A stretch of DNA of 64,000 bases. Origin: Candidatus Latescibacterota bacterium (GTDB taxonomy: Bacteria > Krumholzibacteriota > Krumholzibacteriia > WVZY01). Where the stretch lies: the NCBI GenBank assembly GCA_963791045.1, contig CAWBQK010000002.1, positions 64,001 to 128,000 of the forward strand, written 5' to 3'. This document shows positions 1-64,000 of the stretch, piece after piece; within the stretch, counting starts at the first letter, position 1; every line of letters begins with the position of its first letter. Position numbers and translations under genes: made by a program. The notes under the pieces were generated by a model, which had not been told where the DNA came from, searched no databases, and saw only the letters and a program-made list of their open reading frames with translations.

Positions 1-112
1 CGCGATTCAATCCATAGAAAAATACGGTAGCTGGCGCGGCACGTTCCGGTCGATCCGGCGCGTTTGCCGGTGTCATCCCTGGCACCCCGGGGGCGAAGAC
101 CTTGTTGATTAA
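1..112 (+). CDS. yidD: Membrane protein insertion efficiency factor YidD, 3' end only
   Basis: Frame from nt 2 reads AIQSIEKYGSWRGTFRSIRRVCRCHPWHPGGEDLVD* with the YidD RCHPW..GG.D motif; directly upstream of yidC. Confidence 0.93.
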   Translation, partial: AIQSIEKYGSWRGTFRSIRRVCRCHPWHPGGEDLVD

Positions 113-135
113 TCTCCAACACTAGGAGTCCTACA

Positions 136-2023
136 CTGGAACGACGACTTCTTATCGCTTTTGTCCTCTCGCTGTCGCTTATTCTGGCGTACCAGATCTT
201 CTATTATGGCCCGCGGATGAAAAAGGTCCAGGAGGAGCGGCGCCTGAAGATGGCCCAGGAGCAGCTCGAAGAGCAAGAACAGCTCGCGCAGCAAGCCTTA
301 CGGGATTCACTCGATCGAGCTTCCCGTCCTAATAGCGAGTCCGACGCGGGCGAAGGATCCGGCGCGTTCGACACGCCGACTTCGGCCGGTGACGATGAAT
401 ACTCATCCGAAACCACGCCTGGCGGCGACCTTCCCGCGGTCGCAAGCGGCGATGTGAGCCTCATCACTGTCCGCTCCCCTCTCTACGAGATGGTTATGTC
501 GACGGCCGGCGGCGAAATAGTGTCCGTGCGGTTGACCAACTTCGAAACCGAGGGAGAGCCCGTCGAGTTGATCGTCCAGGACGATACGCCGAGACGGGGC
601 GGAATGATCAATGTCACGCTTGTTGGCGAAACTCAGACCCAACCCCTTGCTAATGTTCTCTTTGAGGTGTACGCCGGCGCGTCCCCCACGCCGCTTGCCG
701 ATGGATCGGTCTTCCTGATCGACGAGACCACACCCGAGAAGGAAATCGTTTTCCGGGCGGTTGGCGCAGGCGTTAACGGGGTCGAACGGTATTATCGATT
801 TACACACGACTCATATCTGATAAACGCGGGTGTTCGTTTCGCCTCGACACAGATTTCCTACGCCCGAGAGGTGAAGTGGGGATTCGGGCCGGGTATGCGC
901 TCGACCGAGAAGAACGAAAAGGAAGACAAGGCGGCGATGCGCGCCACTCTGCGTATTGGTGACGAATTCCACCGCAAAAAGCCGGGCGATTTTGACGAGA
1001 ACTACACAGGGACCGTTCAATGGGCGGCTCTTCAAAACAAATACTTTACGACAATACTGATGGCTCAGGCCCCTGCGGGCGGCCAGGTGTCCGCGACCGG
1101 CGTCAAGGCGGAGTCGTTTATGACGGCGTCAATCGAGTTACCGCTTTCCGAGAGGCTCGGGCAGGTCGATCAGATGATCGATGTTTATCTGGGGCCGATC
1201 GACTACAAAGCGCTCAAGGCGTTCGACCGGGGCCTCGAGAAGAATGTCGAGATGGGATTCTGGCTCTTCAGGCCGGTGAGCAGCGTCATCCTTTGGAGTC
1301 TCCTGTGGCTTTACAGGTTTATCCCAAATTACGGCGTGGTCATCCTCCTTCTTTCGGTCGTTACAAAGATTTTGTTCTACCGTTTGACCCACAAGAGCTT
1401 CAAGTCGATGCGCGATCTCCAGTCGCTCCAGCCGCGGATCCAGGCGCTGAAGGACAAGTACGGGGACGACAAGCAGAAGCTCAGCCAGGAGACGATGAGT
1501 CTCTACAAGGAAGCTGGAGTGAACCCGCTTGGCGGATGTCTCCCGATGCTTCTCCAGATGCCCGTTTTTATTGCCCTTTTTAATGTGCTCCGTAGCACCA
1601 TAGAGCTGCGCGGGGCGCCTTTTGTGGGCTGGATGAACGACCTCTCTCAGCAGGACGTTCTCGCCACCATCCCGGTAACCTTGCCGTTTATCGGGAATGC
1701 GGTGAGCCTCCTTCCCATCCTTATGGGCGTCGGGATGCTCGTTCAGTCCAAGATCGGTGGTTCGATTGCCGGTCCGACGCAGAGTGCGGCACAGCCAAAA
1801 GCGTTCCAGTATCTGTTGCCCATCGTGTTTACGGTTCTCTTTTACCGCATGCCATCGGGGCTGGTGCTCTACTGGCTGGTGAACACGGTCATGTCGGTTG
1901 CCCAGCAGTATTACATCAACAAGGGAGCCGACGCCGAAGAGAAAGCAAACGGAACCGCAGTTGTAGATGAAGAAACCAAGCAAGTCGAAAACGAACAAAG
2001 CAAAACCAAAATCCAAAAAATAA
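136..2023 (+). CDS. yidC: Membrane protein insertase YidC (reads through into jag as assembled; probable indel near 1970-1985)
   Basis: NYGVVILLLSVVTKILFYRLT, GVNPLGGCLPMLLQMPVF and PSGLVLYWLVN motifs. An in-frame extension from CTG 136 gives the N-terminal TM anchor. A Lys-rich tail SKSKTNKAKPKSKK* ends at TAA 2021-2023 in another frame. Confidence 0.9.
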
Positions 2024-2040
2024 GGACAGGTGATCATTAC

Positions 2041-2721
2041 ATGGCGCAAAACGTCGAATCCTCGGGCAAGACCATCGAACAAGCGCTGCAGAAAGCGCTC
2101 AAGGAACTCGACGCCCGTCCGGAAGATGTCGATATCGAGATCCTTCCCGGAACAAACAAGGGCTTTTTTGGCGGTCTCTTCGGGTCGAAAACTGTAAGCA
2201 TCAAAGTGACCTTGCGGGACGCCAAGGGCGGCACCGAAGACCATGTCGATACTCTGAAGGTTATTCTCGCCAAGCTTCTCGGTCTTATGGGTGTCGATTA
2301 CGATGTCACAATAGAAACGCTCCCCGACACGACATTTATCAATATCAACTCGTCGGGGCTGGACGGGCTGCTTATCGGCCGGCGCGGCGAAACGCTCGCC
2401 TCACTCCAGCACGTGGTCAACCGTGTGTTCACGAGCAGGACCGGTCAGCACAGCAAGATCACGATCGATGTAGGCGGATATATAAAACGCAAACACCGTC
2501 TTCTCGTCGAGCGTTCACGCAAGGTCGCCGACCGTGTGCGCAAGACGGGCAAGGAATTTGATTTCGAGCCACTAAAAGCCGCGGACCGCCGGATCATCCA
2601 TCTGGCCGTCTCCGAGCTTAACGAAGTCACCACTTACACGATCGGAGACGGACTGCTCCGCAAAGTGGTAATCACGCCAAAAACCAACGAGGCTTCCGGG
2701 AGCGCGGGTCGCGACAACTGA
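2041..2721 (+). CDS. jag: RNA-binding protein Jag/EloR (Jag_N, KH, R3H)
   Basis: MAQNVESSGKTIEQALQKALKEL N-terminus, KH LLIGRRGETLASLQ, R3H DRRIIH; own SD-like GGACAGGTG upstream; canonical position after yidC. Confidence 0.93.
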   Translation: MAQNVESSGKTIEQALQKALKELDARPEDVDIEILPGTNKGFFGGLFGSKTVSIKVTLRDAKGGTEDHVDTLKVILAKLLGLMGVDYDVTIETLPDTTFININSSGLDGLLIGRRGETLASLQHVVNRVFTSRTGQHSKITIDVGGYIKRKHRLLVERSRKVADRVRKTGKEFDFEPLKAADRRIIHLAVSELNEVTTYTIGDGLLRKVVITPKTNEASGSAGRDN

Positions 2722-2745
2722 TCCCGCCCGGAGTGCCAGGCCCCT

Positions 2746-4140
2746 ATGACGAGCGACCACGATTCTACGATCGCGGCGCTCTCAACCCCCGCCGGTGAGT
2801 CCGGCATCGCCGTGGTTCGAATGTCGGGGGGACGAGCGCTCGCCATTCTCGCCGGTTTATTCCGAACGAAGGACGGAACCGTACGTAGCGGTGCATGGGA
2901 GCACCGGCGCCTCTACTACGGCAAGGTGGTCGACGCTGACGGTGAACCGATCGATGAAGTTGTCTGCGCGATAATGCGCGCGCCGGAATCGTATTCCGGA
3001 GAAGACACAGTCGAGATCAGCTGTCACGGAAATACCGTTATCATATCAAAATTGCTGCGAGCGCTCTTCGACGCGGGGGCCAGACCGGCCGAGCCGGGTG
3101 AGTTTACAAAGCGAGCTTTCTTAAACGGCAAGCTCGATCTTATCCAGGCGGAAGCCGTCGGGGATCTCATTCACTCACGCAGCGAACTCCAGCAGCGGGT
3201 TGCCCGCGAACAACTCGAGGGGTCGCTCTCGGCCCGGATCAACGCCCTCGCCGACGAGTTTCTTGGACTTCTGGGGATCGTCGAGGCCAACATCGATTTT
3301 ATCGAAGAGGGAATCGAAACGATCAACTATGACGAAGCGGTCGCGCTGGTCTGCGCGCACCGCGTGCGCCTGGACACGCTCCTCGGGTCGGCCCCCTTGA
3401 GCCGCCCCTTTCGCGAGGGGTATCGCGTGGGAATCGCCGGGCCGGTCAATGTCGGTAAGAGCAGCTTGTTCAACAAGTTAATTGGAGAGAGCCGGGCGAT
3501 CGTTACCGAAATACCGGGAACGACGCGTGACGTTTTGCGGGAACCGATTGTTCTCGAGGGGCTTCTTTTTGTGGTTCAGGACACGGCGGGGCTCCGCGGA
3601 ACCACCGACGAGGTGGAAAGCATAGGCGTGGGACTCGCCGAGTCGACGGTGGATGAAGCGGACATTGTTTTGTTTACGATTGACGGATCGGAACCGATTG
3701 ACGACGAGGTGGAGGCGCGGATCGGAAGGCTCAAACCAGACCGAACAATACTTATTTTGAACAAAATCGATTTGCCGTCGCACGCGTCACTCGATAAATT
3801 GAATAAAGCCCATCCGTCGCTGAGGGTTCTGCCTGTTTCGGCGCATACGGGCGAGGGAATAAGCGACCTGACCGAAGCGCTTGTCGAACGGGTTGCGCGC
3901 GATGGACTCGATTGGATCGCGCGCGAACGCGTTGTTCTCAACACGCGACTTGTGTCGCTTCTGGAAAACGCGCGCGAGCACCTCGGCGTCCTTGAGAAAA
4001 ATCTGGCGGCACGCGCGCCGCTCGAGATTCTCGCGCTGGACACGCGCGAAGCGTTGTCGTTTTACGAGTCGGCGACGGGGAAGCGCTACAGCGAGGATCT
4101 CCTCGATACGATCTTTTCGAGATTTTGCATTGGCAAGTAG
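2746..4140 (+). CDS. mnmE: tRNA modification GTPase MnmE/TrmE
   Basis: STIAALSTP, GEFTKRAFLNGKLDL, GPVNVGKSS, GTTRD, DTAG, NKID and terminal FCIGK. Confidence 0.97.
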   Translation: MTSDHDSTIAALSTPAGESGIAVVRMSGGRALAILAGLFRTKDGTVRSGAWEHRRLYYGKVVDADGEPIDEVVCAIMRAPESYSGEDTVEISCHGNTVIISKLLRALFDAGARPAEPGEFTKRAFLNGKLDLIQAEAVGDLIHSRSELQQRVAREQLEGSLSARINALADEFLGLLGIVEANIDFIEEGIETINYDEAVALVCAHRVRLDTLLGSAPLSRPFREGYRVGIAGPVNVGKSSLFNKLIGESRAIVTEIPGTTRDVLREPIVLEGLLFVVQDTAGLRGTTDEVESIGVGLAESTVDEADIVLFTIDGSEPIDDEVEARIGRLKPDRTILILNKIDLPSHASLDKLNKAHPSLRVLPVSAHTGEGISDLTEALVERVARDGLDWIARERVVLNTRLVSLLENAREHLGVLEKNLAARAPLEILALDTREALSFYESATGKRYSEDLLDTIFSRFCIGK

Positions 4141-4230
4141 GAGTAGAGTGCGGGCGGCGTGCACGGCGTTTTTGTCGACGAACCAGTGGTCGTGTCGTGA
4201 CCGGTGCTACTATCGGCGAATCAGTGATCC

Positions 4231-4344
4231 GCACGAAGCGTAAGCGAGCACGCGCGGGCTTACCATTTGGGCTCTCGAAGCATCTGAGCCAAGTTCCCCG
4301 CACTTCGCTTCGCTCAGGGTATCGGCGACAGGACCCGTGGCAAG
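4231..4344 (+). repeat. Dispersed structured intergenic repeat, copy 1
   Basis: Aligns by eye to 12390-12502 (GCGAG.ACGCGCGGGCTTACCAT...GAAGCATCTGAGC...CCCCGCAC.TCGCTTCGCTC.GGGT...GACAGGACCCG.GGC). Confidence 0.85.
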
Positions 4345-4370
4345 TTAAACGACAAGACCAATAACAGCTC

Positions 4371-6287
4371 ATGACACTCAAGTATGACCTCATAGTTATC
4401 GGCGGCGGACACGCCGGGTGCGAAGCGGCTCTCGTAGCGGCGCGCTCAGGCGTTAGGACCGCGCTCGTCACCCTGACCCTTGACCGTATCGGTCATATGC
4501 CGTGTAACCCGGCGGTTGGCGGTCTCGCTAAGGGGCATCTGGTCAAAGAGTTAGACGTATTGGGTGGTGAGATCGGACACGCTACCGATATTGCTGGGAT
4601 CCAGTTCCGTATGCTGAACCGCGCAAAAGGGCCGGCCGTGTGGTCACCACGCGCGCAGGTCGACAAGTTTCACTATCGCGAGGCAATGAAGCATGTCGTT
4701 GAAAATCAGATAAACCTTGATGTCTTTGAAGGGGAAGTGGCGGATGTCCTGGCCGAGCACTATCGTTTTCAAGGTATCGTGATGAAGACAGGTGTCAAGA
4801 TCTTGTCACCCTATGGAGTGCTGACCGCCGGGACATTTCTGCGGGGCTTGATGCACATAGGGGAGAAGAAAATCACCGGCGGGCGCGAGGGAGAACCCCA
4901 GTCGAGCACACTGTCGAGCGCACTTTCGGCGGCCGGATTCCGAATGGGCCGGCTAAAGACTGGGACACCGCCGCGGATTCTTCGAAGCTCTGTCGATTTG
5001 TCGAAGCTTGAACCGCAGCCGGGTGACGATCCACCGACACCTTTCTCGCACCGGACGGAATCGCTCGATCTGACACAAGAGCTGTGTTACCTTACATTTA
5101 CAACTGAAAAAACCCATGAAATTCTCCGCGAGGCTCTCGATCGTTCGCCCCTGTACCGAGGGGACATCGAAGGAATCGGGACCCGTTACTGTCCGTCAAT
5201 AGAGGACAAGGTGGTGCGTTTTCCGGAGAAAGTCAGACACCAGGTGTTCGTCGAGCCAGAAGGCAGGGGGCACCCCGAGCTCTATCTCAACGGGATCTCA
5301 ACGAGTATGCCCGTCGATATCCAGCTGAAGATGCTTGGGTCCGTTCCAGGACTCGAAACAGCGGTGATGCAGAGGCCCGGGTACGCGGTGGAATATGATT
5401 ACTTCCCGCCGGACCAGCTCAAGCGAACTCTGGAGTCAAAACACATCGAAGGGTTGTATTTCGCGGGTCAGGTAAACGGCACCTCGGGATATGAAGAGGC
5501 GGCGGCTCAGGGGTTTGTCGCCGGGATTAATGTCGTTCAAAGGCTCAAAGACTTGGAAGCCTTTGTCCCAAAACGAGATGAGGCTTATATCGGCGTCATG
5601 CTCGACGACCTCACTACCAAAGAAATCGATGAGCCGTACCGAATGTTCACTTCGAGGGCGGAATTTCGGCTTCTTCTCCGCCAGGACAACGCCGACGAGC
5701 GACTGATGCACTACGGCGTCAAGTGGGGGCTTGTAGATGAGGCGGAGCTGCAAGGAGTTCAACAGCGGGTCAGCGACGTGGAAACGGTAATTGACCGGCT
5801 TGGCAAGGCGGTATTTCCCATAAGGGCCGGGAATGAGCTGTTCGAGTCGAAGGGGCTCGGGTCGGTAAACAAACCGTCCTCGCTGCTCCAGGTGCTCAAG
5901 CGGCCGGATGTCCGTTTTCGACACGTCGAAACGTTTCTCGAGGGGGAAATCCCTGAGTGCAACGTGTTTGACAATCACGTAGAGTGTTCGGTGAAATACC
6001 GCGGGTACATCGAACGGCAGGAACGCGACATCAAAACGGTCAGAGATATGGAGGGTAAGACGATCCCGGATGACTTCTCATACGAAGCGATCTCTGGGCT
6101 GAGCACCGAATCACGGCAGAAGCTTGTTGCCAAGCGTCCAGAAACCATCGGGCATGCCTCGCGAATCTCAGGAGTCAGGGCCTCTGACCTCTCCATCCTC
6201 GTCGTCCACCTCGAACGCCACCGGCGAAACGGTGGAAAATCGAACGAACAACCCACCCCGGAATCTAATGTCGACGGACAGAACTGA
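4371..6287 (+). CDS. mnmG: tRNA uridine 5-carboxymethylaminomethyl modification enzyme MnmG/GidA
   Basis: [68 protein letters not shown]. Confidence 0.98.
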
Positions 6288-6942
6288 AGATATAGCAACA
6301 GTTTTGGCCGATGTGTCGGCCGAGGTGGAACGAGTTGACCCCGGTCGGATGACCGTACTCCTCGAAGAGCTCTTCCGCTGGAATCCCCAATTAGGACTCG
6401 TCTCCAAACAGAACACCCCAGAGGTAGTTGTCCGGCTCATCCGGCGGAGCGCCCAATTGTGGCGGTTTGTTACGGACAACGCCGTTCTGCCGATGCCCGG
6501 TGCGACGGGGAGCGCCGAAGAACCACCGCTTCGGGTGGCCGATGTGGGCTCGGGTGGCGGTTTCCCGGGACTCCTGTGGAAACTCCTCGAGCCTCGGCTC
6601 GATGTTACACTCATTGAACGCAAGGACCGCAAGGTCGCATTTCTCGAGCGTGCGATTGTGCGGATGCAGTTGGATGGGGTGGAGGCGCTGTCATCCGACC
6701 TCGCGGATGTTGCGAGGAAGGATGTTTTCCAGGGTGCGTTCGATGTGGTCGTGCTCATGGCCGTGAGCGACCCAAGCGACCTGGCCGCTCCGATCGAGAG
6801 AATCCTCAAGCCGTCGGGCTATCTCTGTGCCGTCCGAGGACGCGACCAGGCTCCACGGCCCCCGCGTATCGGCGAGTCGCTGAAAGAACGTGTGAAGGAG
6901 GAGAGAGCGGACGGGCGATTCCTCCTCTACCAGAAGATCTGA
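6268..6942 (+). CDS. rsmG: 16S rRNA m7G527 methyltransferase RsmG/GidB
   Basis: [13 protein letters not shown] motif and [10 protein letters not shown]; overlaps the end of mnmG; ATG 6268 preferred over the track start. Confidence 0.9.
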
Positions 6943-7009
6943 CCTCTCGTTTATCCTCCAAAACTACAAGCAACAACAAAACACTATAAGTAACAACGTG
7001 TTACTTGAG

Positions 7010-7025
7010 TGTTTCACGTGAAACA
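7010..7025. promoter_or_regulatory. parS centromere-like site
   Basis: TGTTTCACGTGAAACA, a perfect palindromic match to the parS consensus, 1.6 kb from parA. Confidence 0.95.
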
Positions 7026-7152
7026 ATTAGAAGCGACGGGGAATCACATGCCCTGACGAGAACTTTTTGGCACAGGCCGGAAAAAGCTTGCTTTGGTCCG
7101 GCGGTTGCGATTAATGTTTCGAAGAACCCCATGCACGAACCGAGGAGATGCT

Positions 7153-8508
7153 ATGATTCTTCGTAAGGCATTGTATATCATATGTTTATGCAGCATTGCG
7201 CTCCTGCCGCTGGCCGGATGTTCGAGCGATGACAACGGAACAACCCCCGACAACAACAACCCCCCGACGGTCGAATTCACAATAGACAAACTGGCGGTGC
7301 CCAGAGTGTCGGACATAACACTCACCGCCACAACCGATGACCCGGATGGTGACCCCGTCACGGTTAACTGGCAAGTGACCCGCGGGGTGCTCAACCAGTC
7401 GCAGCAGGGGCAGCCTTCTATCGGATGGATTACACCCCAGGTGGCAGGGCTGGACACCATTACAATTACCGCCGCGGACAACAAAGGCGGTTCGACAACC
7501 ATCACCGAAACCATCAAGGTAGGGTGGCTCGTTTCGAACCGCATCCAGCCCCCCGGACAAACCTGGCGGGCGGTAAACTCGCCAATCATTGTCCGGCCCG
7601 GCGAGGACAAGTTCGTCATCACAGAAGGGGCGAGGCTGGTCATCGAGGCCGGGGTCGAAGTCCTATTCGATCGCCGCGATCTCGAGGCGGTCGTTTCCGG
7701 CGGGACGCTCGAAATGAACGGCGATGCCGTCGATCCGGTGGTGATTCTTCCAAATACGAAGACTCCGGAACCAGGGTGGTGGGCTGGGATACTCGTTGCC
7801 AGTGGGGAGCTTGGCCAGCCCGGAATCGCGGATCTGACCCATGCACGGATCGGCTATGCCACGTCCGCCGTTCGCGGTATCAACACGGCTGACGTCATGA
7901 TCCACAACTGTGACATCAAATTCGCCTTCGAAAACGCCGTCCTCTACGAGGGAGCAGGGAATTTACTCGTTGAAAATTCGAACTTTACCAACAATGAACG
8001 CACCGCGATCCGTGTTGAAAGCGGCGTTTTGCTCCCCGAGAGCGTCATCATTCGCGGAGACAGTATTGCCGTCAACGGAGACCTGTCCGGCTCGACCCCT
8101 TACGAGGACGATGCGGCGATACTGATTAACCTTGACGATCCCTTTGGCACCGTTTACATAGATATTTCAGACAACGAGATATCGCGCAACGCATTTCCTG
8201 GTATGCAGTTAACGAATGCGGTCTTTCCGTTTGTCCATCATAATGCAATTTTTGCGAATGAGTTTGGCAAGTCGGGGACCCGTTTCAATATCCGCCTCAC
8301 GGACGACTTCGGCTCCCAGGGTGGTCAGGATACCATTGATGCCCGCTGCAACTACTGGGGTGGCTTCTACCCGAATCCGGCGGACTCGGTAATGATCAAG
8401 GCCGGCATTCGCGACGCGGATGACAACGCGACCATACTCGTCGATGTCATCGTCACGCCGTGGCTCAGCCAGTGGCCACCGGTTAGTCTGCCGCCGGAAT
8501 GCCAGTAG
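7153..8508 (+). CDS. Lipoprotein with Ig-like N-terminal domain and probable right-handed beta-helix repeats
   Basis: SD GAGGAG; signal peptide with lipobox LAGC; DDPDGDPVTVNW and DNKGG Ig/PKD-like motifs; Asn-rich repeats and DARCNYWG. Confidence 0.75.
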   Translation: MILRKALYIICLCSIALLPLAGCSSDDNGTTPDNNNPPTVEFTIDKLAVPRVSDITLTATTDDPDGDPVTVNWQVTRGVLNQSQQGQPSIGWITPQVAGLDTITITAADNKGGSTTITETIKVGWLVSNRIQPPGQTWRAVNSPIIVRPGEDKFVITEGARLVIEAGVEVLFDRRDLEAVVSGGTLEMNGDAVDPVVILPNTKTPEPGWWAGILVASGELGQPGIADLTHARIGYATSAVRGINTADVMIHNCDIKFAFENAVLYEGAGNLLVENSNFTNNERTAIRVESGVLLPESVIIRGDSIAVNGDLSGSTPYEDDAAILINLDDPFGTVYIDISDNEISRNAFPGMQLTNAVFPFVHHNAIFANEFGKSGTRFNIRLTDDFGSQGGQDTIDARCNYWGGFYPNPADSVMIKAGIRDADDNATILVDVIVTPWLSQWPPVSLPPECQ

Positions 8509-8663
8509 GATCACCCGATCCGCATAAGTATACGTATTTGACTGACCGAGTTGATTTCTGCGCATGGGGGTGGAACGGCTTTGAAGGATTCGATCGAGTT
8601 TATCCAGAGTCATTTGACAATAGACAGCAATGCGAAAGGATCGGTGAGAAAGCCGTCTGAACC

Positions 8664-9440
8664 ATGGGGAAAATAGTAGCAATAACAAATCAAAAAGGCG
8701 GGGTCGGCAAGACGACAACGGCGGTCAACCTGTGCGCGAGCCTGGCCGCGGCGGAGAAACCAACTCTGCTCGTCGACATGGACCCCCAGGCCAACGCGGG
8801 GTCGGGACTCGGTGTCGACAAACGAACGCTCGAGACAACCGTCTACGAAGTACTCCTCGATGACACGCTGATCGACGAGGCGATCATCGAGACGTTGCTT
8901 CCACATCTCTGGCTTCTGCCCGCCAACGCACGTCTGACGGGAGCGGAAGTCGAACTCGTCGGGCATGAAGGCCGCGAATTCAAGTTGAAGAAAGCGCTCG
9001 AGAAAGTCAGAGACCGTTACGAGTATATCTTTATTGATTGCCCGCCAAGTCTCGGGCTTCTCACACTCAACACCCTGTCCGCCGCCGATTCGATTCTCAT
9101 ACCGGTGCAGTGCGAGTACTACGCGCTCGAGGGCCTGGGACAACTGCTAGAAACGATTAAGCTCGTGCAGGCCCGGCTCAATCCCAAACTCGAGATCGAG
9201 GGCGTTCTGCTCACGATGTTCGACCGCCGGCTCAACCTGGCGCGCCAGGTTGTCGAGGAAGCTTCCGATTACTTCGGGGACAAAGTGTACGAAACGATTA
9301 TTCCGCGGAATGTCAAACTGGGAGAGTCCCCCAGTTTTGGCAAACCGATACTTCTGTACGACGCCCAGTCTCAAGGGGCGCAAACATATCTACGTCTGGC
9401 AAGAGAGGTGATCAGCAGTGTCGAAGAAAGCGTTGGGTAA
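8664..9440 (+). CDS. parA: Chromosome partitioning ATPase ParA/Soj
   Basis: [36 protein letters not shown]. Confidence 0.97.
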
Positions 9441-10278
9441 AGGGCTGGATGCCCTCATACCTCAAGGGGTTATGGAGACGCTCGATTCCGAGAAGGTTCA
9501 TCATATCCCCGTCGGCGAGATCCGGGCCAACCCGCAGCAGCCGCGAAAGCGATTTGACAAAGAACGAATTCGATCGCTCGCCGAGAGCATTCAGGCCGAT
9601 GGAATCCTCCAGCCGGTGGTGGTCCGCCAGCGCGGCGAGCACTACGAACTCATCATGGGGGAACGTCGGCTCCAGGCCGCGCGCCTTGCCGGCGCTCAGA
9701 CGATACCCGCGATTCTACGCCCGGTTGAAGAGGCCGATGCCCTTCGTCTCGCGCTGGTCGAGAATTTGCAGAGGGAAGATCTCAACCCCATCGAAGTCGC
9801 CGAGGCGTACAAGGCGCTTGTCGACAAGTTCGGGCTGTCCCAACAGGAACTCTCGGGGCTCGTCGGTAAAGATCGGAGTTCGGTGGCCAACACGCTGCGG
9901 CTTCTCGCTTTGCCCGAGGAGATCCGGACGATGATCGTCGACGAGAAGATCAGCGAAGGGCACGCTCGAACATTGCTGGCGCTTTCGACACGCGCCGAGC
10001 AGCTTGCTCTGGCCAAGCGAATCGTCGAGAAACAATTGAACGTTCGGCAGACCGAGCTGGAAATCGGAGAGCGTCGTGAAAAACCGGCGAAGGGTAAGTC
10101 GAAGAAGGATAAGCCGGCGCACATCACGCTGCTCGAAAACGCGTTCTCGCAGCACCTGTCAACACGGGTGTCGATCGACGAGAAGCGCGGCGGAAAAGGA
10201 AAGATTGTGGTCGAGTTTTACAGCCACGACGATTTTGAACGGCTGGCGACACTCATGGAGATACCGCTTCCGCGATAA
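9418..10278 (+). CDS. parB: Chromosome partitioning protein ParB/Spo0J
   Basis: [36 protein letters not shown] and HTH region. Confidence 0.97.
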
Positions 10279-11078
10279 TGAAAAAGTACCTGTCACTTAT
10301 CGTCGCACCGCATGACAACGCGAATGTTCGAAACTACAAGATTTCGTACAGAATGTTGTACGCCCTTGGCGTTGTGATCGTGTTGTCCGTTGTGGTCCTG
10401 GTGGTTCTTACCATCGCGTACAGCCGTGTCCTTGTCAGGGCACAGCAAGCCGAGAGGCTTGTCGAGAGCAACGAGAGTGTCGTTATTCGAAAATCTGAAA
10501 TCGACTCGCTCAGGGTCGAACTGGTTCGGCTGCAGACCATGGGGATCCAGATCAAGAACATGATGGGTGTAGGATTGTCCGCTGAGGACAGCTCGCTGGT
10601 CGCTAATTTGTCGCCCATCGCCAAGTCTCCGGCCATTTCAGGCACGTTTGAGACGGCCGATGCGACGGCTGCGCAACAAAAGCTTTTGCTCAAAGCGATT
10701 CCATCCATGTGGCCTGTAAAAGGTTACGTCACCAAAGAGTTTCACGTGACCGGTGGCGAGAAAAACGAGCACTTCCACCCGGGCATGGATATTGCAGCCA
10801 CAAGAAATACACCGGTTCGAGCGTCCGCTGAAGGTGTCGTAATCACGAGCGGTTGGGATGAGATTTACGGGTATTTGGTCGTCATCGATCACGGTTTTGG
10901 GATTTCGACGGTCTATGGTCATAACACTCGTAATCTTGTTAGCGTAGGCGACCGGGTTGCCAGAGGGCAGACAATCGCTTTTCTGGGGTCCACCGGGAAA
11001 AGCACTGCTCCACATCTCCACTTCGAGGTGAAGAAAAACGGTGTGCCCGTGAATCCGAGAGATTACTTGCTCAACTAG
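10278..11078 (+). CDS. Membrane-anchored M23 family peptidoglycan endopeptidase
   Basis: N-terminal TM, coiled coil, HPGMD (HxxxD) and STAPHLHFEV (HxH). Confidence 0.92.
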   Translation: MKKYLSLIVAPHDNANVRNYKISYRMLYALGVVIVLSVVVLVVLTIAYSRVLVRAQQAERLVESNESVVIRKSEIDSLRVELVRLQTMGIQIKNMMGVGLSAEDSSLVANLSPIAKSPAISGTFETADATAAQQKLLLKAIPSMWPVKGYVTKEFHVTGGEKNEHFHPGMDIAATRNTPVRASAEGVVITSGWDEIYGYLVVIDHGFGISTVYGHNTRNLVSVGDRVARGQTIAFLGSTGKSTAPHLHFEVKKNGVPVNPRDYLLN

Positions 11079-11164
11079 ACACCAAACGAAAATTGGACTT
11101 TCACGAACATGGGTTTTGTGTATAATCGTCGCGCGTAAGAGACCTTAAAGAGGAGGAAGATCGC

Positions 11165-11605
11165 ATGTTTGGTAAGGAAGCAGATAGCCTCGGCGGCGGC
11201 GGAGGCGAAGGCAACCTCAACTCGATTCTCGGCCCAGGGTGCAAGGTTAAGGGCACAATCGAAATCCAGGGTACAATTCGGATCGACGGAGATTTTGACG
11301 GCGATATCAAATGCCCCGATACTCTTATCATCGGCAAGTCGGGTGTTGTCAAAGCCAACGTGACGGTCAAAAATGCTGTCATCGGTGGCAAGCTGCTTGG
11401 AAATATCCAGGCGAGCAACAAAATTGAACTTCAGACCGGCTCGCATGTCGAAGGCGACATCCAGACCACACGTCTGGTAATCGATGAGGGTGTGTTCTTC
11501 GAGGGTAGCTGCAAGATGGGTCAGGCAGCGACAACGTCGTCGTCACAGCGCCCGTCCTTTGAAAAAGAAACCAAGAAAGAGCTCGAAAAAGAGGCCGTTA
11601 AATAG
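11165..11605 (+). CDS. Bactofilin (polymer-forming cytoskeletal protein, CcmA family)
   Basis: SD GAGGAGG; MFGK N-terminus; SILGPGCKVKG..IRIDG..GDI..LVIDEGVFFEGSCKM beta-helix pattern. Confidence 0.93.
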   Translation: MFGKEADSLGGGGGEGNLNSILGPGCKVKGTIEIQGTIRIDGDFDGDIKCPDTLIIGKSGVVKANVTVKNAVIGGKLLGNIQASNKIELQTGSHVEGDIQTTRLVIDEGVFFEGSCKMGQAATTSSSQRPSFEKETKKELEKEAVK

Positions 11606-11635
11606 CCTGAAGAGCAGGGATCGCCAGAAGAAAAC

Positions 11636-11673
11636 AAGGGGGCCGCGGTTTTGTATACCCGCAGCCCCCTTTT
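11636..11673 (+). terminator. Probable intrinsic terminator after bactofilin
   Basis: AAGGGGGCCGCGG-loop-CCGCAGCCCCCTT stem followed by a short T run. Confidence 0.6.
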
Positions 11674-11769
11674 GCTTGCCCGTGACGCACACGAGTCGAC
11701 CGCAACAGGGGCCGCATTCCGGCAGCAAATCTGCCACAATCCAGCCAGGGTTAAGTTCAGCGCACCAAA

Positions 11770-12000
11770 TTTTGTCCACAATTGGCCGCACGGGTGTTGA
11801 TAAAGTGCCCTGCTCTGTGGAAAACCCCTAATTATATGCGTAGCAAGGAGATGGGCGGTTGGGGGTGGTGGCCGTTTCGGGCTTTTCCACAAATCACCCC
11901 GGGGTATTCGGCTTATCGTATAGTTTCAAAGAAGATAAGGTGCGCCGTTTCAACCAGCGACGCACCTCCCTGAGATTACCCTTTGATATTTAATAAAATG
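11770..12000. other. DnaA-box cluster, candidate oriC or DnaA-binding locus
   Basis: TTGTCCACA 11772-11780, TGTTGATAA 11795-11803, TGTGGAAAA 11816-11824, TTTTCCACA 11883-11891; AT-rich tract 11982-11999. Confidence 0.6.
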
Positions 12001-12002
12001 AT

Positions 12003-12019
12003 GCCCTCGCACGGAGGAC
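12003..12019 (-). promoter_or_regulatory. Candidate bacterial SECIS for the second UGA, in the 3' UTR
   Basis: Hairpin GUCCUC-CGUGC-GAGGGC starting 13 nt after the UGA at 12033-12035; shares the CCGUG apex with the first hairpin. Confidence 0.6.
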
Positions 12020-12023
12020 GAAA

Positions 12024-12248
12024 TCAGACGCCTCAGGTTCCCCCGAACCCGATGGTGACCTCACCCTCATCAATAATCACGGGGACGTCACGCCGTCCAT
12101 CTGTGTAACGGAGCATCTCCTCGAGCGCTTGTGGATCCTGCTTGACATTCCTGTAGTCAACAACGACGTTTCGCGATGCGTAGTCCTCACGGGCCGCAAC
12201 AGTGTAGGGTCATGTGTCTTTGCCAAATATCATTACTCTGCTGGTCAT
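12024..12248 (-). CDS. Glutaredoxin-like selenoprotein with two Sec residues (UXX-star-type)
   Basis: Manual translation MTSRVMIFGKDT-U-PYTVAAREDYASRNVVVDYRNVKQDPQALEEMLRYTDGRRDVPVIIDEGEVTIGFGGT-U-GV*; TGA at 12210-12212 and 12033-12035; GAGG upstream; Grx-like VP motif. Confidence 0.88.
12177..12198 (-). promoter_or_regulatory. Candidate bacterial SECIS for the first UGA
   Basis: Imperfect hairpin UGCGGCCC-GUGA-GGACUACGCA starting 11 nt after the UGA. Confidence 0.6.
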
Positions 12249-12373
12249 TGTTCCACGCCTCGTTTTTTTGTGTTACCAGGTGCTTTAGTTCGGACTCGCC
12301 GCGGGTGGCGGCTCACGTTCTGGGTTGTTGAAGTTTCTGAAAATGACACCCCGCACTTCGCTTCGCTCGCCGA

Positions 12374-12502
12374 TGGGGCCCCCGGAGCGGCGCAGCGTTA
12401 GCGAGTACGCGCGGGCTTACCATCAGGCCACTGAAGCATCTGAGCTGAACACCCCGCACCTCGCTTCGCTCGGGGTGATCGATGACAGGACCCGCGGCCA
12501 AG
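12374..12502 (+). repeat. Dispersed structured intergenic repeat, copy 2 (preceded by a partial duplicate at 12331-12368)
   Basis: Matches 4231-4344 and the reverse complement of 38399-38510; internal hairpin ACCCCG...CGGGGT. Confidence 0.85.
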
Positions 12503-12619
12503 AAAACGGTTAAAGCGCCGCGGGTTTTTCCCGCCGGACTCGTCACAACGCAACGAGGATAGATGACGCGGCTGCAAATTGGCAAGCGAACAATCGAAAG
12601 CAACAATTTCGGCGAATGG

Positions 12620-12628
12620 TGGTATAAT
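12620..12628 (+). promoter_or_regulatory. Extended -10 promoter element for the moxR cluster
   Basis: TGgTATAAT about 80 nt before ATG 12706. Confidence 0.5.
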
Positions 12629-12705
12629 TCATGGGGCTTCGGCGCCGGCCGATGCCTTTCTTATAAAAAGTCCGATACGCCCACTCTCAAAGAGGAATCG
12701 ATCGA

Positions 12706-13701
12706 ATGACAGATCAGAACCAAAAAATGGCGGATGTCGAAGAGATCAAACGATTCAACCGCGGGTACGAAAAGATCCGGGGCGAGATCGGCAAGGTTAT
12801 TGTCGGGCAGAAGTCGGTTGTCGAAGAGTTGATGATAGCGCTTTTCGCCGGCGGGCACTGCCTGGTGGTCGGCGTGCCGGGTCTTGCCAAAACACTTCTT
12901 ATCTCGACCGTGGCCAAGGCTCTCGAACTAAAATTCTCCCGCATCCAGTTCACGCCGGACCTCATGCCGTCGGATATTACGGGGACCGAGATCCTCGAAG
13001 AGGAGACCGGGACCGGTAAGAGGACCTTCAAGTTCGTCAAGGGTCCGGTCTTCGCCAATGTCGTCCTCGCCGACGAGATCAACCGGACACCGCCAAAAAC
13101 ACAGGCGGCGCTTCTTCAGGCAATGCAGGAGCACGAGGTGACGGCGGGAGGCGGCACGTTTGGCCTGGAGCTTCCGTTCTTTGTCCTCGCGACGCAGAAC
13201 CCGATCGAACAGGAAGGGACATATCCGCTTCCGGAGGCGCAGCTCGACCGGTTTATGTTCCATATCAACGTGGACTACCCGACTGAAGCCGAAGAACTTG
13301 AGATTGTCGAAACCACGACCTCTAGAGTACCGGAAGAACCCTCGGTCGTTTTGAATGCGGAAGACATTCTTCGTATCCAGCAAATCGTAAGAACGGTTCC
13401 CATCTCGAGCCACGTTCTCAACTACGCGATTCGTATCGTCCGCGCGACGCGCGACGGGGCGTCCGGCGCCGTAAAAGATTACGTGAGTTGGGGCGCCGGG
13501 CCGCGTGCGGGACAGCACCTCGTTCTGGGCGCCAAAGTCCGCGCGATCATGCATGGGCGTCCGACGCCGAGCCTGGATGACGTGCGCATGATCGCACCCC
13601 CGGTCCTCCGGCACAGAATCGTTACCAATTTCAATGCGGATGCCGATGGCGTGACGACCGACCAGATCGTCAAGACACTGCTCGACGAGGTTCCCGAGTA
13701 A
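12706..13701 (+). CDS. MoxR family AAA+ ATPase
   Basis: GVPGLAKT, RIQFTPDLMPSDITG, LADEINRTPPKTQAALL, ATQNPIEQEGTYPLPEAQLDRF. Confidence 0.96.
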   Translation: MTDQNQKMADVEEIKRFNRGYEKIRGEIGKVIVGQKSVVEELMIALFAGGHCLVVGVPGLAKTLLISTVAKALELKFSRIQFTPDLMPSDITGTEILEEETGTGKRTFKFVKGPVFANVVLADEINRTPPKTQAALLQAMQEHEVTAGGGTFGLELPFFVLATQNPIEQEGTYPLPEAQLDRFMFHINVDYPTEAEELEIVETTTSRVPEEPSVVLNAEDILRIQQIVRTVPISSHVLNYAIRIVRATRDGASGAVKDYVSWGAGPRAGQHLVLGAKVRAIMHGRPTPSLDDVRMIAPPVLRHRIVTNFNADADGVTTDQIVKTLLDEVPE

Positions 13702-13748
13702 AACCCGCCCCACGCACCGTCACAACGAACTAACAAGAGGCTTTTCCG

Positions 13749-14695
13749 GTGGCGCGAACAAAACGACAGGCCGTCAACAAATACCTCGATCCAGCCGTGG
13801 TGAGCCACCTCGGCAACATGGAGCTCAAGGCGCGGCTGATCGTCGAAGGGTATATCGCCGGTTTGCACAGAAGTCCCTACCACGGGTTTTCGGTGGAGTT
13901 TGCGGAGTACCGACAGTACATGCAGGGCGATAACACACGCCACATCGACTGGAAGGTGTACGGGAAGACCGACCGGTTCTACATGAAAGTGTTCGAGGAA
14001 GAGACGAACCTCCGCGCCACGGTGATTCTCGACAAGAGCGGCTCGATGGGGTTTGCGTCACCGGCATCACAGACGGCGAAGGTATCCAGCACGACCGGCG
14101 TCGAGATCGACAAGCTCACCTACGGCGGGCTGCTCGCGGCGAGCCTCTCGTATCTCATGATCCGGCAGCAGGATGCAGTAGGGCTTTGCCTCTTCGACGA
14201 ACAAGTCCGCGCGCTTACCGCGCACCGGGCGGTGCGAAAACATCTCTTCTATCTCTTGAGTTCGCTGGAAAGGTCGAACCCGGTGCGAAAACACAAATCA
14301 GCCCGGCGCTCCACCATATCGCCGAACGGATTAAACGGCGTGGGCTCGTGATACTGATTTCTGATCTGATGGACAACCCGGAAGACGTTCTCATGGGACT
14401 AAAGCACTTCCGGCACCGCGGACACGAGGTGATTGTTTTTCATCTCCTCGATCCTCGTGAAATCGACCTCGATTACCGCGACGAAGTCGAGTTTCAGGAT
14501 ATGGAAACCGGACGCAAGCTTCGCGTTGAACCGGCTTTCTTGAAGGAAGAGTATTCGCAAAACATACGAGCCTGGATCGACATGCTGGACCGCGGGTGTA
14601 AATCCCACCAGATCGACTACAACCTGCTTTCGACGCACACACCGTTCGACCAGGCCCTGACTGCCTACCTGAACAAACGTGTTCGATTGACCTGA
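13749..14695 (+). CDS. DUF58 / vWA-like MoxR partner (frameshift near 14270)
   Basis: GLHRSPYHGFSVEFAEYRQY..GD..HIDWKVY; continues in a second frame with RRGLVILISD. Confidence 0.9.
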
Positions 14696-14705
14696 GGACA
14701 GCGAC

Positions 14706-16817
14706 GTGCTTGGTTTTGGATTTTTGAACAGCCTGTTTCTCATCGGTCTTGGGGCGATGGCGCTTCCCATTGTGATTCATATCCTCAACCGGCGCCGGCT
14801 GCGCAAGATCAAGTTCAGCTCGCTCGATTTTATCTACGAACTCAACAAGCGGCGGATGAGCAAAGTCAATTTCCGCCGGTGGATCATCCTTATTCTTCGT
14901 ACCCTCGCGGTCGTTTTTCTCGTGCTCGCGTTTGCGCGGCCGACCATCCAGAGCAACGCCTCGTTCTTTATGCCCGGCGAGGCCCCCAAACACGTTGTGA
15001 TATGTCTCGACGCGAGTTACAGCATGAGCGCCGAGCATGAAGAGGGCACCGCCTTCACCATCGCGCGCGATCTCGCCAGGCAGGTGGTTGACGAATGCCA
15101 CCAGAACGACCTCGTCAATGTTGTCGTTTTCGCCGACCGCACCGATGTTCTCTTCGAAGCGGGAACGCGGAACAAGCAGCTCGTCCGGGGCGCTCTCGAC
15201 GAACTCACCGTCACCGCCGAAGGCACCTCGATTCCCGGCGCCGTCGAGACGGCGGTCGAACTGCTCGGCGAGTCCGAGATCGCGACGAGCGAGATTTATG
15301 TCATTTCGGATTTCAGGGAAGGCGCGGATTCGTTGGGCGGATTCGAACCGCCGGAGAATACACGCCTTATCTTTCTTCCCACGGACAGAGGGAACATTGA
15401 CAACGTCAGTATCGATCGGGTGTTCACTCCGCGAAAGCTGATCCGGCCGGGGGAAGTCATTCGGATCGGTGTGGCGATGACCAACCACTCCCGCGAGCGC
15501 GCCATCGACTTTCCGCTCGAACTCTCCGTCGACGGCAAGCGGCTCGCCGAGAAGATCGTCACGCTCTCACCCGCCTCGTCGGTCACCGAGACATTCGTGA
15601 TCTCGATCGCGGACTGGGGATCGCACAGATGCCGGGTGGCAAAAAACCGGGACAGACTCCCCCTCGATGACGATCGGCACTTTGTCATCGAAGTCTCGAG
15701 AAAAATTCCAGTCACAATCATCCGCGGAAGGAAGTTCGCCCCGGGGAGCGATTCGGATCCGGCCGCCGCGTATTTCTATATAGACAAAGCGCTCAACCCG
15801 CGCGGCGCCCAGGGCGGCGAGTTCAGCGTGAACGTGATCGACCAGAACGCGCTCACGGCGGCAAGCCTGCCGGGTAACGGTGTTGTTGTGTGGACCGATC
15901 CGCGGGAGATGGACTCGAGGCGTCTCGATTTGTTGACGCGGCATGTGTACGGCGGAGGCGCGATGTTGGTGTTTGTCGGCGGCGATCGGAACGACCTGTG
16001 GCAGGACGAAGGTTTCAGGCGTCTCCTTGGTGTCGAGCGTCTGACCGCCAGGGACAAAAACGACGGTGTGCGGTTGGGGTCTTTTGCCGGTACACATCCA
16101 ATTTTTGAAATCTTTAACGAGGAAGAGCTGGAACTGCTTTCACAATCAAGTGTGACACGGTTTGCGGCGGGCTCGGGCGTCTCCCCCGACTCGATCCTCG
16201 CCTACTTCGACGGCGGGGCGCCGGCCGTTTGGGAAAACCGACACGGCCAGGGGAGGACGCTGGTTGTGGCGGCAAGCCCCGATCTCGCCGCCGGCAATTT
16301 GCCGCTTTCACCCATGTTCCTTCCGTTTGTTCACACGGCGGTGTCGTACCTGGCCACAGCCGGTCACACCGACCCCCGACGCGAGAATCTCGTGGGCGAC
16401 GATTTGTATTTTGATCTCACGCCGAGGTGGGCGGCGCTCTCGACCCAGCTCCGCGTCAGGACCGAGACAAGGGACGCGACCGAACCCCAGCCGGACACGG
16501 CGCCTGTGTTGTTCGAATCGGGGCAGGGAGAGGTCAAGGCGATGGTGGCGCGTCCGCGTCACGTTGGGTTCTACACACTTATGGTGGACACCACGCGGAT
16601 CGCGCAGTCGTGCGTCAATGTCGATACGAGAGAATCCAATCTCAATGCCCGCGAGTTCGACGACAACGCGACCGCTGGAGCGCGGGTAATCGATGTGTCG
16701 GGGAATCTTGCCGAAGACCTTCGCCGCGAACGGCAGGGCCGCGAAGTTTTTGCCGCCTTTTTGCTCCTGGCGCTATGTGCGCTTGTCGCCGAAGCGATTC
16801 TCGGCAGGAAAGCGTAG
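14706..16817 (+). CDS. BatA N-terminal domain plus vWA membrane protein
   Basis: LPIVIHILNRRR..FSSL..LAFARP (BatA); MIDAS DASYSMS; YVISD; C-terminal TM. Confidence 0.88.
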   Translation: MLGFGFLNSLFLIGLGAMALPIVIHILNRRRLRKIKFSSLDFIYELNKRRMSKVNFRRWIILILRTLAVVFLVLAFARPTIQSNASFFMPGEAPKHVVICLDASYSMSAEHEEGTAFTIARDLARQVVDECHQNDLVNVVVFADRTDVLFEAGTRNKQLVRGALDELTVTAEGTSIPGAVETAVELLGESEIATSEIYVISDFREGADSLGGFEPPENTRLIFLPTDRGNIDNVSIDRVFTPRKLIRPGEVIRIGVAMTNHSRERAIDFPLELSVDGKRLAEKIVTLSPASSVTETFVISIADWGSHRCRVAKNRDRLPLDDDRHFVIEVSRKIPVTIIRGRKFAPGSDSDPAAAYFYIDKALNPRGAQGGEFSVNVIDQNALTAASLPGNGVVVWTDPREMDSRRLDLLTRHVYGGGAMLVFVGGDRNDLWQDEGFRRLLGVERLTARDKNDGVRLGSFAGTHPIFEIFNEEELELLSQSSVTRFAAGSGVSPDSILAYFDGGAPAVWENRHGQGRTLVVAASPDLAAGNLPLSPMFLPFVHTAVSYLATAGHTDPRRENLVGDDLYFDLTPRWAALSTQLRVRTETRDATEPQPDTAPVLFESGQGEVKAMVARPRHVGFYTLMVDTTRIAQSCVNVDTRESNLNAREFDDNATAGARVIDVSGNLAEDLRRERQGREVFAAFLLLALCALVAEAILGRKA

Positions 16818-16832
16818 GAAGCGAACAACATC

Positions 16833-19800
16833 ATGCCCAGATCCGGCAGAGACATCGATCAACACGGGGCGGCCTCGCTCGTAGACAAAGTGCGCCGCGT
16901 GGACGGAGTTCGTGCGATCGAACGGGCCCTCGGTGGTGGCGCGCGCCGGGTGGATGTGTCGGGACTCAAGGGAACGGCCGGGGCGTTTGTCGTGGAAGCG
17001 CTCAGGGGATCATTCGGCGGCACGTTTCTAGTGTGCTGTCCTGACGAGGAAACGGCGCGGGATGTTCACGCCGATCTCGATACGGTTTCTCCATCGAGGG
17101 TCGCGTTTTTCCCCGCCAAAGACATCTTTCCCCAGCGCTTCGATGTCAAAGAGAACCTCTCCGTCAGGGGAAAGCGCAACGCGTGTCTCGATGATATCCG
17201 CATGGGGCACGTCGATATTGTTGTGACGAGCCTTGTCGGGTTTCTCGAAAAAACCATCCGCGTCGATAAACTCCGGAAACACGTTCGCCGTATTGGTGTC
17301 GGCGATGATCTCGATCTCGAAGAGCTTCGTGGCCATCTCGTCGATGTCGGGTACGAGGCCATGTCGATTATCGAGGAGCCGGGACAGTTCGCCGTCCGCG
17401 GCGCCATTGTTGATTTGTACGACCCTTCCTGGGAAGACCCCGTGCGGTTCGAGCTTCTCGACGACGAGGTGATTTCGATCCGTGCCTTCGACATCGAATC
17501 GCAGCGCTCGAACGTCCAACTGGAGAGCGCGCGGCTCTTGCCCGCCACCGGGGTTATTGTCGGCGACGAGGCGTTCGCGGAACTCAAAACCAATCTGACG
17601 GAAAAAGGATTCGAGGCGGCGGCGATCCAGGATATCCGGCAGGAGATTGAAGACCATCGCTTTTCGTATCTTCTCAGGCGTTACGCGCCGGCGATGGGGG
17701 TTGACGGAGCGCTGCTCGACTTTTTCCCGTCACCTCCGACCGTATTTTTCTGGGACGAAGAGGGGCTTGCGCACGAATTTGAAAAACTCCAGGGAGAAAT
17801 CGAGCATGTGAAAACCCTGGCCGGTGAGGCGGAGCCCGTGCTCGATCTCCACGATTACACCCACCCGCCCGAGTACTACACGTCCCGCGGCGTTGCCGCC
17901 GTTCACCACTGGAAACTCGCGCCCAAAGGCGACGCGGCGCCCCCCCATGTTATCTCGTTCCGGACGAATGAACATCCGACGGTGGTCGGCAAGTTCGAGA
18001 CGTTTGTCGACACGCTTAAGTCGCTCAGGCAAAAAAACACGGACATCCACATCTTTTCTGAAAGTGCCGTCCAGCGCGAGCGGCTTGCCGATATGCTTGG
18101 CGATGACGAGGCTCTCGTTCATCTTCCCGTCGGATGGATCTCGGCGGGATTTGTGTGGCCGTCGAGCGGGCTCGCCGTTCTGACCGATCACGAGATATTT
18201 CACAGGAGTCTCCCGCGACCCACGGAGAGGGGGCCCGTGCGTCGAACGCAGGCGCGCCGGCCGGAGAATCTCCAGGTGGGTGATTTCATCGTCCATGTCG
18301 ATTATGGGATCGGCCGGTATCTGGGTCTGGAAAAGGTCCCCGTCGAGGGGGGAGAGGCCGAATGTCTCAATCTTCGCTACGAAGGGACGGACCGGATCTT
18401 TGTCCCGCTCGATCAGATGGGGCTTGTCGAGAAGTACGTCGGCAAGGATGGTGTTGTCCCCGCGATCGACCGGCTGAGAAGCACGAAGTGGCAGCGGACG
18501 AAGGAGCGAACAAAGAAAGCGCTCGAAGATGTCGCGAGGGACCTGCTCCAGGTTTACGCGGAGCGCGAGGTGGCCGGCGGGCTTGCTTTCAACCCCGACG
18601 GGCAGTGGCAAAAAGAACTCGAAGCGTCGTTCCCGTTCGAGGAGACGCCTCACCAGCTCAAGGCCGCCGAAGAAATCAAGAAAGACATGGAATCGCCAAA
18701 GCCGATGGACAGGCTGATCTGCGGCGATGTCGGTTTCGGCAAGACGGAGGTGGCGATCCGGGCGGCGTTCAAGGCGGTCAGCCAGGGCAAGCAGGTGGCG
18801 GTCCTCGTGCCGACCACGATTCTTGCCCTCCAGCATTACAAGACCTTCAGCGAAAGGATGGCGCCCTTTCCCGTCAAGGTCGAGATGCTGAGCCGCTTCC
18901 GTTCGGCGGCCGAACAAAAGAAAATTGTCGAACAGCTTGGAAGCGGGCAGGTCGACATCGTCATCGGTACGCACCGGCTTCTCTCAGGGGACATTCGCTA
19001 CCATGACATCGGTTTGCTCATCATCGACGAAGAGCACCGCTTCGGCGTGAAGAACAAGGAGAAGATAAAGACGGGTCAAACGGACGATCGATGTGCTTTC
19101 GATGACGGCGACGCCAATCCCGAGGACACTCTACATGAGTCTTTCGGGATTGAGGCGGATATCGGTGATTGATACGCCGCCCAGGAACCGGCACCCGGTA
19201 AAGACCGAAGTTCTGCCGTTTGACGAGGACACGATTGCACAGGCGATTCGCGCCGAGGTGCGTCGCGGCGGACAGGCCTTTCTCGTCCACAACCGCGTGG
19301 CGTCGATCCAATCGATACAAGCGTTTCTCGAGCGCCTCCTCCCGGAAGTTCGCTTCGGTGTTGCGCACGGGCAGATGGCGGAGAAGGATCTCGAGAAGAT
19401 CATTCTTGATTTCATCGATAAAAAGTTCGATGTGCTCGTGTCGACGACGATTATCGAGTCGGGGCTCGACTTCCCGAATGTCAATACGATCATCATCAAC
19501 CGCGCGGATCGCTTCGGGCTCGCCGAGCTCTACCAGCTCAGAGGTCGGGTCGGCCGGCGCGAACAGCAGGCGTACGCCTATCTCCTTGTGCCTCGCAACT
19601 TCTCGGTCAGCGAGAACGCGAGCAAACGACTGCAGGCGATGGAGGATTTCGAGGAGCTGGGAAGCGGGTACCGCCTGGCGATGCGCGACCTCGAAATCCG
19701 TGGCGCCGGAAACGTTCTGGGTGTGGAGCAGCACGGCCAGGTTGTCGCCGTCGGGTTCGATTTGTATTGCCGGATGCTAAAAGAGGCCGTCGACAAGCTC

Positions 19801-20304
19801 AAAGGCGATGCCGAGGTTGAGAAACCCGAATGCCGGATAGAGTCCCGGCTGCCGAGCTTTCTCCCCGATCGTTATGTCGAGGACCAGAACGAGCGGATGG
19901 CGATTTACAAGCGCCTCGCCCATCTCAAAGTCCCCGAAGAGGCCGACGAATTCGAGAAGGAAATCACGGATCGTTTCGGCGAGCCTCCAAGGGAAGCCAT
20001 TAATTTAATTGAGCTTACGCGCATCAAGCTCCGCGCGATGCATCTTGGCATCGGTCTCGTCCAGTTCCGGCCCGGGCGGGTCGTTGCCGAGTTTCTCCCC
20101 GAGCGATCCCTCCACCCGCATCTTTGCGCGCAACTTGTGGAAACTTTTGAGGGGCGCGTGTTGTTTAAATCGGGAGAGACGTTCGGGCTCACTTTGGCGC
20201 TCGGACCGCACGCGGATCTGCTTGCGGAAGCCAAAAAGCTGTTGCAAGTGGCTTATTTTTATGATAAAACGTACAATCCCCCAAATAGGGAACATCCATC
20301 GTAG
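16833..20304 (+). CDS. mfd: Transcription-repair coupling factor Mfd (frameshift near 19070)
   Basis: [44 protein letters not shown], then [29 protein letters not shown] in the next frame. Confidence 0.95.
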
Positions 20305-20461
20305 TCTTCGCGGAGAACGAACAAACGCACAGACGACAAGCGCTCAAAAACCGGGGCCACACCAGGCGTTCGGTGGCGGGGGCTTTGCTCGTTCGCCGTT
20401 GTGGTAACGAGGCCTGTATTTAGAATAAGATTCTCTGGCATTTCGATAAGGAGCGGTAGTT

Positions 20462-22180
20462 ATGCGCGTTATAAACGGCGTATTAGCGGTGATTTTGATG
20501 TCCATGGTGACGCTCGTATCCTGCAGCAAAGAACAGGGAGAGCTCCCCGTGGCAAAGGTCGCCGACCGGGTGATCACACTTAGCGTTTATGAAAAGACAT
20601 ACTTCGCCGTCGACGACAAATTTCTTCCCGAGGATAAAGGGATTGAGGGAAGGAAAGAGTTCCTCGACACGATGATCAACAGGGACGTCATGGCGATCAA
20701 GGCCGACGAACTCGGATACGACAAAGACCCGTATGTCGTCCAGGGAATGGAAGCGTTCAAAAAGGTGAGCCTCCAGTCGGCCTATATGAAGATCATGGTG
20801 GCCGACAAGATCAATGTGACGGAAAAAGATCTCAAGGCCGGATACGAACTTTACAAAACAAACCTCCAAATCAAGCAGATCCTTGTCGATACTAAAGACG
20901 AAGCCGACGAACTCCATGCGATGCTCGATGAAGGCCAGGACTTCGAGAGTGTGTGCAAACAGTACTCCAAAGGTCCCGAGGCCCAGTCGGGCGGCAAAGT
21001 TGTCAACGCGCTGTGGGGAACGTTCGAACCGACATTCCAGGACGAACTCTTTAGTACGCCCGTTGGCGGCTACACCAAACCGCTCGACAGCCCGTATGGA
21101 TATTTCATCATCAAGGTCCTGGCGAAGAACCAGCCGAAGAGAAAATCGTACGAAGAGACCAAGCCCGATCTCGAAATACTGATCCGTCGGCAGCAGGAGA
21201 TTCGCCTGACCAACGAGATGTCGAACAAGGTCAGGGCAAAGCACAATTATGAGTACTTCGAGTCCAACATTCGTATCGTTTTCGACGCGTTGCCGATCGA
21301 CCGTCCTCTGACAAGCCCGCCGGATCGGTCCCAGGAGGTTTATCCGCTTCTCAACTTCGAATCGAGAGACCTGGACAAACCGCTGGTTTCGTATGACAAC
21401 AAGACGATCACCGTCCGTGATTTTTCGGATTTTTATGACCGCTCGTCGTTCTTCAACAGACCGCGCCGCGAGTACAGGTTCGGCGGGGTCAAGAAGTTCG
21501 TCGTCGATATCGTGATGAACGAAATCGTTCCGATCGAGATGAAAGAATCCCGGGTAGAAGAAGAACCGATGATCGCGCTGGCCCTCCAGAAGAAAAAAGA
21601 ACAGTTCATGGTCGACAAGCTCTTCCAGGATCTCATCGACAAGCAGACATCGGTTCCACCGGGAGAGCTCCGCGAATACTACGACGATAACCTCGAGCAG
21701 TTCCGGCGCGACGAAGAGCGCCGCCTGGGAATCGTGCTCGTTGGGAGCCGCGAATTGGCCCAGGAGGCGCACGGCAAGATCGTGGGCGGAGAAAACTTCG
21801 GTCGGATTTCCGGCGAGTACTCGGTTGACGAACTCACCCGTGAAGATCGTTCGGGAGCTCAATTCGTCCGAAAAGGCCAGAACCCAGACTTTGATGAACC
21901 GGGATTCGCCCTCGAGAACGTCGGCGATGTTTCCGAGCCGTTCGAAACATCACGCGGGTGGATGATCGTCAAACTCATTGAGCGCAGACCCGAGCGGATT
22001 CTCCCGTTTGACGAAGCTCGGTCCGATATCAGCCGTGTGCTCAAGACCATCAAGAACGAGGAGCGGTTGAACTCGCTGCTCGAGAAGTGGCGGTCGGAGA
22101 TCGACATCGAGATCTTCGAAGACAATTTGAAGAAAGCGAACCTGGAAGAAGAGCCCAGGAGAGCGGTCAAGTTCGTTTAA
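20462..22180 (+). CDS. Lipoprotein peptidyl-prolyl isomerase with two parvulin domains
   Basis: SD AAGGAG; lipobox LVSC; FESVCKQYS..SPYGYFII and GDVSEPFETSRGWMIVKL. Confidence 0.85.
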   Translation: MRVINGVLAVILMSMVTLVSCSKEQGELPVAKVADRVITLSVYEKTYFAVDDKFLPEDKGIEGRKEFLDTMINRDVMAIKADELGYDKDPYVVQGMEAFKKVSLQSAYMKIMVADKINVTEKDLKAGYELYKTNLQIKQILVDTKDEADELHAMLDEGQDFESVCKQYSKGPEAQSGGKVVNALWGTFEPTFQDELFSTPVGGYTKPLDSPYGYFIIKVLAKNQPKRKSYEETKPDLEILIRRQQEIRLTNEMSNKVRAKHNYEYFESNIRIVFDALPIDRPLTSPPDRSQEVYPLLNFESRDLDKPLVSYDNKTITVRDFSDFYDRSSFFNRPRREYRFGGVKKFVVDIVMNEIVPIEMKESRVEEEPMIALALQKKKEQFMVDKLFQDLIDKQTSVPPGELREYYDDNLEQFRRDEERRLGIVLVGSRELAQEAHGKIVGGENFGRISGEYSVDELTREDRSGAQFVRKGQNPDFDEPGFALENVGDVSEPFETSRGWMIVKLIERRPERILPFDEARSDISRVLKTIKNEERLNSLLEKWRSEIDIEIFEDNLKKANLEEEPRRAVKFV

Positions 22181-22184
22181 CCGG

Positions 22185-23126
22185 GTGGTTGAGTTGCGGT
22201 ACAGAATAACAGGAATGGCGACAGGGGGCTTCGTGCTCCCTATCGTCGTTTTGGCGACGGGCTTTTTGTTGGGGGGCACCGTTGGGTGTGAGCGGCGGCC
22301 GCTTAGGACTGAACGGGATGATTCTCCGGTTCTGGTCACGGTCAACGGCAAAGAGCTCACCAAGCACGATTTTGATATTTTTCTTCCCGAGGACTATCAG
22401 AGCATCCTCACGCCGCAAGAACGGCGCGATTATCTCGACCGGTGGATTACAACGCAGCTTCTTTACGAAGAAGCTGTTTCGTCGGGGATGGGAGTGTCCG
22501 CCGAAATCGAGGCCAGGCTCGAACAGTACAGAATGGATCTTGCCGCCGATCAGCTGCTCCAGAAAGTGATAGAAGAAAAAGCGGTTGTGACCGACGATGA
22601 TGTTCTCGCGTACTACAATTCGCACAAAAACGAATATCTCCTGGAGTACCGGGTCAGCCATATCCTGGTCAACACTCCGGAGGACGCTGAAAAGGTCAAA
22701 TCGCTTTTGAGTTCGAAGAGTTTTACGTATCTTGTGCAAAGATACTCTGTTGATAAACACGCGCGGGCGGGCGGCGATCTGGGGTATCTTTCGAAAGGGA
22801 ACATGGTTCCCGAATTCGAAGAAATCGTATTTGGTATGAAAGTCGGGGAAATATCCGACGCCATCGAGTCCGATTTCGGGTATCACATAATAAAGATCAT
22901 GGATATTCGTGATGCCCGGGTCAAACTCGAGTTCCTGGATGTCGCCGAGGATCTTGCCAATATTCTGACGATGCGCAAGAGACAAGCCGTTTACGACAGC
23001 CTGGTGACGGCACTTCGGGCCCGCGCCGATATCGATTACAGCGCGGATGCGCCCCAGGTCGGCGATATTGATGACATCATGCCGGAGAGCGAAACCGATA
23101 CGGTGTCCGCGACACAGACCCCTTAA
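22185..23126 (+). CDS. Lipoprotein parvulin-type PPIase (PrsA/PpiC-like)
   Basis: Lipobox TVGC; HILV, GGDLGY, GEISDAIESDFGYHIIK; start could be ATG 22215. Confidence 0.88.
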   Translation: MVELRYRITGMATGGFVLPIVVLATGFLLGGTVGCERRPLRTERDDSPVLVTVNGKELTKHDFDIFLPEDYQSILTPQERRDYLDRWITTQLLYEEAVSSGMGVSAEIEARLEQYRMDLAADQLLQKVIEEKAVVTDDDVLAYYNSHKNEYLLEYRVSHILVNTPEDAEKVKSLLSSKSFTYLVQRYSVDKHARAGGDLGYLSKGNMVPEFEEIVFGMKVGEISDAIESDFGYHIIKIMDIRDARVKLEFLDVAEDLANILTMRKRQAVYDSLVTALRARADIDYSADAPQVGDIDDIMPESETDTVSATQTP

Positions 23127-23151
23127 CGCGGCCGGCAGAAGGAGACGATAC

Positions 23152-24485
23152 ATGCGCGCCCTCGCGCCACGAAATGCAAAGCCCCTCGCGATTTTCATTG
23201 TCGCGGTGTGCGTGATTGCCGGTGCGTTCTCAAGCCCCGTTCAGGCCCAGAACGATCTCGTCGACGGTGTGGTTGCCGTTGTCGAAGATGAAGTAATTCT
23301 CCAAAGCGATGTCGACCGTGCGGTGGCCCAGTATCTCCTCCAATCCGGGGCAACGAATCCCACCGAAGAACAACGGGAAGAACTTGAAAAAGAAGCTCTC
23401 AAGGAGCTGATCAGCAACAAGCTCGTCGTCGTCAAGGCCGCCGAACTCGGGATCACCGTATCGTTCTCCGAGGTCGAAAGCGCGGTCGACCGCACGCTCG
23501 AAGAAAACCGGAAGGCGATGGGGGGGAAGAGGCGTTCAGACGGCAGCTCGAAGCGGAGAACCTCACGATCGATTCCCTGAAAAAACTCTACCGCGAGCAG
23601 ATTCAAAACCGGATGCTCGTCGAGCGGGTACTCGCCGGGCAGATCGACCGGTCAGCGATTGAGATTACCGATGAAGAACTCCTGGCGGCGTATGAGGAAA
23701 AGAAGGCGCTGTTGCCGCCGCGGCCCGCCGTGGTTCATCTCGCGACCATTTTTATCGGGCTCGACTCATCGACGAGCGCGCGCATCGCGGCAAGGGATGT
23801 TATCGATGGTCTTAACCGCCGCATCCTGGCCGGTGAGGACTTCGCCGAACTCGCGAAGGAATACTCGGAAGACCCGAGCGCGGAGACCGGGGGCAGCCTG
23901 GGCAAACTCAAACTTTCCGATCTCAGCAACAGGGCGTTTGCCGATGCGGCGGCCGAATTGGGCGTCGGCGAGGTGAGCGAGCCGGTGCTCACACCTTACG
24001 GTTTTCACCTCATTAAGGTCACGGGCAAGGACGCAATCACGGAAGAGGTCGAGTTGAGCCACATCCTGATCCGGATCAAGGCCGGAGACGAGGATGTCGA
24101 CGATGTTTTCAAGGCGGCCAACGACGTTCACGCTGAGCTTGTCGCGGGCGCGCCGTTCGATTCGACGGCGATCAAGTACAGCACTGACACCAATACAGCA
24201 TCGCAGGGCGGCGACCTCGGGTGGCTGAAGGCCGAGGACCTGCCCGAATTTTTTCAGGATGTTCTTCGCGGGATGACCGATGGTGAAATCAGCCCGGTAC
24301 TCCGCGAGCCATCGGGTTTTCGGATCGTCAAGCTGATCGAACGAGAAGCATCGAGACCGTACGAATTCGAAGAGGTTCGCGACGAACTTCGCCAGCTTCT
24401 CGAACAGGAAAAGATGACGTCGATGTATGACGTTTATCTCGAAGAACTCAAAACCGAGTTTTATGTCGAGGTGCGCGACAACTAA
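23152..24485 (+). CDS. surA: SurA-like periplasmic chaperone/PPIase (frameshift in the G run near 23520)
   Basis: VDGVVAVVEDEVILQSD (SurA_N), two parvulin domains (FAELAKEYSED, GGDLGW); lies upstream of pdxA. Confidence 0.85.
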
Positions 24486-24488
24486 GAC

Positions 24489-24767
24489 ATGAGAATCGAT
24501 CTGGCGTTGAAGCACCTGTGCCTGGTCAAGAGCCGTTCGAGCGTCAAACACTTTTGTGATGACGGCGCGGTTCAGGTCAATGACCTGTCGGCAAAACCCT
24601 CGGCCACCGTACGCACCGGTGACAAGATAACAATCCGTTTTCCCCACCGCACAGTCACGTTCGAGCTTCTCGATGTTCCCGAGAAACAGTTGAGCAAGTC
24701 CGTTGCCCCCACGTATTATCAGATAATCTCGGATGAAGATACGAGGTACGACGATGACGACTTCTAA
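24489..24767 (+). CDS. S4-domain RNA-binding protein (RqcP/YabO/Hsp15-like)
   Basis: MRIDLAL..LVKSRS..G.VQVN...AKPSATVRTGDKITI. Confidence 0.85.
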   Translation: MRIDLALKHLCLVKSRSSVKHFCDDGAVQVNDLSAKPSATVRTGDKITIRFPHRTVTFELLDVPEKQLSKSVAPTYYQIISDEDTRYDDDDF

Positions 24768-25887
24768 CAAAAAAACGACCAGCCCGGAACCCGCCAACGC
24801 GTCGAGGCGCGTGGGGAGACCTGTGCTTGCCGTCACAACGGGAGAACCCGGCGGAATCGGCCCCGAAATCACCGCGCGTTTTTTTGCCGGTTTTCGTCCG
24901 GGGCGATCCACGGCCCTCGTGATCGGATCGATGAAGGTCCTGGGTCCTGTTTTCACCCGCTATGGTACCGAAGTATCGGTCATCAATCCCGGCGCCCGTG
25001 GGGCGCCCGGTGGGCGCGCCGCGGCCCGGCCCAGCATAGATGATTTGGCAGCTGTGACTTCGGACGTTTTGGCCGAGCGGGGTTCCCGGCGATTCCCCGA
25101 TGTGTTAGTTCTCGACACGGCCTGCAGCGATCGCTTTTCCACGGGGCGAGATTCGCGCGGCGGCGGGCGCCACAGCGGAGTTGCGCTCGAAACGGCTTGC
25201 CGGCTGGCCTCCGATGGGGTCGCCGAAGGGATCGTCACGGCGCCATTATCCAAAAACTCTTTAAATATGGCAGGTTACAAGTTCACGGGGCACACGGAAA
25301 TGCTCGCAAAGTATTTTCGCGCGCCCGACTGCCAAATGGTCATGACGTACCGACATTTTCGTGTCGTCCCGCTTACCCGGCATGTTCCGTTGAAATCAGT
25401 GAGCCGCCAGGTCACGAAAGAGAAGATCGTCACGGCGATCCGTGTCTTGGAAGCCGCTCTGAGAGAACAGTTTGGGGTGGCTCGGCCGACTATCGCCGTC
25501 GCCGGGCTCAACCCGCACGCGGGGGACGGCGGGGTGATCGGCCGCGAGGAAATCGAGGTGATCAAACCGGCCCTCGAACGGGCGCGCCGGATGGGGTTCA
25601 GGGTCGAGGGTCCCGTCGCCGGGGATGCGCTTTTTCAGCATGCGGCGAGTGGCACGTTTGATGCCTTTATCTCGATGTACCACGACCAGGGCTTGATTCC
25701 TTTCAAAATGATTTCGAAAAGACGGGGTGTAAACGTTACAGTCGGGTTGCCCGTCATCCGGACCTCTGTCGACCACGGTGTCGCATATGACCTTGTGGAT
25801 CAAGGGGTTGCAAGCATTGACAGCCTCGCGGAGGCATACCGGTTGGCCGAGAAACTCGCCTCGAGCCGCAGGAAAGCGCCATTATGA
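24754..25887 (+). CDS. pdxA: 4-hydroxythreonine-4-phosphate dehydrogenase
   Basis: TTGEPGGIGPE, GHTEML, GLNPHAGDGG, MYHDQGLIPFK, RTSVDHG. Confidence 0.95.
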   Translation: MTTSNKKTTSPEPANASRRVGRPVLAVTTGEPGGIGPEITARFFAGFRPGRSTALVIGSMKVLGPVFTRYGTEVSVINPGARGAPGGRAAARPSIDDLAAVTSDVLAERGSRRFPDVLVLDTACSDRFSTGRDSRGGGRHSGVALETACRLASDGVAEGIVTAPLSKNSLNMAGYKFTGHTEMLAKYFRAPDCQMVMTYRHFRVVPLTRHVPLKSVSRQVTKEKIVTAIRVLEAALREQFGVARPTIAVAGLNPHAGDGGVIGREEIEVIKPALERARRMGFRVEGPVAGDALFQHAASGTFDAFISMYHDQGLIPFKMISKRRGVNVTVGLPVIRTSVDHGVAYDLVDQGVASIDSLAEAYRLAEKLASSRRKAPL

Positions 25888-26657
25888 CGGATCCGTTGGA
25901 ACCCAGAAAAGTTATAGGTATCTACCACCTCCATAAGCTCTACGAAGACCAGCCCATCTTGAGGGACGTGAACCTCCAGGTCGGCAACGGAGAATTTGTG
26001 TTTCTCGTCGGACCCAGCGGAGCGGGCAAGAGCACCCTGCTGCGGATGATCTACATGGACGAGGCGCCGAGCGAGGGACAGGTGGTGGTCGGGTCATACG
26101 TTTCTACAAACATGAAACGCTCGCAGATTCCGTTTTTGAGACGTAAGGTGGGGATCATATTCCAGGATTTCAAGCTCCTCGAAGACCGGGATGTTTTCGA
26201 AAACGTCGCGATCGCAATGCGAGTTATCGGTGTGAAGAATGCCGAAATCAAAAAACGCGTTATCCAGGTTCTCACCCAGGTCGGTCTCTATCACAAACGC
26301 TATGACCGCCCCGTCAGACTCTCCGGCGGCGAACAACAGCGTGTTGCCATCGCCCGGGCGATCATAAACAGTCCCGAGATTCTTCTTGCCGACGAGCCTA
26401 CCGGCAATCTCGACCCCGAAGTCACAACGGAAATCCTCCAGCTGCTTCTTCGGATCAACAGCTCGGGGACCGCGGTGCTTATGGCGACGCACAACCACGA
26501 ACTTGTCAGAAGCTTCGGCCAGCGAATTGTGTTTCTGCGCGACGGCACCATCGAAGAGGATATCCGGTTGGGACTCGCCGCGTTTACCAGGGACCGAGTT
26601 GGGATTTCACAACCGGCGGGACGGAGCCGCGATTGGGAGCGGGGTGACAAGCCGTGA
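25884..26657 (+). CDS. ftsE: Cell division ATP-binding protein FtsE
   Basis: GPSGAGKST, LRRKVGIIFQDFKLL, LSGGEQQR, DEPTGNLD; followed by ftsX. Confidence 0.95.
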   Translation: MTDPLEPRKVIGIYHLHKLYEDQPILRDVNLQVGNGEFVFLVGPSGAGKSTLLRMIYMDEAPSEGQVVVGSYVSTNMKRSQIPFLRRKVGIIFQDFKLLEDRDVFENVAIAMRVIGVKNAEIKKRVIQVLTQVGLYHKRYDRPVRLSGGEQQRVAIARAIINSPEILLADEPTGNLDPEVTTEILQLLLRINSSGTAVLMATHNHELVRSFGQRIVFLRDGTIEEDIRLGLAAFTRDRVGISQPAGRSRDWERGDKP

Positions 26658-27523
26658 GACCGCACCAGTTCTTGTATCTCGTTTCGGAATCGTTCAGCAC
26701 GCTCGGCCGTCACAAAGCGGTCACGTTTCTCTCCGTTATGATAATGAGCCTGACGCTTCTTATTCTCGCCGTGTTCCTGCTCGCCACCGACAATGTGCTC
26801 ACGTTTCTCGACCGCGCCAAAAGCGACATGACGGTGTATGTGTATCTCAAGGACGACGTGCCCGATTGGATTTTGCAGCAGCAGTACGCGCAGGTTCTCA
26901 AGATGAACGAGGTCGAGACCGTTGAGCTGATTTCAAAAGAACAGGCGATGGCCGAGTTCCGTGAAGAACTCGGGGAGGAACGCTCGATCCTCGAGGCGCT
27001 CGAGGCCAACCCGCTGCCCGCGTCGTTTCGGGTCACACTCAAGAAAGAGTTTCGGGAGAAGGAGTCGATCGAACGGTTTGTTGAGGCGATCGGTTCGATG
27101 ACAATCGTCGAGGAGATTGGTTACGGGAAAGAGTTCATCGACCAGTTTGCCACGCTGACGCGGGCGTTTTTGTACGTGGATCTTGTTCTCGGGCTTATCG
27201 TCATCCTCTCTTCGGTGTTTATTATCTCGAATACGGTGCGGCTCACAATATTGAGTCGGCGCAAGACGGTCGAGGTTCTTAAGCTCGTTGGCGCGACAAA
27301 CCGGTTTATCACGATGCCGTTCGTGATCGAGGGCGCGTTCCAGTCGGGGCTGGCCTCGCTTGTGTCGCTCGCCCTGCTTTTTGGGATTTTCCTGGTCACC
27401 CGTGGAATGATTCCCGACATCGCCTTTCTCAAGCCCGACAAGATCGCTCTCTATGTTTTGACGTGTGTTCTTCTCGGGTCGATCGGCAGCCTGGCGTCGC
27501 TTCGGCGTCACCTCAAACTTTAA
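26654..27523 (+). CDS. ftsX: Cell division permease FtsX
   Basis: Four TM segments; NPLPASF, ISNTVRLTI, LKLVGAT..FI..PF..EG. Confidence 0.95.
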   Translation: MRPHQFLYLVSESFSTLGRHKAVTFLSVMIMSLTLLILAVFLLATDNVLTFLDRAKSDMTVYVYLKDDVPDWILQQQYAQVLKMNEVETVELISKEQAMAEFREELGEERSILEALEANPLPASFRVTLKKEFREKESIERFVEAIGSMTIVEEIGYGKEFIDQFATLTRAFLYVDLVLGLIVILSSVFIISNTVRLTILSRRKTVEVLKLVGATNRFITMPFVIEGAFQSGLASLVSLALLFGIFLVTRGMIPDIAFLKPDKIALYVLTCVLLGSIGSLASLRRHLKL

Positions 27524-27563
27524 CCACCCCGCCGTGGGGGACGGATTTGTTGTGGCAAAAGGG

Positions 27564-28823
27564 ATGGAATACAAACGGTGGTGGGGATTTTCGTCGACCC
27601 GGTCGACGTTGTCGGCTTCGTCGCCGTCGATGTTGCCGTCGACTCGGTCGATGTCGATTGGGTTGAGCGTCTCGCTCGCCGTTTTTTTCTTTGTTATGCT
27701 TTGCGCCTCGCCGGCGCGCCCGCAGTCCGGGTCGCTCGACGATCGTATCCATTCCCAGAAGGGCAAGCTCCAGGACATCGAAGTCCAGATCAAAAAGCAC
27801 CGCGCCGACACCCAGCAGCTCAAGAAAAAAGAGACGGACGTTCTCAAACAGCTTTCGTATCTCGATAAGGAAATCGCCCTGGCGACGCGGTATCTTGCCG
27901 AGCTCGGCAAGAAGGAACGGCTTCTCAACCAGCAGATCGACAGTTTGCGGGCGAATATTTCGGTCGAGGGCAATGTCCTTGTTCGTCAAAAGGCGATTCT
28001 CGCCGAACGTGTCCGCCAGATGTACATGCGTGGGCCCGAGCATCAATGGGTGTTCGTACTCGGCGGAGAGGACATGTCTGACAAACTTCGCCGCTACAAA
28101 TTCATGCGGATGGTGGCCGAGCGGGATGCCCAGCTGATCCACGCAGTCGATGAACGAAAGCAGGGGCTCGAACTCGAACAAGCCGGGGTGACCGAGGCGC
28201 TCGCAGATATTGCGGCGACCAGGTCGGTCCAGGAGGCGGAAGCGGCGAAGCTTCAGAAAAACAAGCGCACGCGTGTGTCGATGCTCAACCAGATCGGCGC
28301 CGATCAAACCAAGAACCAGCAGGCGATCAACAAACTAGAAAAGTCGCAAGAGCAGCTCAAAAACTTGATCGGTCAGCTCGAGCGAAGCCGCGAGGATCCC
28401 ACGGGGCTTCCGCCCGGCGGGTTTGTAAAGCTTAAAGGGCGACTCGGCAAACCGGTTTCGGGCAAGATTATCGGATCGTTCGGTAAATCCCGCCATCCTA
28501 CCTACGGCACGGTAACCTTCAACAACGGTGTCGACATCCAGGCGGCGGACGGTTCTCCGATCCGGGCGGTGGCGGCAGGCCGGGTAGAATTTGTCGACTG
28601 GATAGACAGCTACGGGAATTGTATTATCATCAATCACGGGGGCGGGTACTACACCCTCTACGCACACGCGTCCGACATTTTCGTGCGGCCCGACCAGAAC
28701 GTGTTGGGCAACGATGTGATCGCCGAGGTCGGGGACACGGGATCCCTCCACGGTTACGCGTGTCACTTCGAAATTCGACAATCCAAACAGGCGCTGAACC
28801 CGATGGAGTGGTTCGCCAAATAG
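27564..28823 (+). CDS. envC: Murein hydrolase activator EnvC-like (coiled coil plus M23 domain)
   Basis: Long coiled coil and a degenerate M23 domain (NNGVDI, TLYAH, HFEIR) directly after ftsEX; start uncertain. Confidence 0.85.
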   Translation: MEYKRWWGFSSTRSTLSASSPSMLPSTRSMSIGLSVSLAVFFFVMLCASPARPQSGSLDDRIHSQKGKLQDIEVQIKKHRADTQQLKKKETDVLKQLSYLDKEIALATRYLAELGKKERLLNQQIDSLRANISVEGNVLVRQKAILAERVRQMYMRGPEHQWVFVLGGEDMSDKLRRYKFMRMVAERDAQLIHAVDERKQGLELEQAGVTEALADIAATRSVQEAEAAKLQKNKRTRVSMLNQIGADQTKNQQAINKLEKSQEQLKNLIGQLERSREDPTGLPPGGFVKLKGRLGKPVSGKIIGSFGKSRHPTYGTVTFNNGVDIQAADGSPIRAVAAGRVEFVDWIDSYGNCIIINHGGGYYTLYAHASDIFVRPDQNVLGNDVIAEVGDTGSLHGYACHFEIRQSKQALNPMEWFAK

Positions 28824-28843
28824 TATGCGAAGGGATTCAGGAC

Positions 28844-29957
28844 GTGGGGAGTAAGAGCGGGCTGGAAGGAGCGGGGTTTCCCGTTTTAAATCTCGGGCAC
28901 GAGTCGGTCGAGTCATTCCTCTCGTCGTGTCTTGAGACGCATGTTCCCGCGCTTCTTTTCACCGGGCACGAAGGGGCGGGGAAAGAACTGACCGCCATTA
29001 ATTTTGCCCGGCGGTTGTGCTGTACCGAAGACGCGACGTGTCGCCTCGACGGCGCCCTGTGTCCGAGCTGTCAGCAGGCGCTTGCCCTCGAACACCCGGG
29101 GATTCATCTCATTTATCCCACCCCAACTCAGGGGGCGCGAGAGAAAGAAGGGGACGACGACCCCGATATCAGCAAGATCCTCGAAGAAAAACGCCAGGAC
29201 CTGTTCAGCACCCACAAATTTTCGAAAAAGGTCTCGATACGGATTGCCCGCGCCCGCGCCGTCATCCGGCGGGCGAATTCAAAACCGTTCGGCAGTTCGC
29301 ACAATGTTTTTGTGTTCGTCGATGCCCATCTGATGCGCGAAGAAGCGCAAAACGCGCTTCTCAAGCTTGTCGAAGAACCTCCCGGGCATTGTGTTCTGAT
29401 TTTCATCACGCCCAATCCCGATACAATCCTCAATACGATCCGGTCGCGCTGCCAGCAAGTCCGGTTCGCGCCGCTCGACGCCGGTGTGATCGAGAAAATT
29501 CTCGTCGGTCACTACTGATATGGAGACGGAAAACGCCGCCGGAGTGGCCGCCCTCGCCCGCGGTGACATCAACAAGGCGAAGGAGATCGCCTCGGATTTT
29601 GATGACGAGGGTCGGCGTATCGTTTTTGGAATTCTCGAACGGCTGCGGAAGTCGCCCGGAGTCATGGGCGATGGAGAGCGCGCTCGTCGTTGCCCGGAGC
29701 ACCAACCGGGACAGCGCCGCGCGGTTTCTGGACGAGCTGGCGCTCGGCATACCGCGACGTGATGACCGGCGACGAGTCGCTGTTTATCAACCGGGATCAG
29801 GCGGAGGCTTGAAGGCTCAAGTGAGGTTGGGATCAGCGAAGTTCTCCCCCGGATACTGGACAAGATCGTGGTGACCCGCGACGGGATCCTCCGCCGCAAC
29901 CTCAATATCGATGCCGCGCTCGTTGATCTCTTCCTTGATATCAAGCACTTAGGGTGA
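28844..29957 (+). CDS. holB: DNA polymerase III delta-prime subunit (several frameshifts 29515-29830)
   Basis: LLFTGHEGAGK, zinc-module Cys residues, EAQNALLKLVEEPP, TIRSRC; C-terminal RRNLNIDAALVDLFL in a shifted frame. Confidence 0.88.
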
Positions 29958-30010
29958 TAGAATCGTCGGACTTTCCGGGCTCGTTTACACTTAGTAATTT
30001 GCCGCTGCTA

Positions 30011-30180
30011 AGCGGGATCGACATAAGTTTCTCGCGCTTAGTTTCGCGGCGCCGAACTCGATAGCACATCGTTTCCAACTTGCCGCGCTCTAACGCAAGC
30101 AGGCGCACTCGAAACTTATGTCGGTCCCGCTCGGCCGACAACGACTACTCGGCGAAACGAAACTAATGTCAATTCCCGAT
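30011..30180. repeat. Inverted-repeat element between holB and metG
   Basis: AGCGGGATCGACATAAGTTTC (30011-30031) and GAAACTTATGTCGGTCCCGCT (30111-30131) are complementary at 20/21 nt; degenerate third arm at 30159-30180. Confidence 0.8.
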
Positions 30181-30193
30181 TGGGTAAGAAGAC

Positions 30194-31731
30194 TTGAAAA
30201 CGTTTTATGTGACAACTGCAATCGACTACGTGAATGCGCGGCCGCATCTCGGCACCGCCTACGAAAAAATTGGTGCGGACTGTTTGGCACGGTACAAACG
30301 GCTCGCCGGTTTCGACACGTATTTTCTCATGGGTACCGATGAGCACAGCACCAATGTGGAAAAAGAAGCGCGGCGTCTTGGTAAAGACACCGGAAGACTA
30401 CTCGGCGGAAATGGCGGCGGAGTTCGAAAAGGTCTGGGAGAGTCTTCACATCTCTTACGATCAATTCATCCGGACCGATCTGCCCATTCATAAGCGCTCG
30501 GTATCGCGGCTATTTCAGATCATTCATGATAACGGATACATCTTTCAAGGGACGTACGAGGGCTACTACTGCGCGTCGTGCGAGGAGTTCGTTCAGGAGA
30601 AAGATCTTGCCGAGGGCGGGCTTTGCCCCCGTCATCAAGAAAAGGCGCAGTGGCTCGAAGAGAAAAACTACTTTTTCGCACTCTCCAAGTTTAGCGACGC
30701 ATTAAAGAAACATATCGAAGATCACCCCGAATTTATTCAACCGGAGATCCGAAAGAACGAGATACTCAACGTCATCGAACAGGGGCTCGAGGACGTGAGT
30801 GTGTCGCGCGTGGGCAAGACGTGGGGTGTGCCGCTTCCGATTGCCGAAGGGCACGTGGTCTACGTCTGGTTCGACGCGTTGATCAATTATATCTCCGCGC
30901 TGGGTTATGGAGATGACGATACCGCAAGTTTGACAAATACTGGCCGGCGGACTGCCATGTCATCGGCAAAGATATCACACGATTTCATTGTCTCATCTGG
31001 CCCGCCATGCTCATGGCGGCGAACGTGCCCATCCCGAAGAGCGTGTTTGCGCATGGCTTTGTCTATTCCAAGGGAACCAAGATGAGCAAGACGATCGGGA
31101 ACATCCTCGATCCCGTCGAGGTGGCGGAGTTTTTTGGTGGAGCCGACCCGCTTCGTTATCTTCTGCTCCGTGAGATTGCGTTCGATCGTGACGGCGACTT
31201 CACGATCGAGCAGGCAGTGACGAGATATAACGCCGAGCTGGCCAACGAACTGGGCAATCTGTTTTCGCGTACGTTGTCGATGGTCAACCGTTACCGTGAC
31301 GGCGCCGTTCCCGAATGGAGCGACGCGGCAAGCACGGATTACGAACGGCTTGCGGGCAACGTTGTCGACGAGTACTGCTCGCACATGGACGCGCTCGAAT
31401 TTGACGAGGCGCTCAATGCGTTTTGGAAAACGGTTCAGGCGGCGAACCGTTATGTCGAACAACAGAAACCGTGGCAGTTGGCGAAGACCGAAGACCCGAT
31501 AGGCGCTGGACACCACTTTGCGGGTGCTCCTCGAGGTCTTCAGGCTGAGCTCGGTGCTGTGCATTCCGTTTATGCCCGGAGAGATCGTCTGGAATGCGCG
31601 AGCAGCTCGGGCTCGAAGCCGATATTGCGAAGCTCACGCTTGACGAAGCCCGCAACCCGGGCGATTCCGGCTGGAAGACCGCCGGCGCCCCGTCGCCGCT
31701 TTTCCCGAAGATCGAAGCCGAGACCGAATAA
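30194..31731 (+). CDS. metG: Methionyl-tRNA synthetase, short form (multiple frameshifts)
   Basis: YVTTAIDYVNARPHLG (HIGH-type), GTDEH, YVWFDALINY, KMSKT; TTG start; no C-terminal tRNA-binding domain. Confidence 0.93.
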
Positions 31732-31734
31732 CTA

Positions 31735-32496
31735 ATGATCGATTCGCATGTGCATCTCAATCTCCCCAATTATCGGGGCGACCTCGAAGAGGTTCTGGCA
31801 AACGCCAGGGAAGCGGGCGTGACCCGCATGGTCAATATCGGCTTCGACCTTGGGTCGTCGCGCGAGACCGTGGCGCTCACCGAACGCTATCCCTTCATCC
31901 TCGGCGCCGTCGGGGTGCATCCCCACGATGCCAGGTCTTATAATGAGGGGGTCGAGAAAGAGCTCGCCGGCATGCTCTCCCGGCCCTCGATCATTGCCGT
32001 CGGCGAGATCGGCCTCGACTATTATAGAGACCTTTCGCCCCGGGATATCCAGCAGGAGGTTTTCCGACGGCAGATCGCCCTCGCCAGGGCCCACGAGATG
32101 CCGATCATCATCCACTGCCGGGACGCGGCCGAAGACGTCCTCGAAATCCTCGCCGGGGAGGGTTCTCACTACAACGGGATTTTCCACGCGTTCTCGGGCG
32201 ACGCGAAAATGGCCGAAGAAGTTTTGCGCCTTGGCTTTCACATTGGGGTGGGAGGTGTGGTAACCTTTAAGAACGCTCGTCTCCGCGAGGTGGTACCAGA
32301 GGTGCCGCTGGATTCGATAGTGCTCGAAACGGACTGCCCCTATCTTGCACCCGTTCCGTTTCGAGGAAAACGAAACGAACCGGCGTATCTGACTTACGTC
32401 GCAGAGACGATCTCACAGGCGACCGGGCAACCGGTTGAAAAAATTGTTGAAGTAACCAACACAAATTTTGCGAGGGCGATGAAGCTCGCAGTTTAA
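31735..32496 (+). CDS. tatD: TatD family hydrolase
   Basis: IDSHVHL, GVHPH, VGEIGLDY, IHCR, ETDCPYLAP. Confidence 0.93.
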   Translation: MIDSHVHLNLPNYRGDLEEVLANAREAGVTRMVNIGFDLGSSRETVALTERYPFILGAVGVHPHDARSYNEGVEKELAGMLSRPSIIAVGEIGLDYYRDLSPRDIQQEVFRRQIALARAHEMPIIIHCRDAAEDVLEILAGEGSHYNGIFHAFSGDAKMAEEVLRLGFHIGVGGVVTFKNARLREVVPEVPLDSIVLETDCPYLAPVPFRGKRNEPAYLTYVAETISQATGQPVEKIVEVTNTNFARAMKLAV

Positions 32497-32519
32497 CGAG
32501 CGAGAGCACGGAGAAGATT

Positions 32520-32957
32520 ATGGGAGAAGGTTGCGATCATCTCGACGCAAGTCCAATCGGGAAATGCGCTATCTGTGGCAAGACAGTTTGCAGTGAATGC
32601 TACAGCACACTCTTCAATGAAATGATCTGTGATGAACACGACGGTCTCGAAGAAGAGTCCGCGTGGGAAGTCGTCGGGTACTATTCGGATGATTCCATCG
32701 CGGCGGACAAAAGGTTTTTGCTCGAAGACAATGGAATCAGTTCAATGGCCGTGGAGAGCGATGACGATTTAGTTGAAGTGTACATCCCCGCGGAAAAAAA
32801 AGAAGAAGCTTTCGTAGCTCTTCAGTCGGCGAACGATGAAGCAAGATCATGCGGTGAATGTCAGGTTGAGTATTCGAGCACTATCGATTCTTGTCCCCTC
32901 TGCGGTGAGCGTTCACCCGATGCGGAGGAGCTCGACTTGCAAGAGGAAGCGGAATAA
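32520..32957 (+). CDS. Acidic protein with B-box-like Zn finger, DUF2007-like middle and C-terminal Zn ribbon
   Basis: C..H, CAICGKTVCSEC, CDEH; LLEDNGI; CGEC..CPLC. Confidence 0.7.
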   Translation: MGEGCDHLDASPIGKCAICGKTVCSECYSTLFNEMICDEHDGLEEESAWEVVGYYSDDSIAADKRFLLEDNGISSMAVESDDDLVEVYIPAEKKEEAFVALQSANDEARSCGECQVEYSSTIDSCPLCGERSPDAEELDLQEEAE

Positions 32958-32989
32958 GCCAGGGAAAGGTAGCCAAGAGGTAGAAGACT

Positions 32990-33886
32990 ATGCGAGTTCT
33001 TTTGACGGGCGGCACAGGTTATGTCGGGAGCCGGCTTCGTGAGTTTCTGCGTGACAATGGACACACGGTGCGGATGCTCGTTCGCGCGCAAAGCGCGGAC
33101 AAGATGAAGTCGATCGAGGGCGACGATTCATTTGAGATCGTTTACGGAAACATTTTTGATACAAACACGTGTCATCACGCCGCCGAAGGTTGCGATGCCG
33201 TCGTTCATCTGGTTGGAATCATTCGCGAGGATCCATCCAGTGGCATCACTTTCGAGGAACTCCATCGCGTCGCGACATCGAACATCATCGATGCGGCCAC
33301 TCGTGCGGGTGTGGAACGAGTCGTCCATATGAGCGCGCTCGGCGCGAGTGATGACGCGGCGTCCGCGTATCACAGAACAAAACGCGCCGCCGAACTCATC
33401 GTCGAGAATTCGGGCATGCGTTGGACGATATTCAGACCGTCGTGGATCTTTGCCCCGGGTGATGAATTGACCAAAATGATAAAAGACGTTGTCGGCAAAC
33501 CGGTGATCCCCTTGATCGGCGGAGGCAGCGCGCTGGTTCAACCGGTCGCGCTCGACGATGTATGCACATGTATGGCCCGCTCACTCGATATGCCCGAGAC
33601 CCAGGGAATGATCTATGAACTTGGCGGACCCGATCGTGTGACTTACAAAAAAGTGTTCGAACAGGCGGCGGCGGCGCTCGGCCGCAAGGCCAACACGATG
33701 TCCGTTCCCGTGTGGATGATCCGGCCGATGGTCGGCGCGCTCCAGCGATTCAAGTCGTTCCCGCTGACGGTCGATCAGCTCAAGATGCTTTCGGTGGATA
33801 ATGTGTGCGAAATCGATCGATACGTCAAAGCGTTCGAGCTCGAACCCAAGTCGTTTTCGAGCGCGATCCCCGGGCTTTTTGCCTGA
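32990..33886 (+). CDS. NAD(P)-binding atypical SDR (NDUFA9-like)
   Basis: TGGTGYVG, HLVGII.E, HMSALGA, YHRTK..AE, FRPS.IF. Confidence 0.88.
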   Translation: MRVLLTGGTGYVGSRLREFLRDNGHTVRMLVRAQSADKMKSIEGDDSFEIVYGNIFDTNTCHHAAEGCDAVVHLVGIIREDPSSGITFEELHRVATSNIIDAATRAGVERVVHMSALGASDDAASAYHRTKRAAELIVENSGMRWTIFRPSWIFAPGDELTKMIKDVVGKPVIPLIGGGSALVQPVALDDVCTCMARSLDMPETQGMIYELGGPDRVTYKKVFEQAAAALGRKANTMSVPVWMIRPMVGALQRFKSFPLTVDQLKMLSVDNVCEIDRYVKAFELEPKSFSSAIPGLFA

Positions 33887-33957
33887 GTGTGGGGAGCCGA
33901 AAGGTTCGCAGGAGCCTCTCTCGACTCTGTAGCCCGGCGCCTAAGGGCCCGGGCGGC

Positions 33958-33986
33958 TTGACGGGGCCACGCTGATAAGCTATAAT
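33958..33986 (+). promoter_or_regulatory. Sigma-70 promoter upstream of rsmA
   Basis: TTGACG-N17-TATAAT. Confidence 0.75.
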
Positions 33987-34108
33987 ATCCGCAAGCATCC
34001 CCTGCTAGGAGGTTTCTTCCCTACCTTATTGCTACCATTTTGGTACGTTTCTTTCTTAGATATCTGATACAATTCTGTATTTCTGTCGCACCATGATGGG
34101 GTAACCCA

Positions 34109-34954
34109 TTGAAAAAGAAAACGTTTCGTCCAAAGAAACGGTTTGGGCAAAATTTTTTGCACGACCCGGCGATCGCCAACAAGATCGTCGACGCCGCCGG
34201 ATTGTCACCGGGTCAGCCGGTTATTGAGCTCGGGCCTGGTAAGGGCTTTCTTACCAAGCCATTAGCCCAGCGGGGCGTGCGTCTGATAGCGGTTGAGGTG
34301 GACGACGACCTCTATAATGAGCTCGGTGTCTACTTCAAGACCCTGGAGCCCCAACCGCGCGAGACCGTTGAACTCCTCCATGAGGATTTCACCGGACTGT
34401 CGATCACGGCCCTTCTCGCGGAGCGGGGGTTTGACGGCTGTGTTCTTATGGGGAACATCCCGTACAACAAGACACGGGATGTGTTGTTTTCGTTTCTCGT
34501 CGACGAACACGAGATGATCGACTCGGCCTATTTGATGGTCCAGCGTGAAGTCGGCGAGCGAATCGTATCACCCCCAGGGAGCCGCGTGTACGGGATCACT
34601 AGTGTGATTCTCCAGAGTCTTTACGCGGTGAGATCGGTATTTCGTGTGGCGCCCGGATCGTTTGTCCCGAGACCGAAAGTCGGCTCGGTGGTGCTCGAGT
34701 TCAAACGGCTCGATGAACCGCTGGTCGGCGCGGATGAAATCAAAACGTTTCTGGCGCTCGTGAAGAATCTTTTTCAACAACGGAGAAAGACGATTCACAA
34801 CACGCTCAAGGCGTTTTATTCGCTTACCGAAGCCGAGCTCGATCGCATCCGTGTCGCGACAGGTATCGCCCTGGAAAAACGGCCCGAAGCGCTGGGCAAA
34901 GAAGAGTTCCTCGTGTTGTCGAGGGCCGTATCCGAGGTCACGAAGTCAGAGTAA
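34109..34954 (+). CDS. rsmA: 16S rRNA dimethyladenosine transferase RsmA/KsgA
   Basis: KKRFGQNFL, ELGPGKG, GNIPY, MVQREVGER, F.PRPKV, QRRKT. Confidence 0.96.
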   Translation: MKKKTFRPKKRFGQNFLHDPAIANKIVDAAGLSPGQPVIELGPGKGFLTKPLAQRGVRLIAVEVDDDLYNELGVYFKTLEPQPRETVELLHEDFTGLSITALLAERGFDGCVLMGNIPYNKTRDVLFSFLVDEHEMIDSAYLMVQREVGERIVSPPGSRVYGITSVILQSLYAVRSVFRVAPGSFVPRPKVGSVVLEFKRLDEPLVGADEIKTFLALVKNLFQQRRKTIHNTLKAFYSLTEAELDRIRVATGIALEKRPEALGKEEFLVLSRAVSEVTKSE

Positions 34955-34997
34955 TAGCAACGTTCACAAAATAGCACAAGGCGCGGCGGCACGAGTA

Positions 34998-36902
34998 GTG
35001 AAACGGTTAGTGTTGATAGTAACGATGATGAGCCTGTTCGGCGGTGTGCCGTTGGCGTTTGGCCAGTTGCCTGAGGCGCCGCCGGTGCCCGCGCAGGGCG
35101 ACACGATTAGCGGAAATGTGCCCGGCACGGTTTCGGTTTTAAAATACACGGGTGGAATCAAGGGGAACGTCACGCGCATGTCTCTCGGTAACCGGCTCTC
35201 GGCATCGTTCGTGTTTCCAAGCGGACTCACATCGATCACGACGCTCAGCGCCGACGAGTCGAATTACAGGTTGCAGGACAGGAAAGACACGAACAAGAGT
35301 TTTACGTCGAACCTGGTGTATCCGGCGATGCCGGGGTTGATCCTGGACGGGACGCTTTCGGACACGCGGTTTTTCAACCGCGTCATCACGTTCTCGAACG
35401 CCTCGCAGGATCTTTTGAACAACGTTCAACGGGCGCAGGGAAACGCCAATTACGCGCGGCCGCTTGGGTGGGGTGTCGCGTTCAACGCGAAAACCTCGCT
35501 GGCCACAGCGAAGAGCGAGCAAACGTACTACAAAGATGACACCAAGGAAGGATCCACCCGCTTCGGCCTCAAATATGTTCGCGGCAAATATCTCACCGCT
35601 TCGGCGAGAGGGTTTTACAGGAAATCCGCGCAGAGCGCGAATACCGGCTCACAACAGTTCAAGGGGCTCGGCGCCGAGGAGGACAGCGTTTTTGCACAGG
35701 TCCGTGTCGTGAAGGATAGCGCTAGTGTCGTTTTCAATTATGAGCGCTACCAAATCGAAGAGGATTACCTCGAACTGCCCCGCGGGTCGTTTGGTCAGCA
35801 GCAGTTCGATCAGGAAGTGACACCCGAGAACACGAAAAAACACGTACGGTCGGTGTCGATGGACGCGGAAATGAGGCCTATGCCCCGTGTCCAGATGAAG
35901 TTGAACGCGGTTAACTCGGTAGCGGGAACATACTATCTCCGCGACAAAAGACGCGAGGGTAAAGATTTTGGGCAAACGTTTAAAGGGAGTGTTGGCTACA
36001 CACCGTTTTCGAAATCCACTATCAGCGTCGATCTCGAATACAGGGACTTTCAACATTATCTTGGCCCCGAACGAACGGGTAGCTATGACGACATCAGAAA
36101 GAACATGAAGATGAGCTGGCAGCAGACTTTGACTCCGACGCTCAATTTTACGACGCAGGCGGGTGTGTCGCTCTCGCAGTCGTATTACTGGGACACCGAT
36201 CGCGATCGCGACCAGCGTTATCAGTTTGCCAATGTCAGGATAACATCAAAACTTTTTCCAAAAATCGACGCGTCCGTATATTTGTCAGGAACAAAGACGG
36301 ATTATGTAAATGTCCGTGCGAGCCTGTCGCAAAACAACAGAACGGAGACGCGGCTGGAGCTCCGACCCGAGTTTACATACAAGATCAATGAGCGAATCGA
36401 GCTCACGCAGAAATACGGACTCAACATCGAGTTTTCGGATTTCGTTTTTCAGGAGAACGAAAACTATCTCGACAGGACGATTGTTTTTGCGAACACGCTT
36501 CGCACGCGGATAATGACGAACGTGACGGTTAATTTTTATTACGCGTATCAGCATCACACCAAGGGAAGCTATCTCCGCGAGAATCCCGACGAAGAACGGA
36601 TTCTCGATATCAACCAGAAAGACCGGCGCGACGAGATGAGAGTCGGGTTTCGCTATCAGATGAATAAGCATCTAGCGTTGTTGGGGCTCAACGAGTACAG
36701 CCGGCGGACGAATCTGCTGTCGTCGACCGCGCGTCCCTTCGAAGACGGCGGAGTGGAGCTCGGTGTCGAAGGAAGTTACGATTTTGGCGCCCAGCGCGGG
36801 CTCAAAATATCGATGAGACGTGTCAAAAAGTTTGGGCGGTTCAACGCAGATGCCCAGAAAGATTTCTGGGAAATGGATTCGTCGATCAATTATACTTTCT
36901 AA
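34998..36902 (+). CDS. Putative outer-membrane beta-barrel protein
   Basis: Signal peptide MKRLVLIV..AFGQ; many amphipathic beta-strands; C-terminal beta-signal SINYTF. Confidence 0.7.
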   Translation: MKRLVLIVTMMSLFGGVPLAFGQLPEAPPVPAQGDTISGNVPGTVSVLKYTGGIKGNVTRMSLGNRLSASFVFPSGLTSITTLSADESNYRLQDRKDTNKSFTSNLVYPAMPGLILDGTLSDTRFFNRVITFSNASQDLLNNVQRAQGNANYARPLGWGVAFNAKTSLATAKSEQTYYKDDTKEGSTRFGLKYVRGKYLTASARGFYRKSAQSANTGSQQFKGLGAEEDSVFAQVRVVKDSASVVFNYERYQIEEDYLELPRGSFGQQQFDQEVTPENTKKHVRSVSMDAEMRPMPRVQMKLNAVNSVAGTYYLRDKRREGKDFGQTFKGSVGYTPFSKSTISVDLEYRDFQHYLGPERTGSYDDIRKNMKMSWQQTLTPTLNFTTQAGVSLSQSYYWDTDRDRDQRYQFANVRITSKLFPKIDASVYLSGTKTDYVNVRASLSQNNRTETRLELRPEFTYKINERIELTQKYGLNIEFSDFVFQENENYLDRTIVFANTLRTRIMTNVTVNFYYAYQHHTKGSYLRENPDEERILDINQKDRRDEMRVGFRYQMNKHLALLGLNEYSRRTNLLSSTARPFEDGGVELGVEGSYDFGAQRGLKISMRRVKKFGRFNADAQKDFWEMDSSINYTF

Positions 36903-36921
36903 GGGATTGAAGGGAGATTCG

Positions 36922-37512
36922 ATGAAGCGCGTATTGCGCATAAGCAAGATCAACTGGCCGGGGCTCGTGGCGGCGCTACTGATCGTCACGACGGTGGGGT
37001 GCTCTATATTCGATCCGCGCGAGGCGGAAGAACCGGGAAGCTCAGGCACGCCATTTATTGCTCCCGACGTCCCGTCGCTCGTATTCTCGAATTTGAAGAG
37101 CGGCCTGGAGGATCTGACTGGCGTGAACTACGAGAAGAGCCTGGGCGATGAATTTACGTTCATCCCACTGCCCTCGGATGCGAGCCAGCTACCCGGCGCG
37201 TTCGATAATTGGACGAAATCGGTGGAAATGGAGGTCACGAACAAGATTCTGGCCGACGCCACTTTGCTTCTCGTTTCTTTTATTAACCCAGAGCAGATCC
37301 GCGACGAGGCTGATTTTGCGGATTTTCGGGCCCCATATGAGCTGACGCTCACTTACAGCAGCGGTGACACTGAGGTGTTCAAGGGTGTCGCGCAGTTCGA
37401 TATGCAGCGTCTTGGCGGAAATTGGCATCTTATTCGCTGGACGGATCAGGAGGGTATCGAAGGTTTTGCAACCTGGGGCTTTTTGAGGGGTACAACAAGA
37501 GGGAGCAACTGA
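36922..37512 (+). CDS. Hypothetical lipoprotein
   Basis: SD GGGAG; lipobox TVGC followed by SIFDPREAEEP. Confidence 0.75.
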   Translation: MKRVLRISKINWPGLVAALLIVTTVGCSIFDPREAEEPGSSGTPFIAPDVPSLVFSNLKSGLEDLTGVNYEKSLGDEFTFIPLPSDASQLPGAFDNWTKSVEMEVTNKILADATLLLVSFINPEQIRDEADFADFRAPYELTLTYSSGDTEVFKGVAQFDMQRLGGNWHLIRWTDQEGIEGFATWGFLRGTTRGSN

Positions 37513-37604
37513 TCAAAGTTCCTCAAATAAAGGGGCTTACACAAATACTGATAATGCGGACATTGTAACTCGTTGATAATAAATAAAGTAGCGATGAGTT
37601 GCTC

Positions 37605-37633
37605 TTGACGTTGCCGGCTGAATGTGCTATTAT
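37605..37633 (+). promoter_or_regulatory. Sigma-70 promoter with an upstream IHF-like site
   Basis: TTGACG-N17-TATTAT with TGn extension; TATCAACGAGTTA on the minus strand at 37566-37578 matches WATCAANNNNTTR. Confidence 0.65.
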
Positions 37634-37680
37634 ATGTTCGCCTGCCGGTAATTTGATCAAGGGAAACAGAAAGGATAGGC

Positions 37681-38280
37681 ATGAAACGGTTATTTGCCGT
37701 TCTAGTGATCGGGATAAGCGTGTTGGCGTTCAACTCGTGCATACTCGATCCCAAGGAAGCGCCCCCCGACAAGAATAAACCAACTGAGGCCTACAAGAAT
37801 CTGGCCGAAGCGAGGGATAACGTCCTTTTCAATCTCGAGAAATCGTACAACGAGAGAAACATCAATCAGTACGACCAGCTTCTTGATGCCGGCTTTGTGT
37901 TTCACTTCTCGAATGCCGATATCAAGAACGGGGACGTATCAGTCGCACAGTGGGGTCGCGCGGAGGACCTCACGACGGCGGGCAACATGTTCGACCCGAA
38001 CTTCAGCAGACCGGGACAGGCGCCGGTAAGTAGCATCGATCTGACGCTGACTTACGCGCCGGGCGAGGATACTTGGAACAAGATTACGCCCGAAGACCAG
38101 GTGAATTACCCGGACGAGTTCTGGTACGAAAAGACTGTCCGTTATCGTCTGACCGTCGAGGCCGGAGACTTTACGTACGTCGGAGACAATCTCCAGGCGT
38201 CTTACGTCGTCCGTTGGGCGGAAGTAGATGGCGAGAGCTTCTGGCGCATCATCGCCTGGCGCGATGACACTGGGAACTAA
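37681..38280 (+). CDS. Hypothetical lipoprotein, probable paralogue of 36922-37512
   Basis: Lipobox FNSC followed by ILDPKEAPP; shared NL..Y..L...F.F pattern and terminal W.I..W.D. Confidence 0.75.
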   Translation: MKRLFAVLVIGISVLAFNSCILDPKEAPPDKNKPTEAYKNLAEARDNVLFNLEKSYNERNINQYDQLLDAGFVFHFSNADIKNGDVSVAQWGRAEDLTTAGNMFDPNFSRPGQAPVSSIDLTLTYAPGEDTWNKITPEDQVNYPDEFWYEKTVRYRLTVEAGDFTYVGDNLQASYVVRWAEVDGESFWRIIAWRDDTGN

Positions 38281-38306
38281 CCCCGCGCCGATTCGAATGA
38301 CTTCAC

Positions 38307-38341
38307 AGCCCGGAAGGCCCCGCGTCTTCCGGGCTTTTTTT
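38307..38341 (+). terminator. Intrinsic terminator
   Basis: AGCCCGGAAGG-loop-TCTTCCGGGCT followed by a T run. Confidence 0.88.
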
Positions 38342-38360
38342 CGTTCTCAAAGAGAGTGGC

Positions 38361-38656
38361 GGACGGTGCGGACTTTCTTCGGCCCTCGTTTCGACCGGCA
38401 CGGGTCCTGTCATCGGTCACCCCGCGCTTGCTCGCTTTTGCGAGCGTGGATTCACGGGGTATGGCGACCTCTGCGTGCGCTCGCGAACGCTCGACGTGCG
38501 CGGGGCCCCACCAATGCCACCCGTGCCTGCTCTTGAAGAGGACGGTGCGGTCTTTCGAAAGGCCCTTTCGCGGGAGCGAGCGAGGATCCACTGTCGGCGC
38601 AGCCGACAGTTAGCCGAGCGAAGCGGAGCGAGGGCCAGAGAAAGATCGCACCGTCC
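38361..38656. repeat. Composite palindromic repeat cluster containing copy 3 of the dispersed repeat (38399-38510, minus strand)
   Basis: GGACGGTGCG(GA/GT/AT)CTTTC at 38361, 38540 and inverted at 38640-38656; CACGGGTCCTGTCATCGGTCACCCC is the reverse complement of the repeat 3' end. Confidence 0.8.
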
Positions 38657-38671
38657 GTCCCGATGCGGTGC

Positions 38672-38701
38672 TTGACAGTGTGGGGTGGTCGTACATATAG
38701 T
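38672..38701 (+). promoter_or_regulatory. Possible sigma-70 promoter
   Basis: TTGACA-N18-TATAGT upstream of ATG 38755. Confidence 0.5.
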
Positions 38702-38754
38702 GCGAGGGTCAATCACCCGTGTCGCATCACGCAGCCGCCAAGTGTTCCCCGGTC

Positions 38755-39930
38755 ATGCCCAAAAAGAAAAAATCAACACGCAAAAAGGGTACACCCGTTC
38801 GTATCAAACTCCTCATCGGTGTCCTCGTCGCATTCGTTGTGGCCGGCGTCGTTCTTGTCAAGTATCTCCAAACGCCCGCGGGGCAGGTCTTTCTTCTCGA
38901 CCAGGGGTTTGACGATTACTACGAGCAGGTCCAGCTGCGGATAGACATCGAGCTTCGCAAGGAACTCCGGCAGCTCGGTTTGCGCGAGTCCTTGAACGAA
39001 TCGTCGCGGCGGGTCAGCCTCGACAAACGAGACGCCGTGCGGTGGGAGTGGAGCGCCACCTTCGACAGGCCGAGGAGTTTGATCCGGGTGAACATCGCGC
39101 TCAACGAAGCGGTACGTCGGGGTGCCGGTGTTGTTCGTTCGAGCAAAGAGAACAAGGCGGGGGACGGTCTTGTTCTTGAAGTGGGTAGCCGCAAATACAC
39201 CACACATCGCCTGAGAATCCAGCAGCCCCGGCAGGCGGCAAAGGAAACGCCCGCCCCGAAGATCATCAAAAAACCCAGGATCGCCATCGTTATAGATGAT
39301 TTCGGATACACACGGGACAAAGTGGCCCGCTCGCTCATCGAACTCGATCTGCCGATTACGCTTTCAATTATTCCAACACTGCCATATTCAGAGTATTGCC
39401 TCGAACGGGCGGCGGAGGTCAAAAAGCTCTCAATTCTCCATCTCCCGATGGAGGCCGAGGCCTTCACCTCCGATGTCCAGGCGGTCCTCACCTCGATGCC
39501 CGATTCGGTGATCGATTCGCTGGTCACCTTTTACGTGTCACGGATGCCGGGCGTTGCGGGTGCCAACAATCACCTCGGGTCCGTCGCGACACAGGATGAA
39601 CGTGTGATGACCGCCGTCATAAATGTTCTTAAGCCGCGGGGGTTGTTCTATTTCGACTCTTTGACTTCGAGCAAATCGATCGCGTATAATACTGCCAGGA
39701 AGCTTGGAGTTCCAACCGCGCGAAACGACCTCTTTATAGATGCCGACACCGAGGAATCTGAAGTTGTTGAAGCGCGGCTGGAGCGTCTGATCGACATCGC
39801 CCACAAACGTGGCTACGCAATCGGTATCGGTCACCCCAGGCGATGGACGCTTGAAGCGTTGGAGAGGGTTGCCGACAAGCTCGACGAATCGAATGTCGAG
39901 ATGGTTTTTTTGTCCGAGTTGGTAGAATAG
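38755..39930 (+). CDS. Divergent polysaccharide deacetylase family protein (YibQ-like)
   Basis: N-terminal TM; IAIVIDDFG, LHLPME, GANNHLGS, FDSLT, RNDLFID, IGIGHP. Confidence 0.92.
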   Translation: MPKKKKSTRKKGTPVRIKLLIGVLVAFVVAGVVLVKYLQTPAGQVFLLDQGFDDYYEQVQLRIDIELRKELRQLGLRESLNESSRRVSLDKRDAVRWEWSATFDRPRSLIRVNIALNEAVRRGAGVVRSSKENKAGDGLVLEVGSRKYTTHRLRIQQPRQAAKETPAPKIIKKPRIAIVIDDFGYTRDKVARSLIELDLPITLSIIPTLPYSEYCLERAAEVKKLSILHLPMEAEAFTSDVQAVLTSMPDSVIDSLVTFYVSRMPGVAGANNHLGSVATQDERVMTAVINVLKPRGLFYFDSLTSSKSIAYNTARKLGVPTARNDLFIDADTEESEVVEARLERLIDIAHKRGYAIGIGHPRRWTLEALERVADKLDESNVEMVFLSELVE

Positions 39931-39996
39931 CTTCGTCGCGCGCGCGATGGATATCGGCCACGTGAGAGAATGACGTGACTGTATAAGGAGAAAAAA

Positions 39997-40713
39997 ATGT
40001 TACGACTAGGTGTAAATGTGGATCACGTTGCCACCGTTCGCGAGGCCAGAAAGACCGTCGAGCCCGATCCCGTGGCGGCCGCCGTGGCTGTGGAGATGGC
40101 TGGAGCCGACCAGGTGACAATCCATCTGCGCGAGGACCGCCGGCACATTCAGAACCGCGACGCGCGTATCATCCGCGAGGTCGTCCAGACGGCAGTCAAT
40201 CTCGAGATGGCCGCGACGGCCGAGATGCAGGAAATCGCCCTGGCCCTCCACCCGGACTCGATCACCCTCGTTCCCGAAAAGCGTGAGGAAGTGACCACCG
40301 AGGGCGGTCTCGATCTCAAAAACGCCCCGCCGGCCGTCGGGGACCTGGTCACAACTCTAAAAGACGCTGGGATAAAAGCTTGCGCGTTTCTTGATCCGGA
40401 TATCGACCAGATCCGGCAGGCGGCACACTTCCGTTTTGACGCGGTCGAGATCCACACGGGCTCATACGCCAACGCCCCGGGGAAGAAACAGGCAGAGGAA
40501 CTCCAGAAAATAAAAGACGTTGCGGCGGCAATCCGCCATCTGGGGATGGGTGTCCACGCGGGTCACGGGCTCACCTATCACAATGTCGCGGCGATCGTCA
40601 AAATCCCGGAGATCACCGAGCTCAATATCGGCCACTCGATCATTTCGAGAGCCATTTTTGTCGGCCTCGAACGGGCCACGAGAGACATGCTCAAAACCAT
40701 GGGTCGGCTATAG
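39997..40713 (+). CDS. pdxJ: Pyridoxine 5'-phosphate synthase
   Basis: LGVNVDHVATVR, HLREDRRHI, VPEKREEVTTEGG, HAGHGL, ELNIGHSII. Confidence 0.97.
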   Translation: MLRLGVNVDHVATVREARKTVEPDPVAAAVAVEMAGADQVTIHLREDRRHIQNRDARIIREVVQTAVNLEMAATAEMQEIALALHPDSITLVPEKREEVTTEGGLDLKNAPPAVGDLVTTLKDAGIKACAFLDPDIDQIRQAAHFRFDAVEIHTGSYANAPGKKQAEELQKIKDVAAAIRHLGMGVHAGHGLTYHNVAAIVKIPEITELNIGHSIISRAIFVGLERATRDMLKTMGRL

Positions 40714-40737
40714 GTTCTTGTCTGAATGAGATTTCCG

Positions 40738-40765
40738 TTGACTCTGACCCGATAACTAGTATAAT
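40738..40765 (+). promoter_or_regulatory. Sigma-70 promoter for secDF
   Basis: TTGACT-N16-TATAAT about 200 nt before secD. Confidence 0.6.
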
Positions 40766-40966
40766 TCTTTCTCTGTTTTAGTTGCTAATTTCTCACCCCG
40801 TTTCAAAGCAGAGCATTCCTTCTCAACTCGTGAGGAACTCTTAGCCGGTCGGGTTGTGGCCGGTGCGTCGCGGGTTTGTAAATGGATTAAGACCATGGGA
40901 TCCGGCCCGATCCCGTGGATGGGTTGAGGTAGCCAGGGCACCGAAGTGAGGTCTCGAGGTTTATTT

Positions 40967-42700
40967 ATGAAAAAATGGAGATATATTTTTATCGTCGCGG
41001 TTCTGTTGTATAGCGCGTGGTCATTGATCCCGACGATACGGTTCTACAGTATGTCCGAGGAAGCGCGCAATCAGCTCACTGCCGAACAAAAGGCCGGTTA
41101 CGCCGATTCGGCGATCAAGCTTGGTCTTGACCTCCAGGGCGGTATGCATCTCGTCCTTGAGATTGATGACACGGAATTGGACGACGACGCGAAGAAAGAT
41201 GCGCTCGACCGCGTCCTTCGAATTATCCGTAATCGCGTCGACCAGTTCGGAGTATCGGAACCGATCATCCAGAAGCAAGGGAGCAAGCGAATTATCGTCC
41301 AGCTTCCCGGGCTACAGGATGCCGAACGCGCCAAGAGCCTGATCGGGCAGACGGCGCTTCTCGAGTTCCGCCTCGTGCGCGAGCAAGACGATATCCGGCG
41401 AGTGATTCGCGATCTCGATCGCGCTCTCATGGGTGTTGAAATCAAGGGATCGGTCGTCGACACGACCGGCGCGGTAAACGATACGACATCGACGGCAAGC
41501 GCCGCGACCGATGTCGCCGCCGAGACTCCCGATGCGCCGATGGACACGACACTTGCCGCCGATATGCAGGAATCCACGGCTTTCGATTCGCTCATTCCGG
41601 ATATTCCGGGGACCGAAGAACTCGAAGTTCCTCTCCAGGACATCGCAAAGGACCGGCCGTTCTCGTCATACCTAATGACGCTCTACAGCGGGGCCGCCGT
41701 TATCGATGAGAGAAACCGTGAGGCCGTCGACCTGCTTCTCAACACCGAGCAGGCCAAACGTGTAATACCAAGACAATCTGAATTTCTATGGGAGGCCGAC
41801 GCCCGTCCGCTCGAGGGTGGCGGGATCGGTCGTCTTCTCTATTTGGTTGAGATTCGTCCGACACTTACCGGTAGCACACTCATCAACGCCACCACCCGTC
41901 CCGATCCGGACGATCCGAGTTCACTCAATGTGGCGTTCCAGCTCAACCGTGAAGGCGCGCTTATTTTCTCGCGCTTCACCGGTGAGAACATCGGCCGACA
42001 GATCGCGATCGTTCTCGACCGCCGTGTCAGTTCGGCGCCGGCCGTCCAGACAAAGATCCCGGGCGGAGACGGCCGGATCACAGGCAGCTTTACCGATGAC
42101 GAGGCCAACGACCTCGCGATCGTTCTTCGCGCCGGTGCGCTTCCCGCGCCCGTCGAGATTATTGAAGAGCGAACGGTGGGTCCGACCCTCGGTCATGACT
42201 CGATCATCCTTGGGGTTCGAGCCGCGGTTATCGGGTTCATCCTCGTGATGATCTTTATGCTTATCTATTACAAACTATCCGGCCTGTTGGCGTGTGCGGC
42301 GCTTGTCGTTAACCTCGCCATCGTTCTTGCCGCATTGGCCGTGCTCGGCGCCGCGCTCACGTTGCCCGGTATTGCGGGGTTGATTCTCACGATTGGTATG
42401 GCGGTTGATGCCAACGTGCTGATCTTCGAACGCATCCGCGAAGAGTTGGCCAAGGCCAAGACGGTGCGAAGCGCCATCGACAGCGGTTACGATCGCGCGT
42501 TTACAACCATTCTCGACGCCAACCTTACCACATTGATCACCGCCTTCGTGTTGTGGCAGTTCGGCACAGGCCCCATCAAGGGTTTTGCGACGGTATTGAG
42601 TATCGGCATCATCGCGAGTATGTTCACCGCGCTCATGTGCACGAGGGTCGTTTACCATATGATCACGTCGAAATGGTCACTCCGGAAATTGAGTATCTAG
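40967..42700 (+). CDS. secD: Protein translocase subunit SecD
   Basis: LGLDLQGG, RVDQFGVSEP, LRAGALPAP, VGPTLG, IGMAVDANVLIFERIREE. Confidence 0.97.
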   Translation: MKKWRYIFIVAVLLYSAWSLIPTIRFYSMSEEARNQLTAEQKAGYADSAIKLGLDLQGGMHLVLEIDDTELDDDAKKDALDRVLRIIRNRVDQFGVSEPIIQKQGSKRIIVQLPGLQDAERAKSLIGQTALLEFRLVREQDDIRRVIRDLDRALMGVEIKGSVVDTTGAVNDTTSTASAATDVAAETPDAPMDTTLAADMQESTAFDSLIPDIPGTEELEVPLQDIAKDRPFSSYLMTLYSGAAVIDERNREAVDLLLNTEQAKRVIPRQSEFLWEADARPLEGGGIGRLLYLVEIRPTLTGSTLINATTRPDPDDPSSLNVAFQLNREGALIFSRFTGENIGRQIAIVLDRRVSSAPAVQTKIPGGDGRITGSFTDDEANDLAIVLRAGALPAPVEIIEERTVGPTLGHDSIILGVRAAVIGFILVMIFMLIYYKLSGLLACAALVVNLAIVLAALAVLGAALTLPGIAGLILTIGMAVDANVLIFERIREELAKAKTVRSAIDSGYDRAFTTILDANLTTLITAFVLWQFGTGPIKGFATVLSIGIIASMFTALMCTRVVYHMITSKWSLRKLSI

Positions 42701-42719
42701 ACAAAGAGGATTTGAGACG

Positions 42720-43625
42720 ATGCAGTTTTTCAAGAGCCCGCATTTTAATTTTATCGGTGTACGGCGCAAGGTCATTCCCGTTTCGCTCATTCTGATTCTG
42801 ATTGGGCTTGGGTCGGTTGCGATCCACAAAGGATTCAACACGAGTATCGACTTTGCCGGTGGAACGCTCGTCGAGGTCCAGTTCGATCCAGCCGTGTCTC
42901 TTCCGGAAGTCCGCGATGTCATCGAAGGGGCCGGTTTCGCCGGCGCCGAGATCACCAACTTTGGCGGCGAACGCGAAGTTCTTATCAAGATCAAGGCTAT
43001 TGGAGAGGCGGCCGAGGCGGCGCGCCAGATCGAGTCTACCCTCAAAGAATCATTTGCAAGCAATTCGATTGATGTCCGCCGCGTCGAGTCGGTCGGTCCC
43101 AAGATCGGCGGCGAGCTCAAGTCCGCCGCGTTCTGGGCGATCATCTATTCGCTCGCCGGTATCGTAGCCTATATTACCTGGCGGTTCGAGTTCCGGTTTG
43201 CCATTGCCGCGATCATCGCGCTCATCCATGACGTCCTCTTTACATTGGGTTTCTTCTCTCTTGCCAACCGGGAAATTTCGATTCCGGTCATCGCCGGTCT
43301 TCTCACAATTGTCGGGTACTCGTTAAACGATACGATCGTGGTGTTCGACCGTATCCGCGAGAACCTTCATTCCCGGAAGCGCGAGGGATACGCGAACGTC
43401 GTCAATTCCTCGATCAACGAAACGCTCTCGCGAACGGTCATCACATCGCTCACTACAATGATCGTGGTGCTGTGCCTGGTGGTAATCGGCGGGCCGGTTA
43501 TCAGGGATTTCGCCCTGACGCTTCTCGTCGGTGTCGTCGTGGGTACGTATTCGTCGATATTTATCGCGAGTCCGGTGCTCGTCGAATGGGAAGAATTCCG
43601 CGTGAAACGCCGAAAACGCAAGTAG
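42720..43625 (+). CDS. secF: Protein translocase subunit SecF
   Basis: IDFAGG, VGPKIGGEL, HDV, GYSLNDTIVVFDRIRE, GTYSSIFIA. Confidence 0.97.
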   Translation: MQFFKSPHFNFIGVRRKVIPVSLILILIGLGSVAIHKGFNTSIDFAGGTLVEVQFDPAVSLPEVRDVIEGAGFAGAEITNFGGEREVLIKIKAIGEAAEAARQIESTLKESFASNSIDVRRVESVGPKIGGELKSAAFWAIIYSLAGIVAYITWRFEFRFAIAAIIALIHDVLFTLGFFSLANREISIPVIAGLLTIVGYSLNDTIVVFDRIRENLHSRKREGYANVVNSSINETLSRTVITSLTTMIVVLCLVVIGGPVIRDFALTLLVGVVVGTYSSIFIASPVLVEWEEFRVKRRKRK

Positions 43626-43638
43626 TAGATCTACTCCA

Positions 43639-44154
43639 GTGCTTCCAGTCGTTTACAAGATTCTCCTGGTTCTCCTCTACACCCTGATGGGGCTGTCGCT
43701 CTTGTCGACCGTCATTGGTGTGCCCGGCAATTGGATCCTCGTCGGCGCCGCTTTTCTCGTCGGGCTCTTCACCGGTTTCTCCAAGATGACATTCGTTTAC
43801 TTTCTCCTCTGCCTGGGGCTCGCCGTCCTTGGAGAGGTGATCGAGAGCCTCCTCGGCATCGTGATCGTGGCCAAGCGAGGCGGGAGCAAGCTAGGTGTAA
43901 TCGGCTCGGTGCTTGGCGGTTTTGCGGGCGTGATTCTCGGAAGCGGTATCGCCCCACCTCTTGGGAGCGTTATCTTTGGATTTGTCGGCGCGTTTTTTGG
44001 GGCGGTGTTCGGTGAGCTTCTCAAGAACCCCGAAATGAATATCGCGCTCCGCGTCGGCTTCTGGTCGTTCGTCGGACGGATGGCGGCGATGGCCGCCAAG
44101 CTCTCCGTTGGGTGCGTGATCTTTTGGATCATCATCACGACCACCTGGCCCTGA
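43639..44154 (+). CDS. DUF456-type (YqgC-like) small membrane protein
   Basis: Gly-rich hydrophobic helices, GVPGNW, KRGGSK.G..G...G. Confidence 0.8.
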   Translation: MLPVVYKILLVLLYTLMGLSLLSTVIGVPGNWILVGAAFLVGLFTGFSKMTFVYFLLCLGLAVLGEVIESLLGIVIVAKRGGSKLGVIGSVLGGFAGVILGSGIAPPLGSVIFGFVGAFFGAVFGELLKNPEMNIALRVGFWSFVGRMAAMAAKLSVGCVIFWIIITTTWP

Positions 44155-44246
44155 TTTCGTCCTTTTTTTGCTACACACAGACCAAAATCATGGACACTTT
44201 TGAGGGTGGGATTTGTGTAACTCCTTTGTTATCAATGGCAGGGGCA

Positions 44247-44261
44247 TGGCACGGGGATTGC
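44247..44261 (+). promoter_or_regulatory. Sigma-54 (-24/-12) promoter
   Basis: TGGCAC-GGGGA-TTGC, exact consensus, 46 nt before ATG 44308. Confidence 0.8.
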
Positions 44262-44307
44262 CAATTTATACCTGATTAGGCTAACTGCCCCTAAGGGTCA
44301 TGTTGTT

Positions 44308-44862
44308 ATGATAAAAACGGTCATTGTTGGAGTAACGCTCGTATTTCTAGCGGTTTGGGCTATTGGCACACCTGCATCCGCCACTCTCCGATCCTCGTCT
44401 AACGACAAATCCAAAAAGAAAACACTGAACCAGGACCAGGTCAAAGACACCAAAGATACCGAGGTCAAAAAAGCGCCCGACGGGGAAGCCCAGTCGGGGC
44501 CGATTCTGGTGTTTGCCGACATAGAGGCAGGATGGAACAAGGAGCAGGTCGAGAGCATCCTTCAGCATTACGGCAAGGGCAAGGTGGCGATCGCCATCGA
44601 GGGTAGCGGCCCGACGGGCGGGAAGTTCAGCCGCAATCAGAGCTACTATCTGCTCAAGGATCTTTTTACCTATACGATCACGGAGAAATTCGAATTCGTC
44701 CAGTACCGGCATGTTTCCGACGGAGAAGATGATGTGTACGCCGTCGCGGAGCGCGAGTACAAACGAAACGACGATGGGCGGACATTCAAGGATAAGATTT
44801 ATGTGTCCCTCCATGTCGAAGATGATCGTTGGGTTATTAGTGAAATCAAATCCGTCCGCTAG
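44308..44862 (+). CDS. Secreted hypothetical protein (DUF4783-like)
   Basis: Signal peptide; FSRNQSYYLLKDLF and terminal W.ISEI resemble DUF4783/NTF2-like proteins. Confidence 0.6.
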   Translation: MIKTVIVGVTLVFLAVWAIGTPASATLRSSSNDKSKKKTLNQDQVKDTKDTEVKKAPDGEAQSGPILVFADIEAGWNKEQVESILQHYGKGKVAIAIEGSGPTGGKFSRNQSYYLLKDLFTYTITEKFEFVQYRHVSDGEDDVYAVAEREYKRNDDGRTFKDKIYVSLHVEDDRWVISEIKSVR

Positions 44863-45013
44863 CTCCTCTTCTCACACAACACCAGCCTGTTTTCTGGTAT
44901 CCTGTTTGGCAGCTTGAGGTAACCTGGAGAATCCGCTCTCGTGTTTTTGCGGATCTGACGTCTAAAGCGCTCTGATGCGCTGGCGTTTTAGTTTTTGGGG
45001 CTCGATCCAATAC

Positions 45014-48000
45014 ATGCGGACACCACTCAATAGAAAAAACGCCGCGAGAAAGAACGTCGCGCTTGCCGTATCACTCCTTGCATGGGTGATACTTTTTGTG
45101 CGTCAGTATCTTCAGCCGGAGTACATCGCGTGGCTCTCGCCACTCGTTCCGGCTCTTCTCGCTGTCCTCGCCCTGGTCCTGATTGTCCCCGTGGCGTATC
45201 CCACACGTCTCAAGGCGCCCGTCGTGCTTGTGTCCGTCCTGACAGTAATTGCGGGGCTGCTGCTTCTCGGCATACGCGACAAGAGCGAATCGCTCGAGTA
45301 CGAGTGGAACGCAAACACAACACTAGAGATCGGTTCGACTCTCGACGCCGTGGGAAAGCGGATACAAGATCTTCTCGACGTATCGACTACGATAGGCGAG
45401 GACGTGACGACGTTTGTTCGCGGCGATTTGACCGTGGCGGATGCCGATACGATGGGCCTCCGCCTCGACGCCTTCGATATGCTCGGGGCGCTCTCCGAGC
45501 GGATCAAAAAACAAAAACTTCTGCCCGCCGGCACCGAGATAGGGATTCAGCTTTTTGACGCTTCCGGCAAACGAACGGCCTGGGCGGGGTGGCCGCAGCA
45601 ACTCGATTCGCGCGATATGACGTTTGTTGCGAGTGGCAGTGAGCATGTCTACTCGCGCCAGATTTCGCTCTACCGGATATTGACCCACGTCATTCCGGTC
45701 TATCCCGCTTCCCCCGGCGATGCCGGCCGCGACGATGAAGATCCCGAGGCCCTGGTGGCGACGATCGTCGTCGATATGCCGCTCGAGGTGAATTACAAGG
45801 TCAACAACAAGTTCTTGAACAGCACGAGTCTTGCCGACGACATCGCCCGTGGGAGCGCGGCAAACATCCGATTTGATTATCCGCCGCCGACACTGAGTCT
45901 TCCGGAGAACGCCGGATCCTCGGTGCGGGAACCCGTTACCGCGGAACGAATCGGTGAAATCAGCGGAAACGAATCGGTCGGACTCAACGGCCGTGCCGCG
46001 ATTCGAAGTCCGCACTCCAACCCTCTCTTCAATGCGACCGTCTACAGTCCGCCGTTCGATCATTTCGTCGATGGGAGAAACAAACGATTTGTCATATTCG
46101 CCGACCTCGCGGTTCTTCTGGCGCTGCTGATTCTGTTCGGCACATCTCTCAAGAATTTCTCCTCCCGGCTGGTGGGACCCGGAAATGTTCTCAAGGCGGC
46201 GTACCTCGTCGCCGTGTTTGCTCTGATCCGTTATTCACTCCTCTGGCTCCAGCCGGGGCTGTTTGCTTCCCAGGCGGATATGTTCGAACCGGCGGTGTTC
46301 GCTACGCCGATTCTTGGCGGGTTGATGCGAAGCGCCGGGGACCTCTTCATCACTTCGGTATTTTTTGTCGTTGCGTTGTACGGTGTGCTCAAGATCACAC
46401 GCGAACGCAAAACTCCCGCCGGAGAGACTGCGGGGAACCCACCCGGGTATCTTTTTCTTATTAAAGGCGCGTTTGCCGGCGCGTTCGCGATGGGTGTATT
46501 TGAACTGGCGCGGCGGTTTATCGGCAGTGTTGTTACAAATGCCAACCCGCGGTTGGTGGGGGAGACAATTTCTATTTTTGACACGACGGTTGCCGTGCTC
46601 CACCTGAGCGCGTTTCTCATGGTCGCCGGAATTTTTCTCGCGGGAATGATCTTTGTCTGGGGTGTCTACCGTCTCAAGGGGCGCGCCGACACCGGGAGGG
46701 CATCGGTAGTCGCCTCGGTGGTCGTGATCGTTGTTTCACTCGTACTATTTCGAATCGACCTCGCCGTTATCTCACTCCTTGTTCTCTTATTCATGGTGTT
46801 CGCTCCGCGTATCGTCCAGCGGGAAGACCTGGTGTCGATTGTTACCGTTGCGTTTGGTTTTGTCATCATCGTTTCGGCGGCGGCGTATGTGTTCTTCAAC
46901 GATGAATACCAGGAATTGAGACGTACGTTTATCCAGGAGAAAGTCGCCGAGGTCACCGATCCGTCGGACAACTGGAAGGTGTTTATCCTCGAAGACATTC
47001 TAGAGACGTTGTCCCAGGATATTTCGATACGCAGGGCGCTCCGGGACCCATACGAAACAAACCTGCAACGGCTTGCGTTCGACCTGTGGGCGGAAAGCTC
47101 GCTGAGTCTTCTGGGGTACAGTTGTTCGATCAACGTGTTCGACGAGGCGGATAGCATTGTGAGCCGCTTTGCCGTCGAGATGCCGTATCGAATCCGTTCC
47201 GGCGAGGTTCACGAGCGGCTCGAGACGCCATCGACTCAACAATGGGTCGTTTTTGACCTGACGACACAAACGCCGCAAGGCGCGGTTCGATTCTATCGGG
47301 GAATCGTGAACCTCGAGGATTATCTGCTGAACTCCAATGGCGTCGCTCTGCGTATTCCGATTGGAAAGATCGTCGTCGACATCCCGTTTTATTTTGAAAG
47401 CCTGGTGTGGGCGGCACGGACCGGACCCCAGACACCCGAGGTGCTGCGCAACGTTCAGGAAGGCGGGATCGCACCGCGACTCGAGGAAACCGAGGCGCTC
47501 CTTCTCGCACGCCTTCGCGGTTCGCGTGTCTTCGAGTCGTCGAGCGAGTATCTGCCCGTGGGGTACACGTTCGATCCAGGCGCGCTTGAGCGCGCCGCGA
47601 ACCTGGGCTGGCCGTTATTGAAAACCGGTGGGATGACGTACAGGTTTCTTTCTCACCAGACCGACCCGAACGGCACCCAGCTCGTTGCGGGATTCCGCGT
47701 GCCGTCTCCCGCACAGCATCTGCTCCGTTGGTCGACGGTCCTGTCGTTGTACTTCGCCTTTACCGTGACGCTGATTATTTTGATCATCGTGTTGAAACAG
47801 CTTCCGTTTCTCAGCAGGGTGCTGCCAACGCTTACACCCGGGCGGCAGTTTGGATTTCAACAAAAACTCCTGGGTTCGTTTTTGGTCGTCGCGCTTCTTC
47901 CTGCCGTGATCCTCGGTGTGTTCTCGGTTCGGCTCATGAAGGACCGGTTCGTCGAAGAAAACAACAACGAGGCCGTGTTCCGGTCGAACAGCGCGGAGAA

Positions 48001-50011
48001 AGCGCTTTCCAGGCTCATTGTCGATGAACGGGATACCATTCTCGAACATTACGATACGGAGTCGCTCATCGCTGGAGATCTCCCGTCGTTCTGGTCGTAC
48101 GATACATCGCGCCAACTCCTGGTGTGGGTCGAGTCGGCGACTCCGGCTGTGGAAACGGATATTCTCCCCGGCGTCAACGATGGTGGGGGTGGTGCGTTCG
48201 ATGGTGATTACGCGGGCGAGGATTCGACCGTGAGCGCCACGGATGTGGGTCAGGATGGTAATTTAAACTTGGGCAATATTGTCCGACGGGTTTCGCCCAA
48301 CCAGGCCTTTGTTCATTTCAATGGTGGCCGTCCGTATCTTGGCGTCGTGACCGAGCCGTTCACACTTGTGATTGATGGCGAGATGAAAAACTGTGTCGTT
48401 TATTTTGCACGGCTCGTAAACGCCGATCTTCTCGGCGAGGTTTCGGATCAGGTCGGCGCCGATGTCAACTTGTACGAGGGTGGAGAGCTGGTGGGAACGA
48501 GCCGAGAAGGATTGTTGTCCGGTGGCTTTATCAGTTCGATGATGAATGCCGACGCGTTTATGAAAGTATCGATGATGGGTGTCGATCAGTCGCTCGCCAC
48601 CGAACAGGCGGGTCGATACCGCTACCAGGTGGCATACGTTCCGGTGCCGAGCCTCGATCCTTCGGCGAACGCGGCCATCGGCGTGCCGCTCCTCTTCAGG
48701 CCGGAGTCATACACCGTTGAGGTCGAAAAGGCGACGTCGGTGGTCTTGAGTCTTTTCGCACTGCTTTGCGCGGCGACAATCGGCCTCGGCCTTCTTCTCG
48801 CACGCGGGATCTTCGAGCCGTTGAAGGGTCTCCTCGAGGGGACGCGACGGATCGCGCGCGGCGATTTTTCGTTTACTTTGCCGTCAACCAGGCGTGATGA
48901 AATTGGCGCGGTGGTCGAGGCCTTCAATGAAATGACCCACCAGGTGTCGCACTCGCAAGCAGCGCTCGAGGAGCGGCGGCGGTATCTCGAGGTGATTCTC
49001 GTCAACATCGCGGCCGGCGTTATCAGTACCGACTCAGACGATCACGTGCGTGCGGTCAACGAGGCGGCGGAGCGTATTCTTGGTGTACGCGGCGACGATC
49101 TCGTCGGCAAAACGGTTGACGATCTTGTCGACGCCGATGTCCAGCCCGACTTCTTCAAGCGGTTCCGGGACAGCGCCCCCGACGGCTCGCCCGTCGTGTC
49201 GTCCGAAGTCGATGTGGTCATGGGCGGACACAAGCGAACTATCAAATACATGCGCACGGGGATGAGCACCGAGGGGCGTTACCTCGGGACGGTGATCGTG
49301 TTCGAAGACCTCACCGAGCTCATCAACTCCAAAAAACTCTCCGCGTGGGTCGAGATGGCGCGACAGATTGCACACGAAATCAAAAACCCGCTCACTCCCA
49401 TCAAACTCTCCACGCAATTCATGGTCCGTGCGCACCAAGAGAAGTCAGAAGACTTCGACAAGATCTTCACCGAAAGCTCGGAGACGATCATCCAGCAGGT
49501 CGATGTGTTGCGCAATATTGCGAGTGAGTTCTCGAGCTTTGGACGCTTGCAGCAGCTCGATCTCTCCGTCAAACGTATCGTCCCGCTTGTCGAAGATATC
49601 GTCGCGCCGTATCGCCGAAACGCGTCGGGGGTAGGGGTCGCATTTGATGTGTCGTCGCGCGACCTCGAAGCGCTCATTGACCCCGAGGCTTTGCGGAAGA
49701 TCTGCACCAATCTTATCGAGAACGCGATGGAAGCGATGCCCCAGGGCGGCGGGCTTCGTGTCCTCTGTGACGAGGTCCCGTATGACGGCGGCAAAATGGT
49801 TCGGGTGTCGGTGAGCGATACCGGGCCGGGGCTGAGTGACGACGTGCAGGACCGCCTCTTCGAGCCGTACTTTTCTACAAAAACGACCGGCACCGGTCTC
49901 GGGCTTGCTATTTGCCGAAGCCTCTCGCGCGAAATGGGCGGCGAGGTCACTGTCGAGAGCGGCTCCAGCGGCGTCGGTGTCGAGGCCACGCTTTATCTCA
50001 AACCAGCTTGA
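45014..50011 (+). CDS. Very large multi-TM sensor histidine kinase (HAMP-PAS-HisKA-HATPase, NtrY-like)
   Basis: RIARGDF..RRDEIG (HAMP), VNEAAERILG (PAS), MARQIAHEIKNPLTP, NLIENAMEA, DTGPG, FEPYFSTK..GTGLGL. Confidence 0.93.
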   Translation: MRTPLNRKNAARKNVALAVSLLAWVILFVRQYLQPEYIAWLSPLVPALLAVLALVLIVPVAYPTRLKAPVVLVSVLTVIAGLLLLGIRDKSESLEYEWNANTTLEIGSTLDAVGKRIQDLLDVSTTIGEDVTTFVRGDLTVADADTMGLRLDAFDMLGALSERIKKQKLLPAGTEIGIQLFDASGKRTAWAGWPQQLDSRDMTFVASGSEHVYSRQISLYRILTHVIPVYPASPGDAGRDDEDPEALVATIVVDMPLEVNYKVNNKFLNSTSLADDIARGSAANIRFDYPPPTLSLPENAGSSVREPVTAERIGEISGNESVGLNGRAAIRSPHSNPLFNATVYSPPFDHFVDGRNKRFVIFADLAVLLALLILFGTSLKNFSSRLVGPGNVLKAAYLVAVFALIRYSLLWLQPGLFASQADMFEPAVFATPILGGLMRSAGDLFITSVFFVVALYGVLKITRERKTPAGETAGNPPGYLFLIKGAFAGAFAMGVFELARRFIGSVVTNANPRLVGETISIFDTTVAVLHLSAFLMVAGIFLAGMIFVWGVYRLKGRADTGRASVVASVVVIVVSLVLFRIDLAVISLLVLLFMVFAPRIVQREDLVSIVTVAFGFVIIVSAAAYVFFNDEYQELRRTFIQEKVAEVTDPSDNWKVFILEDILETLSQDISIRRALRDPYETNLQRLAFDLWAESSLSLLGYSCSINVFDEADSIVSRFAVEMPYRIRSGEVHERLETPSTQQWVVFDLTTQTPQGAVRFYRGIVNLEDYLLNSNGVALRIPIGKIVVDIPFYFESLVWAARTGPQTPEVLRNVQEGGIAPRLEETEALLLARLRGSRVFESSSEYLPVGYTFDPGALERAANLGWPLLKTGGMTYRFLSHQTDPNGTQLVAGFRVPSPAQHLLRWSTVLSLYFAFTVTLIILIIVLKQLPFLSRVLPTLTPGRQFGFQQKLLGSFLVVALLPAVILGVFSVRLMKDRFVEENNNEAVFRSNSAEKALSRLIVDERDTILEHYDTESLIAGDLPSFWSYDTSRQLLVWVESATPAVETDILPGVNDGGGGAFDGDYAGEDSTVSATDVGQDGNLNLGNIVRRVSPNQAFVHFNGGRPYLGVVTEPFTLVIDGEMKNCVVYFARLVNADLLGEVSDQVGADVNLYEGGELVGTSREGLLSGGFISSMMNADAFMKVSMMGVDQSLATEQAGRYRYQVAYVPVPSLDPSANAAIGVPLLFRPESYTVEVEKATSVVLSLFALLCAATIGLGLLLARGIFEPLKGLLEGTRRIARGDFSFTLPSTRRDEIGAVVEAFNEMTHQVSHSQAALEERRRYLEVILVNIAAGVISTDSDDHVRAVNEAAERILGVRGDDLVGKTVDDLVDADVQPDFFKRFRDSAPDGSPVVSSEVDVVMGGHKRTIKYMRTGMSTEGRYLGTVIVFEDLTELINSKKLSAWVEMARQIAHEIKNPLTPIKLSTQFMVRAHQEKSEDFDKIFTESSETIIQQVDVLRNIASEFSSFGRLQQLDLSVKRIVPLVEDIVAPYRRNASGVGVAFDVSSRDLEALIDPEALRKICTNLIENAMEAMPQGGGLRVLCDEVPYDGGKMVRVSVSDTGPGLSDDVQDRLFEPYFSTKTTGTGLGLAICRSLSREMGGEVTVESGSSGVGVEATLYLKPA

Positions 50012-50155
50012 TCCGTCTGCACGCCTTCCCGCCCGCTGGGGACGGTTGATCCATGCCTGCAACCTGCGGGGAACTCGTCAGACACAAAATCGATTTCTTA
50101 AGCGGACAGTCTCGATGGTTTTGTTGTCCCGCACCGGCAGGCCATGGTTCCACAT

Positions 50156-51419
50156 TCATTCCTGCCTGGTGTATCGGTTCATCACCTCCGCGCCAAGCAC
50201 TCGTTTGGCCTCATTCCGGTTGTGTCTCCCGCACAGAAGCCTCAGGTTATCTTTGGTGTTCCCGCCGCCTTTTGCGAATGGTTTGATGTGATCGATCTGG
50301 ATCCCCCATGTCGAGTTGCAGCGCTTGTTATTTGCGCCGACATAAGTGCACTTCCCACCGTCGCGTTTGAACACGGCGTCTCTTACAGCCGCCCCGATGT
50401 GCCGCGTGCGTTTTTGCGCGTCGCCCTCACGCTCAACTGCGGGTCCCTGGTTCTCCGGTCGTCGTTCGTTCCCGACAGCCCCTCCTTTTCCCGTGGGTTT
50501 CTGCTTCTCGGTTCGTCGTTTGTCCCCGTCCGCCCTTTCTTTGCCCTTGGGCTCCCGATCTCGTTTCTCGTTATGTTTTTCGAGCTTCTTGGCCCGGCGT
50601 TTCTCTCGTCGTTCGTGACGCACCTCCGGACTGTGTCGGTCGATAAACTCATCCATCACAGCTTCGAACACATTCTCGAATGATCCGCCCGGCATTTTGT
50701 GAGACAGAAGCGATTTGACCTCTTCAAGTTTGCCCATGAATTCTTCGGTTGCGAGGAACTGGATGAGCAAACGCTGTTCGGTGCGACCGGCATCGCTCCG
50801 TTTGTCCGTGTGATTCTCGCGGGCGCCCCCAAACCCTCAACTCGCTCTGTTTCTCCCCGTCGGTCGAGCGCTTCAACTATTCCGGAATTACTTCGATTGC
50901 TACTCCCGGACCGGGAGTTAAAAATCAACGGGTTACGGCGATTTGCTGGAGTTTTGCCTGATTCGGGGGTGGCCACTCGAACCGGGCGGACGCGATCGCG
51001 GTAGGCTACCGGGTGGTTTATAGCGGGCGACAATCGACTCGACTTGCCGCTCGGTTTTGCCTCGGATCTCCCGAAGAAGAAGATCCTTGTTGCTCATCAT
51101 TAAGGATCGATGCGACGAGACCCACGGTGGTCAGATTTGCCTCACCGGAGTCAAGGAGATCGAAAACTTCGGGGTAACGATGAACACACCTGGCTGTTGC
51201 GATTCTCCGCCCGGCCGCGGACCGTGAGTACCCGAGGGCGCCGACACAATAATCAAAGAGGGAACTGAAACCGTATCCGAGATAGAGATCACGTCGCTCA
51301 ACTTCAGCGAGATGAACGAAAATTGAAAGGGTCGTTTGCTTTTCTTGCGCGACGAGTTTATGGAGACGAGAGAGAAGTATTTTGTCTGAGAGACTTGCGA
51401 GCGATCGATTGGAAGACAT
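50156..51419 (-). CDS. HNH endonuclease with DUF222-like N-terminus (about three frameshifts; pseudogene or sequencing error)
   Basis: N-terminal HLAEVERRDLY..GFSSLFDYC..LGYS; C-terminal RDGGKCTY..RC..QIDHIKPFAKGG..NLRLLCGRHN; SD GGAGG. Confidence 0.85.
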
Positions 51420-51795
51420 GGGGGACCTCCCGGGGAAAGGCGTCGTGTAGTTGACTTACGACAGATGCACATGTCAACGGGGAGGATCGTCAACACTAGT
51501 ATTATAACATGAGGGTTTTTGGCTTCCGCACAACGCGCGACAACGCATAACACGACCCGACAATACAAAAACGTCTCGATAAAATCAAGACGTCCTCGTC
51601 GGACACACAGAAAAGCACAGTACAAAAACACATGGGTACCACAGCTCGCAAAAAGATGCTTTCAAAAGTCCGTCAAGAAAAAAGCGGCAGTGTGAAAAAA
51701 GTTTAGCATTACGAGCGTAAAGTACCGCTACGGCAAACAATCGTTATCGATTGCGGGCCCGGCCAGGCAGTAGTTGTGCGGATCCCCGATAGGCA

Positions 51796-53463
51796 CTAAC
51801 TATTTGCAGTGACAGTTGGACTGTGGTCCGGTGCATCGTCGCCTTCCTCTTCCGACACCATCTCGCCGTTGAACGCGCGGAGCGCCTCGACGATAAGCAC
51901 GACGGCAAGTACAAAGAGAAATGCCGAAACCACGCGTATTACAACAAAGTCATTTTTGAAGAAGAGCATCACGAGCGCCAGAAGGGTGACCGCAAACATA
52001 AAGATCATCGGAATGATGACGAACCATGTTTGCCGCCCGGTCCGTTTCAGCCACACACCGACGGTGAGGAGCGCGAGCGCTCCGAGGAGTTGATTGGTCG
52101 CGCCAAACACCGGCCATATGGCGCGCCATGCGGGGATCACTTGCCCGGAAGCGTCCCTGAACTCGGTAAGCGCAAGCCACAGCGGCAAAACGAGCGTCGC
52201 CGTGGTGGCGATGAGATGCCATTTCATTCCCCAGCGATCAACAAACTCCTCAAAGATGTATCGGCCCAGTCGTGTTCCGGTATCGAGCGTGGTAAGAAGA
52301 AACGTACTGATCGCCAGAAGTCCGAACGAAGTCCCGAGCGCACTGGGAACGCCGAAGTTTCCGACAAAGCTACCCATTCCCGACGCAAAAACCTGCGCGG
52401 GCGAATTTCCCGCAAGGGCGCCGCCGGCAACGACAACGGCGCTCACCGCAATAAGCGCGAGAAGCCCCTCGACGAGCATCGACCCATAGGCCACCGGCCG
52501 CGCGGCGCGTTCGTTCGAGAGTTGCTTGGCCGTCGTCCCCGATGCGACAATCGAGTGAAACCCCGAACACGCCCCGCATGCAATCGTGATAAAGAGAGCG
52601 GGAAAAAGATAACCAATGTTGGCGTTGAACCCAAGGAACGCCGGCGTGTCGAGCTTGTACCCGCCGAGCATGATTCCACCTAATCCGCCGAACACGCAGG
52701 CGAGAAGAAGATACGATGACAGGTAGTCGCGTGGCTGCAACAGCACCCACACGGGTGTGATCGACGCGACAAAGCAATAGACGAGAAGAATCAAAGTCCA
52801 CGTGGTCTTGGGATCGCCGTGGGCGAGCGCGGGTGGTGCGCCCATAGGGAAGACCTGTCCGAGATAGATCGCAAGAAACACCAACGGAACAAAAACAAAC
52901 GACGCCTTAACGAGCGAGACTTTTATTCGATATACGGCAAGCCCGAGAAGGATGGCAAGGATGATGTACATCAGCGATGAACTCGCCACGCCGCCGTCCT
53001 TTGTAAAGCTGTCCGCGGTAAGATCGACAAAGACGGTGAGGACGTAGACCATGGTGAGCCAGATGAAAGCGAGATAGAGTTTGTGCGCGAGCGGACTCAT
53101 CATTCGTTTGGCGACCTGGGCGATCGACCGCGCCTTGTGACGGATCGAGACGATGAGCGACGCGTAATCGTGAACGCCGCCGATAAAGATCGAGCCGAGA
53201 ACGATCCAGATCACTGCGGGGAGCCAGCCGAAGAACGCGACGGCAATGATGGGCCCGACGATCGGTCCCGCCCCCGCGATCGACGAGAAGTGATGGCCCA
53301 TAAGCACCGGTGTCTTCGCCGGCATGTAATCGAGTCCGTCGTAATTTGTGTGCGCGGGCGTCCGGCGGTCGGGTTTGATTCCAAAACGGCGGTCGAGAAA
53401 AGCGCCATAGAAACGATAACCGAGTATAAAGAGCACGACGCCAATGATGATAAGAATGACCAC
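51796..53463 (-). CDS. cstA: Carbon starvation protein A family transporter
   Basis: TPAH..DG.DY.P, GHHFSSIAGAGPIVGP, LLQPRDY, TIACGACSGFH, TTLDTGTRLGR, WPVFGATNQL; GTG 53463 follows AAAGGA. Confidence 0.95.
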   Translation of the reverse strand: MVILIIIGVVLFILGYRFYGAFLDRRFGIKPDRRTPAHTNYDGLDYMPAKTPVLMGHHFSSIAGAGPIVGPIIAVAFFGWLPAVIWIVLGSIFIGGVHDYASLIVSIRHKARSIAQVAKRMMSPLAHKLYLAFIWLTMVYVLTVFVDLTADSFTKDGGVASSSLMYIILAILLGLAVYRIKVSLVKASFVFVPLVFLAIYLGQVFPMGAPPALAHGDPKTTWTLILLVYCFVASITPVWVLLQPRDYLSSYLLLACVFGGLGGIMLGGYKLDTPAFLGFNANIGYLFPALFITIACGACSGFHSIVASGTTAKQLSNERAARPVAYGSMLVEGLLALIAVSAVVVAGGALAGNSPAQVFASGMGSFVGNFGVPSALGTSFGLLAISTFLLTTLDTGTRLGRYIFEEFVDRWGMKWHLIATTATLVLPLWLALTEFRDASGQVIPAWRAIWPVFGATNQLLGALALLTVGVWLKRTGRQTWFVIIPMIFMFAVTLLALVMLFFKNDFVVIRVVSAFLFVLAVVLIVEALRAFNGEMVSEEEGDDAPDHSPTVTANS

Positions 53464-53553
53464 GGGGTGTCGGTCCTTTCGGATGGTCACGGTGAGCTAG
53501 TCAACAGTGGGTCTTCGCTCCAAGATATCCTCTGGGAGGCCATAACGTCAAGA

Positions 53554-53586
53554 GGGCCGCGGCGCCTGGGTGAAGCGCCGCGGCCC
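53554..53586 (-). terminator. GC-rich hairpin downstream of the nitroreductase gene
   Basis: GGGCCGCGGCGC-loop-GCGCCGCGGCCC perfect 12-bp stem; weak U tract. Confidence 0.45.
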
Positions 53587-53617
53587 ATATTCGTCGCGTG
53601 ACAGAAACGTTCTGAGA

Positions 53618-54223
53618 TCAGAACGAATTCTCCATAACGATCTCTTCGAGGGGGAGTTGTCCCGGCTTTGGCCAGGTGTCTTTCGTGCCCTTGCCGATCG
53701 CCACCATCGGTCCCATGACGTGGTCTTCGGGGAGATTGATCAGCTCCGCCACTTTTTCTATATCGAATCCGATCATCGGGCATGAATCATAGCCCATTTC
53801 CTGAGAGGCGAGCATCAGGGTCTGCATGGCCATACCGATCGACCGCTGCGCCTCGTCGCGCTGAAGCCACTCGCGGCCTTCGTGAAAGGGACCCATCCAA
53901 CCAACGAGGAGATCGGATACTTCCTTCGGCGCGTTGACCCAGTATCTCTCCGGGTTCTTTTTCCATGCCTTTGTGTCTCCAGTGAAGAGAACGAGAAGCG
54001 ACGCGTCGGTCATTTGCGACTGGTCGTTTCCGAACTCTTTGCGGATCTTCGCGCGAAGCTCGGGATCACGAAGAATCACAAAGCGCCAGTGCTGGATATT
54101 GAAGCTCGTCGGCGCCTGGATCATTGCTTCCATCAACTTCTTTTCTTCTTCTTTTGTGAGCTTGTGTGCCGCGTCAAACTGCTTCACCGCGCGTCTTTTG
54201 TAAATGGCCTCTATTGCTTTCAT
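53618..54223 (-). CDS. Nitroreductase family protein
   Basis: RRAVKQFD, APTSFNIQHWRF, GYDSCPMIGFD; SD AAAGGAG. Confidence 0.93.
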   Translation of the reverse strand: MKAIEAIYKRRAVKQFDAAHKLTKEEEKKLMEAMIQAPTSFNIQHWRFVILRDPELRAKIRKEFGNDQSQMTDASLLVLFTGDTKAWKKNPERYWVNAPKEVSDLLVGWMGPFHEGREWLQRDEAQRSIGMAMQTLMLASQEMGYDSCPMIGFDIEKVAELINLPEDHVMGPMVAIGKGTKDTWPKPGQLPLEEIVMENSF

Positions 54224-54415
54224 GTCCGGGTCTCCTTTGAATTATGGAATTGAATAATCGTTTTTGCTCGTACTCGAAAATGGGCCGTTCAGGGTCTTGT
54301 CCAATTTGTCGTAGAAACGCCCAAAAAGTTACTGTCTTTTTTCCGTGCCCCCGGAGAGACTCACGCCGGGCGGCTGGAAAGGGCGCCGGAATTCGCGTCT
54401 TTCCGGAGGGGCCGA

Positions 54416-54444
54416 TTGCGTTTGGCGTCGTGATTGCCTATAAT
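54416..54444 (+). promoter_or_regulatory. Sigma-70 promoter for the DUF4159 operon
   Basis: TTGCGT-N17-TATAAT; IHF-like AATCAATATCTTA on the minus strand at 54456-54468. Confidence 0.6.
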
Positions 54445-54558
54445 TTGGAATGACCTAAGATATTGATTTTCAAGGGTTCTCGGGTGGCCCGCAGGAGATC
54501 GATCGGCACGAGGGGCGCGTGGATAAACGCGCTTTTTTGACCGGAGGGAAAAGAGACC

Positions 54559-55260
54559 GTGTTTCGCCGAGCCACAACCTTTTTACTTGTTGTCATTGTT
54601 GGCGTTACGCTCGCGCCGAGCCTCGCGCCCGCAATCGGCGGCGACCCGGCCGGCGAGTACGGGGTCCGTATCGCCAGGGTCAAGTATGGCGGCGGGGGAG
54701 ATTGGTATGCCGACCCATCGTCTATCCCCAACTGGCTCAGGGAGTTCGAGCGGCGGACGGGGGTCAAGACCCATCCGGAAGAGAAAATCGTCAGTGTGAT
54801 GGACGAGAATCTCCGCGCGTTTCCCTTCCTTTATATTACCGGCCACGGAACGGTCCGGTTCAGCGCCGAAGAGATCGAGACGCTGCGCGACTACCTGGAA
54901 TCGGGCGGATTCCTTTACGCGGACGACAATTACGGGCTCGATGCGTCTTTTCGCGAGTTCGTCCGCATGCTCTTCCCCGAGAAACAGCTCGAAGAAATCC
55001 CCAACTCGCACCCGATCTACCACGTTTTCTACGATCTCCCGGGATTGCCGAAGATCCACGAGCACGACGGTAAGCGCCCGCAAGGGCTTGGCGTGACGAT
55101 CGATGGACGGCTGGCCCTTTATCTATCGTACGAATCCGACATCGGGGACGGGCTCGAAGACGCCCGGGTCCACGACGATCCGCCCGAGAAGCGGGAACTG
55201 GCCATGCGCATGGCTGTAAATATATTAATGTACGCCATTACTCAGGAAGCGCTGCCCTAG
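54559..55260 (+). CDS. DUF4159 domain secreted protein
   Basis: ARVKYGGGGDWY.DP, PFLYITGHG, GGFLYADD, HPIYHVFY, PKIHEHDG. Confidence 0.88.
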   Translation: MFRRATTFLLVVIVGVTLAPSLAPAIGGDPAGEYGVRIARVKYGGGGDWYADPSSIPNWLREFERRTGVKTHPEEKIVSVMDENLRAFPFLYITGHGTVRFSAEEIETLRDYLESGGFLYADDNYGLDASFREFVRMLFPEKQLEEIPNSHPIYHVFYDLPGLPKIHEHDGKRPQGLGVTIDGRLALYLSYESDIGDGLEDARVHDDPPEKRELAMRMAVNILMYAITQEALP

Positions 55261-55337
55261 GGGGGCGCCGGGTGCGCGGGAAAACCGCGCGGATGAAGCG
55301 ACAGGGCCGGCTATACGCCGCAAGCAAAAGAGTGTTC

Positions 55338-58300
55338 ATGACCGACGGCACGCCAAATATGTTCGAGACGGAACTTCGCCGCGAGTTGAAGCGCATCCTC
55401 GCGAAGACGATGATGCTCCGCGCGGTCGCGGGGCTGCTCACGTTTGTCGCGGTCGCCGCGTGGGTGTTTCTCGCCGTTGTTCTGATTTCAATGTTGACGG
55501 GTGCGCCGGGCGCGTCCTTCGCCGTTGTGTTCAGTCGAACGGTTGTCATTCTTCTGATTCTGCTTTTTGCCGCGCTCGTTGTGTATCCAGTGCTGAGAAC
55601 GCCGAGTCTAAGGAAGCTCTCGTTCGAACTGGAGAGCCGGCGTGATTTCCAGGATCTCGTTGCCGCGGGGTACGAGTTCTCGCGCGACGCATCGGCCGCA
55701 TCGCGTTATTCACCCGACCTGATTCGCGAAGTGATCCGCCAGGCCGTCGGCTCCATAAAAGATCTCGAGATTCGTTTCCTTTTTCTCGACCGGAATCAGC
55801 TCGCGTTTATCCCGCTGGCGTATACAGCGCTCGTCATATTGATAGTCGTCGCGCTTGTGTCGCCGACGACAATACTCACGGCCGGCAAGCGAATTACGGC
55901 GCCGCGCGATGTCGCCGCGGTCGAGCACGAGGCCAACCTCTTTTGCTCCCCAGGCGACATAACGGTGATCTCGGGATCGGATGTCGAAATCGTAGCGCGC
56001 GACTTTGGCGGTTCGGAAGAAGCGGTCACAGCTCTCTTACGACCTGCCAGGGGATTCTGGAAAACGGAGCCGACGAACAGAGCGCCAAGCGACCGACAAC
56101 GAAGGCGCCGCGACAGAGCCGCGAATACGTCTACACCTTCAGCGATATCCGCGGCACCCTGTCCTATTATTTCGAACGCGGCGAGAACAAGACCGCCATC
56201 TTTACGATCACCGTGGTCAACAAACCAGTCGTGACCGCGCTCTCACTGGTTTTCACCCCGCCGTCGTATACAGGCGAGGCGCCCGACACGCTCATCGATG
56301 CGGCGGAAGCGTCCACGCCCTCGAAGGCACACGCGTCGCAATTAAAGGGAAATCAAACAACATCCTCGACAAGGCGTGGATCCAGTTCGATGACGGCGAG
56401 AAGAAACCTATCGCCATCGCCGGCCGCGATTTCGAACTCGAATTCCCCGCACTTCGCGACGGCACATACGGAATCGTGCATGCGCGACAGCCTCGGTCAC
56501 GAAACCGATGAACCGCTGGTTTATGCGATGGAAGTCTACGAAGACCATCCGCCGGTTCTCGATGTCCTCGAACCGGGGACCGATTCGATGCTCCCCAGAA
56601 ATTTCAAGGTCGACCTCGGGTTCACCGCGGCGGACGACTACGGCGTCAACAGGGCGGCCGTCTACTTTCGCAAGAGCGGTCACGAGAAGTACCCGGCGCC
56701 CGAATTCCCCTCGGCCCCCACGCGGGCAAACGCGAGCTCATCGTGATGTACGAGTGGAGCCTCGAGGGTGTCGAGCTTTTTCCCGGCGACTATCTCGAGT
56801 ATTTCATCCAGGTCGAGGACAACAACACGGTCACCGGCCCCGGCGTCGCCAAGAGCCGCATCTTTCACATTTCGGTTCCCACGATGGCGGAGCTGTACCG
56901 GAGCGTTGAAGAGGAAAGCTCGAAGCAGACCGATCTCGTACAGGAAGCGATCAAAGAGGGCCGCGAGCTAAAAGAACGCATCGAGAAGATAGCCCGCGAG
57001 ATGAAAAAAACCGACGAAGTCGACTGGAGTCAGCAAAAGGAAATCGACAAGGCCGTCGCGTCGCAAGAAAAGATTCAGGAAAAACTCGAAGAGATGCACA
57101 AGTCACTCGACGACACGCTCGAGTCCCTTTCCGAGAACCGGATGACCTCGCAGGAAATCGGCGAAAAGATGGAGGAAATCAACCGCCTGATCGAAGAGAT
57201 AAACAGCGAGGAACTCAACAAGTACATCGAAGAGATGCAGAAGGCGATGGAGAAGCTCGACCCCGAGGAGATCCGCAAGGCGCTCGAGAACGTCAATATG
57301 AGTGCGGAGGACATGCTCCGGAGTCTCGAGCGAACCGAGTCGCTCCTCAAGGAAATCCAGCGGGAACAGGCCGTAGAGGAGATGGTCCGCAAAACCCGCG
57401 ACCTCATGGAGGCCCAGGAGAAACTGAGCGACGAGACTACCGACGCCGATGACGAGAACGAGATGGACGGGCTCTCGCAGGAGCAGGAAGAACTCGCCGA
57501 GCGTGCCGACGAACTCCAAAAGGAACTCGATGAACTCGCCAATAAGATGGAGGATCAGAAGCTCGCCGAAGAGATGAAAGAGGCCTCGCAAAAGAACTCG
57601 ATGAGCCAGACATCGAAAGAAATGAAGGAAGCCTCGAGTCAGCTCCAGCAGGGGACAGAAGAGCGAGGCGCAGTCGCATCAGGAAAAAGCCCAGGACAAC
57701 ATGATTTCGCTGTTCAAGAGCCTGGCGAATATGCAAATGCAGATGCAGTCGTCGTCGAGTCAAAAAGTTGCCATGAACCTGCAGCGGCTCGCCAACAGCA
57801 CGCTCGAGATTTCTTTCAAGCAGGAAGAACTCACGCACGAACTCCGCGAACAGATCTCCGCGCAGGACGGCGCCGATCAGACGAGGATCCGCGAGCTTGC
57901 CGAGGAGCAGCAGTCGTACGCTCGCGCGGTCGAACAGATAGCCAACGAGCTCCATGAGATTTCAAAGGTGACGCTCGTCGTTCCCGAGGCGCTTCTCGAA
58001 GCGCTCGGGCGCTGCATACAGAACATGGAAAGCTCGCTCCTTTTCCTCGAACAGGCGAAGCCTTTTATGTCGACGACGAATGCCACCCAGGCCACGACGA
58101 CACTCAACGAAATCACAATCGACCTTTTGCGCGCGTGCAAGAACTGTTCGGGCGGCGGTTCGGGCCAGTCGCAGGGCAACCCGATGATGCAGCGCTTGCT
58201 CTCGGGTCAGCAGCAGGTGCTTCGCGAGACAGAGAATTTACTCGCCATGCGCGCAGGGCAGGAAAAGATGCGACAGCAGATGCAGGCCGAGGTGGAGCGT

Positions 58301-58729
58301 CTCAGTGGCGAGCAGCGCTCGCTAAAAGAGATCGCCGAGCAGATCCGTGACGACCTCAACAAGGAAGACACGCCGCTCGGCCGGATGGACCGCATTATAG
58401 ACGAGATGGACGAGATCATCCGCGACATGGAAAGCGGGGCTCTCGATCAGAGCACGCTCGACAAAGAGGAGCGGATTCTGAGCCGACTTCTCGATGCCCA
58501 GCGGTCGATCCACTCGAGGGATTACGAAAAGAAACGGACGAGCGAAACGGCGGGCGAGATGTACTCAGACGCTACGGGGTTCCCGGCGTCACGGCAGCAG
58601 TCGCAGATGCTCCGCGAGGAGATCCGGCGGGCCATGGCGTTGAAAGCACCCGGCGAATTCGAAGACTTGATACGGCTCTATTTCCGCGCGTTGGCCGAAG
58701 AGGCGACGACCGGCCGGAGCGGCGAGTGA
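55338..58729 (+). CDS. DUF4175-like membrane protein with long coiled coil (multiple frameshifts)
   Basis: N-terminal TMs, PPSYTG, ADDYGV, PGD.LEYF..V.DN..VTGP, Glu/Gln-rich coiled coil, ERILSRLLDAQRS..RD, terminal YFRAL; pieced together from several frames. Confidence 0.75.
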
Positions 58730-58748
58730 CAAACACGGGTCATTAGAT

Positions 58749-60683
58749 TTGAAAAAAGCCAAACGAAAATTCTTTTGTATAGTTCTTGTTGTTTGCCTCG
58801 CCGCGGTCGCGATGTCGGCGGTGACGCCGGTCGCGTTTGCGCAGGCTCCCAAAGTGATGACGCCGGACACGCAGAAGAAAAACCTGTCCACGGCGATTCG
58901 CGTCATCCGGCCGATGATGCGCGACGATCCCGAAAGCGCGATCCGGATGCTCCACGATCTCGAAAGACAGTATCCATACAACGCGCAGGTTCTCAATCTG
59001 CTTGGGGAGACATTTCAGGTCAGCGGACAGATCGATTCGGCAATCGCCGTTTACAAGCGGTGTCACACGGCAAAGCCAAACGATATTCGCTCGGGCGCCG
59101 AACTGGGAACGCTTTACATAGGGAACGATCAGCGGCAAAAGGGCGACGCGGTTTTTGCCGATATGATCACGCGGACCAAGGGGTCTATAAACACCTACAG
59201 GACGATTGCCACGGCGCTATCGAGAAACCGCTTCTACGACCAGGCGCTCCGGATGTACGAAGAGGGCCGCGAAGTAAACAACGGCAACTACATCCTTACT
59301 CTCGACATCGCCCACCTCCGAAGGACGATGGGTGATTTCAACGGCGCGCTCGACGAATACGTTTATCTTATTAACACGTCCCCCAAACACCAGCGTCTCG
59401 CGAAGGATCGGATTCTTGAATTGATTCGCGACCCGCGGGTGGGCCCTGAGTCGCTTCTCGATCAACTCGCCGAAGCGGCCGCGGTGGAGTCGCCGTACCG
59501 TCCCGCGATTCTCGAAACGCTCGCGCTTGCGTATCTCGAGAAAGGAATGATCGAGAAAGCCCTCGCGGCGGCGCTGGAAGCGGAAACGATCGGGCCGTCC
59601 GATGGCAAGGTGCTCTTTAGTCTCGCCGATAAAACCGTTGCCGAGTACCATCGTCAGCCGTACGAAGACCGCCCACGGTATTTCGACATGGCGCTGCGCG
59701 CGCTCGAAACATTTATCACCGGTCATCCGAAATCGCCCCAGCTCCCGCGCGCCAAGCTGATGCTCGTCGACCTTCTCGTGGATCTTGCCCTGGGCCGCGT
59801 AGAAAGTGCCGGTGGTATCGAACTGGAAACGGCGACCATCACCGCCCTCGAAGCTCTCGACTGGATGATCGAGTCTTTTCCCGGGACGGACCATGCCGAA
59901 CAAGCCTATCTCAAAAAGGGTGACGTGGTTTTCCGTCTCAAGAAGCAACCCGAAGAGGCCGCCCTCATCTACAAAGAGGGGATGAGCAAATCGCGGTTCT
60001 ATCCCACGACATTCGCCGAGCGCCTCGGACGTCTCTATCTCGTTATTGGCGATTATGAAAACGCCGAACGGTATTTTGTGCAGCTCATCAATCAGAAAGA
60101 CCAGGAACTAAAAGAAGCGGGCGTGTTCTACACGGGGCTGCTTCTCAGCATAACGGGGGAATACGAGGCGGCACGCGATACGCTGACATCGATGGCGGAG
60201 GGAAACCCCGCGTCCCAGTTTACCAACGATGCCATTCGTCTTTCCTGGGTGATCGAAGAGGGGCTGCAGGGTGACCAGAAAGTGCTGGGCCGGTTTATAG
60301 ATGCCCTCAAGTATGAAGTGGCGGAGGACACGACCAAAGCCCTCGGCGCGCTGGGCGATGTCGTTGCCAGGCCTGTCGAGACGCCGCTTCGCTCCCGGGC
60401 GCTTTTTCGCATGGGCCAGCTTTACCAGGGATCCGAGAAATCAAAAGACGCCCTCGGCGCTTTTGAAGCCTTTGTAAGAGACTACCCAACGGATACCCGC
60501 GTGCCCGACGCACACCGCAAAATCGCGCAAGTCTATGAATACGGGCTTGGCGACACGGCGCTCGCGCTCGAAAAATACGAAGACATACTGCTCAGCTATC
60601 CTCATTACATTTTTCTCGATGAAATTCGCGCCGACGTGACACGACTGCGAAATCAAATCGGAGCCACAGATGACTCTTCATAA
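58749..60683 (+). CDS. Secreted tetratricopeptide-repeat protein
   Basis: Signal peptide; repeated TPR-like helices (LGETF..G..D.A..VY, ALFRMGQLY, YEDILLSYP). Confidence 0.8.
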   Translation: MKKAKRKFFCIVLVVCLAAVAMSAVTPVAFAQAPKVMTPDTQKKNLSTAIRVIRPMMRDDPESAIRMLHDLERQYPYNAQVLNLLGETFQVSGQIDSAIAVYKRCHTAKPNDIRSGAELGTLYIGNDQRQKGDAVFADMITRTKGSINTYRTIATALSRNRFYDQALRMYEEGREVNNGNYILTLDIAHLRRTMGDFNGALDEYVYLINTSPKHQRLAKDRILELIRDPRVGPESLLDQLAEAAAVESPYRPAILETLALAYLEKGMIEKALAAALEAETIGPSDGKVLFSLADKTVAEYHRQPYEDRPRYFDMALRALETFITGHPKSPQLPRAKLMLVDLLVDLALGRVESAGGIELETATITALEALDWMIESFPGTDHAEQAYLKKGDVVFRLKKQPEEAALIYKEGMSKSRFYPTTFAERLGRLYLVIGDYENAERYFVQLINQKDQELKEAGVFYTGLLLSITGEYEAARDTLTSMAEGNPASQFTNDAIRLSWVIEEGLQGDQKVLGRFIDALKYEVAEDTTKALGALGDVVARPVETPLRSRALFRMGQLYQGSEKSKDALGAFEAFVRDYPTDTRVPDAHRKIAQVYEYGLGDTALALEKYEDILLSYPHYIFLDEIRADVTRLRNQIGATDDSS

Positions 60684-61968
60684 ACGCAACACGTTTCTCG
60701 CAAGAACGCTTATGATCGCGGTGGTTGTTTTTGTCGCCGCGTCCTCGCTCACACCGGATGCGGCCGTGGCGAATTCGCTCCTCGTCCCCATGGACTTGAC
60801 GCAATCGAATCACCTCAAGGCGTACGGACTTGCGTTTCACGCGCTCCAGCAGGGGCACATCGTCCACTGGATCCTCAATTACAGAGGGGGAAGTTTTATT
60901 ATGCCGGTGAGCCGCGAGCTGGTGCTCGAGGCAAGGCTCAAGGGCGTGTCTTTCAGTGAGATAAGCGGGGCGGACGTATCGCTTATTTATGCCCAGGTGG
61001 AAAAGAACAATATGGAGACGGTGGTGTTGGAGAAGGCGCCCCGGATCGCCGTTTACACCCCGCCGAACAAGCAGCCGTGGGACGACGCGGTGACGCTGGC
61101 GCTCACCTATGCCGACATTCCGTTCGAAAAGGTGTTCGATGAAGAGGTGCTTACCGGAGCGCTCGCGAATTACGACTGGCTCCACCTTCACCATGAAGAT
61201 TTTACCGGGCAGTACGGCAAGTTCTACGGGGCGTATCGTTATGCGGAATGGTACCGGACGCAGCAAATTCAGTATGAAGCGCTCGCCAAAAAAATGGGAT
61301 TCACCAAAGTGTCCGATGCCAAGCGGGCCGTCGCCGAGCGCATACGCGAGTACACGCTCAACGGTGGGTTCCTGTTCGCGATGTGTTCCGCTTGCGACAC
61401 AATCGATATCGCTCTTTCCGGGCACAATATCGACATCGTTCCGCAGGAATTCGATCACGACGGAATGACGCCGGGTTTTCAGGGCAAGCTCGACTACGAA
61501 AGATGTTTCGCGTTTACAGGTTTTCGAATCATATCGAACCCGCTTGTCTATGAGTTCTCGAATATCGACACGAGCGACTATGCAAAGGCTCGCGGGGCCG
61601 ATGTTGACTACTTCGGGCTCTTCGAGTTCTCCGCCAAATATGATCCCGTCGCGACGATGCTCACGCAAAACCACGTCAATGTTGTAAAAGGATTTCTCGG
61701 CCAGACAACGGGCTTCAAAAAAACACTCACCAAAAAGAGCGTCGTTATTCTTGGCGAGGACCCCGCTCACACCGAAGTGAAGTACCTCCACGGAAATCTT
61801 GGAAGGGGAACGTTTACGTTTCTTGGGGGACACGACCCCGAGGACTACCAGCATGCCGTCGGTGACACGCCGACCGATCTCGCGCTTCACGTCAACTCGC
61901 CGGGCTACCGCTTGATCCTCAACAACGTTCTGTTTCCTGCCGCGAAGAAAAAGAAACTCAAGACCTAG
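60670..61968 (+). CDS. Conserved secreted protein of unknown function (family often labelled asparagine synthetase B)
   Basis: Signal peptide; LVPMD..QSNHLKAYG, QPWDDAVTL, DWLHLHHEDFTGQYGKF, GGFLFAMCSA.D, GGHDPEDYQH, NSPGYRLILNNVLFPAA. Confidence 0.8.
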   Translation: MTLHKRNTFLARTLMIAVVVFVAASSLTPDAAVANSLLVPMDLTQSNHLKAYGLAFHALQQGHIVHWILNYRGGSFIMPVSRELVLEARLKGVSFSEISGADVSLIYAQVEKNNMETVVLEKAPRIAVYTPPNKQPWDDAVTLALTYADIPFEKVFDEEVLTGALANYDWLHLHHEDFTGQYGKFYGAYRYAEWYRTQQIQYEALAKKMGFTKVSDAKRAVAERIREYTLNGGFLFAMCSACDTIDIALSGHNIDIVPQEFDHDGMTPGFQGKLDYERCFAFTGFRIISNPLVYEFSNIDTSDYAKARGADVDYFGLFEFSAKYDPVATMLTQNHVNVVKGFLGQTTGFKKTLTKKSVVILGEDPAHTEVKYLHGNLGRGTFTFLGGHDPEDYQHAVGDTPTDLALHVNSPGYRLILNNVLFPAAKKKKLKT

Positions 61969-62046
61969 TTTCGGTTTTCTTATTAAGAGTCCATTCACAA
62001 CTTGCTATGTGCTAGCGTGTTATAAGCTCGGGCCGGCACAAACCGC

Positions 62047-62075
62047 TTGACACTAACACCCATTTCGAGAATAAT
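62047..62075 (+). promoter_or_regulatory. Sigma-70 promoter
   Basis: TTGACA-N17-AATAAT. Confidence 0.6.
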
Positions 62076-62231
62076 AAGCTGGATCCATCGTTTCTGTTGT
62101 GGCGGTGAGGACACCGATCTAGACGGGGCGATGGGCGGTGTGGTGAAATAGTAGATGATGGAACAATGGAATCACGTTTGTGATGCGGATGGAGGTGAAG
62201 AGTCCGAATTCAACCGAGTTCGGAGCTTAGT

Positions 62232-62423
62232 ATGGAGAAAGCTTTTACAGAGTGTTTGAAATGTCGAAACGGTGTTTTGCTGCCATTGTCGGATTATGGT
62301 CGCGACGGCGCTCCGATTCAATATAAGGCGTGGGTTTGCAACAACCCAGAGTGCGGTTTTAACATCAGAATCGACAACGGTGAAATCAGTGTGGGGAGAG
62401 ATATCAGCACTTCAGTGAAATAA
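62232..62423 (+). CDS. Small zinc-ribbon protein
   Basis: CLKC and CNNPEC pairs in 63 aa; GGAG before the ATG; own promoter. Confidence 0.75.
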   Translation: MEKAFTECLKCRNGVLLPLSDYGRDGAPIQYKAWVCNNPECGFNIRIDNGEISVGRDISTSVK

Positions 62424-62425
62424 CA

Positions 62426-63280
62426 TCATCTCGCATCTGAATCGTCCGGCGGGAACCAGGGAGTCTTCGTTTTTACGGGGTCTCCCTTTTTTATTTGGTA
62501 TAGAAGGTACGCGAGCGCGATGAGCGCGGGAACGAGGGTCCAGATGCTGCGAACGTAAAATGGCGTCTGGGTAGAAGCGTCGATTGGGGTCGCTATGAGC
62601 TGGACGAATGCGACCGAATTCAACAGGCAATGCGCGAGAATTGGGTAGAACAGATTGGACGTGGTGTAAAACAAAAACCCCAGGTAAATCCCAAATGCGA
62701 CCATACTGAGAAGCAGCTGCGGCGTGAGATGAATTACTCCAAAGAACGCGCCGGCGAGAAACAGAGCGACAATGCCCCCCATGTTTTTTTCGAAAACCCT
62801 CTGGATGATTCCACGGAAAATTATCTCTTCGCCCAGGGGAACAATGACGCACAGGCCGAAGAATGTGACAAAGATGGCCAGGGGGTCGGTGGGTTTGAGT
62901 TCCTTCAGCCCTTCGACATAGTCGACGGGCGGAAGCATGAACTTCTGGGAGAGCACATATATATAGTCGACGATCACGACGGCGAAAAACGTCGCGATCA
63001 AAACGTACAATCCAGTACGTACCGTCGGCCGGTGAAGCTGCAGTTGTCCTCGGAACCCGCCCTTAAAGCGCCGAACGAGCAGATAGACGGGGGCGATGAT
63101 CCCGATAATGGGCGCAACGGCGATCCCGATCTGTAGCTGTCCGCCGATCATGAACAGCTGTTGGATGAACACGCTCCCCAGGATACACGTTAGACTGAAG
63201 AGCAACAGAAAGTAGTTGTTCAGCGTGGAGAATATATCGAGCTCTTCGAAATCCAGGTTGCTTTCGTTATTTTCATCCAT
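62426..63280 (-). CDS. CPBP family intramembrane glutamic endopeptidase (CAAX/Abi)
   Basis: EEIIFRG, FFGVIH and ILAHCLLN motifs; multiple TMs; ATG 63280 preferred. Confidence 0.9.
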   Translation of the reverse strand: MDENNESNLDFEELDIFSTLNNYFLLLFSLTCILGSVFIQQLFMIGGQLQIGIAVAPIIGIIAPVYLLVRRFKGGFRGQLQLHRPTVRTGLYVLIATFFAVVIVDYIYVLSQKFMLPPVDYVEGLKELKPTDPLAIFVTFFGLCVIVPLGEEIIFRGIIQRVFEKNMGGIVALFLAGAFFGVIHLTPQLLLSMVAFGIYLGFLFYTTSNLFYPILAHCLLNSVAFVQLIATPIDASTQTPFYVRSIWTLVPALIALAYLLYQIKKGDPVKTKTPWFPPDDSDAR

Positions 63281-63405
63281 TACGCTTACCCGAACGCTGT
63301 CGGCCCAACCCTTCGTTTGATATCGTGAATCGCCACCCTGATCCCCGCTTGTGGTCGTACGGTATTGTAGTGCAAAAACGGCAAACATCCAACAGTTAGT
63401 AGACC

Positions 63406-64000
63406 ATGATAAAATTAGTCATATTCGATCTCGATAATACCCTGACGGATTTTATGAGGATGAAGGAGCGCGCGGTTGACGCGGCCGTGGATGCGATGAT
63501 CGACGGCGGGCTTCGACTGCCCGCCGCGGAGATCAAAGAAAAAATCTACGAGGTATACGACAAAGAGGGAATCGAGTTTCAGAGTGTCTTTGACGTGGTT
63601 CTCAAGGATCTGCTCGGCGAAGTGAACCACAAGATACTCGCAGCCGGAATCGTGGCGTACCGCCGCGCGCGCGAAGCGTCGCTCGTGTTGTATCCGCACG
63701 TCAGTGTCGCTCTTTTTGAAATCATGAAGCGGGGCATTCGCCTGGCCGTCGTGTCGGATGCTCCTCGCAAAGAAGCATGGCTGCGGTTGTGTTATCTCCA
63801 GCTGCAGCACATGTTCGACAAGGTTCTCACTTTTGACGACACCGGCGAGAGAAAACCGAGCCCGAAGCCGTTCAAGCGCGTGATGAAGCATTTCGAAGTT
63901 GAGCCGCACGAAACGATTATGGTGGGGGACTGGCCGGAACGCGACATTACCGGCGCCGCGCAGGTCGGAATCACCACGGTATTCGCCCGTTACGGCGATA
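63406..64000 (+). CDS. HAD-superfamily hydrolase, truncated by the window end
   Basis: Not in the ORF track; MIKLVIFDLDNTLTDF (motif I), VVSDA, RKPSP.PF, MVGDWPERDITGA. Confidence 0.92.
   Translation, partial: MIKLVIFDLDNTLTDFMRMKERAVDAAVDAMIDGGLRLPAAEIKEKIYEVYDKEGIEFQSVFDVVLKDLLGEVNHKILAAGIVAYRRAREASLVLYPHVSVALFEIMKRGIRLAVVSDAPRKEAWLRLCYLQLQHMFDKVLTFDDTGERKPSPKPFKRVMKHFEVEPHETIMVGDWPERDITGAAQVGITTVFARYGD

Follow-up and report, generated by a model that had tools for sequence, protein, structure and literature searches.

The closest described systems are small selenoproteins with a glutaredoxin (Grx)-like fold. In the table of a 2026 review (PMC13188914), the family to which the gene described below belongs is named "Distant Grx-like protein 1" and is listed with a UxxT motif and two selenocysteine (Sec) residues. 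The review credits this family to Zhang and Gladyshev (2008) and the other UXX-star families to Haft and Tolstoy (2025), and its table gives one Sec for UXX-star family 2. The phrase "Distant Grx-like" is absent from the main text of Zhang and Gladyshev 2008 (PMC2398784), and the review's attribution may rest on the supplements. The terms UXX and Grx-like are absent from the BSepDB paper (PMC13326102), and a full-text literature search for "UXX-star" returned the review as its only match.

Several other proteins resemble this family in part. UXX-star families 2 and 3 and the HUGP/GUXX-star fusion have a Grx-like fold and a C-terminal Sec-x-x-stop in common with the gene described here. The clostridial cGrx1 (7c10/7c12), B. 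cereus BC3987 (3zij), and NrdH (1h75) have a similarly short thioredoxin/Grx fold of about 75 residues, and clostridial selenoprotein Grx likewise has Sec at the first position of the CxxC motif (PMC13188914). These proteins retain a U/CxxC or CxxS site and a C-terminal helix, whereas in the protein described here the second Cys is Thr16 and the helix is replaced by a short tail with a second Sec. The classical dithiol Grx of the CPYC type shares the Pfam domain, but its CxxC/CxxS site and its C-terminal helix at the glutathione site are missing here.

We analyzed a stretch of 64,000 nucleotides from a "Candidatus Latescibacterota" genome (here, the window). A first-pass annotation of it had claimed a hidden gene, missed by ORF calling, in which read-through of two TGA codons gives a coherent 74-residue thioredoxin-fold protein of the UXX-star pattern. 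This description holds wherever it could be checked. The mechanical ORF list has no ORF of at least 40 amino acids in the selenoprotein frame, which is why a plain ORF caller misses the gene, and the 74-residue protein is supported by the translation and by matches to Pfam and NCBIfam models. We conclude, with a probability of about 0.93, that 12024..12248 is an intact, expressed-type gene for a 74-residue Grx-fold selenoprotein with predicted Sec residues at positions 13 and 72. The gene belongs to an already curated and published selenoprotein family; it was correctly caught and is no new kind of thing.

The UXX-star gene, its family, and the Sec machinery

The coding sequence of this UXX-star family 1 selenoprotein occupies 12024..12248 on the minus strand, from an ATG start codon at 12248-12246 to a TGA stop codon at 12026-12024. 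With TGA read as Sec (U), the translation of 12248-12024 is MTSRVMIFGKDT-U-PYTVAAREDYASRNVVVDYRNVKQDPQALEEMLRYTDGRRDVPVIIDEGEVTIGFGGT-U-GV, after which the third TGA is the stop. UGA codon 13 (12210..12212, minus strand), read as Sec, lies in T-U-P-Y-T (residues 12 to 16), where the Grx CxxC motif has its first Cys, and provides the UxxT motif of the family. UGA codon 72 (12033..12035, minus strand), also read as Sec, lies in GFGGT-U-G-V-stop and provides the second Sec in the U-x-x-stop tail (U72-G-V-stop). On the same strand, 9 nt 5' of the ATG, GAGG at 12258..12261 is a candidate Shine-Dalgarno sequence; relatives have GGAG or AGGAG at this site.

The protein matches the NCBIfam model NF041114 ("UXX-star selenoprotein family 1") over profile positions 1 to 70 of 70 with 118.2 bits (cut-off, 72; E value, 1.3e-34), and a six-frame search of the genome with the same model gives 103.6 bits for the gene. 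The parent model NF041212 is also above its cut-off (95.9 versus 66 bits), in agreement with the UXX-star assignment of the first-pass annotation. The scores for UXX-star family 2 (NF041211), UXX-star family 3 (NF047338), and HUGP/GUXX-star (NF045501) are 50.9, 52.1, and 59.8 bits, far under the respective cut-offs of 100, 97, and 325 bits. Pfam Glutaredoxin (PF00462) is matched with 44.2 bits (cut-off, 22.9), and the curated Grx equivalogs all score far under their cut-offs (e.g., TIGR02181, 37 versus 90 bits). Like the gene described here, members of the NF041114 family have the UxxT motif, two Sec residues, and the C-terminal U-x-x-stop, and there is no substantive difference between them. 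Given the Pfam Glutaredoxin and NF041114 matches and the architecture common to its relatives, the reading frame is, as judged from sequence, far beyond chance.

An AlphaFold2 model based on 11 orthologues (mean pLDDT, 88.4) has the order beta-alpha-beta-alpha-beta-beta followed by a short tail, with no C-terminal helix of four or more residues; the protein ends four residues past the GG turn after the last strand. The top Foldseek matches of the model are B. cereus BC3987, clostridial cGrx1, and NrdH (TM score, about 0.75), and cGrx1 (7c10/7c12) is also the best sequence match among solved structures.

In the phylum, NF041114 is above the cut-off in 11 of 208 genomes, all belonging to the taxonomic family of the window. 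Orthologues exist in 10 of the 12 other genomes of this taxonomic family, with two in-frame TGA codons in every copy, and the orthologue described here is 61 to 70% identical to those of sister genera. A scan of genome contigs yielded 216 loci with relatives, of which the best 80 were taken; these derive from Acidobacteriota (Vicinamibacterales and Thermoanaerobaculia), Methylomirabilota, Fervidibacter, Deltaproteobacteria, and others. Together with the 11 Latescibacterota copies they make 91 gene copies, or 84 distinct genes after 7 duplicates were dropped, and the family counts given below refer to this set (best 80 of 216 plus 11). The architecture is common to all 91 copies.

Codon 13 is TGA in 61 and TGC or TGT (Cys) in 23 of the 84 distinct genes, while codon 72 is TGA in 82, TGC (Cys) in 1, and TCA (Ser) in 1; the corresponding residue states at positions 13/72 are U/U (61 genes), C/U (21 genes), C/C (1 gene), and C/S (1 gene). 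Apart from the single Ser, the homologues thus carry Cys or UGA at both positions, as had been anticipated in the first-pass annotation, and Cys/UGA exchange at both positions is the pairing that defines a selenoprotein. The two positions are asymmetric, residue 72 being almost always Sec and residue 13 being exchangeable. The fourth position of the motif is Thr in 84/84 genes. A stop codon follows exactly three codons after codon 72 in every one of the 84 genes, 80 have Gly or Ala as residue 73, and 82 have Val as residue 74 (encoded by GTC, GTG, GTT, and GTA). Because these two residues and the position of the stop are conserved, the frame after UGA72 is still coding. The final stop codon is TGA in 42 genes, TAG in 22, and TAA in 20. 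Across the family alignment, third codon positions vary and first and second positions are kept.

The genome (3.66 Mb in 21 contigs; completeness, 80.9%; contamination, 5.8%) has the complement of selA, selB, selC, and selD that the first-pass annotation had predicted. Matches to selA (460.5 bits), selB (373.7 bits), and selD (373 bits) are all above the cut-offs, and aragorn found one copy of tRNA-SeC(tca) at C18:158792-158891. A reassigned UGA code is ruled out, since tRNA-Sec is present and 3 of 10 Pfam-supported neighboring ORFs terminate in TGA, so that UGA is not reassigned genome-wide.

Further in-frame TGA codons were seen elsewhere in the genome. The selD gene, at C6:361456-362382, carries one in-frame TGA and is itself a selenoprotein form of SelD. 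A selB-like match with an in-frame TGA beside tRNA-Sec (C18:159440-160490) is lepA (EF4), whose frame breaks about 160 residues in; it was rejected as a selenoprotein gene and looks frameshifted. The dnaA match is split, with a TGA between the N-terminal part and the rest. The assembly may hold indel errors, as both lepA and the dnaA N terminus look frameshifted.

Hairpins downstream of the two UGA codons

Bacterial SECIS elements (E. coli fdhF, bSECISearch) are stem-loops that start about 11 nt after the UGA codon and have a conserved G (GU) in the apical loop. Almost all genes of the family have a G+C-rich hairpin directly past the stop codon, and its stem sequence varies by lineage. In the gene at 12024..12248, this predicted element (SECIS-2) is located in the 3' untranslated region (UTR) at 12003..12019 of the minus strand (GUCCUC-CGUGC-GAGGGC), 4 nt past the stop codon; it has a 6-bp stem, and its loop begins 22 nt after the U of UGA72. 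A scan for perfect stems of at least 6 bp with a loop start 17 to 27 nt after the U of UGA72 was positive in 75 of the 82 UGA72 genes, compared with 14% of 1,640 shuffled tails and a background of 13% of 888 other long-ORF ends in the family loci. The spacer between UGA72 and the stem is commonest at 10 to 11 nt, as the E. coli fdhF spacing rule would have it. In the two genes that lack Sec72, the stem at this site is just 4 to 5 bp long.

SECIS-2 was aligned, without gaps, from the 69 hairpins with odd-length loops, excluding 13 whose loops have 4 nt. All 69 aligned hairpins share a G as the second loop base, which is position 12012 in the window. Pairing in the 7-bp stem amounts to 92.1% of cells versus 50.5% in shuffles (0/500 reach 92.1%), a percentage that is inflated by the centering of the windows through the hairpin scan and for which the stem scan of shuffled tails and ORF ends serves as the control. 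Pairing falls to 33 to 49% when the 3' side is slid by one to three columns. The covariation score is 0.995 versus 0.207, double-sided changes occur at all seven pairs, and RNAalifold gives the same stem on this alignment. In its spacer of 10 to 11 nt, its invariant loop G (69/69), and its covariation, SECIS-2 conforms to what characterizes a bacterial SECIS. Placement in a 3' UTR has a precedent in engineered thioredoxin reductase (TrxR), where a bacterial SECIS in the 3' UTR functions for a C-terminal Sec, and bacterial production of mammalian TrxR requires such an element (PMC10778597).

The element proposed for UGA13 (SECIS-1) lies inside the coding region, at codons 18 to 23 (12180..12197, minus strand; GCG GCC CGU GAG GAC UAC). 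Codons 19 to 21 are GCC CGU GAG, and their third positions were compared between the 61 UGA13 genes and the 23 Cys13 genes (best 80 of 216 plus 11). Counted from the U of UGA13, C at +20 is present in 60/61 UGA13 genes and 9/23 Cys13 genes (Fisher P, 3e-9), U at +23 in 56/61 and 4/23 (P, 8e-11), and G at +26 in 58/61 and 11/23 (P, 3e-6); these tests ignore relatedness, and the UGA13 and Cys13 forms are both found within Acidobacteriota. The comparison shows an RNA-level constraint on GCC-CGU-GAG that is linked to UGA13. A loop C-G-U-G-A starting at +21 (proposed at 12191-12187, minus strand) and closed by C20-G26 and C19-G27 (12192/12186 and 12193/12185) would account for the three fixed sites. 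This loop start is the same as that of the 3' elements, among which CGUGA, CGUGC, and CGUGU loops occur. SECIS-1 has no more than two canonical closing pairs and a weak lower stem, and the minimum free energy (MFE) fold prefers another pairing; the exact stem geometry given here is therefore an inferred one. In single-sequence MFE folds of both SECIS regions, neither proposed hairpin was chosen and the z-scores were not significant against shuffles. An Rfam scan of 11700-12600 with E values up to 10 gave no SECIS family, the sole match being leuA-Halobacteria (E value, 3.7), a chance match. Comparison within the family supports two predicted SECIS elements for this gene of 225 nt, one inside the reading frame and the other past its stop codon.

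We propose that each UGA has a separate SelB-binding hairpin that brings about its recoding and would start about 10 to 13 nt downstream. UGA75 is only 4 nt from SECIS-2, which would be too close for delivery by SelB, so that this codon would terminate translation: by the time UGA75 entered the A site, the ribosome would be 9 nt nearer to SECIS-2 than at UGA72 and would already have melted it. Melting of SECIS-2 at that position is the simplest explanation of why UGA75 would act as the stop.

Genomic neighborhood

On the plus strand, mnmG, a beta-helix protein gene, parA, parB, an M23 peptidase gene, and a bactofilin gene lead up to the selenoprotein gene and end at 11605; on its other side are genes for MoxR, a DUF58 protein, a BatA/VWA protein, and Mfd. 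The selenoprotein gene is convergent with the bactofilin gene and divergent from the MoxR gene and therefore stands alone, without a same-strand neighbor, as the minus-strand unit described in the first-pass annotation. The DnaA-box cluster that it was said to abut is also there: of the 15 matches to TTATCCACA in the window (at most one mismatch), 4 lie in 11772-11891, just downstream. These DnaA-box-like 9-mers fall within 120 bp, and the window total of 15 compares with a shuffle average of 6.15. In most of nine aligned Latescibacterota relatives, the boxes TTGTGGAAAA, GTTTTCCACAG, TTTATCAACAC, and TGTGGAyAA (11740-11900) are kept downstream of the UXX-star gene. The dnaA gene is about 13.4 kb off, at C2:61366-62680. 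The origin of replication (oriC) is probably located between the bactofilin gene and the selenoprotein gene.

A second, 9-bp, G+C-rich hairpin lies at 11939..11965 on the minus strand, 60 to 85 nt past the stop codon, and is followed by UUAUCUUCUUU. It is missing from the list of the terminator scan and is kept in the relatives L018, L020, L023, and L024, with one compensatory change from A-U to G-C. This hairpin and its tail are likely to be the terminator of the gene.

The 5' intergenic region contains, at 12307-12546, two copies of a dispersed repeat of about 100 nt with 41-nt cores at 12329-12369 and 12432-12472; blastn gives 46 matches to it in all, over many contigs of the genome. In a public sequencing run (X3), a contig of a related strain connects 12306 with 12547 through 20 letters of another sequence, and the repeat block therefore looks like an insertion.

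Clustering of 2,118 stop-to-stop ORFs from the 84 loci (best 80 of 216 plus 11) revealed no partner gene common across lineages. The largest cluster consists mostly of spurious antisense ORFs of high-G+C DNA, and the other recurrent neighbors of UXX-star genes are lineage specific. An MFS_1 transporter gene is found in 27 of the 84 loci; of its 38 copies, 26 lie immediately upstream of the UXX-star gene and in the same orientation, an arrangement that the window does not have.

Alternative readings, proposed redox mechanism, and significance

Under one alternative, only UGA13 encodes Sec and UGA72 is a true stop, giving a 71-residue product with the hairpin after it as a transcription terminator. 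The hairpin at 12019-12003 is followed by the moderately T-rich AUCAUUUUAU and passes a lenient terminator filter as terminator-like, and the family uses UGA as a stop codon more often than UAG or UAA (42/84; best 80 of 216 plus 11). However, codons 73 and 74 are kept as amino acids through synonymous codons (80/84 and 82/84), the stop at +3 codons is present in 84/84, and codon 72 encodes Cys in one homologue and Ser in another. Furthermore, T-rich tails occur after just 5 of 82 hairpins, the G in the loop never varies, and the separate 9-bp hairpin with a U-rich tail lies 60 to 85 nt further on. We therefore consider termination at UGA72 very improbable. A decayed Grx pseudogene, or TGA codons that arose from assembly errors, can be almost dismissed. 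Indel errors seem to be present elsewhere (lepA and dnaA), in an assembly with 80.9% completeness and 5.8% contamination, but the two TGA codons are at the same positions in 10 independent assemblies of the same taxonomic family and in several phyla, and variation is seen at third codon positions, with the first two conserved. A contig from an independent run over 12184-12306, moreover, has no listed difference at 12210-12212. This contig (265 nt; run X3), in which TGA13 is intact, came from public sequencing data comprising 22 listed runs, none of which has half or more of the sampled words of the stretch; four runs were compared in detail. Run X4, an RNA library, gave one 156-nt contig over 12215-12362, which stops short of UGA13 and is no proof of transcription, and none of the four compared runs spans 11600-12154, the region that includes UGA72 and SECIS-2.

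The Gly-Gly turn of Grx lines the active-site groove. Sec72, two residues past this turn, would be well placed to pair with residue 13. Since the resolving Cys of CxxC is replaced by Thr16, residue 13 would have this tail Sec as its partner. Residues 13 and 72 would then alternate between a pair of selenols and a selenenylselenide, or a selenenylsulfide where residue 13 is Cys, and an inferred U13-U72 diselenide is plausible. Thioredoxin reductase would be the likeliest reductant: trxB is present (403.6 bits), an E. coli-type gshA was not found in this 81%-complete genome, and a gshB-like match is below the cut-off. The presence of trxB and the lack of a gshA match in an 81%-complete genome only hint at a protein that depends on thioredoxin reductase. 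By analogy, the C-terminal Gly-Cys-Sec-Gly arm of mammalian TrxR may be compared, as it likewise has a redox-active Sec a few residues from the C terminus; there is no sequence or fold kinship, and the partner in TrxR is an adjacent Cys, whereas here it would be a residue 59 positions away.

The main functional rival to the redox reading accepts the same gene and the same recoding but takes the two selenolates as a ligand pair for a metal or metalloid (Hg, As, Cu, or Se itself). Such a role is mentioned in the review (PMC13188914), ArsD and ArsR-type thioredoxin-fold proteins are among the weaker fold matches, and the sampled neighborhoods yielded no conserved gene for a redox partner. On the other hand, the closest relatives by sequence and by fold are redox-active proteins of the Grx/NrdH type, and Sec/Cys exchange, as at residue 13, is typical of redox centers. 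The sampled neighborhoods, moreover, contain no metal resistance genes but genes for an MFS transporter, ThyX, a LolA-like protein, a thioesterase, and an HhH-GPD protein, and the neighbors in the window are parAB, bactofilin, and MoxR genes. On balance, metal or metalloid binding seems rather unlikely to us.

Returning to the redox reading, a more specific and quite tentative proposal can be made, which we would not yet call probable. Because residue 72 is Sec in 82 of 84 genes and residue 13 is Sec in 61 and Cys in 23 (best 80 of 216 plus 11), Sec72, and not residue 13, may be the indispensable catalytic residue. The tail would fold into the glutathione groove, and the protein might act as a glutathione-independent, self-contained diselenide/selenenylsulfide redox shuttle. 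If this is true, its potential and substrate range would be unlike those of any characterized Grx, thioredoxin, or NrdH, and a 74-residue protein would hold new redox chemistry.

As a discovery, the gene matters little, since a curated NCBIfam equivalog model and the table of the 2026 review already exist. It shows that a plain ORF caller drops UXX-star genes such as 12024..12248, and it adds Latescibacterota to the hosts of UXX-star family 1. It also adds comparative detail, namely, two predicted SECIS elements in one 225-nt gene and the asymmetry of the two Sec positions, and a simple distance rule would separate the Sec UGA from the stop UGA nine bases later. With two Sec residues in only 74 residues, the protein would be a tractable model for the biochemistry of the family.
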